Shown here: positions 1-64,000 of the stretch, piece by piece | How positions within the stretch are numbered: position 1 is the stretch's first letter | Layout: the number at the start of each line of letters is the position of its first letter | Origin: Gracilinanus agilis | Lineage: Eukaryota | DNA: 64,000 nt | Direction: 5' to 3' | Assembly: GCF_016433145.1 (NCBI RefSeq) | Contig: NC_058132.1 | Span: 656,211,039 to 656,275,038 of the forward strand | Position numbers and translations under genes: made by a program | The notes under the pieces: model-generated | Told to the model about the DNA's origin: nothing | What the model saw: only the letters and a program-made list of their open reading frames with translations | Database searches by the model: none

Positions 1-125
1 AGGAATGGAGGAAATGAGGGAGGGAGGAAAGGAGGGAAGGGGGGAGAGAGAGGGGGAGGGAGGAGGAAAGGAAGGGAGGAAGATGAGAGAAATGAATGAA
101 GGAGGGAACAAGGGAGAGGAGGGTA
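1..125. repeat. GGA/GGAA purine-rich low-complexity tract
   Basis: Almost purine-only on the plus strand. Confidence 0.85.
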
Positions 126-1190
126 GAAATTCTTTTTTTTCTTCCTTAGTCCAAAATTCTATAACATACAACATGCCACTAGCAGAGAGAAAACCAGCTG
201 TGCTCCATTCACAACCTGGATGGGCAAAGGAGAGCCAGGGCCTATTCAGTCTCATTCTAAGTATGGTGTAGTTCTCCTGACTCTTTCCTTCTCTTCCAAC
301 TGGATACGTCCATTTCAGCACCCCTCACACAAATCCTCCTGCCTTTGATGATTTTTCATATGCTTTACAAACTGAGCCCTGAGGTCCAACAGATAGTAAG
401 CTCTTACTCCCCAAGTCAAAGACAGTCAAATGATTCCTCTAGGCTGCGGGAGCCTGGAATACAGGCTGAGGCTAACAGTCCAACCTCCCTCTAGGTCCTG
501 GTTTTTTAAATTATGATATTTTATTTTTATGTTGCCCTAATTTACAAGTATAGTTCTACCCTGTACCCTACCAGTAGAGCCATCTATTGTAAGCAAAAAA
601 AGAAAGAAAGGAGGCAAGTGGGGTAGGGGTCAGGGTGGGAAGAGCTTTTCAGCAAAACTAAGTCAACCAAGTCTTATACTATATGAAGTGTTTGAAACCC
701 ATAGTTTCCCACCTTTGCAAAGAAGGAAGGGAGGTATATTTCCTCATCTCTTCTCCAGGGTCTGGTTCAGTTTTATACATGTTTGCAGAAGGATGTGAAA
801 GAGAAAGAATGGAACTCAGTGTCCTAAAATTCTCCCTCTAGCATTGATGGAGCTTTAAAGCTAAAACCTGAAACTATTGTAGCATTTTCTGGATGAGTGT
901 GTACTTGAACTCCATCCAAGACTGATAGAGAAACTCTGGGCCTTAAAAAAACCTTTTTATCTTGGATATGCAATAATACAGCTGAGGGAGGGTAGACTTT
1001 TTCATTGGAATTTCACCTTCCCCTTTAGGAAATTCAAAAGCAAGGAATCAGAAAGTATTTATTGAATGACTGCTATGTGCCAGGAAGTGGGGATACAAAG
1101 ACAAAAGTGAATACACATTTTTTTTCTTTTCTTTGCCCCCGCTTTCAAACTAATCAGAAAAGAATAGGACAACCAATACTTACCATGTGT

Positions 1191-1423
1191 NNNNNNNNNN
1201 NNNNNNNNNNNNNNNNNNNNNNNNNNNNNNNNNNNNNNNNNNNNNNNNNNNNNNNNNNNNNNNNNNNNNNNNNNNNNNNNNNNNNNNNNNNNNNNNNNNN
1301 NNNNNNNNNNNNNNNNNNNNNNNNNNNNNNNNNNNNNNNNNNNNNNNNNNNNNNNNNNNNNNNNNNNNNNNNNNNNNNNNNNNNNNNNNNNNNNNNNNNN
1401 NNNNNNNNNNNNNNNNNNNNNNN
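1191..1423. other. Assembly gap
   Basis: N run. Confidence 1.
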
Positions 1424-3336
1424 CCTTCATGACCTCCTTAGGCCTCAGTTTCCTAATCTGCAAAATCAAGAAGCTGGGCTTAATGACTTTTGAGGTTCCC
1501 CCCAGCTCTCAGATAGAATATGATATCATATTATATGATGAAACATAAATCATTATTCATTTCTATACATTCATTTATACATAGAACTAAGACTCAAATC
1601 ACTCAATTGCCGTATGCGTCAACTTCCCCCAACTGTAAAATGGGGATAATAATAGCACCTGCCTCTCAGGGTTGTGTGAGGATGAAATGAGATATTTGTA
1701 AAGCTCTTAGCACAATGTCTGGCATCCAGCGGGTACTTAATAAATGCATGCTCCTTTCCCTTTCTTCTTTCCTCTGCAATATGCTGAGATTCCATTCTCT
1801 GTCCTTCCCTCAGATCACCTTTTAGATGCCAGAAGTAAACATCAATTTGCTATCCCACTGACTGGGAATTATTAAATGAGGCTGTCAAAGAATTTTCATG
1901 TCTAAAAATACTTCCAGAAGTTGCAAAAACAACCAGCCACAGGCCAGAGTAGTTATGATTGTCTTGATGTGCTACTGAAAGCTGCTTCATGAGTCTCTAG
2001 AATATATTAAAGCACTTCCTGCGTGGTAAGTCACTTCACCTTTGGTGCCCTCATTCTTCATTGGTAGGATGAGAGTGAAGTGGCACGAATGTCCTCAAAG
2101 GCCCCATCCAGGTTTCCTAATCACCACCAGCAACAAATGCTGACTCACTGCCCCTGAAAGGCAGATGGACCCCTGGGAATAGCCCTGGGAATAGCTGGAC
2201 ATGATCCTCTCTAGACCGCCATTCCTGATCCTGGTCCATCCCTCACAGCTATCTCATGGGGAAACAGCTCCCATGGAGAAGGGACCACCATTCCCACCAA
2301 CTGCCACCCGGAGAGCCAGGAAGCACAAAGCAGCCCTTACTGTAGTTGGCCACCTCCCCTCAGATCTTGCTGGAGACAGCCTAAGATTCTGAGCTCAACA
2401 GGCTTGGGAAGAGCCGGGCTTCCAGTCCAAGGCCCCTCTCCATTATACTGGGAAGCAGCCCCTGAGGAGAGGATGCTTGGCAGTTGTAGCAGAGGCTACT
2501 GTCCCAGCTCCTGAGGACCCAGAAAAGAAAGTCCTTGCCACCAATATCCTTGGCCCTTTCAACTGTTTCAACATCGGATAATATGATTTTATCAGTGGAA
2601 GTGACTCTACGAAAGAGGTATTGACATCTGCTTGGCCTCGGCACCCTCAGGAACACAGGAGTTTCCATCTGACTTGCAGCTAACACCTTCCCTACGAATG
2701 ACTCTCCCATTAGAACATGAACTCCTCAAGATCAGGAGCCGTCTTCATTTTTGATTTATGCCCCCAGCTTTTTGCACGTAGTACGCAAGCTTTCTTCATT
2801 CATTCACTTGGGATGCCATGCCTTCTTCATTAGCCACTCGTTTATTTTCCTGAAAGAGCAAGACATTTCCTTAGTTTGAAGGGCACCAAGTGCTCTTTAA
2901 CACTGTCTTTGGGCTAAATCTAACCTCTGTGCTTCCTTCCATCCTGCTAGAAAACACTCCGCTTTCCTCAGGTTCCCCTTCTCAGTCAGACCTGAAAAGC
3001 AGGACTTGGGAAATCTTGTCTGAGAAGAGTTTCTAAAGACAAACCCCGACCATCTGGGGGGAACCACAGCCAACTGGGTCAGGAGACACAAGAGGAAAGT
3101 GGTGTCCGAATGCAAACCTTGCCCTGTCACAGCACCATTACAATCGTGTCCAGGAGTTTCCAACCAAAGACCTCAGAATCCTAGGAGTTGGAATGGGTAG
3201 AACCTTTCTATAAAGGTCATCTCTAGCAACATCTTCATGTTCCAGAGGAGGAAATCAAGGCTAAGACAATTTAAGTGACTTGTTCCAAGGCTACTCAAGT
3301 AGTGACTCTAGAACCAGTATTCTTTCCTCTACTTCT

Positions 3337-3521
3337 TTTTTTTTTTAAACCCTTAACTTCTGTGTATTGGCTCCTTGGTGGAAGAGTGGTAAGGGTGGGC
3401 AATGAGGGTGAAGTGACTTGCCCAGGGTCACACAGCTGGGAAGTGTCTGAAGCCGGATTTGAACCTAGGACCTCCCGTCTCTAGGCCTGACTCTCAATCC
3501 ACTGAGCAACCCAGCTGCCCC
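3337..3521 (-). mobile_element. Young opossum tRNA-derived CORE-SINE (SINE-1 type, short tail)
   Basis: Full length with A/B boxes and poly(A); perfect 15-bp TSD ctttcctctacttct (3322-3336 / 3522-3536). Confidence 0.92.
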
Positions 3522-3747
3522 CTTTCCTCTACTTCTCATACTGCAACTCCAAAATATTATCTAATATGATGACTGAATTCCTGGATATAGAAGGAAAGTC
3601 TCTGATTTGGTCTTTTTGTTTCCTGTCTATCTGGAATCTTTATTCCAATTCTCTTAACTCTTATCACCCTCTTTGGGGAATAAGGATTCGAGAAAATTTA
3701 TTTTAGGTATTTGATTATAAATTTTGATTATTCTTAATTGTGTAAAT

Positions 3748-4010
3748 GGGCAGCTAGCTAGTGAGAGCAGTGGATAGAGTGCCAGGTCTAGAGTCAGGAA
3801 GACTTATCTCCCTGAGTTCAATTTTGGCCTCAGATACTAGCTATGTGACCCTAGGCAAGTCACTTAACCATGTTGGCCTCAGTTTCCTAATCTATAAAAT
3901 GAATTCATGGAGGAAATAGCAAACTACTTTAATATCTTTGTCAAAAAAACAAACAACAACCAACCCAAATGAGGTCATGAAGTATTGGATACAACTAAAA
4001 ACAACTCAAA
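3748..4010 (+). mobile_element. Mar1-type CORE-SINE (RTE-like tail)
   Basis: tRNA head, CORE, and a tail resembling gaaatagcaaactact...ctttg...atgaggtcatgaag. Confidence 0.75.
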
Positions 4011-4856
4011 AACAATTACATAAATAATTACACCAATGACGTCTTGTCATTTCAATCCCTCCTTTGACTTTTATATTCTTAACACATTGAAAATGCCTCT
4101 TTGTGGTAGAAAGGCAGCTTTCCTGGTTTTCTCCTGAACCTGATCCCTCTTAGGAGGCTAAAGGTAAACCAACCAGCAGCATGCAAGACTAGAAGCAAAG
4201 GACCTGCCCATCTGGGAAGTAAGGGGCACAGATTAAGGATCAGGAATCAAGAAGTGTGGCAGAATCCAAAGTGCAAAGCCAAAGAAAGGGTTAAAAAAAA
4301 GGGCAGTGGAAGGGGGTATCTTAGCAGAGCCAAAAGTTAAGCACATCTCGCTCTCTGCTCATTGATCTGGGAGCTGGCCAGTAGTTAGGGATGAAGGCTT
4401 CAGTTCACCTTTGCATCCTTCTGTGTGGGAGGCAGCTGTGCCAGCAACAGGGGGGACATCGGGTTCTAGTCCAGGCTCCAACACCGAGTGACCTGGGGCA
4501 AGACATTTCTTCATGTCCTCATCAGTCAAGAGGCTTGGACTAGATCTTTCCAATTACTTCAAACTCGAAGGCCCTCTTGTTCTTTTCCTTTCAACAAAAA
4601 GACCTAAGTAGGGGTGGGCTCGGGAACCGTGCCAATGCTTCCAAGCTCTCTGATTTTGCCAGTGTGCACACTTTATTGATGCAAAGTCTTCATCTTCCAG
4701 AGTCGCCGTGGCCAAAAGATTCATTACGGTGTGGCCAGCTTGTTGTTGAGCCTCTTGATCGGTCATTTAACAAACGTTTATTAAGCACCAATTTTATGCC
4801 AAGGTTAGGGTTTGAAATAGCATTGGGAATACAGACAAAAGGATAACTCCCTCTGA

Positions 4857-4860
<4 letters not shown>

Positions 4861-4920
<60 letters not shown>
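4861..4920. repeat. (GT)30 microsatellite
   Basis: Perfect dinucleotide run. Confidence 0.98.
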
Positions 4921-4926
<6 letters not shown>

Positions 4927-4992
4927 AAATTTTAAAAGATCCTTTGGAGGAGGACACTAGTAATGGGTGATCAAGAAAGGCTTCATGTTAAA

Positions 4993-5176
4993 CAGGAGTT
5001 CTTAACATTTGTTGTGTCAAATACTCCCCTTTAACAACCTGAAGAAGCCTATGAGCCTCTTCTCAAAAGATTTTTTTTTCTGATACATATACCACATATA
5101 AAGGAAGCCAATTATATTGAAATAATACCAAAATATTTTTAGAACAAATTAATGGGATGGAGGTTAAGAAACTCTG
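4993..5176. mobile_element. Old hAT/Charlie-type MITE
   Basis: Imperfect TIRs caggagttcttaac / gttaagaaactctg; interior resembles therian MER-type MITEs. Confidence 0.55.
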
Positions 5177-5639
5177 ATGTAGAAGGTGGAATCTGGGTGA
5201 TCTTCAAAGAAATAAGGAATCCCACCAGGCAATGTTCATATGGTCAGAGAAATATGACTTGTTGAAGCTAAGTAGTCAGATGGCACTTAAGCTAAGATAT
5301 ATCCTCACTGCTTAGGAATGAGGAGAGCTGAAACTACACTGATGGCACCAGGGGCAGAGATGGGCATTCTAGAACACAAACATCTCTGCTTTCCCAAAGC
5401 CAGAGTTTGGGTTTGGGGGATGGGCCTGTATCTAAGTAGAGGGGCTCAAGCTGAGAGCTGTCCTCCTGAAAGATTAATGAGCTCTTCATTCTTCTTCCAT
5501 TGATTCATAGTCTGAGTCTCATGGGCAATTACCTAGACTGAAGAGGAATTGGTTTTGCAACTCAGTAATCCCAGAGTGGGACAGGAAACTCTTGAAGTCA
5601 TGATTCACATTATCTGATTCTTTCCATTCTCTCTCTTCT

Positions 5640-6322
5640 TTGTTAGCTGTTTGATTCTTTCCTAGCTCATTGAAAGCGGAGTCCTAGTTTTCACATCCAT
5701 ATGTCATGAGCATGTGTTGGTAGGAGTCAAACTAGCCCTTCCTTCCTTCTTCTCTCCCTCTCCTTATAGGTTTAGGTAAGATTCCCAGAGGTGCATGTCC
5801 CGAAAACACCCACAAGGAACTTCCTGAAGTTGTTTATCACATGGGACTGAATCAACTTGAGACATCGTTCAGGAGAAAGGGGGCACCCAACATCAGAGAA
5901 AGAGAAAGAGAGAGAGAAAGAAAGAGAGAGACAGAGAGATAGAGAGACACAGAGAGAGAGACAGAGAGAGAGAGATGCATTGAAAGCTGAGGACTTGGGA
6001 GCAAGGGAACTGCTCTCAACTACCAGATTTATACTGACCCAGCAGAAAGAGACAAGACACTATTAGGGGAAAAGAAGCAGAAATGACTTTTGAAACTTCA
6101 TATGGAGCAGATACTTCCTTTTCAGATACTGTCAGTCTGCATGGACTGTCAGCCAAGTCTTTGGTGAAGGAAATAGCACAGGATGAGGGGCTCTTTCTAT
6201 TGTTGCTAATGACTCAGTTGTAAATCTTCTGTGTGTGTTCAATACTCCCTTAAATCTCCTCAAGGTTTAATGTACTTGTTAACCTGATGCTTGCAAGTGA
6301 GATGAGGACCCTTTGACACACA
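5640..6322 (+). mobile_element. Possible solo LTR with internal (AG)n tract
   Basis: LTR-like composition only; termini and TSD not confirmed. Confidence 0.3.
5893..5975. repeat. (AG)/(AGAC) compound microsatellite
   Basis: Seen directly. Confidence 0.9.
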
Positions 6323-7399
6323 TAAGTCAGATTCTGGTGTTTCCATGATTTTTAGATCTTGAGTGGGGCCACTAACCATTAAGACTATTCTTCTCTTTAA
6401 TAAGAGAACTTCCTGAGACTAACTCTACTCCTCCATGTCAAAAGTCAATGTCTTAGACCTTATAGGTAAAATGGATCTGATGATAATTACTTATTTCTAG
6501 AGTTTTTGTGAGGAAAGTGCTATAGAAATGTGAGCTTTTATTGATAATAATAATAAGTTTTGATAGATATAATTTTGAGGACAACCTCAGTGTCATGGTC
6601 AGGCATTTAGCTATTGTCATTACTGTGGCCAGGTACTAAGGGTTGTGTTTGAAAGAATTTTCTGAAAGTGATGTCAAATGTTCACCCAATGACTTATATA
6701 TTTGGAATGTTGTAGATGATATTCCTGCTTTAAGTAAAGGTTTAGTCAGATGACTTCTGAGGTCCCTTCCAAAAATTCTGAGATTCTCAGAAAAAAAACA
6801 TCAGAGTTGGAAAAGCCCCTACAATGTGTGTTATTTGGAATTCTGGAGATTCCATTTAAAAGTATTTGACAAACTTCCTGTGGACATGTGGGGGACTTTG
6901 AAACTACATTTTCCATGGTCCAATGGGTTTCCTGTTTTGGATGACGTCTTCAAGGTAAAGCCCAGCTTTAAATATTGGGAAGTCAAGTTTGACTTCCTCT
7001 TTGCTACCTGAGCACGCTTTTTGGATGATGGGGGAAGGTACAGACTGGCGGCATTTTTTGAAAGAGTCAGGCGTGGTCTTATATATTTTACCAACATGGC
7101 CATGGTAATTAAAATATTAATTTTCCTTATAATATCAGCCTTTATCATTTTTAATCGTTACAAATGTCTGGTCCACCTAGAGAGACCAAGTAAGTTGCTC
7201 ATAGACACACAGATAGTATGAAATGGAGCCCAGATGTGAACCTAAGTTTTCTGATGCCAATTCCAATGCACTTTCTACTGTCCAATACTGCCTCCATATA
7301 AACATTGGAATTGAAAATATTTTGGAATTGAAAGGAATCATAGGAAAGCTAGAATCCAACCTTCCCATGTTATAGAATCGTATCAGTTAGAGTTAGAAT

Positions 7400-8060
7400 T
7401 AATCAGTCAACATTTATTAAGCACCTACTATGTTACAGGCATTGTGCTAAGCACTGGGGATGCAAAAAGAGGCCCTGTTCTCAAAGGGCTTATAATCTTA
7501 TGATTGCAAACACTTCACTTGCAAACTAATGTATACCAACAAGCTATATATAGGATAAATGAGAAATAATTAACAGAGGGAAGACACCAGAGTTAAGAGG
7601 GGTGGGGGAAGGCTTTCTGTAAAGGGGGAGATTTTAGTTGAGACTTATTTAAAGGAAGTCAGGGAAGCCAGTAAGTGGAAATGAAGACACTAAACATTCC
7701 AGGCATGGGGGATGACTGGTGAAAATGCCTGGGAGTTGGGAGATGCAGTGTCCTATTGGTGGTACATGAAGGAGCCCAGTATCTCTGGACTGTTGGGGAG
7801 TAAGGTGTAAGAAGCCCGGAAAAGCAGGAGAAGGCTAGTGTTTGAAGGACTAGGAATGCCATGTAGAGGATTTTGTATTTGATCCGGAAGGACATAGGGA
7901 ACCATTCCAGTTTATCAGCTCCAGGAGCGTCATGGTCAGGCTTGTGATTTAGTAAGATCACTTTAACAGCTGAATAGAGGATGGCCTGGAGTGGGGAGAG
8001 GTTTGAGGCAGACAAAGCTCCCAGCAGTCAATTGCGATAATACAGACGTGAGTTGATGGG
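7400..8060 (-). mobile_element. L2 LINE 3' fragment
   Basis: Reverse-complemented L2 3' end (tcaacatttattaagcacctactatg) followed by degraded L2 body. Confidence 0.7.
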
Positions 8061-8116
8061 GACCTGCCTCATTGGAGGGGTCATCTTGTACAACCCATAC
8101 CCAAAAGGAATCCTTT

Positions 8117-8574
8117 TTTTTTTTTTAAATAATTTTTTATTTTTAGAAAAATTTTCCATGGTTACATAAGTCATGTTTTTACTTTCCTCTTCACCCCCTC
8201 AACCCCCCCGGCCCCCTCCACTGTAGCCAATTCGCATTTCCAGTGGTTTTATTATGTGTGGTCAGTCAAGACTTATTTACACATTATTGATAGTTACATG
8301 GGTGTGGTCTTTTCAGGTCTACATCCCCAACCATGTCCTCCTCAACCCAAGTGTCCGAGCAGTTGTTTTTCTTCTGTGTTTCTACTCCTGTAGTTCTTCC
8401 TCTGAATGTGGGTAGTGTTCCTTTCCATAAACCCCTCAGAATTGTCCTGGGTCATTGCATTGCTGCTAGTACAGAAGTCCCTTACATTCGATTTTACCAC
8501 AGTGTATCAGTCTCTGTGTACAGTGTTCTTCTGGCTCTGCTCCTTTCACTCTGCATCAATTCCTGGAGATCTTT
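8117..8574 (-). mobile_element. 5'-truncated marsupial L1 (3' UTR)
   Basis: Poly(T) at the left end, typical L1 3' UTR text, and perfect 16-bp TSD ccaaaaggaatccttt (8101-8116 / 8575-8590). Confidence 0.9.
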
Positions 8575-9465
8575 CCAAAAGGAATCCTTTCTATGTCAGA
8601 CCAAACCAGTGACCATCCAACCTCTGTTTGAAGACCTCAAATGAAGAAAACCACCCACCGCACACCTGAGACAGGCTCGTTCACTTTGGGCCACCTCTAT
8701 TGTTAAGAAAGGTTTACTGAAAGGAGAAAGGGGCAGTCGTTACTTCTCTCTGCACCTGGGTTTCTCCATCTGCAGGATGGAGATAACAACTCATGCCACT
8801 GACTTCCCAGGGTTGTTGTGAGGAACGTACTTTGGAAACCTTAAAGGGAACCAGAATATGAGTCTTCCCATGATTAACTTGTATCTCCGAAGTCTATATC
8901 TTATTTACACCTATTGATGCATACGTTGTCTTCCTCAGTAGAATGGAAATTCCTTGAGGATGGGGACTGTATTTGTTTTTTCTTAGAATCACCATGGCTT
9001 AGCCCAGTGGCTGGCACATAGTAAGTATTTCATAAATAAATTCTTATTCATTGATTTTCCATGAGCACGTGTGATTGTGCTTCTAGATATCTTTAATCCA
9101 GTCCATCTCTTGGAAGGCTGTTGTATTGGCCCAACCAGAGTAGGGACTGCCCCCCTCCTCTCCCAACTTAGCCTCTTGGAATTTACCCTCCATTGTGGTT
9201 AATGGGCCAACTGCCTCTCAGCTTGAGACCTTCCAGAGGAGAAGGTTGATGCAGAGGTGAGTTCCACATTTCTGAGGACAATTCTCCTCCATTCCATTGC
9301 TATGTTATTTTGTGATCCTTTGTTTTAGGTAGGGGTGGGGAGAGGAGAATGTGGGTGGGCCAGTGTAAATATGGTTTCAGATGAGGGTTTCTGGGACAAA
9401 CTTGGGCATGGGTAATTAATGTTCACCCAGACTTCTCATCTGAATCAATCAAAGAGTCTGGGCAA

Positions 9466-9669
9466 GGGGGCAGCTGGGTAGCTCAGTGGATTGAGAGCCA
9501 GGCCTAGAGACGGGAGGTCCTGGGTTCAAACCCGGCCTCAACCACTTCCCAGCTGTGTGACCCTGGGCAAGTCACTTGACCCCCATTGCCTACCCTTACC
9601 ACTCTTCTGCCTTGGCGCCAATACACAGTATTGACTTCAAGACAGAAGGTAAGGGTTTAAAAAAAAAAA
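9466..9669 (+). mobile_element. Opossum CORE-SINE (long tail, SINE-2 type)
   Basis: Full length; imperfect TSD aaagagtctgggcaa / aaagagcctaggcaa. Confidence 0.9.
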
Positions 9670-9687
9670 GAGCCTAGGCAAAAAGAA

Positions 9688-9858
9688 AAGTTAGGTGGCT
9701 CAGTGGATTGAGAACCAAGTCTAGAAACTGAAGGTCCTGGGTTCAGATCTGAGCTCAGACACTTCCTAACTGTGAACTCCCATTGCCTACCCCTTATTGC
9801 TCTTCCTTAGAACTATTATGTAGTGTTGATTCCAAGACTGAAATTAAGGATTTTCAAA
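9688..9858 (+). mobile_element. Older degenerate CORE-SINE
   Basis: Diverged copy with an internal deletion, directly after the younger SINE. Confidence 0.75.
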
Positions 9859-10737
9859 TGGAAAAAGTCTCGGTGATACCTACCCTTACACTTTTACCAT
9901 CCATAGCTCCTTGCCTACCCAACTGGAAGTATAATGGAATATTACCAGGCCTCTGAGCCATGCAGAGTCAGGCAGGAGAACAGAGAAGTACCTGGTTACA
10001 TTGGAAAACGGTTCTGTTGTTTGGAGTTGAGGGAAAAACCCACAGTCCCCTCCACCCTCTCCAGTGACACTGCTTCAGAATAATTTGCTTCTTAGTTGCC
10101 TGACTTCCTATGCATGAGGAGTTCTCAAAGCTGTAACTGGCACAGGGTGAACTGGGTTTTGTGCCAAGGTGCTGACATGGGGACGGGCATACTTCCTCCC
10201 TCAAGTGACCACAGTCCCCACTTCACCTCAAGTTCCCCTGCTGACAAGGGTCAGGCTGTCCCTTCTTTTCACCCATAGTTGGGCTGTTTAACAATCTGTA
10301 CTACTGCCTCTCTTCTGACCCTTTGTTTTTGCCCTTGATGGAAATAATCCTGATCGTGGTTCTGGATGTTCTTGCCCTGTTTGGGGACTGACCGAGTCAT
10401 CTGTTGGAAGATTGATGGGAAAAGAGGAATTAGGAGTCTTGCCTTGGCTCCTTTATATTTGGAAATTACTCTCAGAGGCTGTCAAACCCCCATCTTTCAT
10501 TTGCCTGACCCCACATCATGCTGGGAGATGGGCTGGATTCATGATTTTGAATCTTTCAAAGTCCTCAGAGCAAACATGGATTCTCAGGCCATGCTGTAAA
10601 GGAGAGTAGAACTGGGTTGGGAAACTGAGTCCCCCCCCCAATCAAAGCCTATTTCTTTAAGGACTTTCCTCCCAAAAGTTCTGGGGGAGCCACTGGGCAA
10701 TATCGTGAGCCATGTTCCATCTGGAGATCCTTCACAT

Positions 10738-10920
10738 TTTTTTTTTAAACCCTTAACTTCTGTGTATTGGCTCCTTGGTGGAAGAGTGGTAAGGGTGGGC
10801 CATGGGGGCCAAGTGACTTGCCCAGGGTCACACAGCTGGAAGTGTCGGAGGCCGGACTTGAACCTAGGACCTCCTGTCTCTAGGGCTGACTCTCAATCCA
10901 CTGAGCTACCCAGTTGCCCC
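10738..10920 (-). mobile_element. Young opossum SINE-1-type element
   Basis: Full length; TSD gatccttcacat (10726-10737 / 10921-10932). Confidence 0.92.
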
Positions 10921-10985
10921 GATCCTTCACATCTTGAGAAGAATTGAATTAATATCTTTTGTGCTTTCAATCACGATTTCTTTCT

Positions 10986-11165
10986 TTTTTTTTTTTTTAA
11001 CCCTTAACTTCTGTGTATTGGCTTATAGGTGGAAGAGTGGTAAGGGTGGGCAATGGGGGTCAAGTGACTTGCCCAGGGTCACACAGCTAGGAAGTGTCTG
11101 AGGCCGGATTTGAACCTCCTGTCTCTAGGGCTGACTCTCAAACCACTGAGCTACCCAGCTGCCCC
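10986..11165 (-). mobile_element. Young opossum SINE-1-type element
   Basis: Full length; 18-bp TSD with two mismatches (10968-10985 / 11166-11183). Confidence 0.9.
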
Positions 11166-11345
11166 CAATCATGATTACTTTCTGACTCCAACAAAGTACA
11201 GTTATTGGAACCTACCAATCTGAAGACTTCACGTGACAGTGTAGAAATCATGCCATGCCTATTGCCCCGACCCCCTTGCCAAACGGTCAACCAATCAATC
11301 ATCCAACAAGTATCTATTAAGCACCTGCTAAGTGACGAGCATTGT

Positions 11346-11545
11346 GGGGCAGCTGGGTGGCTCAGGCGATAGAGAGCCAGGCCTGGAGTGGGGAGGACCT
11401 GGGTTTGAATCTGGCCTCAGACATTTCCTAACTGGGGAATTCTGAGAGAGTCACTTATCCTAATTGCCTAGCCCTTCCCACTCTTCTGCCTTGGAACCAA
11501 CACTTACTGGAAATTCTAAGACAGAAGGTGAGGGTTTCTTAAAAA
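11346..11545 (+). mobile_element. Older long-tail CORE-SINE
   Basis: ggggcagctgggtggctcag head through a ctaagacagaaggtgagggttt tail. Confidence 0.85.
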
Positions 11546-12719
11546 CGACAGGCATCGACCCCAGGTGCTGGGTATCCCAAAACAAAGCCTTATCTCAAAA
11601 AGGTTACATTGAATGAGGGAAAAAGAACTGCTGTACTTCCTGTCTCTCCTGTTGGTTCCATTCTCAGCCTCACACACCTAACCAGGATTTGAATTCGGGT
11701 CTCTTGACTCCCCTTCTTTTCCCATTACGCCCTCATGGCCTTCAGACTTACACGTGCCCCACTCATCTGGCTGCAAATTGCACAAATCATTCAGAGGAGG
11801 ACTGGAATTGCCTCTGCCTTGCCTCCCGTTGTTCCTAGCCTGGCCTCATTAAGAAGATGAATCTTTTCCTCTGAAAGTTTAATTTCTGTGTCCTTTAGCT
11901 CTCTGGGACAGAGAGGCCCACTTAGGCTGATGGTCCTGGTACACTTTGCTAGGGCCAGCAAGTCTCTGTGTTCCTTCAGAGAACTAGAGAAGCCTCTTGT
12001 CTGGGATCAGTCCATTCTCTCATTTGTTTTGTCTTGGTTTGTGTCCCCATTGCCATCCTGTCCTTTCCGGCCTGAGGACTTGAAGACCTCAGCTTGGTTC
12101 TCCCTGTACCGTTTAGGGCTCCCAGTGAAATGCCTCCTGGGAGCCTCTGATCTTAGCCCTCACGTCTCAGAAGTGGGCTAGCATTTCTTTCCTCAGGTTT
12201 CAATAATGGGGTTCTTAGTTTGGGTGATGGCCGCCGTTCCTCCCAGCTCCAAAGTCCTACAAAGGCCTGTGATTCTCTGAATCTGAACCAGAGGATTATT
12301 GATTTAGATTTGGAAGGGTCCGAAAAACCCTGACATTTAACCATGCCGTGGGCCCAGGGCTCCCTTTGCACATGTGTACCCCTGCCTCTCTGAATTCTTC
12401 TTTTCCGCCAGGCCTGAGGCGATCCTGATTTGGAGAAAGTGAGGGGCTGGAAAGAGGAAGAAGGAGAGGAAGGAGAAGAAGAAGGTCTTCCTTTGTCCCT
12501 CCTGCCCCCAGCTGCTAGGGCTGCCTTCTCCTCTCAGACGTCCTCTCGGCTACTCCAGGTAGATTATGTGTGTATCCTCACATTGGCACAAACTCCTCAA
12601 GGCCTGGGACTGTGTCCTTGCCTTTGTTCCTCTAGTGCTAACACAGAGCCTGGCACACAGTAAGGGCGTTACTGGATGTTTGTGAACTATCCCCTCTCCT
12701 CTTTCAAAACTTAACTGTA

Positions 12720-12920
12720 GGGGGCAGCTGGGTAGCTCAGTGGATTGAGAGCCAGGCCTAGAGATGGGAGGTCCTGGGTTCAAATCTGGCCTCAGACACT
12801 TCCCAGCTGTGTGACCCTGGGCAAGTCACTTGACCCCCATGGCCCACCCTTACCACTCTTCCACCAAGGAGCCAATACACAGAAGTTAAGGGTTTAAAAA
12901 GTAATTAATTAATTAATTAG
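12720..12920 (+). mobile_element. Young SINE-1-type element with (TAAT)n tail
   Basis: Near-consensus; TSD aaaacttaactgt / aaaccttaactgt. Confidence 0.92.
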
Positions 12921-13357
12921 AAACCTTAACTGTCCTCTGTGATATTCCCTCTGCTGGGATCTTGAATGGTTATGGATTCATCCCTCTTCATACTGGAAAT
13001 CGTGAGTTCCCCGAAATTCCCCACGTGCACAGGGAGGGGATTTATTTTTAGTTGGCCAGATCTTTAGATTTGCCTCTTACTACCGAGGGCAGCTCAGGGC
13101 AGTCTCCTTATGGGTAGGATGGTGGCTTCTGAGGACATCCAAAGTCAATTCCCAGAGCCCTGATCAAGGGCTTTCTATGTGTAAGAAACTCCCTGAAATG
13201 CCTCAACAGATCATGTGGTGTTTTTTTTTCAAGAGTCCATCTCACCTTGGGAAGTACAGTACCACGTTTCATCCTTCCAGAGAAGTGAGTTTTGCCCTCC
13301 TGACTATGAATCGAGAGCATTTTGGTCAGTGTTTCCAGCTTTACTAACTTTTATACT

Positions 13358-13512
13358 TACACACACACACATATACACGTGTGTCTATATATACGCATAT
13401 ACTCATACATGTATATATATACACGACATACATGTATGTATATATATTGCATAAGCATGTATTTATGCATACTTTAAAAGTGGGAGAGGGGTGTGTGTGT
13501 GTGTGTGTGTGT
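13358..13512. repeat. Compound CA/TA/TG microsatellite region
   Basis: Seen directly. Confidence 0.85.
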
Positions 13513-13529
13513 TACAGTAAGAGAGAGTG

Positions 13530-13725
13530 AGTAAACTGGAGTCAGGAACACATTGGCTCACATCTGACCTCAGACACTATCTGTGACACTATCTGTCTGC
13601 CTTAGTTTCCTAAATTGTAAAATGGGAATAATAATAGCACCTGCCTCTCAGGATTATGAAGAAAAAAAAGAGATATCAGTAAAGTATTTTATAAACCTTA
13701 AAGCACTATGTAAATGCTAGCTAGT
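13530..13725 (+). mobile_element. MIR-type CORE-SINE
   Basis: CORE motif cttagtttcctaaattgtaaaatgggaataataatagcacct. Confidence 0.7.
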
Positions 13726-13779
13726 ATACATACAAAATACAAACATACACATATGTCTATATAGAGCAGACAAAGAAGA

Positions 13780-13995
13780 TAGATAGAGCGCTGAGTTCAG
13801 ATCTTCCTGAGTTCAAATCCAGCCTTAGATACTTACTATGTGTGACCCCAGGCAAGTCACCTCACCTTGCTTGCCTCAGTTTTCTCATCTGTCAAATGAG
13901 CTAGAGAGGGAAATGGAAAATCTCTTCAGGATCTTTGCCAAGAAAATCCCAAATGGGGTCATGAGGAGTCAGACACGACTGAAACAACTGAACAA
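13780..13995 (+). mobile_element. Mar1-type CORE-SINE
   Basis: CORE plus RTE-like tail atctttgccaagaaaatcccaaatggggtcatgaggagtcagacacgactgaa. Confidence 0.8.
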
Positions 13996-14029
13996 GGTGT
14001 ATGTGTGTGATGTAAATACACAAATAGCC

Positions 14030-14900
14030 AGTCAACAAACATTTATTAAGGGGGCAGTTGGGTAGCTCAGTGGATTGAGAGCCAGGCCTAGAGATGGGAG
14101 GTCCTGGGTTCAAAGCTGGTCTCAGACACTTCCCAGCTGTGTGACCCTGGGCAAGTCACTTGACCCCCATTGCCCATCCTTACCACTCTTTCACCAAAGA
14201 GCCAATAACAGAAGTTAAGGGTTTAAAAAACAAACAAACATTTATTAAGTGCTCATTATGTAGCTGGCACCGTGCTAAGCCCTGGAGGGTGCAAAGAGGC
14301 AGAAAAGGGTCCCTGCCCTCTCAAGGAGCTTACAATCTAATGGGTGGAAAGAGAAACAACCTGCAAACGAACATGTACAAACAAGCGATAGACAGGATAA
14401 ATAACAGAGGGGAGGCACTGGAATTAAGAGGGGTTGGGAAAAGCATCTTGTAAAAGCTAGAATTTTAGTTGAGACTTAAAGGAAGCTGGGAAAGCTGGTC
14501 AGAGTTGAGGAGGGAGAGCATTCCAGGCTTGAGGGACCATCAGAGAAAATGCGTCGAAGCCAAGAGATGGAGGGTCTTGTTCATGGGACAGTCCAGGAGG
14601 TCAGAGTCACCAGATCTAAGAGTACATGATGGGGAATAAGATATAAGGAGACTGAAAAGGTAGGAGGGGATGAGGCTATGAATGGCTCTGGAAGAGAATA
14701 GTTTGTATCTGATCCTGAAGCCAAGAGGGAGTCACTGACATTTATTAAGCAGGGGAGTGATAAGATCAGAATTGAGTTTTAGGAAAATCACTTTAGTGAC
14801 TAGAGGATGGATTGGAATGGGGAGAGATTTGAGGCAATACTCCAGGGATGAGGCGATGAGGGTATGCACCAGGATGAAGCAGGGTCAGAGAAGGGTGGGG
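14030..14900 (-). mobile_element. L2 3' fragment interrupted by a young SINE
   Basis: The L2 terminus tcaacaaacatttattaag continues as tgctcattatgtagctggcacc after the SINE. Confidence 0.65.
14051..14232 (+). mobile_element. Young SINE-1-type element nested in L2
   Basis: Perfect 17-bp TSD aacaaacatttattaag (14034-14050 / 14233-14249). Confidence 0.93.
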
Positions 14901-14934
14901 GGAAGGGAATCAGAGAAGTTACAAGGTGAAACCA

Positions 14935-15088
14935 ACAAGAGATGCTCAAGAGGGGAAACTGGCACAAGATGCTGAGAGGTGAAACTGGCAAGAGATGCTG
15001 GGAGGTGAAATTGACAAGAGATGCTGGGAGGTGAAATTGACAAGAGATGCTGGGAGGTGAAACTGATGAAGATGCTTTAGAGGTGAGG
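14935..15088. repeat. 26-bp minisatellite, about 6 copies
   Basis: Unit caagagatgctgggaggtgaaattga; central copies identical, outer copies diverged. Confidence 0.9.
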
Positions 15089-16097
15089 ACAGGCTTGGAA
15101 ACAGACTGATATGGGCTACTGGGCACTGGACATGCGTAATATGTATTGGGGGTGCAAACCCATGTTTCCATCAGTTTAGGGAACTTCTGATAAGAAAACT
15201 CCCACCAATGCTGATGAGGTCCTATTTGGCAATTCACCATCTTAGAAAGTTGGGAGAGAGAACTAAAAGTTTAAGCAACTTGCCCAAATGGATTCAGATA
15301 GTAAGTCAGGGGCAGAATTTTACCCAGTTCTTCCTGTCATTCCTGGTGCATTAACAGCATCTCTCAAAGGTTCACTCCTCTAAGGGCCTCTTCCCATCCA
15401 CTTAAGGAGTTTCCCGATTACCGAATGAATTCTGCTCCACCCACTTCCCTCCCTTCTTGGGGTTGGAGTGGAGACAGCCAGCTCTCCCACAGCTGCTCCT
15501 CTGAGTCTCTTCTTCCCTCCCCTTCCCCTTCCCTCTCTGCCTCCTCCCTCCTTCCTAGGACTGGTACAATAATCAGCAAACAGAATGCCTGTTGGTCTGG
15601 TCTTTCCACCATTTTGGGAAGTGACTTCTGTTGGCTGCCAAGTATTGCCTCTGCTTTGATGAAATCAGTGTGAATGACATTGGAGTCAGACTGGCATGAT
15701 CTGAACTGTGGTGAGGGCAGGCTAGTAGGTCACAGAACCCTGACAAACCCCAAAGCTGCTCTCTTTCTTGTAACCAACTGAGAAGATTTCCTCATAGGAT
15801 CCCAGCTTGAGAGCTGGGTGGGAACTCTCAGGGTCACTTGGCTCAGTGCCCCCTCCTCTCACTTACTGAAGAGACGAGACCCTGGAGGCTTTCAAAGTGA
15901 TTTAGCCAAGGTCGAGTAGGCAGTAAAGTAGCAGAGGAACAGTTCAAACCCAACTCTTCTGATTCCAAATTGGCCCCCACATCACTCATATACCACACTC
16001 ACATGCCACTAGACAATGAGACAAAGCCCACTCCTTTACCAAGAAATCGGCCAGAAAGCCTTCTAACTTCTAATGCCATCTGGGGACCAGACGGAAA

Positions 16098-16155
16098 AGA
16101 TAACACAGGCGAGGCAGACAGATAACCTTATCTGTTGATCAATATTTTATTATCT
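16098..16155. promoter_or_regulatory. Cluster of four AGATAA (GATA) sites, candidate enhancer
   Basis: AGATAA at 16098 and 16120; TTATCT at 16128 and 16150. Confidence 0.45.
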
Positions 16156-16369
16156 CAGCTACTTACCCAATTACTGGCCAGACACACGAAGAGAGCCATG
16201 GAGACCTGTGGTGACGGCTTTCATGATCAGTGTCAAGAGGGAGGGAGTTTAGGGGCTGGACTCAGTCAGCCCTTACCCTTACAAGGGTATCCCATGGAAT
16301 GGCACAAGGTCCAAGAAGAGGCTGGCTGACTCCAGACATAAGGAGGGCAGGTATAGCCTGTGGCCACCA

Positions 16370-16560
16370 GGGCCCCCATAGTGCATGGAGCATTGGACCA
16401 GGAGTCAGGAAGACCTCAGTTCAAATCCAGGTTCGGATCTCCATTGGTTCCATGGAAGTCACTCAACTGTCGTCTCAGTTTCTTCAGCTGTAAAATGGGG
16501 ATAACGATTCCCAGAGCTTAGCGCAATGCCTGGCACATAGTAGAGACTTAATAAATGCTT
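16370..16560 (+). mobile_element. MIR-type element
   Basis: ggagtcaggaagacctcagttcaaatcc...ctcagtttcttcagctgtaaaatgggg...cctggcacatag. Confidence 0.7.
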
Positions 16561-16759
16561 TTTTCCTTCCATCTGACTCATTGCTGCCAGACATGTGAAA
16601 CCTAAGAACTTAGTTCATCATCTCCCCATCACCAAGGTAGCCACACCAGGACCCCTTAGACTCAAGCTTCTGAGGGCTTCAAAACATAGGAAAGTTTAAT
16701 TTATTTAGTAAGAACACACAAAGAACTCTAAGCTATAGAAAACCAGGGAAGTGGAGCAA

Positions 16760-16905
16760 CTAGATAGCAGAGTAGATAGAATATCAGGCCTAGAGTCCAG
16801 AAGACCTGGGTTCAAATCTGAATTCACACATTTCCTAGATGTGTGACCCTGATCAAGTCACTTAACCCCATTTGCCTAGCCTTTGCTTTTCTATCTAAGA
16901 GTTGT
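16760..16905 (+). mobile_element. Marsupial CORE-SINE, partial
   Basis: B box gggttcaaatctg and CORE gtgtgaccctgatcaagtcacttaacccc. Confidence 0.7.
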
Positions 16906-17854
16906 TACTAAGGCAGAAAGTATTAGTTTAAGGGGGAAAAAAAAGAAAATCAGGGGAGTTCTTGTCCCATTTTGTTGGGTGTATCTCCAGCTTCCCCAAG
17001 GAACATGGATGGTCTTTGAAGCCTGGTACCTCAGGAGTAATCTTCCATGGAGGTTTTCTGGCCTCCTCATATTGTTCTTTGGCTGTACTAACTCTCCATC
17101 AATGGTATTTGCTTCTACTCCAGATGCTGGTTCTTTTGCTGGCCTCTCTGATTCCCTGTTCCTTCTCTTTTTAATGGGTCTGCTACACCCTGACCTGGTC
17201 TCATCTCTCATATTCAGCTGCTTCTCAAAAAAACCCACCTCAACAATGAGAGGAGAAAGGAGGATCCCTTCCCTTCCCTGCTCTACCCTCCTCAATTAAG
17301 TATCCCTACCTGGGCTTACATCTAGGGGGTGTCTTCTGCTATTCCTACCACCAAAAGGTAAAGGAACTGAGGTCGGGAGGGATTGTCACTTGCCTAAGAT
17401 CACCCATCTAATAAGTGGCAGAGGTGAGATTTGAACCCAAATCTTTGGACTCCATGTCCAGTGCTCAGTCCCACATAATCAGCACAGTTTATTTAGCCTC
17501 TCAGTGACTGTCTCAGCGCAGACAGGAGTTAATGTATACTCCTTTTACCTAGTCTAATTGAGATGGTATTACTGAAGTGAACACGGGGTGTCTCGTGCCC
17601 AGGAGTAAGTATTCCAGATTTGCCCCCAGAGAAGACATCAATTAGAAATCAATGAGAACACCTTCGGTGGAATTCATGCAACAAACTGAACTAATTCTAT
17701 GAAATAGAAACCATCAGATTCTGGAGTGAGGGTGAGGACTACCAGAGGGGCCAAGGGAGAAGATGGCAGCCAGAATATTTCTTCTCTGAGCTCTAAGGAG
17801 ATGAGCATTTCCCTCCATCCCTTCCTCCCCTTCCTCTCCTCCTTCCTTCCACCC

Positions 17855-18037
17855 TTCCCTTCCATCTTAGAATCAATACTGTATTGGTTCCAAGTCAGAA
17901 GAGGGCTAAGGACTAGGCAATGGGGGTCAAGTGACTTGCCCAGGGTCACCCAGCTAGGAAGTGTCTGAGGTCAGATTTGAACCCAGGACCTCCATCTCTA
18001 GGCCTGGCTCTCCATCCACTGAGCTACCCAGCTGCCC
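17855..18037 (-). mobile_element. Long-tail CORE-SINE
   Basis: Full-length reverse copy ending in ctacccagctgcccc. Confidence 0.9.
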
Positions 18038-19422
18038 CAAATATTTCAGAGAGGAGGCCCGGAGCTCTGGGACCGTGTGTAAAAGAAAGCTTAAGAATAA
18101 CAAGTATCTTTCTGGTCTCTCTCTTCCCCGAGCAAGAGAGAGGTGAGAAAGTCTCTGTTTTTGGCGCCCAGGACCTGTGACAGGGCAAGTGTGACAGGGC
18201 AAGAGACCACTGGCCAGATTAAGGCAATGGGGGCCCCTCTAGAGGGCTTTGCTTCTGAGATTCAGGTCTTGCTTCTATATGACGCCCCTTCTTGAGGATG
18301 AAGCCGGCAGATGTTGCCACTCCCTGAGTTCTCCCCAGTCTAGTTCTTTTATGTACTGGAAAAAGCATCGACCCTGGTCAGAGGTTTGAGGCTCAGCTCT
18401 TGGCTTTCTAGTTGTGAGACTTTGGGTCAGTCATTTGTATCTCATGGCCTTGATGTCCCCATCTGTAAAAAGTGGGACTCGATGGTCTCTACGGCCCCTT
18501 CTAGCTTTAAAACTATGTTTCTCCGATCCTTCTCGTGATTCGGTGTCCTGGAGTCCATCCCAAATCTTCTTGGAAGCCAACTGCGGTGTTTATCCTGGGC
18601 TTTGGACTTTGGAAGAAAGACCTCAGGCCAGCATCAAATCACGCTATGGGGAGGGAGGGAAGAACGCCGATAAGGCAGCTCTCTAAGTCGAGGTGGGAGC
18701 CCCCAAGATGGCGCAATAGAATGGGGGGGACACATCTCGAGTACCCACCTTGGATTTCCATCCTGGCTCAGCCTCTTTTTCCTGGTGAGACACTAGGCTG
18801 GTCATTTCAACCTCTCTGTCCCTCAGTTTCCTTTTGTGTCAAACGAAGCGATGAGATTCGACGCCATCTGAGGCCCCTCCTAGCTCTAAGTCCCATACGG
18901 CGATCCCTGGCACCATCTTGCTTCTCTCCTCCTCGAGTCCCCGTCTGGCTTCTGATGACATCACCATCTCCTCATCTTCCTCTGATGGGGTTCCCATAAG
19001 GCCTAAAAACCTCCTGTCCAGGCCTGTCTGTGGGAAAGGAGAGGGACACATAATTTCATTTTCCTCAGCCCTCCCCCCCCATTCAGGTTGGCCCTGGCCC
19101 ACCCCCAAACCCTGGGCTGAGTTCGCCACTGGCGAATGGAAAGTTTTCCTTGGGAGACAGAGAGGCCTCTTTGTAGCCTCGGAACCAGCCCAGACCAGAG
19201 ATGGAAGGTGTCCAAGCTGCTGTGCCGCCCCGTTCACACATGGCTGCCAATGGCTTGGGTTTGCTGACAGAGATTCCTTTGTTCTTGATGATCAAGACCA
19301 CACAGGCCAAGGCCGTGTCTACACTAGCCGGAACAATCAAGCTGAGCCCCAGGCAATCCCCAGGCGGACGAGCCATTGGACTCTCTTGGGAATTTTCTTT
19401 CCGCTTCTCCCGCAGTCCATCG

Positions 19423-19477
19423 CGGAGCCCCGGTTACGCGGAGCCCCAGTTACACGGAGCCCCAGTTACACGGAGCG
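19423..19477. repeat. 16-bp tandem repeat, about 3.3 copies
   Basis: Unit cggagccccagttaca. Confidence 0.85.
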
Positions 19478-19816
19478 GAGGCAGAATTCACAGGCTCGTT
19501 TGGCCAGAACTGGAAGGGGCCTCGGCGGCCATTTTTGAGAAAGGTCTCCGTCAGAATCAGAGGGGTTGGGGGGCGTTGGAGGAAGGGAAACATGCCAACC
19601 AGACGGAGACGGGGAGGGGGCCGGGGAGCAGAGCCCACTCCAGGGCAGAGGACACAATGAGCAAAGGCCCCGAGGCAGAGGCCTGGGCAAAGATGGCGAG
19701 GAAGGCCCTTTGGGGAAGGGCTGAGCTCTGTCCAGGTGGGCTGGAGCCATAGTGTGGCAGGCCTGAAAACTGCTCCCAAAGCTCCTTCCCGGTGTTGATG
19801 CCAGCAAAGGGCCATC

Positions 19817-20007
19817 TTTTTTTTTTTTTTTTAAACCCTTAACTTCTGTGTATTGGCTCCTCAGTGGAAGAGTGGTGAGGGTGGGCCATGGGGGTCAAGT
19901 GACTTGCCCAGGGTCACACAGCTGGGAAGTATCTGAGGCTAGATTTGAACCCAGGACCTCCCGTCTCTAGGTCTGGCTCTCAATCCAATGAGCTACCCAG
20001 CTGCCCC
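19817..20007 (-). mobile_element. Young SINE-1-type element
   Basis: Poly(T) followed by a full reverse consensus. Confidence 0.92.
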
Positions 20008-20335
20008 TGAGGAAAGGGCAGTCTTGCTGTGGGTTTCATGCCAGGGGACCAGCTGGATGGACCTCTTCCGTCCACGTCTGCCAAGGGTGGTCAGGATTCA
20101 ATTCAATTCAGCGAGGGTTTGTGAGCCAGGGATGGTGGAGGCGCTGGGGATGGGAAGACTTCTGGGAACCGACCCGAGCCTCGGCATTCAAAGAGGGATT
20201 CCAGAGGGGGCCGAGCTCCTTTGGGGGCAGTCCTGATTAGGAAAGGTGGTGTGCCCGCCCTAGAGTCAGGCCTGGTGACCGCCTTGGGGAGAAGAGCCTT
20301 GACCGTCCTTCTAGCTGTTAAAAAACAAGTTTTAG

Positions 20336-20490
20336 GGGCAGCTGGATGGCTCAGCGGATTGAGAGCCAAGCCTGGAGGCACGGAGACCCTGAGCAAGTCA
20401 CTTAACCCCCACTGGCTAGCCCTTACCCCTTGTACCTTGGAGCCGATACCCAGTATTGATTCTAAGTTGGAAGCTGAGGGTCTAAAAGAA
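20336..20490 (+). mobile_element. Long-tail CORE-SINE with internal deletion
   Basis: Head and tail present; B-box region missing. Confidence 0.8.
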
Positions 20491-21280
20491 AAGGCAAGTT
20501 TTTGTGAACTTAACTTGCACTCATTCCACCTCATAAAGTCTTTCCTAACACGTAGCACTTCTTTAGTTGCACACAGGCTTTCAGAGGAGGTTCTGAAGGT
20601 TGAGGGCATCAGAGGGTGGTTCTTCTCCTTTGGCTCTCTCATGGTCCTCCCCACCCAAGAAGAAGCTCTTTACCCGGCATGGGTGCCAGACAGAGTCCTG
20701 GCCTTGGAATCGGGATCAGGCACCGCAGATACTTGCGAGGGGCTTCCCACCCCCTCAAGAGGCTCAAGAGGGGGTCAGGGGGGGAGCCCGGCTCCTAGTC
20801 TGCTCCATAAATGCCGGAACAGAAAAGGAAAGAACGTTTGGGCTCATAGATCAAGCCACTAAAACTCTCCGAGCCTCAGCTTCCTCATCTGTAAAAAGGG
20901 GATCATCTGAGCAGGATTCGATTGAAAATCTAAAGGGAAAATGTATCGACAGCAGGCAGCCATCCTGCGGATGAGGGTTCTGATCCCGGCTGTGGAAAGC
21001 ATCTCTTCATGAGGAGCTGGTAGCTAGAGCACCTGCCTGTGTCATTGCCTTTTATCCCCATCACAGCGCTGACAGATGGAGGCCCTATATGAATAGGGGA
21101 AGGCACCGAGGCCCGCGGAGGTGACTCCCCCAGTACCGCAGCTGGCACGCATCAGCATCGAGGCTCAAAACAGCCTCCGTCTCCCCACAACTGTGGGTCC
21201 AGCCACCTTCCACTAGCCCATGTGGGTCTCCTGCCAGTACAGACAGCCTTTCCACAGCTGATCCTGGGCTTCCCTATGCC

Positions 21281-21460
21281 TGTGTCCTCTGGGAGCCTCC
21301 TGTGTCCTCTAGGAGCCTCCTGTGTCCTCTGGGAGCCTCCTGTGTCCTCTGGGAGCCTCCTGTGTCCTCTGGGAGCTGCCTGCGTCCCCCTGGGAGCCTC
21401 CTGTGTCCTCTGGGAGCCTCCTGTGTCCCCCAGGAGCCGCCTGCGCCCCCTGGGAGCTGT
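21281..21460. repeat. 20-bp GC-rich minisatellite, about 9 copies
   Basis: Unit tgtgtcctctgggagcctcc with variant units toward the right. Confidence 0.93.
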
Positions 21461-21994
21461 GGGGTCTCTTCTTTGCAGAGTTTTGGTTATTGGTGTCACC
21501 TAGTGCTTAGCTGGCAAGCCTTGAAGATGGCACCTTCCCACGTTCCCCCTCCCTTCCTCCCTCCCAATCAGGGCTCCGGCTTCCAAGAAGAGAACATAAA
21601 CTCTGTTTGCCTGCATGACCAGCCTGGAACAGCCTGTGATGTTTGCGTGGCTCCCCGAGACCCGGGCTCCGAATGCCACGCTCTCCCCGGGGGAGGCTCG
21701 GAGGCTGAGAAGTGGTTACGGCGTTCCCGTCTGTCCTAGACACCCTGAACCCGGCCGCCTCCACAAGCAGCTCATCCCCAGGAAGACGCAGAACTCGAGA
21801 GAGCAGCACCGAGCGTTCCGATGGCCGTCATCCGCTTCATCCCGCCCACACCTGGGTGGGAGGCTGGGAGAGTGGGAAGACTCAGAAGTGGGGAGCAAGA
21901 GAAGTGCTGGGGGGCCCCCAGGCAAAGCCCCCTAATTCTCTGGGCCTCACACATCATCCACATAAAGATCATCCATTTAAAATATCAGCATAAG

Positions 21995-22173
21995 GGGCCG
22001 CTGGGTAGCTCAGTGGATGGAGAGTCAGGCCTAGAGAAGGGAGGTCCTGGGTTTAAATCTGGCCTCAGACACTTCTCAGCTGTGTGACCCTGGGCAAGTC
22101 ACTTGACCCCCATTGCCTACCCTTACTACTCTTCCACCGAGGAGCCAGTGCACAGAAGTTAAGGGTTTAAAAA
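21995..22173 (+). mobile_element. Young SINE-1-type element
   Basis: Near-consensus from head to cagaagttaagggtttaaaaa. Confidence 0.9.
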
Positions 22174-22920
22174 ATACATATATATCCGCATCCTTCAGAA
22201 AGGGCCTGCCGCTTCTCCAGGGCGAGGACCTCCTAGCTGGGCATCCCCCCCTCAGGGAGGAGGCGGGAGGCCGTGGGCACGGCCAGGGAGAGGCTGAGCC
22301 TCCCCCGGGGCCACCCCAGCCCTGCTGCTTGCAGTCACTTCGCCTCTCGCCTCCTCTTCCTGCTCTATTCATCATGGAGGCCTTTGCCAGCCTTCGTTTA
22401 GCCGAGCCGAGTCCACATTTCCCGGCACCCGTCCTAGCGAGGGTCGCAGGTGGGGCTGGAACCTGTCCTCAGCCTCCCGGTCTGCCGGGCCGCGACTGTG
22501 CAGGGCTCTTCAGGGGCGACGAGGCCTGGCATGGGGGTGCCCCCGGGCTCGGGGAGGGGCCTCGGAGAAGGGGTGCCGCCACACTCCTCGTACAAGCACT
22601 GCCGGGCTCCCTGGGGGGGAGCGAGCGAGCCGCGCGCCACGCGCCGCCGGCGGAGTCCTTTTGGTTAGTTTGTCTGGACTCAGAAGATCTCCGGCGTAGG
22701 GAACCCCCAGCGTGGAAACCCCCTTCGCCGGTGCTGCTGGGCTGCTCGCCGGCTCCTCAGAGACCCATCTAGGGCTGGGAGAGCTACAAGCACTTGCCCA
22801 GGGCCCACAGCTCGGATGAGTCCGAAGGAGGACTGGAACTCGCGTCTTCCGGACTTCGTAGCTCATCTCCATCTTCAGGTTGAAACTTTGGCCTGGAAGG
22901 AAAATAAAAATAATTCCAGG

Positions 22921-23050
22921 TTGTCCAGAGGCCTGAGTTCAAATCTGGCCTCAGATACTTCCTACTGTGTGATCCTGGGCAAGTCACTTGCTCTCACTTA
23001 GCCAGCCCTTCCGGCTTACGCACGTCACTAAGACAGAAAGGAAAAAAAAT
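22921..23050 (+). mobile_element. Degenerate marsupial SINE, 5'-truncated
   Basis: gagttcaaatctggcctcagatacttcctactgtgtgatcctgggcaagtcactt...ctaagacagaaagg. Confidence 0.7.
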
Positions 23051-23479
23051 CATCCCAGAGCAGGCCGGGAGAGCGAAGAGCGGCGGCGAGCACAACGGCG
23101 GCTTCTTCGGGGCGGGGACCCGTCGGTGGGGAGCCCGCCATCCCGGCTCCCCCAGAAACGGCCACCCGGAGCAGAGGCTGCCCCGCCGCGGGCCACAGCT
23201 AGCAAGGGATGGACAGAGAAAGATGGCGCTTGTTGGGTGCCAGCCAGAATCTCCCCCCAGAGCGCCGGCCTCCGAGCCTGCCCCGGGCCGGCGTCCCGGG
23301 ACCCAGAAAGGAGTCAGGACGGCGAAGCGGCTGTGGAGACCCCCAACAGCCTGCAGGAAGGAGGAGCAGCCGGGCTGAGAGGCGTCCGAGGGCAGAGTCT
23401 GTACGGACAGAGAATAGCCGGGCAGGACTCGCACTCATGTTCCTTCAGCTGTCACTATAGCTTGTGTAATGCAGACATC

Positions 23480-23992
23480 NNNNNNNNNNNNNNNNNNNNN
23501 NNNNNNNNNNNNNNNNNNNNNNNNNNNNNNNNNNNNNNNNNNNNNNNNNNNNNNNNNNNNNNNNNNNNNNNNNNNNNNNNNNNNNNNNNNNNNNNNNNNN
23601 NNNNNNNNNNNNNNNNNNNNNNNNNNNNNNNNNNNNNNNNNNNNNNNNNNNNNNNNNNNNNNNNNNNNNNNNNNNNNNNNNNNNNNNNNNNNNNNNNNNN
23701 NNNNNNNNNNNNNNNNNNNNNNNNNNNNNNNNNNNNNNNNNNNNNNNNNNNNNNNNNNNNNNNNNNNNNNNNNNNNNNNNNNNNNNNNNNNNNNNNNNNN
23801 NNNNNNNNNNNNNNNNNNNNNNNNNNNNNNNNNNNNNNNNNNNNNNNNNNNNNNNNNNNNNNNNNNNNNNNNNNNNNNNNNNNNNNNNNNNNNNNNNNNN
23901 NNNNNNNNNNNNNNNNNNNNNNNNNNNNNNNNNNNNNNNNNNNNNNNNNNNNNNNNNNNNNNNNNNNNNNNNNNNNNNNNNNNNNNNNNNNN
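23480..23992. other. Assembly gap
   Basis: N run. Confidence 1.
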
Positions 23993-24439
23993 GAGGGAGA
24001 CAGGCAGAGCCTCTTCCAAGCCCAGGGCTGCTTCTTTTGGGGACAGACGAGGGTTTCCGGCCCGGAGCTGGTCTCAGCCAGGCATCCCATCCCGCGGGAC
24101 AAGGGTGCCCCCTGGTGGCTGCTTCTGTTCACCACAGATGGGGATCGTGCTCGGCGCACACAGGCGGAAGGCTCAGAGGCGCAGCCAGAACTTGCCCCCC
24201 AGGTTAGCGCTTCCATGAGGGGGTGGGGGGGGATGGGGCGGTGCTGGAGCTCCTCGCGGGGTGCCACTAGCCCGGCCGGGAGCTCTCAGCATTAGGCAGG
24301 AAAAAGGAGCGAAGAAGCGCGAGGAAGCCTCCTGGGCTGTGGCTGGGCCCTTCCCGCCTCCCCTCCTATGACTGGTCCCGCTGGGCAGCCCACCAGCAAG
24401 GCGGAAGGAGGGGGCGGTGCAGAGAAGCTCCGAGGCAGC

Positions 24440-24590
24440 CTCCTGGCCCGGAGTCACAGACCTGGTTCTGACCCGACCGGAGGCACTTTCCAGCTGTGTG
24501 ACCCTGGACAAGTCACTGACCCCCACGGCCCGCGCTCACCGCTTAATGTCTTGGAACCAACACACAGCACGGATGCTAAGGCCGGGGAGG
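24440..24590 (+). mobile_element. GC-shifted long-tail CORE-SINE remnant
   Basis: cagctgtgtgaccctggacaagtcactgacccc core is intact; flanks are alignable but AT-to-GC shifted. Confidence 0.7.
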
Positions 24591-25219
24591 CTCCTAGAGG
24601 AGGGCAGCTCCTGGGTCAGAGAAGGGGAGAGACGAGACTCTCTTCCAAGCATGTCCTCTTCCCCGAGGGGGGGAACCCCGGAGGCTGCCTCTTGGAAGGG
24701 GGGAGGGGAAGGGGGGCTTCATGGACTCGTTCCTGAGCAGGTGTGGGGGAGGGGTGCTGGGGCTCCAGGAAGCAGCAGGAGGGTCTCTCCCTGCAGCCTG
24801 GGGGTCCGGGGCCCCTGAGTCACTTCCCTTTGCTCAATGGACAGGGGCGTGTGTGTGTGTGTGTGTGGGGGGGGGGTTCCATGGGGGGGTGTCGGGCCCT
24901 TCACGCCCCTCTGGCCCACCTCCCTGAACCCCACTCAGGCTGCTCTCCCAGCGCCCTCGGCTCTCCCGGTGGCCTTCCCTGCAGCGGCCAGCAAGACCAA
25001 AGGGCCTGCTGGCTGGAGGCTCCTCCCCATGGGCAGCTCGGCCTTCAAGGCTCAGGCTGTGCCTTCCAGTGAGCCGGTGGGGCCCCAGAGGTGGGACACG
25101 TACCTTGGCAGAGGTGAGGGACCCCGGCCAGGCGGGCATGGAGGGTCAGGCTAGGGTGCCGCGTCTCTTCTCGTCTCTTTTCTTTCTTCTTCGTTGCAAG
25201 GGCTGGTTTCCTGGGTCAG

Positions 25220-25341
25220 AGAGAGGGGAGGAGGGCAGAGACAGAGACAGAGGCAGAGATAGAGGGAGAGATAGAGAGAGGGAGACAGAGACAGAGAAAA
25301 GAGACAGAGACAGAGACAGAGAGGGAGAGATAGAGAGAGGG
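25220..25341. repeat. (AG)-rich compound repeat running into a gap
   Basis: Seen directly. Confidence 0.9.
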
Positions 25342-25473
25342 NNNNNNNNNNNNNNNNNNNNNNNNNNNNNNNNNNNNNNNNNNNNNNNNNNNNNNNNNNN
25401 NNNNNNNNNNNNNNNNNNNNNNNNNNNNNNNNNNNNNNNNNNNNNNNNNNNNNNNNNNNNNNNNNNNNNNNNN
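25342..25473. other. Assembly gap
   Basis: N run. Confidence 1.
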
Positions 25474-27469
25474 TCCTCAAATTACCAATGAGTAACAACA
25501 CAAATAGCTATCCCAATGGGGGAAAGGCGCCCCCCTATTGGACTCCCCCTCTGAGCTGTCTCCAGGCACAGGCAGGTCTGGCCTGTGTCTCCCCAGGTCC
25601 GGCAGCCCTGGGAGGTGTCACTGGGCCACTCAGAGCTCTTCCGGGTCTCCACTTGGTTCTCAGATCAGAAAAAGCCTGGCCGGAGCCTGGCTCCGGCCTC
25701 CCTGCCCTCCGCTGAGCCGCAGACAGCCTGGCATTCGATTCGGAAGCTGGTGCCGCCCAGCACGAAGGCTGGAAAGGGCCATCGAGGCCCTCCTTTTACA
25801 GACGAGGAAACTGAGGCCCAGCCACGGAAGGCAGCTTGCCGAAGGCCCCGTGGGACAGAAAGCACATCGTGCCGCAGCACAAACAGCCAATTCCAGGGAC
25901 GTTTCTGGCCTGGGAGGGAGGGTTTCATCTTTGAAGCTTCGCCAAGTCGTGCCACTAGAAGTCTGTCATTAGAGCAGGAAGTCCTCGCTGAATCGCTGGG
26001 TCTGGGGTCCAGCCTCGGACCCCTCCGCAGAGGGACCCTGGGCGAGTCACCGACCGCTGCCCGAGCCAGCTTTGTCTCATTTGTGGAATGAGGATTCTGA
26101 GGATCCAGTGGAGCACCGGTAAAGGCTGGGCCCTGGGCTCGGGTCAGGCCCGTCTCTCTCCTTTAGGAGTTTTCTTGTAGGAGATAGAGGAGAGGTTGGA
26201 CACTTCCTTGTCCAGATCATTTCACAGAGGAGCAAACCGAGGCCAACAGGATGAAGTGACCCGTCCGGGGTAGCCAGGAAACGTCGCAGGCCAGATTCGA
26301 ACTCCCGAGGATGAGTCTTCCCCAAGACGGGTCTGGTGCTCCGGGCACTCTGGTGCCACCTCCCTGCCCAGCCTCCACTCTCTCTCCTTAGCTCCCGCGC
26401 CCTCGCTCTTGGCTGGTGGTCCTCCTTCCCTCTCTCCCTCCAGGGTCTTCCCTGGTTTCTGCCCGGTCCGGGCTCCTCTGGAATCCGATGACCCGATGGG
26501 TGCCTTGGGAGAACCTTCTTTCTAATGCATTAAAATACTAAGATTTCACAGGAAACCCCTCCTGGGGAGTCCCCCAAATGCACCGAGACCCCCCCAGCGC
26601 CCTCCCCTCAGGGACACCCCTGGTTCCAACGAAGGAGCCAAGTCGCAGCCTTCCATGACGTCTCCCCGAATCTCCGAGCTTCCTCCCAAGGGTCGGTCTC
26701 CCCTCAGTCTCCCCTCAGTCACCCCGGAGGGCTCCGAGCCATCTCCTCGTGGCTGTCTGCCCCGTCCTGGCTCCATTCCCGTTGGGGCGTCTCTGGCCTC
26801 CCCCAGGAAGCATCCTCTGGATTAAAGCACAGAAGAGGTTCCGGGCGTCCCTCCTCTCCGCCTCCTTCGGCTCCTCAGAAGACGCCGCCGTCGTCGTGGT
26901 GGGGGCCGAGCCGGACAGAGAGCCGCAGCAGCCAGGAGGAACGTCTGAGCTTCTTTACCGGGCCACCGAGGCGGAGGGCCGAGCCCCAGAAGCAGGACCT
27001 CTTTGGGCCTGGAATCCGGGAGAAGAGCCGGGGACGGGCCCTGCGGCCGGTGACCAGAAGGATAGGAGGCAGGAGCCCGGCGGCCCCCCATTTCAGGCCA
27101 GGATTCAAGGAGGGGGAGGGGAGGAAGCGGTCCAGTCTGGCTTTAACAGGTTGCCTTGGAGAGGCGGAGCGGATGGATGTCTTCCCCTTCTGGTCGGCGT
27201 CCTGGAGGCCTCGCTCCGCGCCGAGACTTCTTTTGCTTTAAGATCTACAAAGTCGAGGCCTGAGCTGGGCTTTCCCTGCAGGGTCTCCCTCCGCAGCACA
27301 GGGGTCCCGGGTCCGGGTCCACCTTGGACACCGGCCGGGTGAGCCACTCGCCCCCAGCCCCTCCTGCTCTTCTTAGGACAGGATTGAAAAAACCCTCCGG
27401 GCCACTTTCGCCAGGCCAGAGACAAAAGTCTGTTCATTAGAAATCAGTCCATACTTAACTATTTCATGT

Positions 27470-27952
27470 TCAAATTTCAGTTTAATAATTTATTTAAATA
27501 AGGTATTTGAAGAGGCAGTTTTAAAAAAACCCAAGATTTATATTTTTATTTCCTTGTAAAAATCTTTACACATGCAGACAAACCAGTGTAAGAAAGTCTC
27601 CACCATCATTTAACAAAGAACCACTTAAATAGTCTAAGGTCTGCAATTTATCCGTATAAAAATAAGGTACGTTTTTACAGAAGACCACTCTCCAGTTCTT
27701 ATAGTGATAAACAATACACAACTCTAATAGGTACAATTAAACTTGACCATGGTTTTCAATGAGATACTGCTGGGGCATTTTAATGTGCAAAAATGAACAT
27801 AGTTCTTTCAAAAGGAAACGTCCTCCGAGCTTCTAGAAGCCTGGAGGGCTCTGAATAAATCACATCCTAATCCGTTTGCTTCTACTATTCCAATTAAGCG
27901 TCCGTACACCATAATGCAGAGGCAGAACCACAGCGGGGCGGGCCGGGGCCCG
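27470..27952 (-). other. CCNL1: CCNL1 3' UTR (approximate end)
   Basis: AT-rich unique sequence after the stop codon, ending in a cluster of poly(A) hexamers. The exact cleavage site cannot be seen. Confidence 0.8.
27481..27550 (-). terminator. Tandem polyadenylation signals of CCNL1
   Basis: Minus-strand AATAAA at 27545-27550 (UGUA upstream, U-run downstream), AATAAA at 27489-27494, ATTAAA at 27481-27486. Confidence 0.8.
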
Positions 27953-28301
27953 TCAGCGCCGGTGCCGCCCGTGGCCCGAGCGGTTGCCGCCGTGGTGCTT
28001 GCCTTTGTGTGCGCGCTCGAAGGACCGCGACCTCTCCCGCCGCTCGCGGTGGTGGCTGCGGTCGTGCCGGTGCTTCTTGGCGGCGTCCGAGTGGTCCCGG
28101 GACTTGCTCTGGGAGCGCGAGCGGGACTTTTTCCTCTTGTGCCCGTGTCTGTTGGAGCTCTTCAGGTCCTCGCGGGCGTGCTTGGCCTTCAGGTGGGGCG
28201 AGCCGTGGTTGTGGTGCCGGCGGGGGCTCTCGCTGTGACTGCGGGACCGGCTTCTGGACCTCGAGCTGTACGTCCCGGAGCGACTCCGCCTGTTGTTGTA
28301 A
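27953..28301 (-). CDS. CCNL1: CCNL1 exon 11 coding part (349 nt, RS/His-rich tail, TGA stop)
   Basis: ttgcag|(H)[41 protein letters not shown]...GHGRHRR*; TGA at 27955-27953. Confidence 0.96.
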
Positions 28302-31300
28302 CTGCAAAGAGGGAGGCGGGTTCAGCTTGGCCCTCGCAGCCCCCCAAAGGGTCGCCTTTCCCACCCGCTACTGCTGCTCAGACGCCCCCCCAGGCTTAGG
28401 CTTGTGCCAGGTAAGCCAAGGAAGCTTTCAATGTCACCTCTGGTTAGAGCCGATTACGGCCGAATGGACACAATTCACTTTTCTAAAAGGACAACAAATG
28501 AGTTTTTGAATTCTTAGTTACTAATTAGGAATCTGTGTGAAGGGTCTTACAGAGAACTCCAGGAACCCCCCACCGAAACCCAGGCCTTAATCCGTCACCC
28601 CCAGTTTCCTTGTCTAGTCAGACAAAGCCCGGCTCAGCTCCAGGCCCTGGAAATAGTGACTTACTGTCTTCTGGGAGTATGAGATCGCGAGCGGGAGCGG
28701 GAGCGGGAGCGGGACCGACTGGCACTTCTGCTGTTTCTACTTCTCTTGCTGTCCTTCCTCACACTAGAGGGGAAAAAGCAGTCAGAGCGCCTCCCGCCAG
28801 GACCAGCCCCCCACCAGCCCCGAGCGCCTCCCGACCCCAACACTCACCCATTGTAAGGGCTTTTGGAAGCCTGCGGTCTATCTTCGGGTTCTTTTTTGAT
28901 GGTTTTCATGCTGGCAGAGATCGGCGTTTTCTCCTCTGGTTTGACTTCTCTGGGGGATGCTTTAAAAAACAAAAAAACAGCCCAAATGTAAAATCTATTA
29001 TATTTAAATGAAAGCCAACAGTTGCTCCTAAAAGTGAGTAAATCCGGCCACAGGACTGTTTAAAAACACAAACCAAAATACAAAACAGACACTTGTTCCA
29101 AATAGTCAAAGGATTAGCAAAGGAGTTTAAGAAGAAAAGCTCGTGTAAGACTTCCCCCCCCCCACTTATGTGAACTAACATTAAAAAAGGAGGTAAATCT
29201 TACATGGTTTGGAAGCTGGAGAAAAACCGCCCAGCGTTGAAAGGGCTGGCGTTCCATCCGGATTCAGTCCTTTTGCTTTTAATTTAGCTTCCTGTAGGGC
29301 TACTTTCCTCTTTTCTACTTCTTTTTCCAACAATTCATAGTTTGGCTATTGAAAGAAACCAGAAACGAGTATTTCTTAAGTGTTCCGTGACCCAAGTCTG
29401 CTGTCACCCAGTGCCGTGGCATGGCAGGAGGCTACAAAGATTACCTTTTTCCTGGTGTAAAGCCTCAGAGTTTCTATGCAGATATCCTGAATATCTTCTT
29501 CTGTGGTACCAAAGAGGAGAAACCAATGAGGACGAGTCGGCAGTGCAATCTAAATAACAGACAACGGAGGAGTTTAGACAGAATCTTGCTATTTTCAGTG
29601 ACTTTATGCTTTGGTCTCCCTGGTGTCAAGAGTCTTTCAAGGATCAAATGCTCACCTGAAGTGCTCTGGCTGCAAGGTAGATACAAGCACATGCTATTGT
29701 CTCCGGTTGAAATCGAACAAAAACATTGGTTCGAAGGCTGTCATTCATGTAATTCCTGGAAAAAATTATAACTCTAAGTTTTATGGGTGAACACATGTTT
29801 CTTCTGGAGTTTAAAATTAGTTGGAGACTCAATCTACTTTATTCTTTTTCCTTCTCTTTCATTATATTTATGTCTTATAAGCGTTTAACATGTAACATTC
29901 TTATCTTAAAATTCCAGATAAGAATGTAAACATTTTGGATCTGTTCCTCTGCTTTAAAAAACAAACACACACACACACACACAAAAAGAAACAAAACACA
30001 AAAAAACAAAAGCCTCCCCTTCTCTGCCCAAAATAAAAAAAAAAAAAATTATCCCATATTCGCTCTTGATTTTGGAGAAGTTTTTCAGTGATAGTATCAT
30101 TTCTTTCCTTAAAAGCAAGGCTTTTACAACTTTGTTTCAGACAATTCATACTATGTTCTTAACTTAAAAAAACCCTTTCAACAAACTGCAGGTCAGGAAG
30201 TTTAGTAATTATTTTTTGTACACAAGACAATCTCACCATTTTTTAAAAGAAAAAAAAAAACACAGAAAATGGTAGGAATATATGTAATCTTCAGAGACTG
30301 CTGGATTGATATTTCACTCAAATAGTAAAGAAATAAAGTTTGCTGCTTAATAGCTAACTTCAAACCTTATAAAGGTAATTGATTAAAGCAAATACAACTT
30401 TAATGTTTACGCAGCAATTAAACAGACTGAACATGTATTCCAATTACTCAATTAAGTGTTGGACTCTGTACTCTTCCAATACAAAATATTTATAAAAATA
30501 CAATATGCAAATTATTTCAAGTCATAACTTAAAAGTGGAATCGGCATCTTTAACTTTTAGCTAAGAAAATTGATCCACGAAATGTGATTTCATGAAACAT
30601 AACATGAAAACAAACATACCTCCCGTAGATTTAATAAGACCAATACAAAAGAGCATTCTTTATTGAAAGGCCAAAGGGTGCACGGGACATGAGGAATGAA
30701 GTCATTTTGCTTGCGTATGCAAAGGATTTGTTACTGCCAGTCATTTCCTGCACATGATTGAGTTTGAGAATACAGGACAGTAGAGAAACAACTATAACAA
30801 TTCATCCAAATAGTACTCATTTTACCTTTAAATAAGCCAGCACTCCACGCAGAAAATCAGCATCTCAAAAGTGTTGCTTAAAGTGTCTCCAAGCAATAGT
30901 AAGACTCCCCCTTAAAACAAGGGAAGGCCTGACAATTCTCTAAATTTCATATTGCCTGAAATGCAAATTTGAAATCCAATGGCCCAACTGCTAACAGTTG
31001 TAAACTAAAATGGTGCCCACTGCTGCTCCTTTGGCAGTCTTAGCATGCTGTACATACTACTGTTCCAAATTGAGTCAAACTACTCATAAAAATCAATGTA
31101 CTTCATAATGGCTAGACAACAAGTCTATCAAAAATGAGCTGTTCATTTTGATAGTAACAGGTATACATTAAATACATATGCATGTTGAATAGTNNNNNNN
31201 NNNNNNNNNNNNNNNNNNNNNNNNNNNNNNNNNNNNNNNNNNNNNNNNNNNNNNNNNNNNNNNNNNNNNNNNNNNNNNNNNNNNNNNNNNNNNNNNNNNN

Positions 31301-34300
31301 NNNNNNNNNNNNNNNNNNNNNNNNNNNNNNNNNNNNNNNNNNNNNNNNNNNNNNNNNNNNNNNNNNNNNNNNNNNNNNNNNNNNNNNNNNNNNNNNNNNN
31401 NNNNNNNNNNNNNNNNNNNNNNNNNNNNNNNNNNNNNNNNNNNNNNNNNNNNNNNNNNNNNCAAACCAAGAAAACAGTAAGCAGAAATAAGCATTATTTA
31501 CCTTTTTTTGCCCAAAAAAGCTTGTTTTGAAAGTAGCTTACACATCTCATTGTTTTGAAAACAGAAAACAAAACTTACGTTATTTCTGCTACTGTTTTCC
31601 TGGCTAGGAAAGCGTGTGCAAAGGGTAACTTACCAGGCTGTCTGAACCAGGGTTAGATTCCGTTCACATTCTAAGACTTGTAAATACATAACAATGATCT
31701 AAGGGGAAAGGAAGAAACACAGAATAATTACCCAATCAGTTAATTCAGGCAAATGTAACAGGTGTGCATAACTTGGTAAACTAAAATCTTAAGGCCAAGT
31801 TCAAAGATGTTAAAACTAATTAGTTCATCTTCATTTGCCAAGTAAACGGGAATAACTTTTTTTTTTTCTCAGTTGTGTCTGACTCTTCCATCCTCCACCC
31901 CCACCCCCCAATTTGGGTTTTTCTTGGCAAAGACACTGGAGTGGTTTGCCATTTCCTTCTCCAACTCACATTTAAATGGGATTAAATGACTTGCCCAAGG
32001 TCATACAGCTAATAAGTATCTGTGGGCAAATTTGAACTCAGGTCTTACTGACTCCGGGCCCCAAACACCACCTAACAATTTCAAAAACTGTCTGTAGACA
32101 GTATCCTAATTTAATCTATGAAAATGTACTGAAGGCACGTTAGTCAGCGGGCATCACCAGTATTTCTAAAAGCGCAGAGCCGTGATCAACCATCCAGTTT
32201 GATAAAGAAGTCGCAACATCTAAAGAGCAGCTACACAAGCCTATTTATTATTAAACGGATCCCCAAACTCATTTGATGGACGCCTGGAACTCACCTTGTG
32301 CGGGTGCTTGACATGAACACAAAATCCCAACTCCTTCAATACCCTTCTCTCTGCCTTGATTACTTGATTTTTGGTGTTTATGTAGTTCTGATCAAGGATC
32401 AGGGGGCTTGGCGTCCTAGTTTGTAAGAAATAAAATCACAACTGTTTTGCACATCCAAACAAGTTTATTCGTGGCATCTCCATTTTCCCTTCCAACCAAC
32501 TATTGGCAACAGAAACCAGCTTTTTAAACTCCTGCAAACAAGTTAAAGCATTGATCTTGTGCTGTCCAAGTTAGGCTAATCAAACACACAGAATGATTTG
32601 ACATTCATTCCAAAAGGAACTTTGCTGAAGTCACTTACTCCTTTGTGTTCTAAGAATGCCTGCTAATGTGAAAAGTCTTAATATCCAGTTAACAAATGCA
32701 TCCTCCTGGCTGCAGGATTCTAAACAAAAATGATCACGCTTTTCAATGGCAAATGTAATGACGTCATTCTTCTCAGATAAACATCGCAGACATAAAAGCT
32801 TAAAAACATTTGTGGCAAATTATTTCTGAAAAGGCTTTCATAAGCTTCCCTACAAAGTACAGGAAGTTATTTTCAAGTTTTAACACAAAGGATTTACCTT
32901 TAAAGATAAAAGGAATACCCACAATCAGCAGTATGCTTTGTAAAATGGCAAAGCACAAATTAATATTTGTCTCAATTCTAGGCTCACCTACTATGGCTCA
33001 TCTTAATGCAGAATGAAGATCAGCTAAAGATTAACGGTCATCACGTTAGCAATTAGCCCAAGCATTTAAGTGGCCTCAGAAAGCCTAATGTAGGTAGGGC
33101 TGCATTACTTGTTCATCTATTTAATTAACCCAAATCTTTCCAAAGGCCCCTCCATTGCAAAAGCTAACAAGAATCTGAAAAGCCAAGGGGACACGACTAC
33201 GATCGGAGAGCATTTGTTAAGGAATTCACCAAACTCGAGCCAAGAAGCAAACTTATTAAACTGACCCGAGTTTCCATAAACATGCAATACAGCATATGCT
33301 ACTTGGTGTAAAATGAACAGAAATGAGAGTAGCTCTTAGAGAACAAAGGCCTCCATATTGGGTAAAGGAAGATGTAGAAAGGCCAGTGATTCAAGTGTTT
33401 GGAGAAAAGCCATGAGGCCACTTCCTATTTACACACTTGCTTTCTAAAGTCAGAACCCCAGAGCAGTGCTCAAGTGAAGCACTTTTCCCCCCATCATCAC
33501 ATATTCAAGGAGTTCACTCTATTTCGGGAATACAGATGCTTTAATAACTTCTGCAGACAATATAAAGGCCTGAATTTTAATGAAAAGCTTTTCATATTTA
33601 TCTGAATATTATCTTTAAATCTACATTGTGCCACAATTCCTCTGCTTTACTTAAGCCACTGACAGAACATGCAAAGGGAAGAAACTCTCATTCCCCCATA
33701 TCAGGCAAATGATTCTCACAATTAAAATATAAGCATGTTTGCCATCATGTGACAAGAACCACATTTAGTTTTCGGATTTCTTATTTTGTTGTTGAAAAAG
33801 AAAAGCCAAATAATCACAGCAAAGCCTACCAGGTTCTTTCCTTAAAAGCTGCCTTTCACTACAGGTACGGACATCAAAAAGATCAGGTCCAAAATACCTA
33901 TTTTTAGCAGATTTAAAGACAAAAATTGTCTTCATGTGGCTAATAAGCCATTTTGTGGTCAAGAACACAGTGGACTGGATGTGTGAACTTTTCTGTTACA
34001 ATACCTGAATCACACACAAGCCAATGGACCATCTGTTGTCTCCCTCCCAGATTCATATGGAAAAGCGGGGAAGGAAAGGGGTCTATGGATGGTGTGCTTA
34101 AAAATGACCCCCGCTTATTACCCATCTATCCAACAGGATCACAGATTTATAAGTGGATGAGAACTTGGTTTGAGGTGAGCTAATCCAGCCCTCCTTTTCT
34201 AAATGAGGGCAGGGAGGCCCCAGGTCAGGACAAATGAGTCTCTAAATCCAGCCTCCTTCCAACCACACCCAGCAGTGGCCCCATTCTAATGGGGAGGAAC

Positions 34301-37300
34301 ATGGGGAAACACTGAGGTCAGGAAACTCAGGCCCGCCTAGGAAAGGAATCTGGCCAAGGTCACAAGGGTTATGTTGGTTGGATTTTAAATAAGAGGAAAA
34401 TTTCACTAAGTGCTAAGTTGACCAAATCTGAGGAGCTGGTGATATATATAGTACACATACAGACTCTCTCTTATTTTAATACTACTGAAAAGCTTTTCAC
34501 TCTGTCCAGGTCCTCTCCAGCCTCTATACTGAAAATGAGATTTGGTGATGACTTCAGTGTGCCATGGGCATCTGGGTCACAGCCGGGAAAGCTCCCACAC
34601 ATGCAGGTAGGCAAGAAAATGAAGTCATTTCTCTAAAGAAGCTAAGCAGCACAACCTCGCCGGGGGCCGGGCAGCCACGTGGTAAAAGGTTTTCAGGCTC
34701 TTCAGGCTGAGGGGCAGTTCTTATGCAACTTAAAACAACTGGGCCCCAGAGAACACCAGGTTTCTGCTCGGAGGGGCCCTCCTGACAGCTTCCTCGTCCC
34801 TCTGCACACGGGCGGGCGGCGAGCACGTAACCGACACGCGTGAATTTCAGCAGCGCCCCACAGGCCGCTGTTACTTAATAGCGAGTTGTTGCTGCGCCCG
34901 AGGGCTGGGTCAGTGCAGGGGCAGGAATCGGGGCTCATCTTACTGCTAACTGCTCAGTGGCTCGACATCGCTGTGGCACCCCTTAACGCCCAGCAGGGCC
35001 CCCTTAGGTAGGTCAAAAGGAAGGACCCGGTTTGCCTACCATCAGCCTCAGCCCCCAGCAATGCAGTTTCCTTTTAATCCTTCCTCTTTTCCAGCAAAGG
35101 GGTCCAAATTCACAATTCCCCGGTTCTGGTTCGATTGAGAGTATCCAGGCTTTGTTTCTGGAGTTTTACGGCTTAAGGAGTTACAAAGTGCTCAAGTCTA
35201 CCCAGCACGAGGCTTTAGCAAACTTAGAAAGAGGCCCGTCCGGAAGGCACACAGAAAAACTATACAGACATCTTAGAGAAATAGGAACAATATTGCTATT
35301 CTTTGCTGTTGTCTACTCGTGACCATCAGCACTTTATAACATTAATTAATTAATAATCAACATCTCCCCATGAGCCAGTAAAAATTCTGGGGGGAGGGGG
35401 AGGCACGGCAGGCTTCTCCTACTGCATTTTGTCCAAAGCAGAAAAGACCTTCCTGTTAATTCACATAAACTTAAGACTAACTGATAACACAGATGTTTAA
35501 TAGTCAAATATCCAGAAACTTGAGAAATACTTTTTATTTTTTTTCCTGCCGTTTCTTCTAAAGTTGATACATAAGAGGCAGGAAGCAACCTATTAAACAT
35601 ATACAAGAAAGCCTATTTTCAGGTATTTCAAACAATTTATATCTCAAAGTGGTCCATAAAGGAGCATATAGTATTAGCCTTCCAGTTTTATTTTTTGAAT
35701 TATTTACATTATTAAACAAAGACTCCAGGGAGTAGATTTTCCTGTAATCTTTGCCTATCCTTTCTCATTTTCTCTTTTAGTTCCAACTAGCACACAATAA
35801 TATGCAAATCAAGGAAGAAACTTCTCGGTGTGTGAAAAACAGTATCATTCTTCCAGTTTATTCATTAAATAAAAGCTCACTACTATGTGTGCAAGGTTAT
35901 AAAAGGGGACATTTAAGAGTAAGATTATGGACCATTTAATTTCTCACACTGCTGGCTACCAAAATGCTAAGTGTGAGATTGGTACCAAATTAGAATCAAT
36001 GGGTAGAAAGGATGAACTTTTCTTTTCCCAAAGATGAAGACTTGTCCAATGATAGAAGGCTCTCCAGAGCAAGTTCCCAGTGAATGAAGAGACAAGCTGA
36101 GATCGGAGGGGCCACAAGGAAGTCATAAGGGATTCACTGAGGGGGGAGCCTCTACCCAATGAGCTCTAAAGTCTCTTCCTAAAAAATCTACTCTTCCTAA
36201 TCTTTTCAGTCATTCCAGGGTATTAGCTGGGTTTACTTAGTTAACTCCTCCCATAGGAATCTGCTCATTTCCCGAGGTTCACCCTCAGATGGGCAGTTTA
36301 GCCCCACGCCCACACTATAACCTTCAAAGAACACAAAAGCTTGAATTTCTATTTGTGAACAGGCTGCTGACACTGAAGCAAATTCTTCCTCTTAAACTTT
36401 AAAGGCAATCTACTTGAAGGTCATCAAGTATTATGATCTTTAAAGACAGGCAGAGATTCAGCATTAGCGGTCTAAAGCTCCATCCTGGTGGGTCCAAGAG
36501 GATTTATTTAGCTGTGTTCTGGAGGATGGGAGTTCATAATTAGGACTACGAAAGCACTATTTAGAAAGAATTAGACAAAGCCAGCTTTCCTCACAAACAC
36601 CACAGCGGGATAATAAATATATATCGAGTACTACGCCTGATTACAAATGAGAATTTAAGTTTTCTGTGTCAAAATCCAGGGTTCATTACATGACACCAAA
36701 GCCACTCTAAGGCAGAGGTCCCTTTTTAGAAACATGTTATAAACCAAGTCTACAGTTCTTACTGCCTGATGTGTTCAAGGGGCTTGGTTATGAAAACCAA
36801 CCAAACTTTATTTAGTTCTTGCCCTCAAGGGGCAGAATCTGTCCAACTGGTGGCAATGGCGTAGTTGGGTTGAGCAGATAACCTGGATAAAAAATAAACA
36901 GACTACCAGGAAAATTAAGGGAAAAAACACTCAACTCAAGAGGTGAAGATGTGGAATCAGGAAATACTTCACAGATGTACCGCATAAGCCAAGCCTTGGA
37001 AAATCAAGTAAGTATGTATTTTGTATGATTTTACTGAAATAGATTATGTTCTAATGACCTAAAAAGCTGTGAGTCTCCCCCCTCAATTAAATAACAAAAA
37101 CAAACCTACAGTACTAACAACTTGGACAGCAAAGACAAAAGCTTTTAACAAGAAACNNNNNNNNNNNNNNNNNNNNNNNNNNNNNNNNNNNNNNNNNNNN
37201 NNNNNNNNNNNNNNNNNNNNNNNNNNNNNNNNNNNNNNNNNNNNNNNNNNNNNNNNNNNNNNNNNNNNNNNNNNNNNNNNNNNNNNNNNNNNNNNNNNNN

Positions 37301-40300
37301 NNNNNNNNNNNNNNNNNNNNNNNNNNNNNNNNNNNNNNNNNNNNNNNNNNNNNNNNNNNNNNNNNNNNNNNNNNNNNNNNNNNNNNNNNNNNNNNNTACA
37401 TGCTTGTAAACTTGTAAAAATGCATAGAAACTTTTACATCCTGCTTGCTTAAAAAAAAAAGGCTTCTGGGTGATTAATATTTATTTCAAATTTCATGCAA
37501 ACTCACATGTCAGATTGCATGGAGGAAAGTAATTTCACCTTAAATGAATTAAGTGTTTCAGTGATAAAAGAAAGCATTGCTGTTTTTTTTCCCAGCCATA
37601 CCAATAACATGCACCAATGACAATGAGGTGGAGAATAAGTCTGATATATCTCATTTCTATCTAGTACAGATATATCAAATTTGACCTAAGTTTTTTTTAA
37701 AATACCAATTAAGTCTAACAAAAGATTTTCTAGGAAAAGAGCATTCATTAATTTCAATGTGATTACAAAACTGGCTTAATAGTAATAGTTCAAAGAATAT
37801 AAGTAAACTACTTCCATTGAACAGCTAAATTAGTTCAGGCAAGTTATAAATTGTTTTGATTTGGAAAAAGTTTAAAAGGCACAGAACTAAAAGAGAAAAA
37901 ATTCACACTATACAGCTGTACAACTGGTTACATTTTAATGACAGAATAAAACAGCATTAATTTGGAAAATTCAATTTTCAGATATTAGAAGTTCAAAAAT
38001 GCCTTTCCCTAAAAGCTTTCTTTCACTGGTTATGGTAGGATGTGGGGGGGAAAGGATGGGGGAGGGAGGGAGAATAGAGAGAAAAAAATGTGTAGCAATA
38101 TTCCCGATAATTTATTATTAAACTGCACTACTCATATAGGGGAGCTTCCCAAATTTCTGTGTTGAACTCAGAAGAGCCCCATCATTGCCAGCTTCTGGAT
38201 TTAGTCAAGTCTAAGGGGAACTGATTCAGGAACTAGCTCCCAATCCCCAGGCAAATAAAATATAAATGACCTAGTATTACTCTCCTTTTGTCACTTCCTT
38301 TCAAACCAATAACAAGTTTGTCTACCAATTATCAGCATTCCATAAGAATGAAGCTTAAGATCTAAACTAAGCCAAGAGCATCCTTCTGCAGGGGATACTA
38401 AATTCATCTACAAATGAAGAGAGCCCTGAAACAAAGACTTTATAAAGTACTTTTCCTTGCATAAGCACATAAAAAAGAGACAACTGTGCAAACTCGGTAA
38501 ACCCTTTAGTTTCATTCTCTGCACTTTGTCTTGTTAGGTCCAATTCCCAAGTCTCACTAATTCAACCCAAACTTCTTATTGTTATTTTTTTCTAACCCAC
38601 TCCTGAGACTGTATCTAACCAGAACAAAATACCTGTTTAATCCCTTTGACTTCAACTTCAACCTTTATCATCCTGCAGTCCTTTCAGATCCGGTATTATG
38701 CGATATATCTTGGTTGAATGGTGAGAAGTATTCTAACAAAAGCCAACCTCAATCGATAAAGAATTAACTAGACTTCAGGGAGATACGAGGGAAACTACAC
38801 AAAGAACTTTGCTGCAAAATTAACTTGGCTACATTGTTTACACTTCCAACTTGGTAGTCAAAACAAGTGAACAGGATGTGCTGCTGCTGCATCACGTCTA
38901 AGCAGAGATCGGCCCTTTCCCTTCTTGAAGCCATAGCTGGCCCCCAATAATGGAGTCAGCTGGAAGCGATCTACCTCCACAAACTTGGCACCCATGAGGA
39001 ACTGCTTTTTTATTAGTTTCTCCAAATTAATTTTAAGCACCACATTATGGTTAAGCACCCATGTGAACTTTTACTCCCTGAGCTGCTTTTTGGCTTCCCT
39101 CTGTCAGATCATTTTATCCTTAATGGGAAATGGAGTTTGGGGGGTTGTTTTCATTAAACCTGATGACACGGGCACACAGTACAGATGTTAAATTTTCAAA
39201 AATGTCGATCTTACCTTTTTCCTCTTAACTGCCGTAAATGGTGAAAAACATTTATCACATCTCTTATTCTACGAGGGGCTTCTTCAATTTTGGAAGCGAG
39301 ATTGATACAAGCCATGGCAACAATCTGAAAAAAACCCATTCCACAACAAGATCAGACGGATATACTAAGTTACGAGAAGATAAAAAAAAGTAACCAAAAC
39401 CGGCTGACTTTGCCCCTGACCAGTGCTTCGATTTCAGAAAGTTAAGGTTGGCCGCCCACCATGGGTGGAAACAAAGTAGCGGCGCTCGGCCAGGGTTGCT
39501 AACTTGGGGTTCAGAAAAGGGGTGCGTGGGTTAAGTATCCCCAAACTTGGATGGGGAAAAAAGTAACGGCTTGTTTGTCCCAAGCTTTGCTTTCCTTGGC
39601 GAGTTCGCTTTATTCGGCACGACTAAAATCATTTCGAGAAGGGAGTCGCGGCCCTCTTTCAGCCGGATCCAGGCATCCACAACCCAAAAAGGAGACCAAC
39701 CCCTGGGCTAAGCTAAAACGAGGGGGGCGGGGGGGGGGGCGCGCCGCTCTGAGTTCAGGGATGTAGAGGTCCCTGCAGGCGCCCCTCCCGGCACTCTGGC
39801 TGGCACCTGGATGACCTTGGCAGCTATCTCGGAGCCACAGCCACCCCCCCTCCCCTAGCCGGTATAACTCCAGGCGGAAGTGAAAGTAACTGGGGTGGGG
39901 GCGGGGCGGCCTCACCTCAAAGCTGTGTTTGACGAAGGACTTGGAGTAGAAGAAGCGGTGGAACAGCACCTGCCCCGTCGCCATCGCCACCTGAAGCCGA
40001 AGAGACCGGAAGCGCGGGGTCAGCCACGAGCCTGGCCCGGCGCCGCCGCCATTTTGTGCGGCCCGAGCCGGGCGCCCCTCCCCCACCCTCCCCACTCGAG
40101 CCCCACCGTGGAGTCCCCCTCTTTCCCGGCCTCCAGTGAGCCCCTACCTGCGGCAGCCGGAGCAGGATGCCGGCGGCCTGGATGAGCTCGCAGCCCAGGA
40201 TGCGCAGGTCCGTCTCACTGGGCAGGTCGAGGCCGTCCTGCATGGACGGCGTAGGCGACAGCCGCTCCTCCGGGATCAGCGAATGGTCGATGGTCAGCGA

Positions 40301-40501
40301 CACCTCCGAGTAGAGCCGGTCGCCGATAAGGATCCCGGCTGCGGGACCGCCGGAGGCCGGGGCTGCTGTGGCCGAGACCGAAGCCGCCGTCGCCGCGGGG
40401 GCCGAGGAGGAGGAGGAGGCAGGGGCAGAGGCCGCCGAGGAGGAGGCCGAAGAGGCTGAGGCCGAGGCCGCAGCCGGGATAGGGTGAGGCCCGGACGCCA
40501 T
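27953..40501 (-). CDS. CCNL1: Cyclin L1, complete 11-exon CDS: join(40148-40501, 39916-39990, 39215-39324, 32295-32415, 31634-31698, 29656-29755, 29445-29549, 29204-29345, 28848-28959, 28665-28763, 27953-28301); 543 aa, cyclin boxes plus C-terminal RS domain
   Basis: Spliced by hand: every junction is GT-AG and in frame, total 1632 nt. The translation matches cyclin L1 as I recall it (MASGPH...[19 protein letters not shown]...GHGRHRR*), and exon 2-11 sizes match the recalled human structure. Confidence 0.98.
28665..28763 (-). CDS. CCNL1: CCNL1 exon 10 (99 nt, RS domain)
   Basis: ctctag|(G)[32 protein letters not shown]+CA|gtaagt. Confidence 0.96.
28848..28959 (-). CDS. CCNL1: CCNL1 exon 9 (112 nt)
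   Basis: ttaaag|(S)[36 protein letters not shown]+GG|gtgagt. Confidence 0.96.
29204..29345 (-). CDS. CCNL1: CCNL1 exon 8 (142 nt)
   Basis: caatag|[47 protein letters not shown]+T|gtaaga. Confidence 0.97.
29445..29549 (-). CDS. CCNL1: CCNL1 exon 7 (105 nt)
   Basis: atttag|[35 protein letters not shown]|gtaatc. Confidence 0.97.
29656..29755 (-). CDS. CCNL1: CCNL1 exon 6 (100 nt)
   Basis: ttccag|(W)[33 protein letters not shown]|gtgagc. Confidence 0.97.
31194..31461. other. Assembly gap inside CCNL1 intron 5
   Basis: N run. Confidence 1.
31634..31698 (-). CDS. CCNL1: CCNL1 exon 5 (65 nt)
   Basis: ccttag|[21 protein letters not shown]+TG|gtaagt. Confidence 0.97.
31860..32060 (-). mobile_element. 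Mar1-type SINE in CCNL1 intron 4
   Basis: ttttcttggcaaagacactggagtggtttgccatttccttctcc tail plus CORE and B box. Confidence 0.8.
32295..32415 (-). CDS. CCNL1: CCNL1 exon 4 (121 nt)
   Basis: aactag|(R)[40 protein letters not shown]|gtgagt. Confidence 0.97.
35960..36185 (+). mobile_element. Ancient CR1/L3 3' remnant in CCNL1 intron 3
   Basis: Weak similarity to the L3 3' end. Confidence 0.35.
37157..37396. other. Assembly gap inside CCNL1 intron 3
   Basis: N run. Confidence 1.
39215..39324 (-). CDS. CCNL1: CCNL1 exon 3 (110 nt)
   Basis: tttcag|[36 protein letters not shown]+AG|gtaaga. Confidence 0.97.
39916..39990 (-). CDS. CCNL1: CCNL1 exon 2 (75 nt)
   Basis: cttcag|[25 protein letters not shown]|gtgagg. 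Confidence 0.97.
40045..40056 (-). promoter_or_regulatory. YY1 consensus site in CCNL1 intron 1
   Basis: CAAAATGGCGGC on the sense strand, a typical position downstream of the TSS. Confidence 0.6.
40148..40501 (-). CDS. CCNL1: CCNL1 exon 1 (coding part, 118 codons, Ala/Ser-rich N-terminus)
   Basis: ATG at 40501. Encodes [13 protein letters not shown]...[20 protein letters not shown]; donor CAG|GTAGGG. Confidence 0.97.
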
Positions 40502-40610
40502 CGTCGCTGCGAGCTCCGCGCACGCCCAACGCAGCCGGAACCCGCGGCGAGAATAACCAGAGTCCTCGGCGGCTGCTCGGCTCCTCCCGCCGCTGCCAGG
40601 TGCCGGGAAG

Positions 40611-40646
40611 CGTCACGCCCTGCTGACGCCTCCGCCGGTGACGTCA
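40611..40646. promoter_or_regulatory. CRE cluster: full TGACGTCA plus two half sites
   Basis: TGACGTCA at 40639-40646, TGACG at 40624-40628, CGTCA at 40611-40615; 110-145 bp upstream of the ATG. Confidence 0.75.
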
Positions 40647-41329
40647 CCACGCACCGTGCAAAGTAGTCCCTGCCCAACTGCCTTGACCCGGAGGGACTAA
40701 TCACGCCCTTACGCTAGTCTGAACGCCCTAGGGTCCCTCCCTGAAAGTCTGCGGCTCAACCTAGGCCCTGGGCCCTGGGTCCTGGGCTCTTTGCTCTCGA
40801 TCTCTCCTAAGGAGCATATCCCCTCGCAAGAAGGAGCGAGACTTGGGGGCCTGGTGCCTCTCGTGGACTTCTTAGGCAGAGAGAGCGATTCCACTGCTGA
40901 CCCCCTTCACTTAGCCCATTCCCCTCGCGACAGTCCAAAGCGACTCACGCTTCGGAAGCCTCCCTGTGGTCTCTGCGCTGGCACCAATTGGGCACAGTCG
41001 ACCCAGACAGGTTCAATGCAGCAGTCCCTGTGTAGGACTCCCACATCAAACCCCCAAAGCCAGGCCTCTGACCTGCGTGTCCATCTCTAGGGGCAAGGGG
41101 CATCACCATTGCTGGCCCCACCAGGCCAGTCACTTACCCTGGTGCCATGTCATTTATTAACAAATCAGGTCTGCCTCCTCCCCAGCATTTCATACTCATC
41201 CACTTCTTTCCATTCATACAGCTACTTGATCCCAGAAAGAAAAGCAAATGGGATTTCAGAAAAATCAAGGAGATGATTCTATTCATGTCAGGGAGTTTGG
41301 AGAAGACCATAGAGAATAGGCATAGTATA

Positions 41330-42780
41330 GTGCAAGACCAGAAAGGGGCAACGACCCATATCCCCACAAAAAGTCAACAAATCTAGTTCCCAAGAAAATT
41401 CTAAAATATGATAAAAATAATGGTGAGCAATTATCTAGGAAAAGAAGCACCAAAAACCTATGTGGAAAAATTGATGCCTGCCTAACCATATTTTTTTTTT
41501 TTTTGGTCTTCAAAGGGTTACTAAATTGGTAGATCAGAGAGGACTGATATTGAAATCATTCCCTATATTTTAGTAAACCACTTGACAAAATCTCTCATGC
41601 TATAGGGTAAATGACTACATTAAGGTGAGTTAAAAACTAAGAGAATGGCTGTATCAACAGAAATTTCTTTTAGTGGTGGCAGAGCAGCCAACTAGTGACC
41701 TAGGCTTGGCCAAATTAACTTATTCATAACTTAAAGACAAATATGTCATGTGCTTATCAAATTTGTGGATGGAACAAAGCTAGGAGAGATAACTAATATG
41801 TTCGATGACAGATTTAGGGGACAAAAAATCTCAATATGCTAGAACAAACATTGTTAGGATTCCAATAAGATTTAATAGACATAAAGTAGCACCTTCTTAA
41901 GCCCAAGATTGAAGAAGCATGGAGAACAATTCATTTGCAAAAGGCCTTTGGGTTTTCATGGACTTTTTAAGTTCAAATCCTAGTAAAGCCTGTGATATGG
42001 CATCCAAAAAAGCTAATGCAGTCTTGGGCTTCATGACTAGGGAAGTGATAGGAGTCACTGTATTCTCTCCCCTTAGATTACATATGGAACACTTTTGTTT
42101 TACATTGGTGTTGTCCAATCATTTCAGTCAGGTCCAACTCTGTGCTTGTTATATGACTTGATATTTTTCTTCACTCTGGACACCACTTTTTATGAAAGAC
42201 ATTGACAAGCTGGAAATTCAGCTCACTTTTTCTCTTGTCAGGATCCTTTTGATTCCTGAATCTGTCACTGATAAACAGGAATGGAGGGCCTGGAGAGGAT
42301 CATGTCACCTGGGGATTTGTTTTTAAAAAAAAAAAAAGAAAATTTGGCTTGGAATAGGTAAGATTAGGGTGACAGGATCATTGTTTTTCAAGCCGATCAT
42401 TCAGAAGAGGGACCTTCAGAATTGTTCTTCTTGACCTCAGATTAGGAGCAATGGATGGAAGTTGCAAGAAGGCCTGCTTAGGTTGAACGTGAAGGGAAAC
42501 TTGGGCTGCCTCAGGAGGTAAAAATGAGAGCTCACATTTAGTTCTAGAAGCTCTTCAGATGTATCTCATTCGATCCTGGCAACCAGCCTATGACACAGGT
42601 GATTCTTTTTACTTAATGCAGTTTAGTTCTCTTTGCCTTATTCTAGGTTGTAGATTCCACTACCTTGGAAGTCTTTAAGCAGAGGCTAGATTGTTTGGAA
42701 TGTTTTCAACAGGAAAGCCCTGTTCAGATACAGGTTGGACTGGGTGGCTTCTCAAGTCCCTTTTGGTTCTGCTATTTGAG
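41330..42780 (+). mobile_element. Degraded CR1/L3 LINE (RT region to 3' end)
   Basis: Recognisable CR1 RT remnants (aaatttgtggatggaacaaagctagg; gcatccaaaaaagctaatgcagtcttggg; aaagacattgacaagctgga) and the 3' end at about 42660-42780. Confidence 0.65.
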
Positions 42781-44999
42781 AATTACATTTGCATCTCCAA
42801 TTTGGCACTTGGGCAAATACTGTTCACAGTGTTACTTAACCTTTGCATGTGTCCATCTTGTCTTCTACAGCAGCTCATAAGCTTGGAGGGTACAGGATTT
42901 GTTTTGCAGCTATTTTATATACCTTGTCCTATAAATTTCAATAGCCTTGTTGCATGAATCTCATTCTTCTCTGGGTCTGCAGCACACCTGGTGGGATCAA
43001 ATCCTTATCTTCTCTCCTAGAACAAATGCTAAAGGCTGATGCTGTTTCAGGAAGGCTTCTTCTGCCATCCTCCTGGAGATAGACAACTGTTTTAGTCTGT
43101 TTCTTAAAGTTGTCTGCAATGGCTGAATGCCCCACATTTTCTAATCTTTTTAGGTGGGGTGTGTGTGTAGGACAGCAAAAATTATAGTGAAATAGTTGTT
43201 GTGACCCGATAAGTGGTGGATAGGACAGTATAGACCACCAAGGGCAGTAAAATCTGTATCTGTGTGTTGTGTCTGGAGGTGTGCCTAGGACATGGGTGGT
43301 ATGTATAATTGAGTAAGGCTTATTATAGAACACTGCCAGGTTGCATCATAGAAAAAATGGAATTATAGAATTTTTAGGGGTGGGGCAAGACCTCAGAGTT
43401 TACTTAAGTCTAACCCCTCCTTATGTTACAGATGAGGAAATAGACTAAAAGACAAAAATAAATATTTGTTGATTTGATTTGACACAGTTAGTGGTTCAAC
43501 CAAACTATTTCCTGGGCTATTTTATGCTATGTATAGTGTTTGGTATTTGGGACTGACCAGCTAAGTTTGGACCCATTCGTGAACTCACAAAGACTGTTTG
43601 TGAGGAAGTTGGTGTAACAATTAAGGAAAAGTAGAGCACGTAAGCAGCTTTACTGGGGCAGTTCTCTACAAACAGACTAAATTTAGCTTTGGTGTTTTTT
43701 ATGTGGTCTAGTGTGGACCACTGGGCAGGATAGGAGTCATTGCCTCAACTTGACAAGGCTTTGAAAGGACCTGGCACTGGCTCAGACCCCCTTCAATGGA
43801 AGTCTAGGCAATTAGCAGACTCAGAGAATGTGTTCTTTTAGCACTAGGAAGATTTGGCAAACATTCTGGTAATTCCGTCAATATAGGTAGCCTGCCTGCA
43901 AATGCACTTCTGAGTTTGAATCAGAATTATCTACATGATGAAAGATCAGGGCTGATGTGACTCATTTAGGGAATTGAAAAGTACCTGCCTGCGGAAGCTT
44001 AGGGGGTAGACCCCAATCACTAATAGTAAAGTAAGTCTTTAGATTTATTTAGACATTAGACATGGAACTTTAGTTCCATCACTTCAGGGTGAGACCATAT
44101 AACTCCATGAAGATTCAAAACAAAAATCCCCCATATTTTCAGATACTGAAGTTTAAGTTTGTTTTCCAGTTTGCCTAATGTAGTCACAATACAGTCCTAT
44201 GCAAATAAAAAGATTTTTCACCCCTATGTAAAAATAAGTTACCAAAAAATTCTAACTTTGACAAGACACTAACTTATTGTTACTAATAACCATTTGATAG
44301 AGAACTTGATTTTGAGCTAGCTGTCAGGAATCCTTTGTTGTCTCTTTTCCAGGATAAGCTTATACAAGACATTGCAGTTCACACATCACAGTAGAGCTTT
44401 GAACCCAGTCATGTGTGCATGAACAGAAACAATGTCTTACAATATTTAAATTACAGCATTTTATTGTTACAAGTAGAACTCATTTGAGTTCTTGAAGGGA
44501 AAAAAAGCATGCCGTGTCTGTCATAATCATAGATCTAGCCCCAAAATGTCTATCAGATGTCAACTATGAAAGCTACATGTGTAAATATGCAGATATGCTT
44601 TATAACATCCATTTTAAAGTTTTCTCAAATGTCTATTTCATCATAATCTTGCTTACTCTAACTACAATCAGGAAAAACATAAAACAAATGAGAAAAGCAC
44701 ATCATCTCCGCATAGGAGAGTAGAATATCTCGCCTTATAAACCCAATAAAGCGGACCCTTCTATACTGGTGTTGGCTTTTGTTTCATAGCCCAGTTACTG
44801 TGTCTAAATTGGGCGTTACTAGAGGATCTGTAAGTTTCACAATCCCCCCACCACAGGTTAATCGGTTCCCCTGTATAGGACTACTCTAGTCTCTCGGATT
44901 CTCCCTCGGGGAAGTGTTTGCCAGCCGCTGTTCTGGTGTGACTGGGCCATGTTCCCTAAGGAGCCCGCTCGTGGAACCTCCTCCCCATTGGATTTGAGA

Positions 45000-46450
45000 G
45001 ATTCTCGGCTCCGGACTCGAGGCGGGTAAGTGGGGTAACGTCTGGCTCAGCTAGGCGCACATATAGCCTCAGGCTTCTCTTTAGAACCGGGACCAGCTCA
45101 GGGAGAGCCAGAAGACAGCAACGGCAGTAGGCTACGGCTGCCGGCTCTTTATAATCCGTAATTCGGGGGTGGTGCAGAATAGAAGGGAGGACAGGGGCGA
45201 ACCCGCAGCCCCACTTTTACTCCCCCCCACACGTGACCCCCACGCCAGCTGTTCCCGCGGCCCCATCGGGCCTGGCTTGCCCCGTCAGGCAGCTTCGGCC
45301 CGTGCTCCCGGGCCACGGCCTCCGATGGACAAAGCGAATCCCCCGCCAGAGAAGAGAGGAAGGAAGCCGAGGTTAACGCCCCTCCCCCACATCCCTCGCC
45401 CTCCACTTCACGTGGCCTAGGCTAAAGACCCTCCTCTCCTCCCCCCCTACCCCGGCCCCTGCTACGGAAGCCGTAGAGGCCACGTGGAAGAGAGTGGGCA
45501 GGAAGCCTCAGAGCGAAAAGAGGTGGGAGGGAGGAAGAGCGAGGAGTCAGTTGGCGCCAGGATGGCTCCATGCGTTTCCGGTCGGACCATGGGGAGAGGG
45601 ACGAGCCCCAGGATGGGGGTTGGGCATCTCCTGGCCTCTGGCCTCCATCCGCCTCCGCCCTCTTCCGACGGTGCACCTCCCAACGCAGAACGCCCGGGCC
45701 CGCGTGCATGGCCCCGCCCCCACTGCGTATGGCGACGTCAGAGGTGATGACGGCGACGTCTCCCTCCGCTAGGCAGTTCCGTCGCCGGCACTAGATTCCT
45801 CCTCCCCCCCTTCCCGCTCCGGAAGTCCCCCCGCCCTCCCCTTCCCGCTGCTAGATCCTGTTCTGGGACTCGCGCTAGTTTCCAGCTGCTCGTGACTCTA
45901 GGAGCAGAACCGGCCCTTTCGGCGCGGGTGGAGCGCGCTCATTGGCTGACTGGCGTCAGTCACAGAGGGCGAGTCGAGTGTGGAATGCTGTGGGTGGGGA
46001 GCGTCCCCAGAGGTCACCTCGCCCTACGACCCCCGTCCCTAAGGAGGCTCTTGCTATCGGTCAGGCCGCGGTCTTTGAACCCCTGTTTTACTTTCCTCCT
46101 CCGCTCTTGCCCGTTGGGGAGGGGCGGTGGGAACCTGGACTCGGCCGAGGCTGGCTCAGGTGCACAAAAATCGAGGTCTTGGCCCAGACTAATGGACTGG
46201 GGTCGGCTCACCTGCATGGGGCCCTGGACACACCAACCTGGGTGGGCAGGCGCAGCCAGACCACGGGCAAATTGGAGAACCGGCCAGATTGAGTCTTGCC
46301 TCTGAAGCATACCAACTACGGGATCCCCAGGACTCCCCGCAACTCGCTTTTAGGAGCGTCCTCCCCCCGGGGTGAAGGCCCCAGCCCCTCGGAGAAACTC
46401 CGGAAAGAAATACAGAGCCTCTAATTCCCCTCTCTGCCCTCCTCCAGCCT
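45000..46450. promoter_or_regulatory. Orphan promoter-like CpG island
   Basis: CpG-dense. Three CACGTG sites (45230, 45409, 45481), a GC box at about 45711, GACGTCA at 45734, ETS CCGGAAGT at 45819, and ATTGG (CCAAT) at 45941. No recognisable ORF. Confidence 0.75.
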
Positions 46451-46744
46451 CTGCTCACTTAGCCTCTTCGGCCTAGATATGGATTTACTCATCCCAAAGT
46501 CTAGGAAAACGAAGGGCTGTTTGGGGGGTGGGGGTGGGCTTATGACCCGGGGTGAAGCCAAGGAGGTCAGCAGGGCCAGATTAGGATTTTGAATGTTTAA
46601 ACTGGAAGCAGCTTTTGCCATTATTTGCTGATCTGGGAGTAGAATGTCTTGCTCCAACTCTAGCTTGTGTTTGCTCCATCGTGCTGTGTGGTTAGACACG
46701 TACTACGGAGACCTTTTTTTAAAACCTTATCTCATGGCCACAAA

Positions 46745-46860
46745 CACTTAGCAGGGTAACCCTGAGCAAGTCACTTAACCCCCATTGCCTAGCCCTTACT
46801 GCTTTTCTGCCTTGGAACCAATACACGTTATTGCTTTTGAGAGATGGGTTTTAAAAAAAA
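46745..46860 (+). mobile_element. 5'-truncated long-tail CORE-SINE
   Basis: ccctgagcaagtcacttaacccccattgcctagcccttac...ggaaccaatacac. Confidence 0.8.
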
Positions 46861-48299
46861 ATCATCTCAGAAAATAATCTGAGAACCTTTGTCAGCCTCT
46901 CAGCGTTTTTTCTCTTCCTGCTTTTGAGTCTGTTTGGCTGTCTCCCACTTCCTCTTTCTTCATGCCTTACTGGAGCATTTAGTTTATTTCCTGTACCTTC
47001 ACCCACCTGTCTGTCTCTTTCTGCCCCGCCCCCAATTCTTTTTCTTTCTTGTCCTGTATGTGAATGTAATATAAATTCGAAAAATATTTAAAGTTTTTAT
47101 GTTTTTTGCCATAGGAACATTTAGATTTAAGTTTTATACTCTTTGTTATTTAAGTAAAAATCAGATAAACAGAACTTCATCCCCAAAATAACTTCTTTTT
47201 CCTTCTGTATGACTTCCAGTGTTTTCCATGCAGTCTCAGCAATAAAATATTCACCAAAAGTCTAAGGAGACTCAATAAGAAATTCTTTCATTATTAAAAA
47301 GAAGAGGGAGAAACTGCTAATGTCTAAACTTAGTAGCCATCAATTAAGATAAACATTCAAAGGAAACATTTACTTCTTTTACTAATTTTTCAACTTAGTA
47401 ACTATAAAAAAATGAAAAAAGAGGCATTTTCTCCTAACAATGGATTACAAAATATATAAATAAGTTCATCAGTCAGATGTTTCCACCCATACAAAGATAG
47501 CATAGAAAAATAGAATAGAATGTGTGAAAGAAAAGCTTTGGGCAGCATTATGTAGAGGGAAGAAAGCTGAATTAAAAGTCAGAGAAATTGGGTTTGACTA
47601 TAGGCTCTCTGATTTTTTCTACATATGGATACCTGAGGGCTAAGTATTCTCATTTATAAAACAAGAGGTTCTTACTCTACACTTATCACCATTATCCTTA
47701 AGGAACTTTAGAGGCCATCCTTTTTTCATTTTACAGATGAAGAAGCTGAAATTCAGGTTAACTGACCTTCTAGGATCATACTGTTAATGAGACAGGATTT
47801 AAGCTCAGATCTTTGGGATTTCAAATCTAGAGACCTACTATACCACACTTCCTCAAAGGAAGATTAAAAAATCATGGAGCAAATAATTCAGGTGCTGTTT
47901 ATTTACAACTAGTAAGACATGCCACAGCAAGTAACAGCTATAACAGGAAGAAGACAACTGACAGAGTATTCACAGGGGACAGCATCCAATAAGGACCCCA
48001 AGAGTCCTCAGGAATTCAGAAGTCTGTTTGCAAATGTTTAGAGGATGAGTAATAAGAAAAAGTGTACTAGAGGTGGTTCTAAAGAGGCAAAAATACAGTC
48101 TCATAGGTGTCAAAAGAGATGTAGCCTGGTATGGGAGAAAAGGAAGATAAAAGGACTGGCTGATTCCTCTATTTAACTTCTCTTGGCCTCAGTTTCTTTC
48201 TGCTACAAAATAGTATTGGATTTGGTGATCGGTATGGTCTACTTTTAAATTCCACGAGGCCCTGAGGGATGTGATATAATAGAGGGACATCCTTTATTT

Positions 48300-48645
48300 A
48301 GGTGAAACAGGTTATGGGGTGGTTAGGTAGCATTGGTGCTCTCCTATGACATGGCACAGTTAGAGGACTTAAGCTCAATATGAAGTCAACAGAGTGATAT
48401 GGCAGGCAGAAAAGCTGATGAGACTTTTTTATGAAATCAGAGTGTCCAGAATGAGGGAGTGAATAGAACGCATTGCCACCTGGTCAGACTATGCCTAGGG
48501 CATTTTGTTCAATTCTGATTGCCACATTCTAGGAAGGAACTTTAGAGGAACATGCCTGAAAGATGGTGATGTGAAGACAGAAGGAACCAAAAATCAGATT
48601 GTCTGAAGGAACTAGAGGTGTCTAACCTAGAGAAGAGTAGATTTC
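48300..48645 (+). mobile_element. CR1/L3 fragment
   Basis: aagctcaatatgaagtcaacagagtgatatggcag; ttttgttcaattctg...cacattctaggaagga. Confidence 0.55.
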
Positions 48646-49369
48646 AAAGATTCCAAACTGCTCTCTCAGGCCAGACCAATGTTTTTCAACTTCTCTCTTG
48701 GCCCAGTTCTTAACTTTCTGGTCTCCCAAACCATGCCTCTACTGCTGTCTCATTCTGAAATTTTTCGATTCCTAGAGGCCTTTTCACACTGGAATATCCT
48801 ACTAATGTGGCAGATTTCTTAGCATGGAATATCCTTTAGCCAGACCTGCCCCACTTTTCCCATTGGTGAATTCTTCCTGGAGCTTCCATTTCATAGAGTG
48901 GGCCAGGCTGGCCTTCATTTCCTTTCCAACCTTGTTCCTCACTTTTTAGATTTCAAAGTTATTCCTTAACATCTTGACCCCACTTTTCAGTTCCTTTTTG
49001 AATGTTGTCTTACTACATTAGAATGTTCATTTCTTGAGGCTATTGCCTTTCTTTTTTAGCACACAGTTCTTGGGACATAATAAATACATAACATTCTTAT
49101 TCCCTCCCTCCTTCCCTCCTTTTCTTCCTTCTTCCCTTCCTCCTCTTTGACAATATGATGAAATCTAAGAATCAGATTTTTTAAATGCACAAAATATATA
49201 ACACTACAAAGGAAATGATGTTAAAATACAGTTATGAAAATCTATTTTAAAGAAAGTTCATTAACTGTAGGTAAAGAATCCCTTTTAGAGAATTGGCTTG
49301 AATCTAAATCTAATAAGATAAAATTAAATAGGGGTAATTATTAAAGTCCTAAAGTGTGTAGGAAAAAAA

Positions 49370-50040
49370 TCTGCCATAAGTAGAAGATGGGGGAGACATT
49401 TATGGATGGCCATCTATCTGAAAAATGATCTGAAGTTTTGCAGTGTGAGTTTGCAGTGTGATGAGGCTTCTGATAATGGGAAAATATCTGGGTCTCCACT
49501 AAAAGAGAATTATTTTGCACAGACGGTATCTAGAGCGTTATGTTCGGTCCTGGGGTCACAGTTAAAGAAGTATATTGGTGAGCTGGAGAGTGACCAGGGA
49601 CAGCAACCAGGATAGCCAAGGGGCCTTGAATCCATAGCATAAGAATTAGCTGAAAGAACTTGGGTGGGGAAACAGTATATTTGGAGAAAATTCAGAGGAC
49701 TGAGGACATAACTATTTTCAGAGATATGAGGAAATGCCATATGGAAGAAAGAGAGCTTAAAATTCTTTTGCTTGACACCACAAAGGCAGAAGCTGTAGAG
49801 AGTCAGTTTAGGTGCCATGGCAGGAGAAACTTCCTAATAACTGGAGCTACTCCACCCCACATTAGGGTGGGCTGCTGGGAGAAGTGGTGGTAGATACTCT
49901 TTCCATGGAGGCCTTCCAGCAGCGATTGATTGGATGGCCATTTTTCAGGTATATGATAGGGGGGATTCCTGTTAGGAATGGATGGGACAAGATGACTCTG
50001 AGATTTCCTCCAACTCTTCCCCTTCTAGAATTCCATGATT
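49370..50040 (+). mobile_element. CR1/L3 3' fragment
   Basis: ggtgagctggagagtgaccagg...ccatggaggccttccagcag...gatgactctgagatttcctccaactct. Confidence 0.7.
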
Positions 50041-50648
50041 TAGGGGGTGTGTGTGAGCTAGAAGTACAGTTCCAGGGAAGAAGTATTAGATTTGTTTGTC
50101 TAAATCCCAGGGGGCAAAACTTGAACCAGCAGTGAAGAAGAATTGCCAGGAAGAAGATTTAGCTGAATATAAGAAAAAACAATTTCAGCCAATTAGAGTG
50201 GTCAGTCTGCTGCTGGGAAATTAGGGAACTCTAGGTCATTAGAACATCTCCATAAACCACTTGTCAGTAAGACTGGGATTAGGAAGGCAGCACTGTTAGG
50301 CCCCTGGAGCAGGAGGAGGCAGCTGCTGCTATTGGCCCTACTAAGGGCAATTCTCTGACTCTGAAACTGCTTGTAGAGACCATTAGAAAGTAGGGAATCC
50401 CCAGAGACACCCACTTGTTCTTAACTTGCCCTTATTGTTCTTGCAAAGTTGATTGGAATGTGGGTAAGCAGGAGAAGCAGGTAAGGCCTCTTCAACACAG
50501 CAGGTAGCCTTTGAATGTCTTTTTTCATGGGTCCTCAGGAAATGAGTTATGCAATGAACTGGGGTATAAGATCCTTGAACTTATAGGCACAGAATACTGC
50601 AACAGGTTGAGCAATACTGATTTTATTTCATAAGGATAGGAATAGCTG

Positions 50649-50702
50649 ATATATATATATATATATATATATGTATTTAGTATATACATATATATATATA
50701 TA
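50649..50702. repeat. (TA)n microsatellite
   Basis: Seen directly. Confidence 0.9.
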
Positions 50703-51344
50703 TTTTTTTTTTAAACAAAACTTTCAGTGCCTTTCCTTTTTCTCTTGAGTACAACTATGTCAAAGGTCAGAAGACCTGGCAGTCAGTGTTCTTGTGACTG
50801 ATAGTAATTTGTTTACATTCTGTAACTATCCATAGAGATCCTAGCTGCTGTAGTTTATCCAGAAAGCTGTTTGAATAGTGGAAGGAACTGCAGGAAGTTC
50901 TGGCTTAAGTTTTGGTGTAGGAGGAATGTTTGCCTGGTCATGGATCCAGCCTACGTAGCACTGTGTTTATAAAGATAAACTGGGGAAAAGCTAGAAGGGA
51001 CTTTTAACAGATGAGGAAAGTCAGGTAAAGAACAGTCATCTGAACTGGCTAAAAGTCCAATTACATGTCTAAGTGTCTGAGCTCTGCCTCCAAAGTCAGT
51101 GTATACCTGCTGCTCATAAAGAAATTCTACCAGTTGAAAGCCATTTGGGTCCACTAGGAGACAAGACTAGAAGTTGGCTTTGCTCCCTCTCCAATCAGGG
51201 AATATACAAAGAAATCTTCAAAAGTGCTTCAATGAATTGTTTCAGGACTGGTTAGGGCACCTATCTCTAGTAACCTGACACATCTAATAAAAATGTGTAG
51301 ATAGCAAAATTACTGCCAGGAAGATCAAAAGGGCTAAAAGGAGG

Positions 51345-51570
51345 AAGGTAGGTAGAGTGGATAGACCACAGGCTATCCTGTGTCAGGAAGACCTGAGTTC
51401 AAATCTGTCCTCAGATACGGTGTGACCCTGGACAAGTCGCTTGACCCTGTTTGCCTCTTTCTTCATCTGTCAAATGAGCTAGAGAAGGAAATGGTAAACC
51501 ACTCTAGCATCTTTGCCAAGAAAACCCAAAAAGGAGTCATGAGGATTTGAACATGACTGAAAATGACTAA
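51345..51570 (+). mobile_element. Mar1-type CORE-SINE
   Basis: Head, CORE, and ggaaatggtaaaccactctagcatctttgccaagaaaaccc tail. Confidence 0.8.
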
Positions 51571-51740
51571 AATGCCTTAATTTCTTCATCTCTATAATGG
51601 AAATAATAATAATAGAATTTACCGGGTTGTTCTAAAATTCAAACGAGGTGATCTTTGTGAAGCAAAACTTTGACATGTTTTTCAAACCTTAAAGTGTTAC
51701 ATAAATGTTAACCATTAGTACAGATGGACTGGCTAGGCTG

Positions 51741-51935
51741 CAGTGATTCCCAAAGTGGGCTCCACCGCCCCCTGGTGGGTGCTGCAGCGATTCCAGGGGA
51801 GTGGTGATGGCCACACTTTTTTTGTATTACATTCTATTCTGAGTTCAATAAATAGTTCCATAATTTCCAGGGGGCGCTAAGTAATATTTTTTTCTGGAAA
51901 GGGGGCGGTAGGCCAAAAAAGTCTGGGAACCACTG
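51741..51935. mobile_element. Non-autonomous hAT MITE (195 bp)
   Basis: TIRs cagtgattcccaaagt / agtctgggaaccactg (13/16 complementary); flanks share ggctag, a degenerate hAT-type TSD. Confidence 0.85.
51765..51778 (-). promoter_or_regulatory. CTCF core motif inside a hAT MITE
   Basis: Minus strand reads CCACCAGGGGGCGG, matching CCASYAGRKGGCRS. Confidence 0.5.
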
Positions 51936-52080
51936 GGCTAGAGAGTCCTGAGGCCTGCTAGCCAGGGCAGCCTTTCTGCTGCAGAGCCCTAATCACTGGT
52001 CCTCCTTTCAGCATAGAGGGTAGGATTCCTTGCGCAGGCCGTAGATACTTGGGTCTATTGGGGTAGGGGTGATCCTAAAC

Positions 52081-52268
52081 TAGGGGTTGGCAACGTATGG
52101 CTCTTTTGAGGGCCAGATATGGCTCTTTCTGCAGGAGCCATAAAGTCCATTTTTTTTTCAGATGTTGTTACAGGAGCGGCACTGTGAGCACTGGACAGCT
52201 CTCACAAAATTACATTTAAAAAATGTGGCGTTTATGGCTCTCACGGCCAAAAAGGTTGCCGACCCCTG
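52081..52268. mobile_element. Second non-autonomous hAT MITE (188 bp), different family
   Basis: TIRs taggggttggcaac / gttgccgacccctg; 8-bp TSD tcctaaac / ctctaaac. Confidence 0.85.
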
Positions 52269-52374
52269 CTCTAAACCTAAGGCAAAGAGGAACAAAATAC
52301 CACTGTTCTTCCTTCTTCCAGGCTACATTTTCTCTCTGTCCTGACCTTCAAGTCTAATACTGCCTTATCACCTA

Positions 52375-53130
52375 GGCAATAAGCATTTATTAAGCACCAA
52401 TTATGTACCTAGAATGGTACTGAGGCTTGTGAGGGGGTGAAAGTGAAGGGAGGAAGGGAGGAGGATAGGATAGGATGGCTGGGAGAAAGGAGAGAGGAAG
52501 GTAGAGGAAGAGAAAGGAAGGGAGGGGTGGGGGAGGAAGGAATTGACCAGAGCCCTCAAATGAATGATCAGAGAGCAACTTTAGGGTTAGAATAGCTAGG
52601 CTTTATTTAGATTAGGAAAGGGAAGGTCTAGGGAAAACTAGGAGGTAGGAAGAAAGGGAAAAAGGTGCCAAGAGAGAGATCAGGGTCTCAGGGTAGAGAG
52701 CAGAGCTTCCAGGGTGGAGAGAGAAAAAGTGCCAAACTTTCTCTTTTATACTTTCCCTGACACCTCCCACAAAGGAAGTGGGAGTTGTCAGGGGAAGTTG
52801 TAACGGAGAGAGTCCTGGGAGTTGTAATCTTCCAGAGCTTACAACAATTTGAAATGACAGGCTGAAGAGGCAAAGAGACAAAAAACAATCTTTGACCTGG
52901 AAGAGCTCCCATTCTAGTAGGGGAAACCAAGGGGTATAAACACTTACTATGTACAAACAGGCATTATTTAGAGTAAACAGGAAAGAATGAAGAGAAGGAA
53001 GGTCCTAGAATTAAGAGAGATTGAGGAAGGCTTCCTGAGGAGGTAAGATTTTAAATGGGACTTGAAAAAAGTCTAAAGAGCCAAAAGGTGGAGCTGACAA
53101 GGGAAGAACTTTCCAGACCAGGGGAACAAC
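52375..53130 (-). mobile_element. L2 3' fragments interrupted by a GA-rich tract and other sequence
   Basis: caataagcatttattaagcacc terminus; L2-like body resumes at about 52880. Confidence 0.5.
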
Positions 53131-55489
53131 CAGACAAAAAAGATTTCTAAGCATTGTCTTCTTCGGAGTTCCGAAACAATGATCCCCTGATAGTAGTCCA
53201 GGTACTTTTTGGAGTGAGTCTATATAGTTTCATTCACCTAAAGGAGCTATGGGAGAGGAAATACCATTCAGTGTTGCAAATCTGGCTAGTCTGCCCCTGA
53301 AGATCTAAGAGAGTGGCCAGGGATAAATGACTAACTTGTCGAAGATCACATAGCTCACTTTCTGAGGGAGGTAGGATTTGGACCTTGGTCTTCTGGACTT
53401 CAAAGGCCTGTCTACTATTCCCCAGCTTTCTCTCCAGTACAGGTCTTGGTATAGTGGAAAGAGCATGTACTTTGAAGCCAGAGGATGTGGGTTCATATTT
53501 GACTACTGGTGCCTGCTCCCTGTGTTAACCTGGAAAAAGTTAGGTCAACTTTCCTCAACCTCTGTTTCCCATCTATTAGGAGGAAGAGATTGGAGTAAAT
53601 GCACTTTAGGGGTCACTAACAGTTTGACTCCTGATTATTTTCCCCATTTTTAGATGAAGAAATCACATCTCAGAGAAGTTAGTGTCTGGCCCATGATCAC
53701 AGAGTTACTAAGTGTCAAGGGCAGAGTATGAGCTCAGAACTTCCCAACTTAAAGGCCAATCCTTTCTCCACTTTGTGCTCTCATTTTGCAGATAAAAATG
53801 AAGGCAAGAAGGGGGAATGGCTACAGAAGGGTCATACCTGGGCAGATCCAGGATTTAACCCAGGTTCCCGGACTCCCAATCCAAAATGACTTCCACTTTG
53901 TCATGTGAATTGAGGTTGTAGTAATAGAAGCAGTATCCAAAGAGAAAGGATGTCCTGTTGTTCTTGGGTTTGGTTAGAACCTCTCTGGAGTCCTAGTATC
54001 AGTCCCGGTGAGCAAACTTTTCTGAAAGTTGTTGCTAAGCCAGGAGTGCTCCTTGAGAAAGGAAACCAGGATGATAAGGGCACCAACAGCTGGACTATCT
54101 GGGGACGGGGCAGTGAGCTGTTGTGGAAGGAATGCTGGATGTGGAGAGAGGCAAGGGCTGGGTTTGAATCCTGTCAAGTGCAAGTCACTTAATGTCTCTG
54201 AGCCTTACAGCCCTCATTTGTAAAATAGAGATTGTACTACCCAGAGCATTTACCTCTCAGGGTTCTGTGAGGCTCAAATGAGATAAAAAAAGCCACACAT
54301 ACACACACATGCATTCTAGTGGGCCACCAAATAGAATGGATTACTATACAAAAGCATCAGGTCTTGGATTATAAATGACAACATTAGAGTCTTTCCTCTG
54401 AGAGTCTCTCATGCAAATGTTAAAATCAAGTAAGATTCCTTAACAGGTACAGGCATAGACAGCACTCTGTTGTGTTCATCAAACTCATTTAGGATATCTA
54501 GTGGAAAGTGTGAATGGAGAGCCATTGCCACCCAAATGTCCTGGACCTAGTAATCTCCAGAGAAAAGTGGAGAAGAGTAGGTGGCCCTGCTTTGAGCTTG
54601 CAGTTGATGGCCAGCCTAGAGTTAATCTGCCTAGGAGATCCTCTCTAGATTTTTTTGGCAGTATCATTTGTATAAATATGAGTCACCAGGAATGAGTCAT
54701 AGTTTTCAGGCCTGACACAACTCAGGAGAGTTTCAGTAACGCCCTGGATTCCTGTTCCAGGGAGAGAGAGAGCCTTCCAAGTCTTCTCTTAATGGTAGGT
54801 TGACGAGGCTCTTCTTGGTACTCCTCAGTAGTGACTCACCCTTTCTTCTAACCAGTACTTGTTGACCTCTTCCCTGAAGTACCTGTGGACCTACATTCAT
54901 GCACTTTGGAGAACAAGATGTTTCATCATCAGAAGACCCAGCCTTACCCTCTAAAGTATAAGCCTTCTGGCTATAAAAATGGTCACTAGACATCCTGCTT
55001 CTCTTCCTTCTTTCTGGGCTATATTCTTTAAACTCTTATATAAGTTAGAATTCCCTCTAAGCTTCCATGTCCATTTCCCCCCTCTCGTTGTTTTCTTAAA
55101 TCCCTTTCATTATTTCAGGAACTTGGATTTTTTTTTTAATAATTTAGAATATTTTTCCAAGGTTACATGATAGGAACTTGGACCTTTTCTACCTTCTTAT
55201 ACATTACATCCCACCTCCACACATATATTCTGTGTTCTATTGACAGCGGCCTCCTTGATGGCCCTCAAACAAGACATTCTCTTTCCCTATTCTACACGTT
55301 TTTATTGACTGTCTCTTACCTGAGATTCCTTTCTCATCTCTACCTCCTACCTTCCCTGACTTCCTCGTAAGTTCCAGCTAAAGGCTGACCTCTACAAAAG
55401 GTCTTTCCCATTCAATATTTTTCGTTTTCTTTCTTTTTTTATTTTTTGTCATCCTCAACACTTAGCATAGTACCTGGCATACTTTATTT

Positions 55490-55800
55490 ATTTTTAAAGC
55501 CTTACCTTCCATCTTAGAGTCAATACTGTGTAGGATGGTAAGGGCTAGGCAATGGGGGTTAAAATCCTTTAATATTATTTCCTACTGTCTCAATATAACC
55601 CCAAAGGACTCACAAAAAGTTAATTAATTTCCCTGGCTAAGTTAAGTGTTTTACTGTCACCCCAAGTATTCCTGTCTCCCCCGATTCCCCTATTTTACTC
55701 ACACAGCTAGGATGTGGCTAAGGCTAGAGATTTGAACCTAGGACCTCCCATCTCTAGGCCTGGCTCTCAATCCACTGAGCTCCCCAGCCTCCCCCCGCCC
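55490..55800 (-). mobile_element. Long-tail CORE-SINE split by a foreign insert of about 139 bp
   Basis: Tail at 55490-55560 and head at 55700-55795 flank non-SINE sequence. Confidence 0.75.
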
Positions 55801-57244
55801 CAGCACATTTTAGAAGCTAAATAAGTACTTGACTTGAAGGAACACAATTCTTGGAAGTGGAAAGTGATGATATTATTATTTGAAGTGAAAAGGAGAGAAA
55901 GGACTTGAAAGGTAATTGTATGAAAGTGTCTTCACAAGGGCCCCAACTCTGTCCACATGCTGAGAGACCTTTTAGAGTTATTCTTATCTAGCAGAAAGTG
56001 GTCAAAAATACAGTTAAACAGGATAAATCCTAACCAAGTAGTAAGTAGCACTTCTGTCTTTTTCTCCATTTTTAAACTCATGAAACAATTTCTCAAAACT
56101 TTAGCTCACACAAGTACCTTCTAAGGGATATTAGCATTTTGTTTTTGTGTTCACACGAGGTCCCCGAGTCCCTTTGGATGGCTAAATAGGCCTCTCCCAG
56201 AGTTCACTGGCATCTCTATTCTTATGGGCCCTTAAAACCCTCTGAACTTGGCTGGTGTGAGCAGCGTTTGCTCTTTTGTTTGCTTCTTGATTCAGATCAT
56301 AAATGGAAGATACTTGGGATGTGATGTACTGAATAAAGTCTTGAATGAATTTGTTAAGCTGGATGCTGAAATTATGTAGCAAGCTTTAACGTTTAGAGAC
56401 TGAGTGATTAAAGAGTTAAGTAATGTAGGTACTTGAGCACTTAATGGCACTTAAAAAAGTTATACATGAAGTCCTAACTGCTGAGGTCCCAGTCCAAACT
56501 CTCAAAGAGCAAAACTGTATATTTATCTGGAAAGTGAGGAACATGTTCAGTCCTTTGGGTGGGCCCCTTAGCTCTGGCCTTCACAGATAAGGGAATCTCA
56601 CAGACTTCAATACAAACAGGGCTGTGAGACCAGGGGTCCATTTCTAGGTAGTATGTGGAAAACTTGGACACAGTGAAACTAACTTCTTTAACTTGTGTGT
56701 CCAAAGAGATGAGATGAGCCTACCTTGCGCTTGGTAGCAGCAAAGGTAGGTCCTCTGATTGTGCTTCAGGAAGGCCATTAGGATGTTCAGGTCTTCCAAC
56801 AGTAGTGATGGGCAGTCAAAGATCTCATGTTGGCATTCCTCCTTCCTGAGTTAATACTCCAATACATTTGTGATCTCACTGAGTGCAGAATTGCCTCCAA
56901 TGATACAAGTCAGGCCAATACGCCTTTTTAAAGTATTTCCTAAGTGCCAGTTACTTTGTTCTGTATAGAGAATATGAAGATAAGAGAAAAACAATCCCTG
57001 TCCTCAAAGAGCTTACATTCTAATTGAGTGAGACATTATTCAAAGGGAATTAAAAATGGTAGGGAGGCATTTGGTGAAGTCCAAGGTGTATGTCCCAAAA
57101 GGAATGACTCTTCCTTCAATGGAACTTTCTGAAAGAATTCAAGCCATGGCTGAGTGAGGTGGGAGGAGAGGCTGCAAGACAAAGGGTACTTCCAGTGTGG
57201 GAAGTCCAGTGGCATGGTAAAGAAAGTCCAGTGAGATGTAGCCA

Positions 57245-57430
57245 GGCAGCACAGGGGAGACCTGGAGGCAAGAGGTCCTGAGTTCAAATGTGACCTCAGA
57301 TCCTTCCTCGTTGTGTGACTGGTCAAGTGACTTAACCCCAGTTGCCTAGTCCTTAATCACTCTTCTGCCTTGGACTCGATACTTGTATTGGTTCTAAGAT
57401 GGGAGGTAAGGGTTTAAAAAAAAAAGAAAA
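57245..57430 (+). mobile_element. Long-tail CORE-SINE
   Basis: B box, CORE, and gggaggtaagggtttaaaaa tail. Confidence 0.85.
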
Positions 57431-58080
57431 AAGAAAGCCCAGTAAATCGGGAGTACAGCTTGGAGAGAAAAGAGGATGAATGCAGACTGTGACCCATCCA
57501 GGTCTTTCCACTCTGTGACCTTTGTTCATGAACTTTAAAAAGTTCGCTATAGAGGGGAGCATCCCACATTTTGGGGGCCTTCCTTGCTTCTGTCTGATGT
57601 CATGTGCCTGTCATCACTCATCTTTGCCATTTGATGACCCTATTTCAGTCATACTTTAATTCTGATCTCCATTGGAGTTCTTCATTTGTTATACACGCTG
57701 CAGCCTTCTCATACCCGCCACATGCCTTTCCATTTCCCTCTGTGATAATCATCTTTAGTTCTTCAGAGGCCTCCCTGTCATGCAACCTTATAGCAAAAGT
57801 GTTTGTATTGAAAATTGAATCTTTACTATTTTAGGAAACTTGTGACTGATAAAAGTATTTTGTAATTTCCTGAAATCAATCCAGCTAAGTTTTCTCTGCC
57901 TTTTCAAAATAAGATGACCCCGAGATCTGAGTGAACTCTTGTACTTCTGGGCGAGGCTGTCATAGAGGTGGAGAAGGGGGCAGAGAATACTCAGAATCAC
58001 ACAAGTTTTACATGCACAATAAATCTGAATTTCCTGGACGTATTTCTGGAGGACCTAAATCCTGTTCCTCTTGACATACT

Positions 58081-58280
58081 TTTTTTTTTTTTAACTTTAC
58101 CTTCTGTCAGAGGATCAATACTGTATATTGTGTATATTGAGAAGAGTAGTAAGGGCTAGGCAATGTGGGTTAAGTGACTTGCTCAAGGTCACCCAGCTAG
58201 GAAGAATCTGAGAACAAATTTGAACCTAGGACTTTCCATCTCTAGGCCTGGTTCTCAATCTGCAGAGCCACCTAGCTGCC
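58081..58280 (-). mobile_element. Long-tail CORE-SINE
   Basis: Full reverse copy; TSD ctcttgacatact / ctattgacattct. Confidence 0.88.
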
Positions 58281-58663
58281 CTATTGACATTCTTATAATA
58301 ACATTTATAGATGATTTGAAATCTGGTCCTCAGACAGCAAGCTCTCTCTGTTGCTGAGATTACACTCACAATCTCTATAGCATGTGTCTAAGATTATATT
58401 CCACTGCCATTGCCTTGGAGAACCCACTATCATGTCCTTAATATAATGGAGCATCTGAAGAGGACTTAATGGAGGTGTCAGAATTTTTGAGCCATCTCAA
58501 AGAGTGAACAAAAATAGACAAATGAGGCAAGCAGCTAGCCAACCCCTGTACCAAAAATTACATCTTAATAAAATCTTTGTGAGAATTATTTATGCATTAT
58601 CAAATGTATCTTCGATGAAGATATGAGAAGGAAAGAGGTTTTTATAGACTTTAAAAAGTAGAA

Positions 58664-58862
58664 GGGGGCAGCTGGGTTGCTCAGTGGATTGAGAGCCAGG
58701 CCTAGAGATGGGAGGTCCTGGGTTCAAATCTGACCTCAGACACTTCCCAGCTGTGTGACCCTGGACAAGTCACTTCACCCCCATTGCCTAGCCCTCACCA
58801 CTCTTCTATCTTGGAGCCAATATACAGTATTGATTCTAAGACAGAAGGTGAGGGTTTAAAAA
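58664..58862 (+). mobile_element. Young long-tail CORE-SINE
   Basis: TSD aaaaagtagaa at a TT/AAAAA L1-endonuclease site. Confidence 0.92.
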
Positions 58863-59599
58863 AAAAAGTAGAACACATCTTGATAATCACACAAATAGGA
58901 AATAGAGAATACAAGATCCCACTGTGGTCACGAGTCCCTGCCGAAGGGTTACCAAGGAGACTGTTAGTCTGACACAAACAACAGAGACACTGGTTTTCTT
59001 TCTGATGTATATATCCAGGTAACGACCCTCCTGGGATTTATCAAAACTTGAAACAATTGTCAATTTCTGGGGATTCATATGGCAACTTCCAGAAAAACCT
59101 AGAAAGTGTTGCCTAGGATTGCAAAGTCATGGGCAAAAATTTAGGGAGTTTAGTTGCTTTTTTCCACATTATTGTTAATTGAAGGCGGTGGATTCAGAAG
59201 GGAGAAAAAGATTTGGAAAAATATGATTTAAGATTTTTTTCTAAAAACTGGACTTCCAGATTGTGGTTTAAAATGTGGGGATGATGGGCTCTTATCTAGG
59301 GATGCAATTTACCTGGAAAGTTGGCCAAAAAAGTGCTTAGATTATTGTGAATATGATGAAGAATGCTTTATACTGAGAAGGGGAGAAAAGGGAGAAAGTT
59401 GTTTACAGAGATCTGACAAACTTGGCACCATAGAAAATAGAATTTCAGAAGAACAGCAAAAAGGAGGAATTGTAATTCCAGAGATACTGTCCAAGAAGAG
59501 ATCCAATAGAAAAACGTAAAGCCTTAAATGTCTATGTGCCTGTGTCCAAAATATGAACAGGAAAGTGTGTGAAGAGAGAAGTGAAGGATAGTAAAGTCT

Positions 59600-59880
59600 C
59601 AAAAGGCACTTTAGGGTCAGGCTTTGAAGAACTTTAAATGCCAAGCATAGGAGTTTGTCTTTGATCCCGGAGTCAGGGCTTATGGAGAAGGAGAGTGGAA
59701 TGTTCAGCATATACTTTAGAAATATCACTTTGGCAACTGTTTGGAGGCTGATTAGGAGAGGGGTAGAGAACTTATGAAATCTGTTGTAATTAAGAGGCTG
59801 CGGCAGTAGTTCAGGGGAGAAGGGTTGGTGGCTTGAACTCAGGTGCTGGCCATGTCAGTGAAGTGGTAAGGAGTACTGCT
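59600..59880 (-). mobile_element. L2 fragment
   Basis: ggctttgaagaactttaaatgccaag...tttagaaatatcactttggcaactgtttggagg. Confidence 0.55.
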
Positions 59881-60952
59881 TAGACTTCCTGGTTCCTTTC
59901 AGTAAGAGAAGGATGTAGAGAAATTTTGGAGGAGAAGCTCAAGCTAGAGGGAAAGACTCCTACCTGACCCTCACTAGTATCAGCTGGTGGCCAGGTGGTT
60001 AACCTAATGAATGAACCAGAGTTGGCAAGGGTATCATGATGCTCTTGCTGATGATACAGTATTGATGACATTGAATCTCTTCTGATTCCCTTTCCTTTTT
60101 TCCATTCTTTTACAGATAATTTAAACAATTTTTGTCTTTCATTTTAAAAGTGTATAAACGGATTGTAACTATCAAGCCTCATTTAAGTGTAAGCTCTTAA
60201 AATTTGCTTAATCACTTTAATTTTCCCCACACCTCCTTAAATGATTTCTTAGTCTTACAATCAGAGCTATAATTTGTTTTTGAATCAAGCAAGTATTTAA
60301 AACCTCGCTTATTTTAATTTTGATCTATTACAAACTTTGCTGTATTAAAAACCAAGAAGAGATTATGTTATAGAATCATAGAACCTTTGTGTTGGCACTT
60401 AATAAGGCGAGATTATACTACATTTAACCACCAGGTGGCATCACTAACTAATTTGGCCCTATTCAAGATGAAGGGCCAGGTGCTGGGCAAGTCCTTTTAT
60501 ATCCTCCATACTGCTCTGGAGGGAGTGCAAAGCGGTAAATTCTTTATGGTTCTCAGAGGAGGAATGACACTGAATCTCTCCACTTTGCAGTACCCTGAGT
60601 GGCTGTGCTCATCTCCTTAATCTAAGGCAGGGATTTTTTTGAAATTCAATTTAAATTCATTTTCAGCTCTTAATTCTCTCCTTCCTACCTCTCCTCCCAC
60701 TCCCCACACTGAGAAATCAAGAAAAACAAAGCCTGTTACAAACAAAACAGATTTCCACATTAGCCATGTCACAAACATGTTTGTGTGTTTGTATATACTT
60801 ATACACATCTGTGTATTAATAAGTTTTTTACATATATGTATTTATACATAAATATGTACATGTGTATATGTATACATATGTCTTGTTTAACTATTACCTA
60901 ATTGATGGGTAGCCTCCTCAATTTCTAATTCTTTGCCATAAGGCAGAAATTC

Positions 60953-61146
60953 CTTTCTTTTTTTTTTAAACCCTTATTTCCAGTTTAAAATCACTAGTGT
61001 GCAGAGGAGTGGTAAGGACCAAGCAGTGAGGATTAAGTGATTTGTCCAAGGTCACATAGCTAGGAAATCTCTGAGGCCAGGTTTGAATTCAGGACCTTCC
61101 ATCTCTAGTCCTGTCTTTCAATCCACTGAGCTAGCTAGCTGCCCTC
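60953..61146 (-). mobile_element. CORE-SINE
   Basis: Reverse copy; TSD taaggcagaaattc / taaggcagagattc. Confidence 0.85.
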
Positions 61147-61162
61147 TTAAGGCAGAGATTCT

Positions 61163-62000
61163 TTTTTTTAAATCTTTTTTTTTTTTTTTTTAAAGAATAT
61201 TTTCCATGCTTCCATGATTCATGATTCCACCTCCCTTCCTTTTCCCCTCCTGGACCTGACAAGAAGTTCCACTGGGTTATACATGTATCATTGTTCAGGA
61301 CCTATTTCCATGTTATTCATATTTTCAGTAGAGCAATCTTTTAGCAGCAAAACTCCAATCACATCCCCATCGAACCATGTAATCGATCCTAGGTTTTCCT
61401 TCTGCCTTTCTGCTCCCACAGTTCTTTCTCAGGATGTAGATACATTCTTTCTCCTGAGTCCCTCAGGATTATCCTGGGTCATTGCGTTGCTGCTAGTAGC
61501 AAAGTCAGTTATAATCGATCATGCTACAATGTATCAGTCTCTGTGTATAACCTTCTCCTGGTTCTGCTCCTTTCACTTTGCATCAGTTTTTGGAGGTCTT
61601 TCCAGTTCACATGGAATTCCTCCAGTTCATTATTTCTTCCAGTACCATCACCATCCAGTATTCCATCACCAGCAGATACCACAATGTGAAATTCAGCCAT
61701 TCCCCAATTGAGGGGCACCCCCTCATTTTCCAGACGCAAAAAGCCCAGCTATGAATATTTTATACATGTCTCTGTTCTCTCTTTGGAATACAAATCCAGC
61801 AGTGGTATGGCTGGATCAAAGGGCAGGCAGTCTTTTAAAGCCCTTTGTGCATGGTTCCAAATTGCCTTCCAGAAGGGTTGGATCCATTCACAACTCCACC
61901 CGCAATGCATTAATGTCCCAATTTTGCCACATCCCCTCCAACATTTATCACTTTGCTGCCATATTGGCCAGACTGCTAGATTTCTACATGTGAAAACTGG
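61163..62000 (-). mobile_element. 5'-truncated marsupial L1 (3' UTR)
   Basis: Poly(T), L1 3' UTR text, and perfect TSD aaggcagagattct (61149-61162 / 62001-62014). Confidence 0.88.
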
Positions 62001-62004
62001 AAGG

Positions 62005-62228
62005 CAGAGATTCTGAAGCTAGGGTCCAAGGAATCCTTGGAGCTCCATAGATAGACTTAAGGAGGGGGGACTGGGAATGTGGATGGGAAAAATTAAATCT
62101 TTATTTTTAGGAACCTATAACTGAAAATTAGCATTTTCTCCAAATAGTTAAAAAAATTAGTCTTAGAAGGGTTTGATAGTTTTCACTGAAATAATAGAGT
62201 CCATGACACAAAAAGGTTAAGAACCCAT
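62005..62228. mobile_element. Old hAT/Charlie-type MITE remnant
   Basis: Degenerate TIRs cagagattctgaagctagggtcc / aaaaggttaagaaccc. Confidence 0.5.
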
Positions 62229-62267
62229 TATTTATCTTGGATCCTAACTCCCTATTAATCATTTTTG

Positions 62268-62895
62268 TTCTGTCCTTCAACAGGAATTAAACTCTCTCCA
62301 GAAGACAGGAAAGGAAAGCCAGCTATCCATTCACTCAAGTTCCCTCCAAGAGGCAGGTCAAGACAATGACTCGAGCTGAAGGTGATTCTTGAGGCTGACT
62401 TTCTTCCTTGAGCCTACCTTCTTCTTGAAGCTGATTTCCCTTTTGAAGTCTAACTCCTTTTTGAAGCCAACTGCCTTCTTGGAGTCAACTTCCTTCCTTT
62501 GCCCTAGCAATTCAGGGCCTTTTATAGTGGGTTCTTATCTCTTCCCCTTTTCACAGGGGCCAAGCACAGCTTCCAAATTTTCTAGCACTGCCCAGGGGGC
62601 AGTGTTTGTGGGAATCAGTTCTCATCTCGGCAGGGGTGAATGCCGCCTGTTGAAGGTTGTTGAAGGTCAACAAGTCCTGGGTGAGTTAAGCACCAGAGCA
62701 ATATTTAGTTAGATAGGCTAATATGTCTTCTCTACCCTTTTGTATTTCTCTGCTTTCATTCTTTCTATCTCTTTTATAAATAAAAGCTATTAAAATCATT
62801 TCAACTTTCAGCAATAATACTTTGAATCAGTGACCGCCACTATTATTTGTAATCTTCATATATTTTAGCTGAACCATTAAAGTTTAATCCTTACA
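62268..62895 (+). mobile_element. Solo ERV LTR-like element
   Basis: Internal tandem motif array, TATA/AATAAA region at about 62773-62783, and 3' end tttaatccttaca. The 5' end and TSD are not resolved. Confidence 0.6.
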
Positions 62896-62924
62896 ATATA
62901 TTCATATAAACAAATGATAAGTCA

Positions 62925-63442
62925 TTTTTTTCTGTGTTTCTACTCCCACAGTTCTTTCTCTCAATGTGGACAGCCTTTTTTTTTTTTTTTTTTTAAATTT
63001 AATACCCTTATCTTCTGTCTTAGAGTTAATAGTGTGCATTGGTTCTAAAGCAGAAGAGTAGTAAAGACTAGGCAATGGGGGTTAAGTGACTTGCCCAGGG
63101 TCACACAGCTAGGAAATGTCTAAGGCCATATTTGAACCTAGGACCTCCAATCTCTAGTCCTGGCTTTCAATCCACTGAGCCACCCCTGATACCATTCTTT
63201 CTCATAAGTCCCTTGGGATTGTCTTATATTAGCAAAGTCCAATACATTGGATTATTCCACAATATTTCACTTTCTGTGTACAACATTGTCCTAGTTCTGC
63301 TCATTTCACTCTGTATCAGTTCATGGAGGTTCTTCCAGGTCACATAAAAACCCTCCAGATCATCATTCCTTATAGCACAATAGTATTCCATCACCATCAT
63401 ATATCACAATTTGTTTAGCTATTCCCCAACTGAGGGACACCA
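62925..63442 (-). mobile_element. L1 3' UTR fragment with a nested SINE (62976-63188, minus strand)
   Basis: L1 text is collinear on both sides of a full reverse SINE. Confidence 0.8.
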
Positions 63443-63444
63443 TA

Positions 63445-63610
63445 TAGACCCTAGGCAAGTTACTTAACTGCTGTTTGCCTCAGTTTCCTCATCAGTAAAA
63501 TGGGAATAAAAATAGTACTTACCTCCCAGGATGTTTGTGAGGATCAAATGAGATAATAATTACAGAGCCCTTAGCACCGTGCCTGACACATGTTAGGTGC
63601 TATATAAATA
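63445..63610 (+). mobile_element. MIR-type element
   Basis: gaccctaggcaagttacttaac...cctcagtttcctcatcagtaaaatggg...gtgaggatcaaatgaga. Confidence 0.75.
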
Positions 63611-63849
63611 TGACATATATATTTATATGGACAACTAAATTTGAACTATTATGATCAGATTGCTAATAATAGTGTCTTGATTTTTAAAGATAAAATAAAA
63701 TGTATTTTTTCTCATTCACATGCTTGAAAAGGTTATTTTTAAAGCGACAGTCATCAACTGATCCTTTAAAAATCAAGACACTATTATTAGTAATCATTCA
63801 TCTAGAAAAAATCCAAATTAGAAAAGTATTAACTTTTGCCTGGCATTGT

Positions 63850-63866
63850 CTGCCACCTAGTGGCCA
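63850..63866 (-). promoter_or_regulatory. CTCF core motif in unique sequence
   Basis: Minus strand reads TGGCCACTAGGTGGCAG, matching the CTCF consensus. Confidence 0.6.
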
Positions 63867-64000
63867 GTATAAATCTAGCCCTAATAGACTACCAAAAGCG
63901 GACCTTAAGAGTGATAATAATGGAAATCCAGAATAAAAACTCAAAAGAATTAATGCAAACATTCCTGCCTCCCTCTGGGAATATTGTACTCAAAACGTCA

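Follow-up and report, generated by a model that had tools for sequence, protein, structure and literature searches.

The window analysed here is a 64,000-nucleotide stretch of the genome of the opossum Gracilinanus agilis and it carries, on the minus strand, the gene CCNL1 encoding cyclin L1. This protein activates CDK11 which, in turn, phosphorylates SF3B1 and leads to spliceosome activation. Its dosage is relevant to cancer because the CCNL1/CCNL2 paralogue pair is studied for synthetic lethality. In vertebrates, the poison exons of splicing regulators rank with the best-conserved non-coding elements and, to our knowledge, little has been learned about what determines their inclusion.

The features of the locus are summarised in Table 1. 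Four coding exons were mapped upstream by tblastn with a marsupial CCNL1-like protein and, therefore, the intron considered here is intron 5 (31633-29756), in agreement with the location given in an initial annotation of the window. When the exon 5 donor is left unspliced, read-through meets a stop codon at once (TGG TAA). A further GTAAGT sequence, found only in mammals, lies inside the loop at 31578-31573.

Table 1. Landmarks of CCNL1 intron 5 in the window and its flanking exons
Feature	Position	Strand	Properties
CCNL1 exon 5	31634..31698	(-)	65 nt; encodes 21 residues + TG; identified from the sequence and by tblastn of a marsupial CCNL1-like protein
Exon 5 donor GTAAGT	31628..31633	(-)	invariant in all six species
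5' linker	31606..31627	(-)	pyrimidine-rich, ends YAG; 40% mean identity
5' arm of helix	31580..31605	(-)	purine-rich; 24 nt as first noted + 2 outer pairs; 84% mean pairwise identity
Loop	31491..31579	(-)	89 nt; 33% mean identity; 60-174 nt in other species
3' arm of helix	31464..31490	(-)	pyrimidine-rich; 25 nt as first noted + 2 outer pairs; 83% mean identity
N run	31194..31461	(-)	268 nt; poison-exon acceptor region expected inside by position
CCNL1 exon 6, productive acceptor	29656..29755	(-)	NYMNDSL…ARALQ

The intron 5 helix in the opossum window

On the CCNL1 sense strand, positions 31603-31580 pair with 31490-31466 to yield 24 base pairs, 23 of them Watson-Crick and one a G-U pair (G31600-U31469), with a single bulged U at 31479 or 31480. 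The 5' arm begins 30 nt past the donor G at 31633. The initial annotation had described the stem in these terms, and its arms, pair counts, bulge, loop length and offset were all reproduced from the sequence. Two more pairs, G31604-U31465 and A31605-U31464, extend the stem outwards, and the duplex including them has an energy of -35 kcal/mol. The fold of a 179-nt sense-strand segment reaches -53.6 kcal/mol (z -4.4) and none of 200 dinucleotide shuffles was as good. Within a 439-nt context, pair probabilities lie between 0.91 and 1.0 over the 24 pairs of the stem proper, with the exception of A31590, whose pairing is shared between the two U's, while the outermost added pair A31605-U31464 has a probability of 0.64. 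Nineteen of the 25 bases of the 3' arm are pyrimidines and this arm terminates 4 nt ahead of the N run, whereas the 24-nt 5' arm contains 13 A's, including a UAG triplet.

Long inverted repeats are not rare in this window, where SINE pairs and microsatellites produce others and dominate a combinatorial count, such that the count provides no useful null, and the stem could in principle have arisen by chance or be left over from a transposon (MITE), with no function. A MITE should occur in multiple copies and as a lineage-restricted insertion. Even with up to 4 substitutions allowed, no second copy of the arm was detected in the window, and no Rfam family was found there at the gathering threshold. 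Moreover, orthologous helices occur in six lineages, as distant as shark, and all are placed alike relative to the exon 5 donor. Given the other long inverted repeats, it is this conservation, and not length alone, that argues against chance, and we consider the probability of such an origin to be negligible. The earlier assertion that no transposon explains the stem is upheld by its single copy in the window and its orthology from shark to mammals.

Conservation and base pairing across jawed vertebrates

The window was compared with orthologous regions from Echinops (tenrec), Columba (pigeon, represented by two species in the orthologue retrieval), Eublepharis (gecko), Xenopus and Mustelus (shark). 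A match in Trichosurus proved to be an intronless retrocopy. The same helix occurs at the same place in each of the five, giving six gnathostome lineages together with the opossum. It starts 25-30 nt from the donor in every species compared, and each sequence folds to the same helix of 23-26 bp with z values ranging from -5.9 to -2.1. The identities listed in Table 1 leave the 5' arm as an isolated conserved island flanked by two drifting stretches. These orthologous positions show the predicted helix to be at least as old as the ancestor shared by sharks and tetrapods. One teleost has lost the helix and retained the poison exon described below, so this exon can exist without the stem; the outer motifs AGnCCAG and CAUGGCU are still present there.

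The helix is nearly perfect in mammals and becomes less stable, with more interruptions, in frog (about -25 kcal/mol) and shark (about -22 kcal/mol). These properties bear on a possible function as a platform for double-stranded-RNA-binding proteins such as ADAR, ILF3/ZFR, STAU or DHX9, which would edit the A-rich 5' arm or alter splicing or nuclear retention. Helices of 24-26 bp fall within the binding range of dsRBDs, and both the near-perfect mammalian helix and the adenosines of the 5' arm, with their UAG, would suit such proteins. However, the weaker and more interrupted frog and shark helices count against this proposal, as does the UAG triplet which is replaced by AAG in tenrec, UAA in gecko and UAU in shark. 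No report of CCNL1 editing, or of a dsRNA-binding protein acting on CCNL1, was found in the literature searched, and we regard a platform of this kind as very unlikely.

The consensus fold of the six species contains 23 pairs. Most substitutions in the arms keep the pairing and several A-to-G and C-to-U changes generate wobbles. Three pairs have changed on both sides; one consensus position is C-G in three species, U-A in two and U-G in one, and in tenrec and shark the position of the bulge has shifted via double changes. In the Xenopus 5' arm all four substitutions are transitions that maintain pairing as G-U. Overall, 95.5% of the cells are paired, and sliding the 3' partner by 1-3 columns lowers this proportion to 35-54%. 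Only 7 of 2000 column shuffles matched the observed pairing and 43 of 2000 matched the covariation score, and these statistics are modest because just six sequences, highly conserved in primary sequence, contribute to them.

The two strands also differ. In five of the six species the sense strand forms a more stable duplex than the antisense strand does, with values of -24.6 versus -15.6 kcal/mol for Xenopus and -21.9 versus -15.7 kcal/mol for shark, and up to six G-U pairs are involved. In the opossum stem, as first noted, the single non-canonical pair is a wobble only on the CCNL1 strand.

These results can be set against the proposal that proteins recognise each arm separately in single-stranded form, the purine-rich one as an enhancer and the U/C-rich one as a silencer, at the border of an ultraconserved block and with complementarity as a by-product, or else that the arms constitute an element acting at the DNA level. 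The high primary-sequence conservation of the arms (83-84%), the survival of the outer motifs in the teleost lacking the helix and the moderate support from column shuffling are all compatible with this. Nevertheless, it does not readily account for the compensatory C-G to U-A change, for the bulge-shifting double changes or for Xenopus substitutions that, without exception, keep the arm paired. Nor would a DNA palindrome require the sense-strand bias, and the isolation of the 5' arm between drifting stretches is also unfavourable to the proposal, to which we assign a low probability. The complementarity that the initial annotation had expected to see in other species was found in tenrec, pigeon, gecko, Xenopus and shark, together with pair-preserving changes, and the comparison supports the helix being a genuine structure of the sense-strand RNA that evolves by such changes.

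The downstream poison exon and the 3' arm

The short isoforms (X4, X5) terminate in …VQTAW VVHDG…, and in each of the five orthologues the corresponding poison-exon peptide (…VQTAW-VVHDG… followed by a stop) is encoded 66-71 nt past the 3' arm. A preprint has independently named a poison exon of CCNL1 as conserved (PMC12026817). Inclusion of the exon ends the protein at …VQTAW-VVHDG… and should direct the mRNA to nonsense-mediated decay. The interval between the 3' arm and the poison exon ends with AG in the orthologues and carries a yUnAy motif at -32 to -34 of the acceptor; a further AG is present at -38 to -47, 20-30 nt beyond the 3' arm, in each of the five.

The orthologous counterpart of the N run was assessed from lengths, from the positions of the AG and other motifs, and from a six-residue peptide; in tenrec the corresponding interval is exactly 268 nt. 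By position, the opossum poison exon should begin within the N run, which would hold its putative branch point near 31430, its 3' splice site and its first base near 31398.

The 3' arm had been interpreted initially as the pyrimidine tract leading into the gap. It is indeed pyrimidine-rich but, in orthologues, it sits 66-96 nt upstream of the poison-exon 3' splice site and precedes both the conserved yUnAy and the additional AG, so that the exon probably relies on a different polypyrimidine tract.

The 3' arm also carries a branch-point-like sequence (CUUAC or CUGAC), followed by a U-rich tract and then the AG about 20-30 nt past the arm. A yUnAy motif is present within the arm in five of the six species, and the helix could thereby conceal the branch site and pyrimidine tract of another 3' splice site, cryptic or alternative, that precedes the annotated acceptor, such that its opening would alter the choice of acceptor or how frequently it is used. 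The conserved AG at -38 to -47 in the five orthologues is appropriately placed for this, and a validated precedent exists in the stem-loop upstream of the SF3B3 poison exon (PMC11162794). Against it, tenrec has a C at the candidate branch A, it is the downstream AG that serves the annotated short isoforms, and the well-placed conserved yUnAy at -32 falls outside the helix. We consider concealment of this kind unlikely.

A proposed role in splicing and related systems

Since the helix has been kept from shark to mammals, the hairpin is very likely to be a real splicing-control structure. The reading we favour, with a probability of a little over one half (about 0.55), is that a deeply conserved sense-strand hairpin between the exon 5 donor and the poison-exon acceptor tunes the joining of exon 5 to the poison exon. 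The most likely means would be a zipper-like geometry, masking of sequence, or both. With the arms merely 60-174 nt apart, the hairpin is expected to form during transcription, ahead of the emergence of the poison-exon branch site. It would then loop out the middle of the segment and leave about 60-65 nt of single strand between the donor and the branch point predicted at -32, and the helix would conceal the purine-rich and U/C-rich tracts from single-strand binding proteins. The hairpin would thereby set the efficiency of splicing exon 5 to the poison exon relative to exon 6 and, hence, the amount of productive cyclin L1 mRNA. We would guess, tentatively, that use of the poison exon is promoted by the folded hairpin.

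Some points weigh against tuning by the hairpin. A vertebrate intron of 200-290 nt has no obvious need of a zipper, the -32 branch point is predicted from a motif in the orthologues, and the outer motifs, which persist in the teleost without the helix, may act independently in a sequence-specific manner. The initial annotation had envisaged an RNA-structure switch, but no conserved alternative partner of either arm was found at a consistent position between -700 and +1600 nt in five orthologues, and a switch between competing helices is, therefore, left unsupported.

A more far-reaching possibility is that the hairpin acts as the sensor in an autoregulatory loop dating back to the first jawed vertebrates. 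Its fold state, or its docking on U1/U2 particles, would make poison-exon splicing follow the activity of the spliceosome-activation pathway (CDK11-cyclin L acting on SF3B1), and an RNA structure, in place of a protein-binding motif, would keep cyclin L1 output constant; this we judge to be distinctly unlikely. If RNA structure does set the output of cyclin L1, steric-blocking oligonucleotides directed against one arm could shift it.

No description of the CCNL1 hairpin was found in the literature searched. It is a compact and very stable single helix, maintained from shark to mammals, whose spacing is preserved on both sides, with 25-30 nt to the donor and 66-71 nt to the poison exon. There are three groups of known structures with which it can be compared.

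Pairs of conserved complementary regions (PCCRs) have been catalogued (PMC8052449), and some of them control poison exons, including BRD2 exon 3b and BRD3 exon 5b (PMC10789245). They resemble the CCNL1 arms in being conserved complementary intronic boxes tied to unproductive splicing, and the orthologous boxes and pair-preserving substitutions that characterise them are both present in CCNL1, with support from substitutions that is modest for six sequences. Inclusion of the BRD2 exon is repressed by pairing between regions of its two neighbouring introns, whereas both CCNL1 arms are upstream of the exon; in BRD3 a comparable pairing within intron 5 represses its exon (PMC10789245). In those catalogue tables that were searched, CCNL1 is entered with pairs acting over a long range (4.9-9.2 kb, with energies of about -15 to -17.5 kcal/mol) and not with the 138-nt hairpin (PMC8052449).

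The SF3B3 stem-loop (Li et al., NAR 2024, PMC11162794), with its concealed branch sites, is similar to the CCNL1 structure in several respects. Each is a highly conserved intronic helix that closely precedes a conserved poison exon, both genes belong to the U2/spliceosome-activation pathway, and the arms are conserved in both sequence and pairing. The SF3B3 stem has 14-17 bp and a loop of 5-8 nt and it contains the branch sites, whereas the CCNL1 helix has 24-26 bp and a loop of 60-174 nt and it ends 66-71 nt ahead of the acceptor, about 33-35 nt upstream of the predicted branch point. Structures of the SF3B3 type are defined by a stem with 7 or more continuous pairs upstream of the poison exon, which the 24-26 pairs of CCNL1 provide, and by pairing within the stem of the branch site or of a nucleotide next to it. 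The latter is not seen in CCNL1, where the best-placed conserved yUnAy, a predicted branch point, lies at -32 to -34, outside the helix, which ends at -67 to -72; the second yUnAy, in the 3' arm of five of the six species, is separated from the acceptor by an AG. The pipeline of the SF3B3 study could not have found the CCNL1 pair because it folded merely the last 120 nt of each intron (PMC11162794).

Zipper stems have been described in yeast, for RPS17B and RPL7B (Rangan et al., NSMB 2025, PMC12350175). The linkers of CCNL1, of about 28-30 nt and about 33-35 nt with a sum of about 61-65 nt, fall within the published positional limits, and the length of the loop is free while that of the linkers is kept. 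Taken over their full ranges, the 5' linker has 25-30 nt and the 3' arm is separated by approximately 33-37 nt from the branch A that is predicted, for a total of about 60-65 nt, the limits themselves being derived from models of the yeast spliceosome and the CCNL1 branch point being a prediction. The yeast stems were defined and tested in constitutive introns of S. cerevisiae and are poorly conserved in sequence, whereas the CCNL1 hairpin, with its presumed effect on splicing, belongs to a vertebrate alternative splicing unit and has itself been conserved over hundreds of millions of years.

The intron 5 hairpin and its occurrence in the window

Mapping of a marsupial CCNL1-like protein onto the window located CCNL1 on the minus strand, and the order of the coding exons defines exon 5 and hence intron 5, where the hairpin indeed lies, as the initial annotation had placed it. 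The exon 5 donor reads CTG/GTAAGT, such that read-through would immediately encounter a stop codon (TGG TAA). Both arms were recovered in the minus-strand sequence as originally described, with 23 Watson-Crick pairs, one G-U pair (G31600-U31469), one bulged U and an 89-nt loop, the stem starting 30 nt past the donor G, and it extends outwards by two added pairs, G31604-U31465 and A31605-U31464. A 179-nt segment folds at -53.6 kcal/mol (z -4.4), equalled by none of 200 dinucleotide shuffles, and the arm duplex by itself yields -35.3 kcal/mol. When folded in a 439-nt context that takes in exon 5 together with part of intron 4, the 24 stem pairs show probabilities of 0.91-1.0, apart from one A whose pairing is shared between two U's, while the outermost added pair has a probability of 0.64.

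Features of the window and of the CCNL1 sequences from other vertebrates
Feature	Source	Position	Strand	Basis or character
CCNL1 coding exon	window	about 40501-40142	minus	protein mapping
CCNL1 coding exon	window	39993-39913	minus	protein mapping
CCNL1 coding exon	window	39330-39214	minus	protein mapping
CCNL1 coding exon	window	about 32480-32292	minus	protein mapping
CCNL1 exon 5	window	31698-31634	minus	protein mapping; codes for 21 residues + (W)
CCNL1 intron 5	window	31633-29756	minus	from exon order
Linker pyrimidine tract	window	31606-31627	minus	ends in YAG
Hairpin 5' arm	window	31603-31580	minus
Loop-base GTAAGT	window	31573-31578	minus	perfect motif
Hairpin 3' arm	window	31490-31466	minus
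N run	window	31194-31461
Branch point	window	near 31430		predicted, by position
Poison-exon acceptor	window	near 31399/31398		expected, by position
Block downstream of N run	window	31193-31102		89% identity to tenrec
CCNL1 coding exon, more coding beyond	window	29755-29656 and onward	minus	protein mapping
SINE inverted pair	window	11088-11430		30-bp complementary run
Inverted repeat	window	63658-63795		near-perfect, 32 bp, span 138 nt
Microsatellite-type low-complexity tracts	window	4859-4922, 13358-13512, 50649-50703
CCNL1 gene	tenrec, Echinops telfairi (L001)
Cyclin-L1-like	Trichosurus vulpecula (L002)	301-1882		"low quality"; 1582 nt for 526 residues
CCNL1 genes	pigeons, Columba guinea + C. 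livia (L003, L004)
CCNL1 gene	gecko, Eublepharis macularius (L005)
CCNL1 gene	frog, Xenopus laevis (L006)
CCNL1 gene	shark, Mustelus asterias (L007)
ccnl1a gene	teleost, Triplophysa dalaica (L008)
Poison-exon peptide VHDGKC with outer motifs AGACCAG and CATGGCT	teleost (L008)	3854-4098

The length of the stem is in itself no argument, since the window holds further long inverted repeats, made up of microsatellites and an inverted pair of tRNA-like SINEs. The element in the latter resembles the marsupial MAR1-type SINE, and this resemblance, taken with the Leu in ERNLTLVQ, is suggestive of a marsupial source for the window. The 32-bp inverted repeat near the window end is AT-rich, and inverted-repeat counts that permit G-U pairs are dominated by low-complexity tracts. 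No further copy of an arm was found within the window and an Rfam search of the window gave no match; together with orthology extending to shark, these results bear out the earlier view that no transposon explains the stem. An origin as a chance inverted repeat or transposon is contradicted by that orthology and is barely credible, the decisive evidence being comparative.

Conservation of the pairing among vertebrates

Named CCNL1 proteins were obtained in two successive searches, the first by words of the exon 1 translation and the second using a lizard protein of 340 aa. The Trichosurus vulpecula entry is, judged from its length, an intronless CCNL1 retrocopy. In every fetched species but the teleost both arms occur 25-30 nt past the same donor, and the same helix of 23-26 pairs is predicted for each segment, with fold z values of -5.9 (tenrec), -3.6 (pigeon), -2.1 (gecko), -2.6 (frog) and -2.1 (shark). 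The comparison of orthologous introns that had been proposed initially reveals, therefore, complementarity kept in these five species and lost in one teleost, where the duplex (-5.5 kcal/mol) is worse than shuffles (z -0.6). The teleost keeps the poison-exon peptide and also the outer motifs AGACCAG and CATGGCT at their usual distances and, since they are retained where the helix is lost, this suggests that the motifs may act independently of it.

Averaged over species pairs, identity reaches 84% in the 5' arm and 83% in the 3' arm, as against 40% in the linker that separates donor and 5' arm and 33% in the loop, which ranges from 60 to 174 nt among species. The 5' arm thus stands out as a conserved island by itself, and its sole evident property is that it complements the 3' arm. 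At one position of the helix the base pair differs by lineage: the window, tenrec and shark have C-G, pigeon and gecko have U-A, and Xenopus has U-G. The Xenopus 5' arm carries four substitutions, each of them A-to-G or C-to-U, with pairing retained as G-U; in tenrec, where U has become A in one arm and A has become C in the opposite arm, a bulge shift preserves the helix, and in shark 24 pairs still form despite six mid-helix changes. The compensatory changes that the initial annotation had asked for are therefore present. Changes that break a pair are rare, with one in gecko and two in shark, and at one helix position all non-mammals have a mismatch where mammals have G-U. Pairing occupies 95.5% of the cells of the consensus structure, compared with 35-54% if the 3' partner is displaced by 1-3 columns, and among 2000 column shuffles the observed pairing was reached 7 times and the covariation score 43 times; for six highly similar sequences such controls are supportive rather than overwhelming.

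In five of the six species the sense duplex exceeds the antisense duplex in stability, with the two equal in gecko, and the gap is large where G-U pairs are numerous; values for sense and antisense are -24.6 and -15.6 in Xenopus and -21.9 and -15.7 in shark. This asymmetry points to an RNA helix of the CCNL1 transcript rather than a DNA palindrome or antisense RNA. Conservation pattern, substitutions, consensus controls and strand all favour conserved pairing. That the arms are independent protein-binding motifs with incidental complementarity is improbable given the compensatory and wobble-only changes and the strand asymmetry.

Two further sites resemble splice signals. The linker, in all tetrapods (read in the window, L001, L003, L005 and L006), carries a pyrimidine tract ending in YAG, and it resembles a 3' splice site merely 25-30 nt from a donor, its length and character being kept while its sequence drifts. 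The GTAAGT immediately past the 5' arm, with its GUA partly paired at the helix apex, is shared by the window and tenrec but not by pigeon, gecko, frog or shark; it may represent a pseudo or alternative 5' splice site specific to mammals, and with the YAG ahead of the 5' arm it would bracket a 25-nt segment.

The adjoining poison exon

Short CCNL1 isoforms annotated in many species end in …VQTAW followed by VVHDG… or VVPDG…, with a stop a few codons on. This ending is the poison exon joined to exon 5, and a preprint independently places CCNL1 among the genes that carry a conserved poison exon (PMC12026817). Located from the encoded peptide, the exon starts 66-71 nt past the 3' arm in all five stem-bearing orthologues, and in each the interval has a terminal AG, a yUnAy motif whose A lies at -32 to -34 and an additional AG at -38 to -47. 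In the window this region coincides with the N run. The orthologous tenrec interval is exactly 268 nt, matching the N run, and similarity resumes on both sides; because of this identical length the N run has the appearance of a conserved block that was masked, not of a gap in the assembly. The predicted acceptor and branch point within it are placed by position, using only lengths, motif positions and the six-residue peptide from the other species.

The 3' arm had been equated with a pyrimidine tract; it is pyrimidine-rich, but the probable branch point lies downstream of it, so that it is unlikely to be the working tract of the annotated acceptor. A stem-loop concealing a branch site, of the SF3B3 type, would accord with the CUUAC or CUGAC present in the 3' arm of five of the six species and the AG 20-30 nt beyond the arm bearing it, but tenrec lacks the A of the motif and the annotated acceptor's own well-placed motif sits outside the helix, which makes this mechanism rather unlikely. 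That the helix serves as a platform for ADAR or another dsRNA-binding protein seems unlikely; the UAG triplet is not conserved.

Putative splicing role and relation to known systems

The interpretation first offered holds in part, in that the structure is confirmed as real and adjoins a poison exon, with a putative role in splicing. Given the proximity of its arms, the hairpin would form during transcription, ahead of the emergence of the poison-exon branch site, and folding would take 110-225 nt out of the path from exon 5 donor to branch point, leaving about 28-30 unpaired nt ahead of the stem and about 33-35 unpaired nt between it and the predicted branch point. A/G-rich and U/C-rich tracts would be hidden in the helix and helicases could expose both. 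Since linker length is kept while its sequence and the loop length (threefold) vary, distance from the donor arguably matters, and a geometric role would explain this better than pure masking. A search from -700 to +1600 nt in five orthologues turned up no other partner at a consistent place for either arm, so that a competing-helix switch is unsupported.

Full-text literature searches found no description of the CCNL1 hairpin. It is not among the CCNL1 pairs in the text-searchable tables of the catalogue of conserved complementary regions, where those listed are long-range (4.9-9.2 kb, about -15 to -17.5 kcal/mol), and the full catalogue may well contain it (PMC8052449). In the SF3B3 screen folding was confined to the final 120 nt of each intron (PMC11162794), and that screen would, for this reason, have missed it. 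We file the hairpin as a conserved intronic helix tied to a poison exon in a splicing-pathway gene, and it stands out for its age, its length and its placement wholly upstream of the exon, which resembles that of the zipper stems of yeast introns (PMC12350175).
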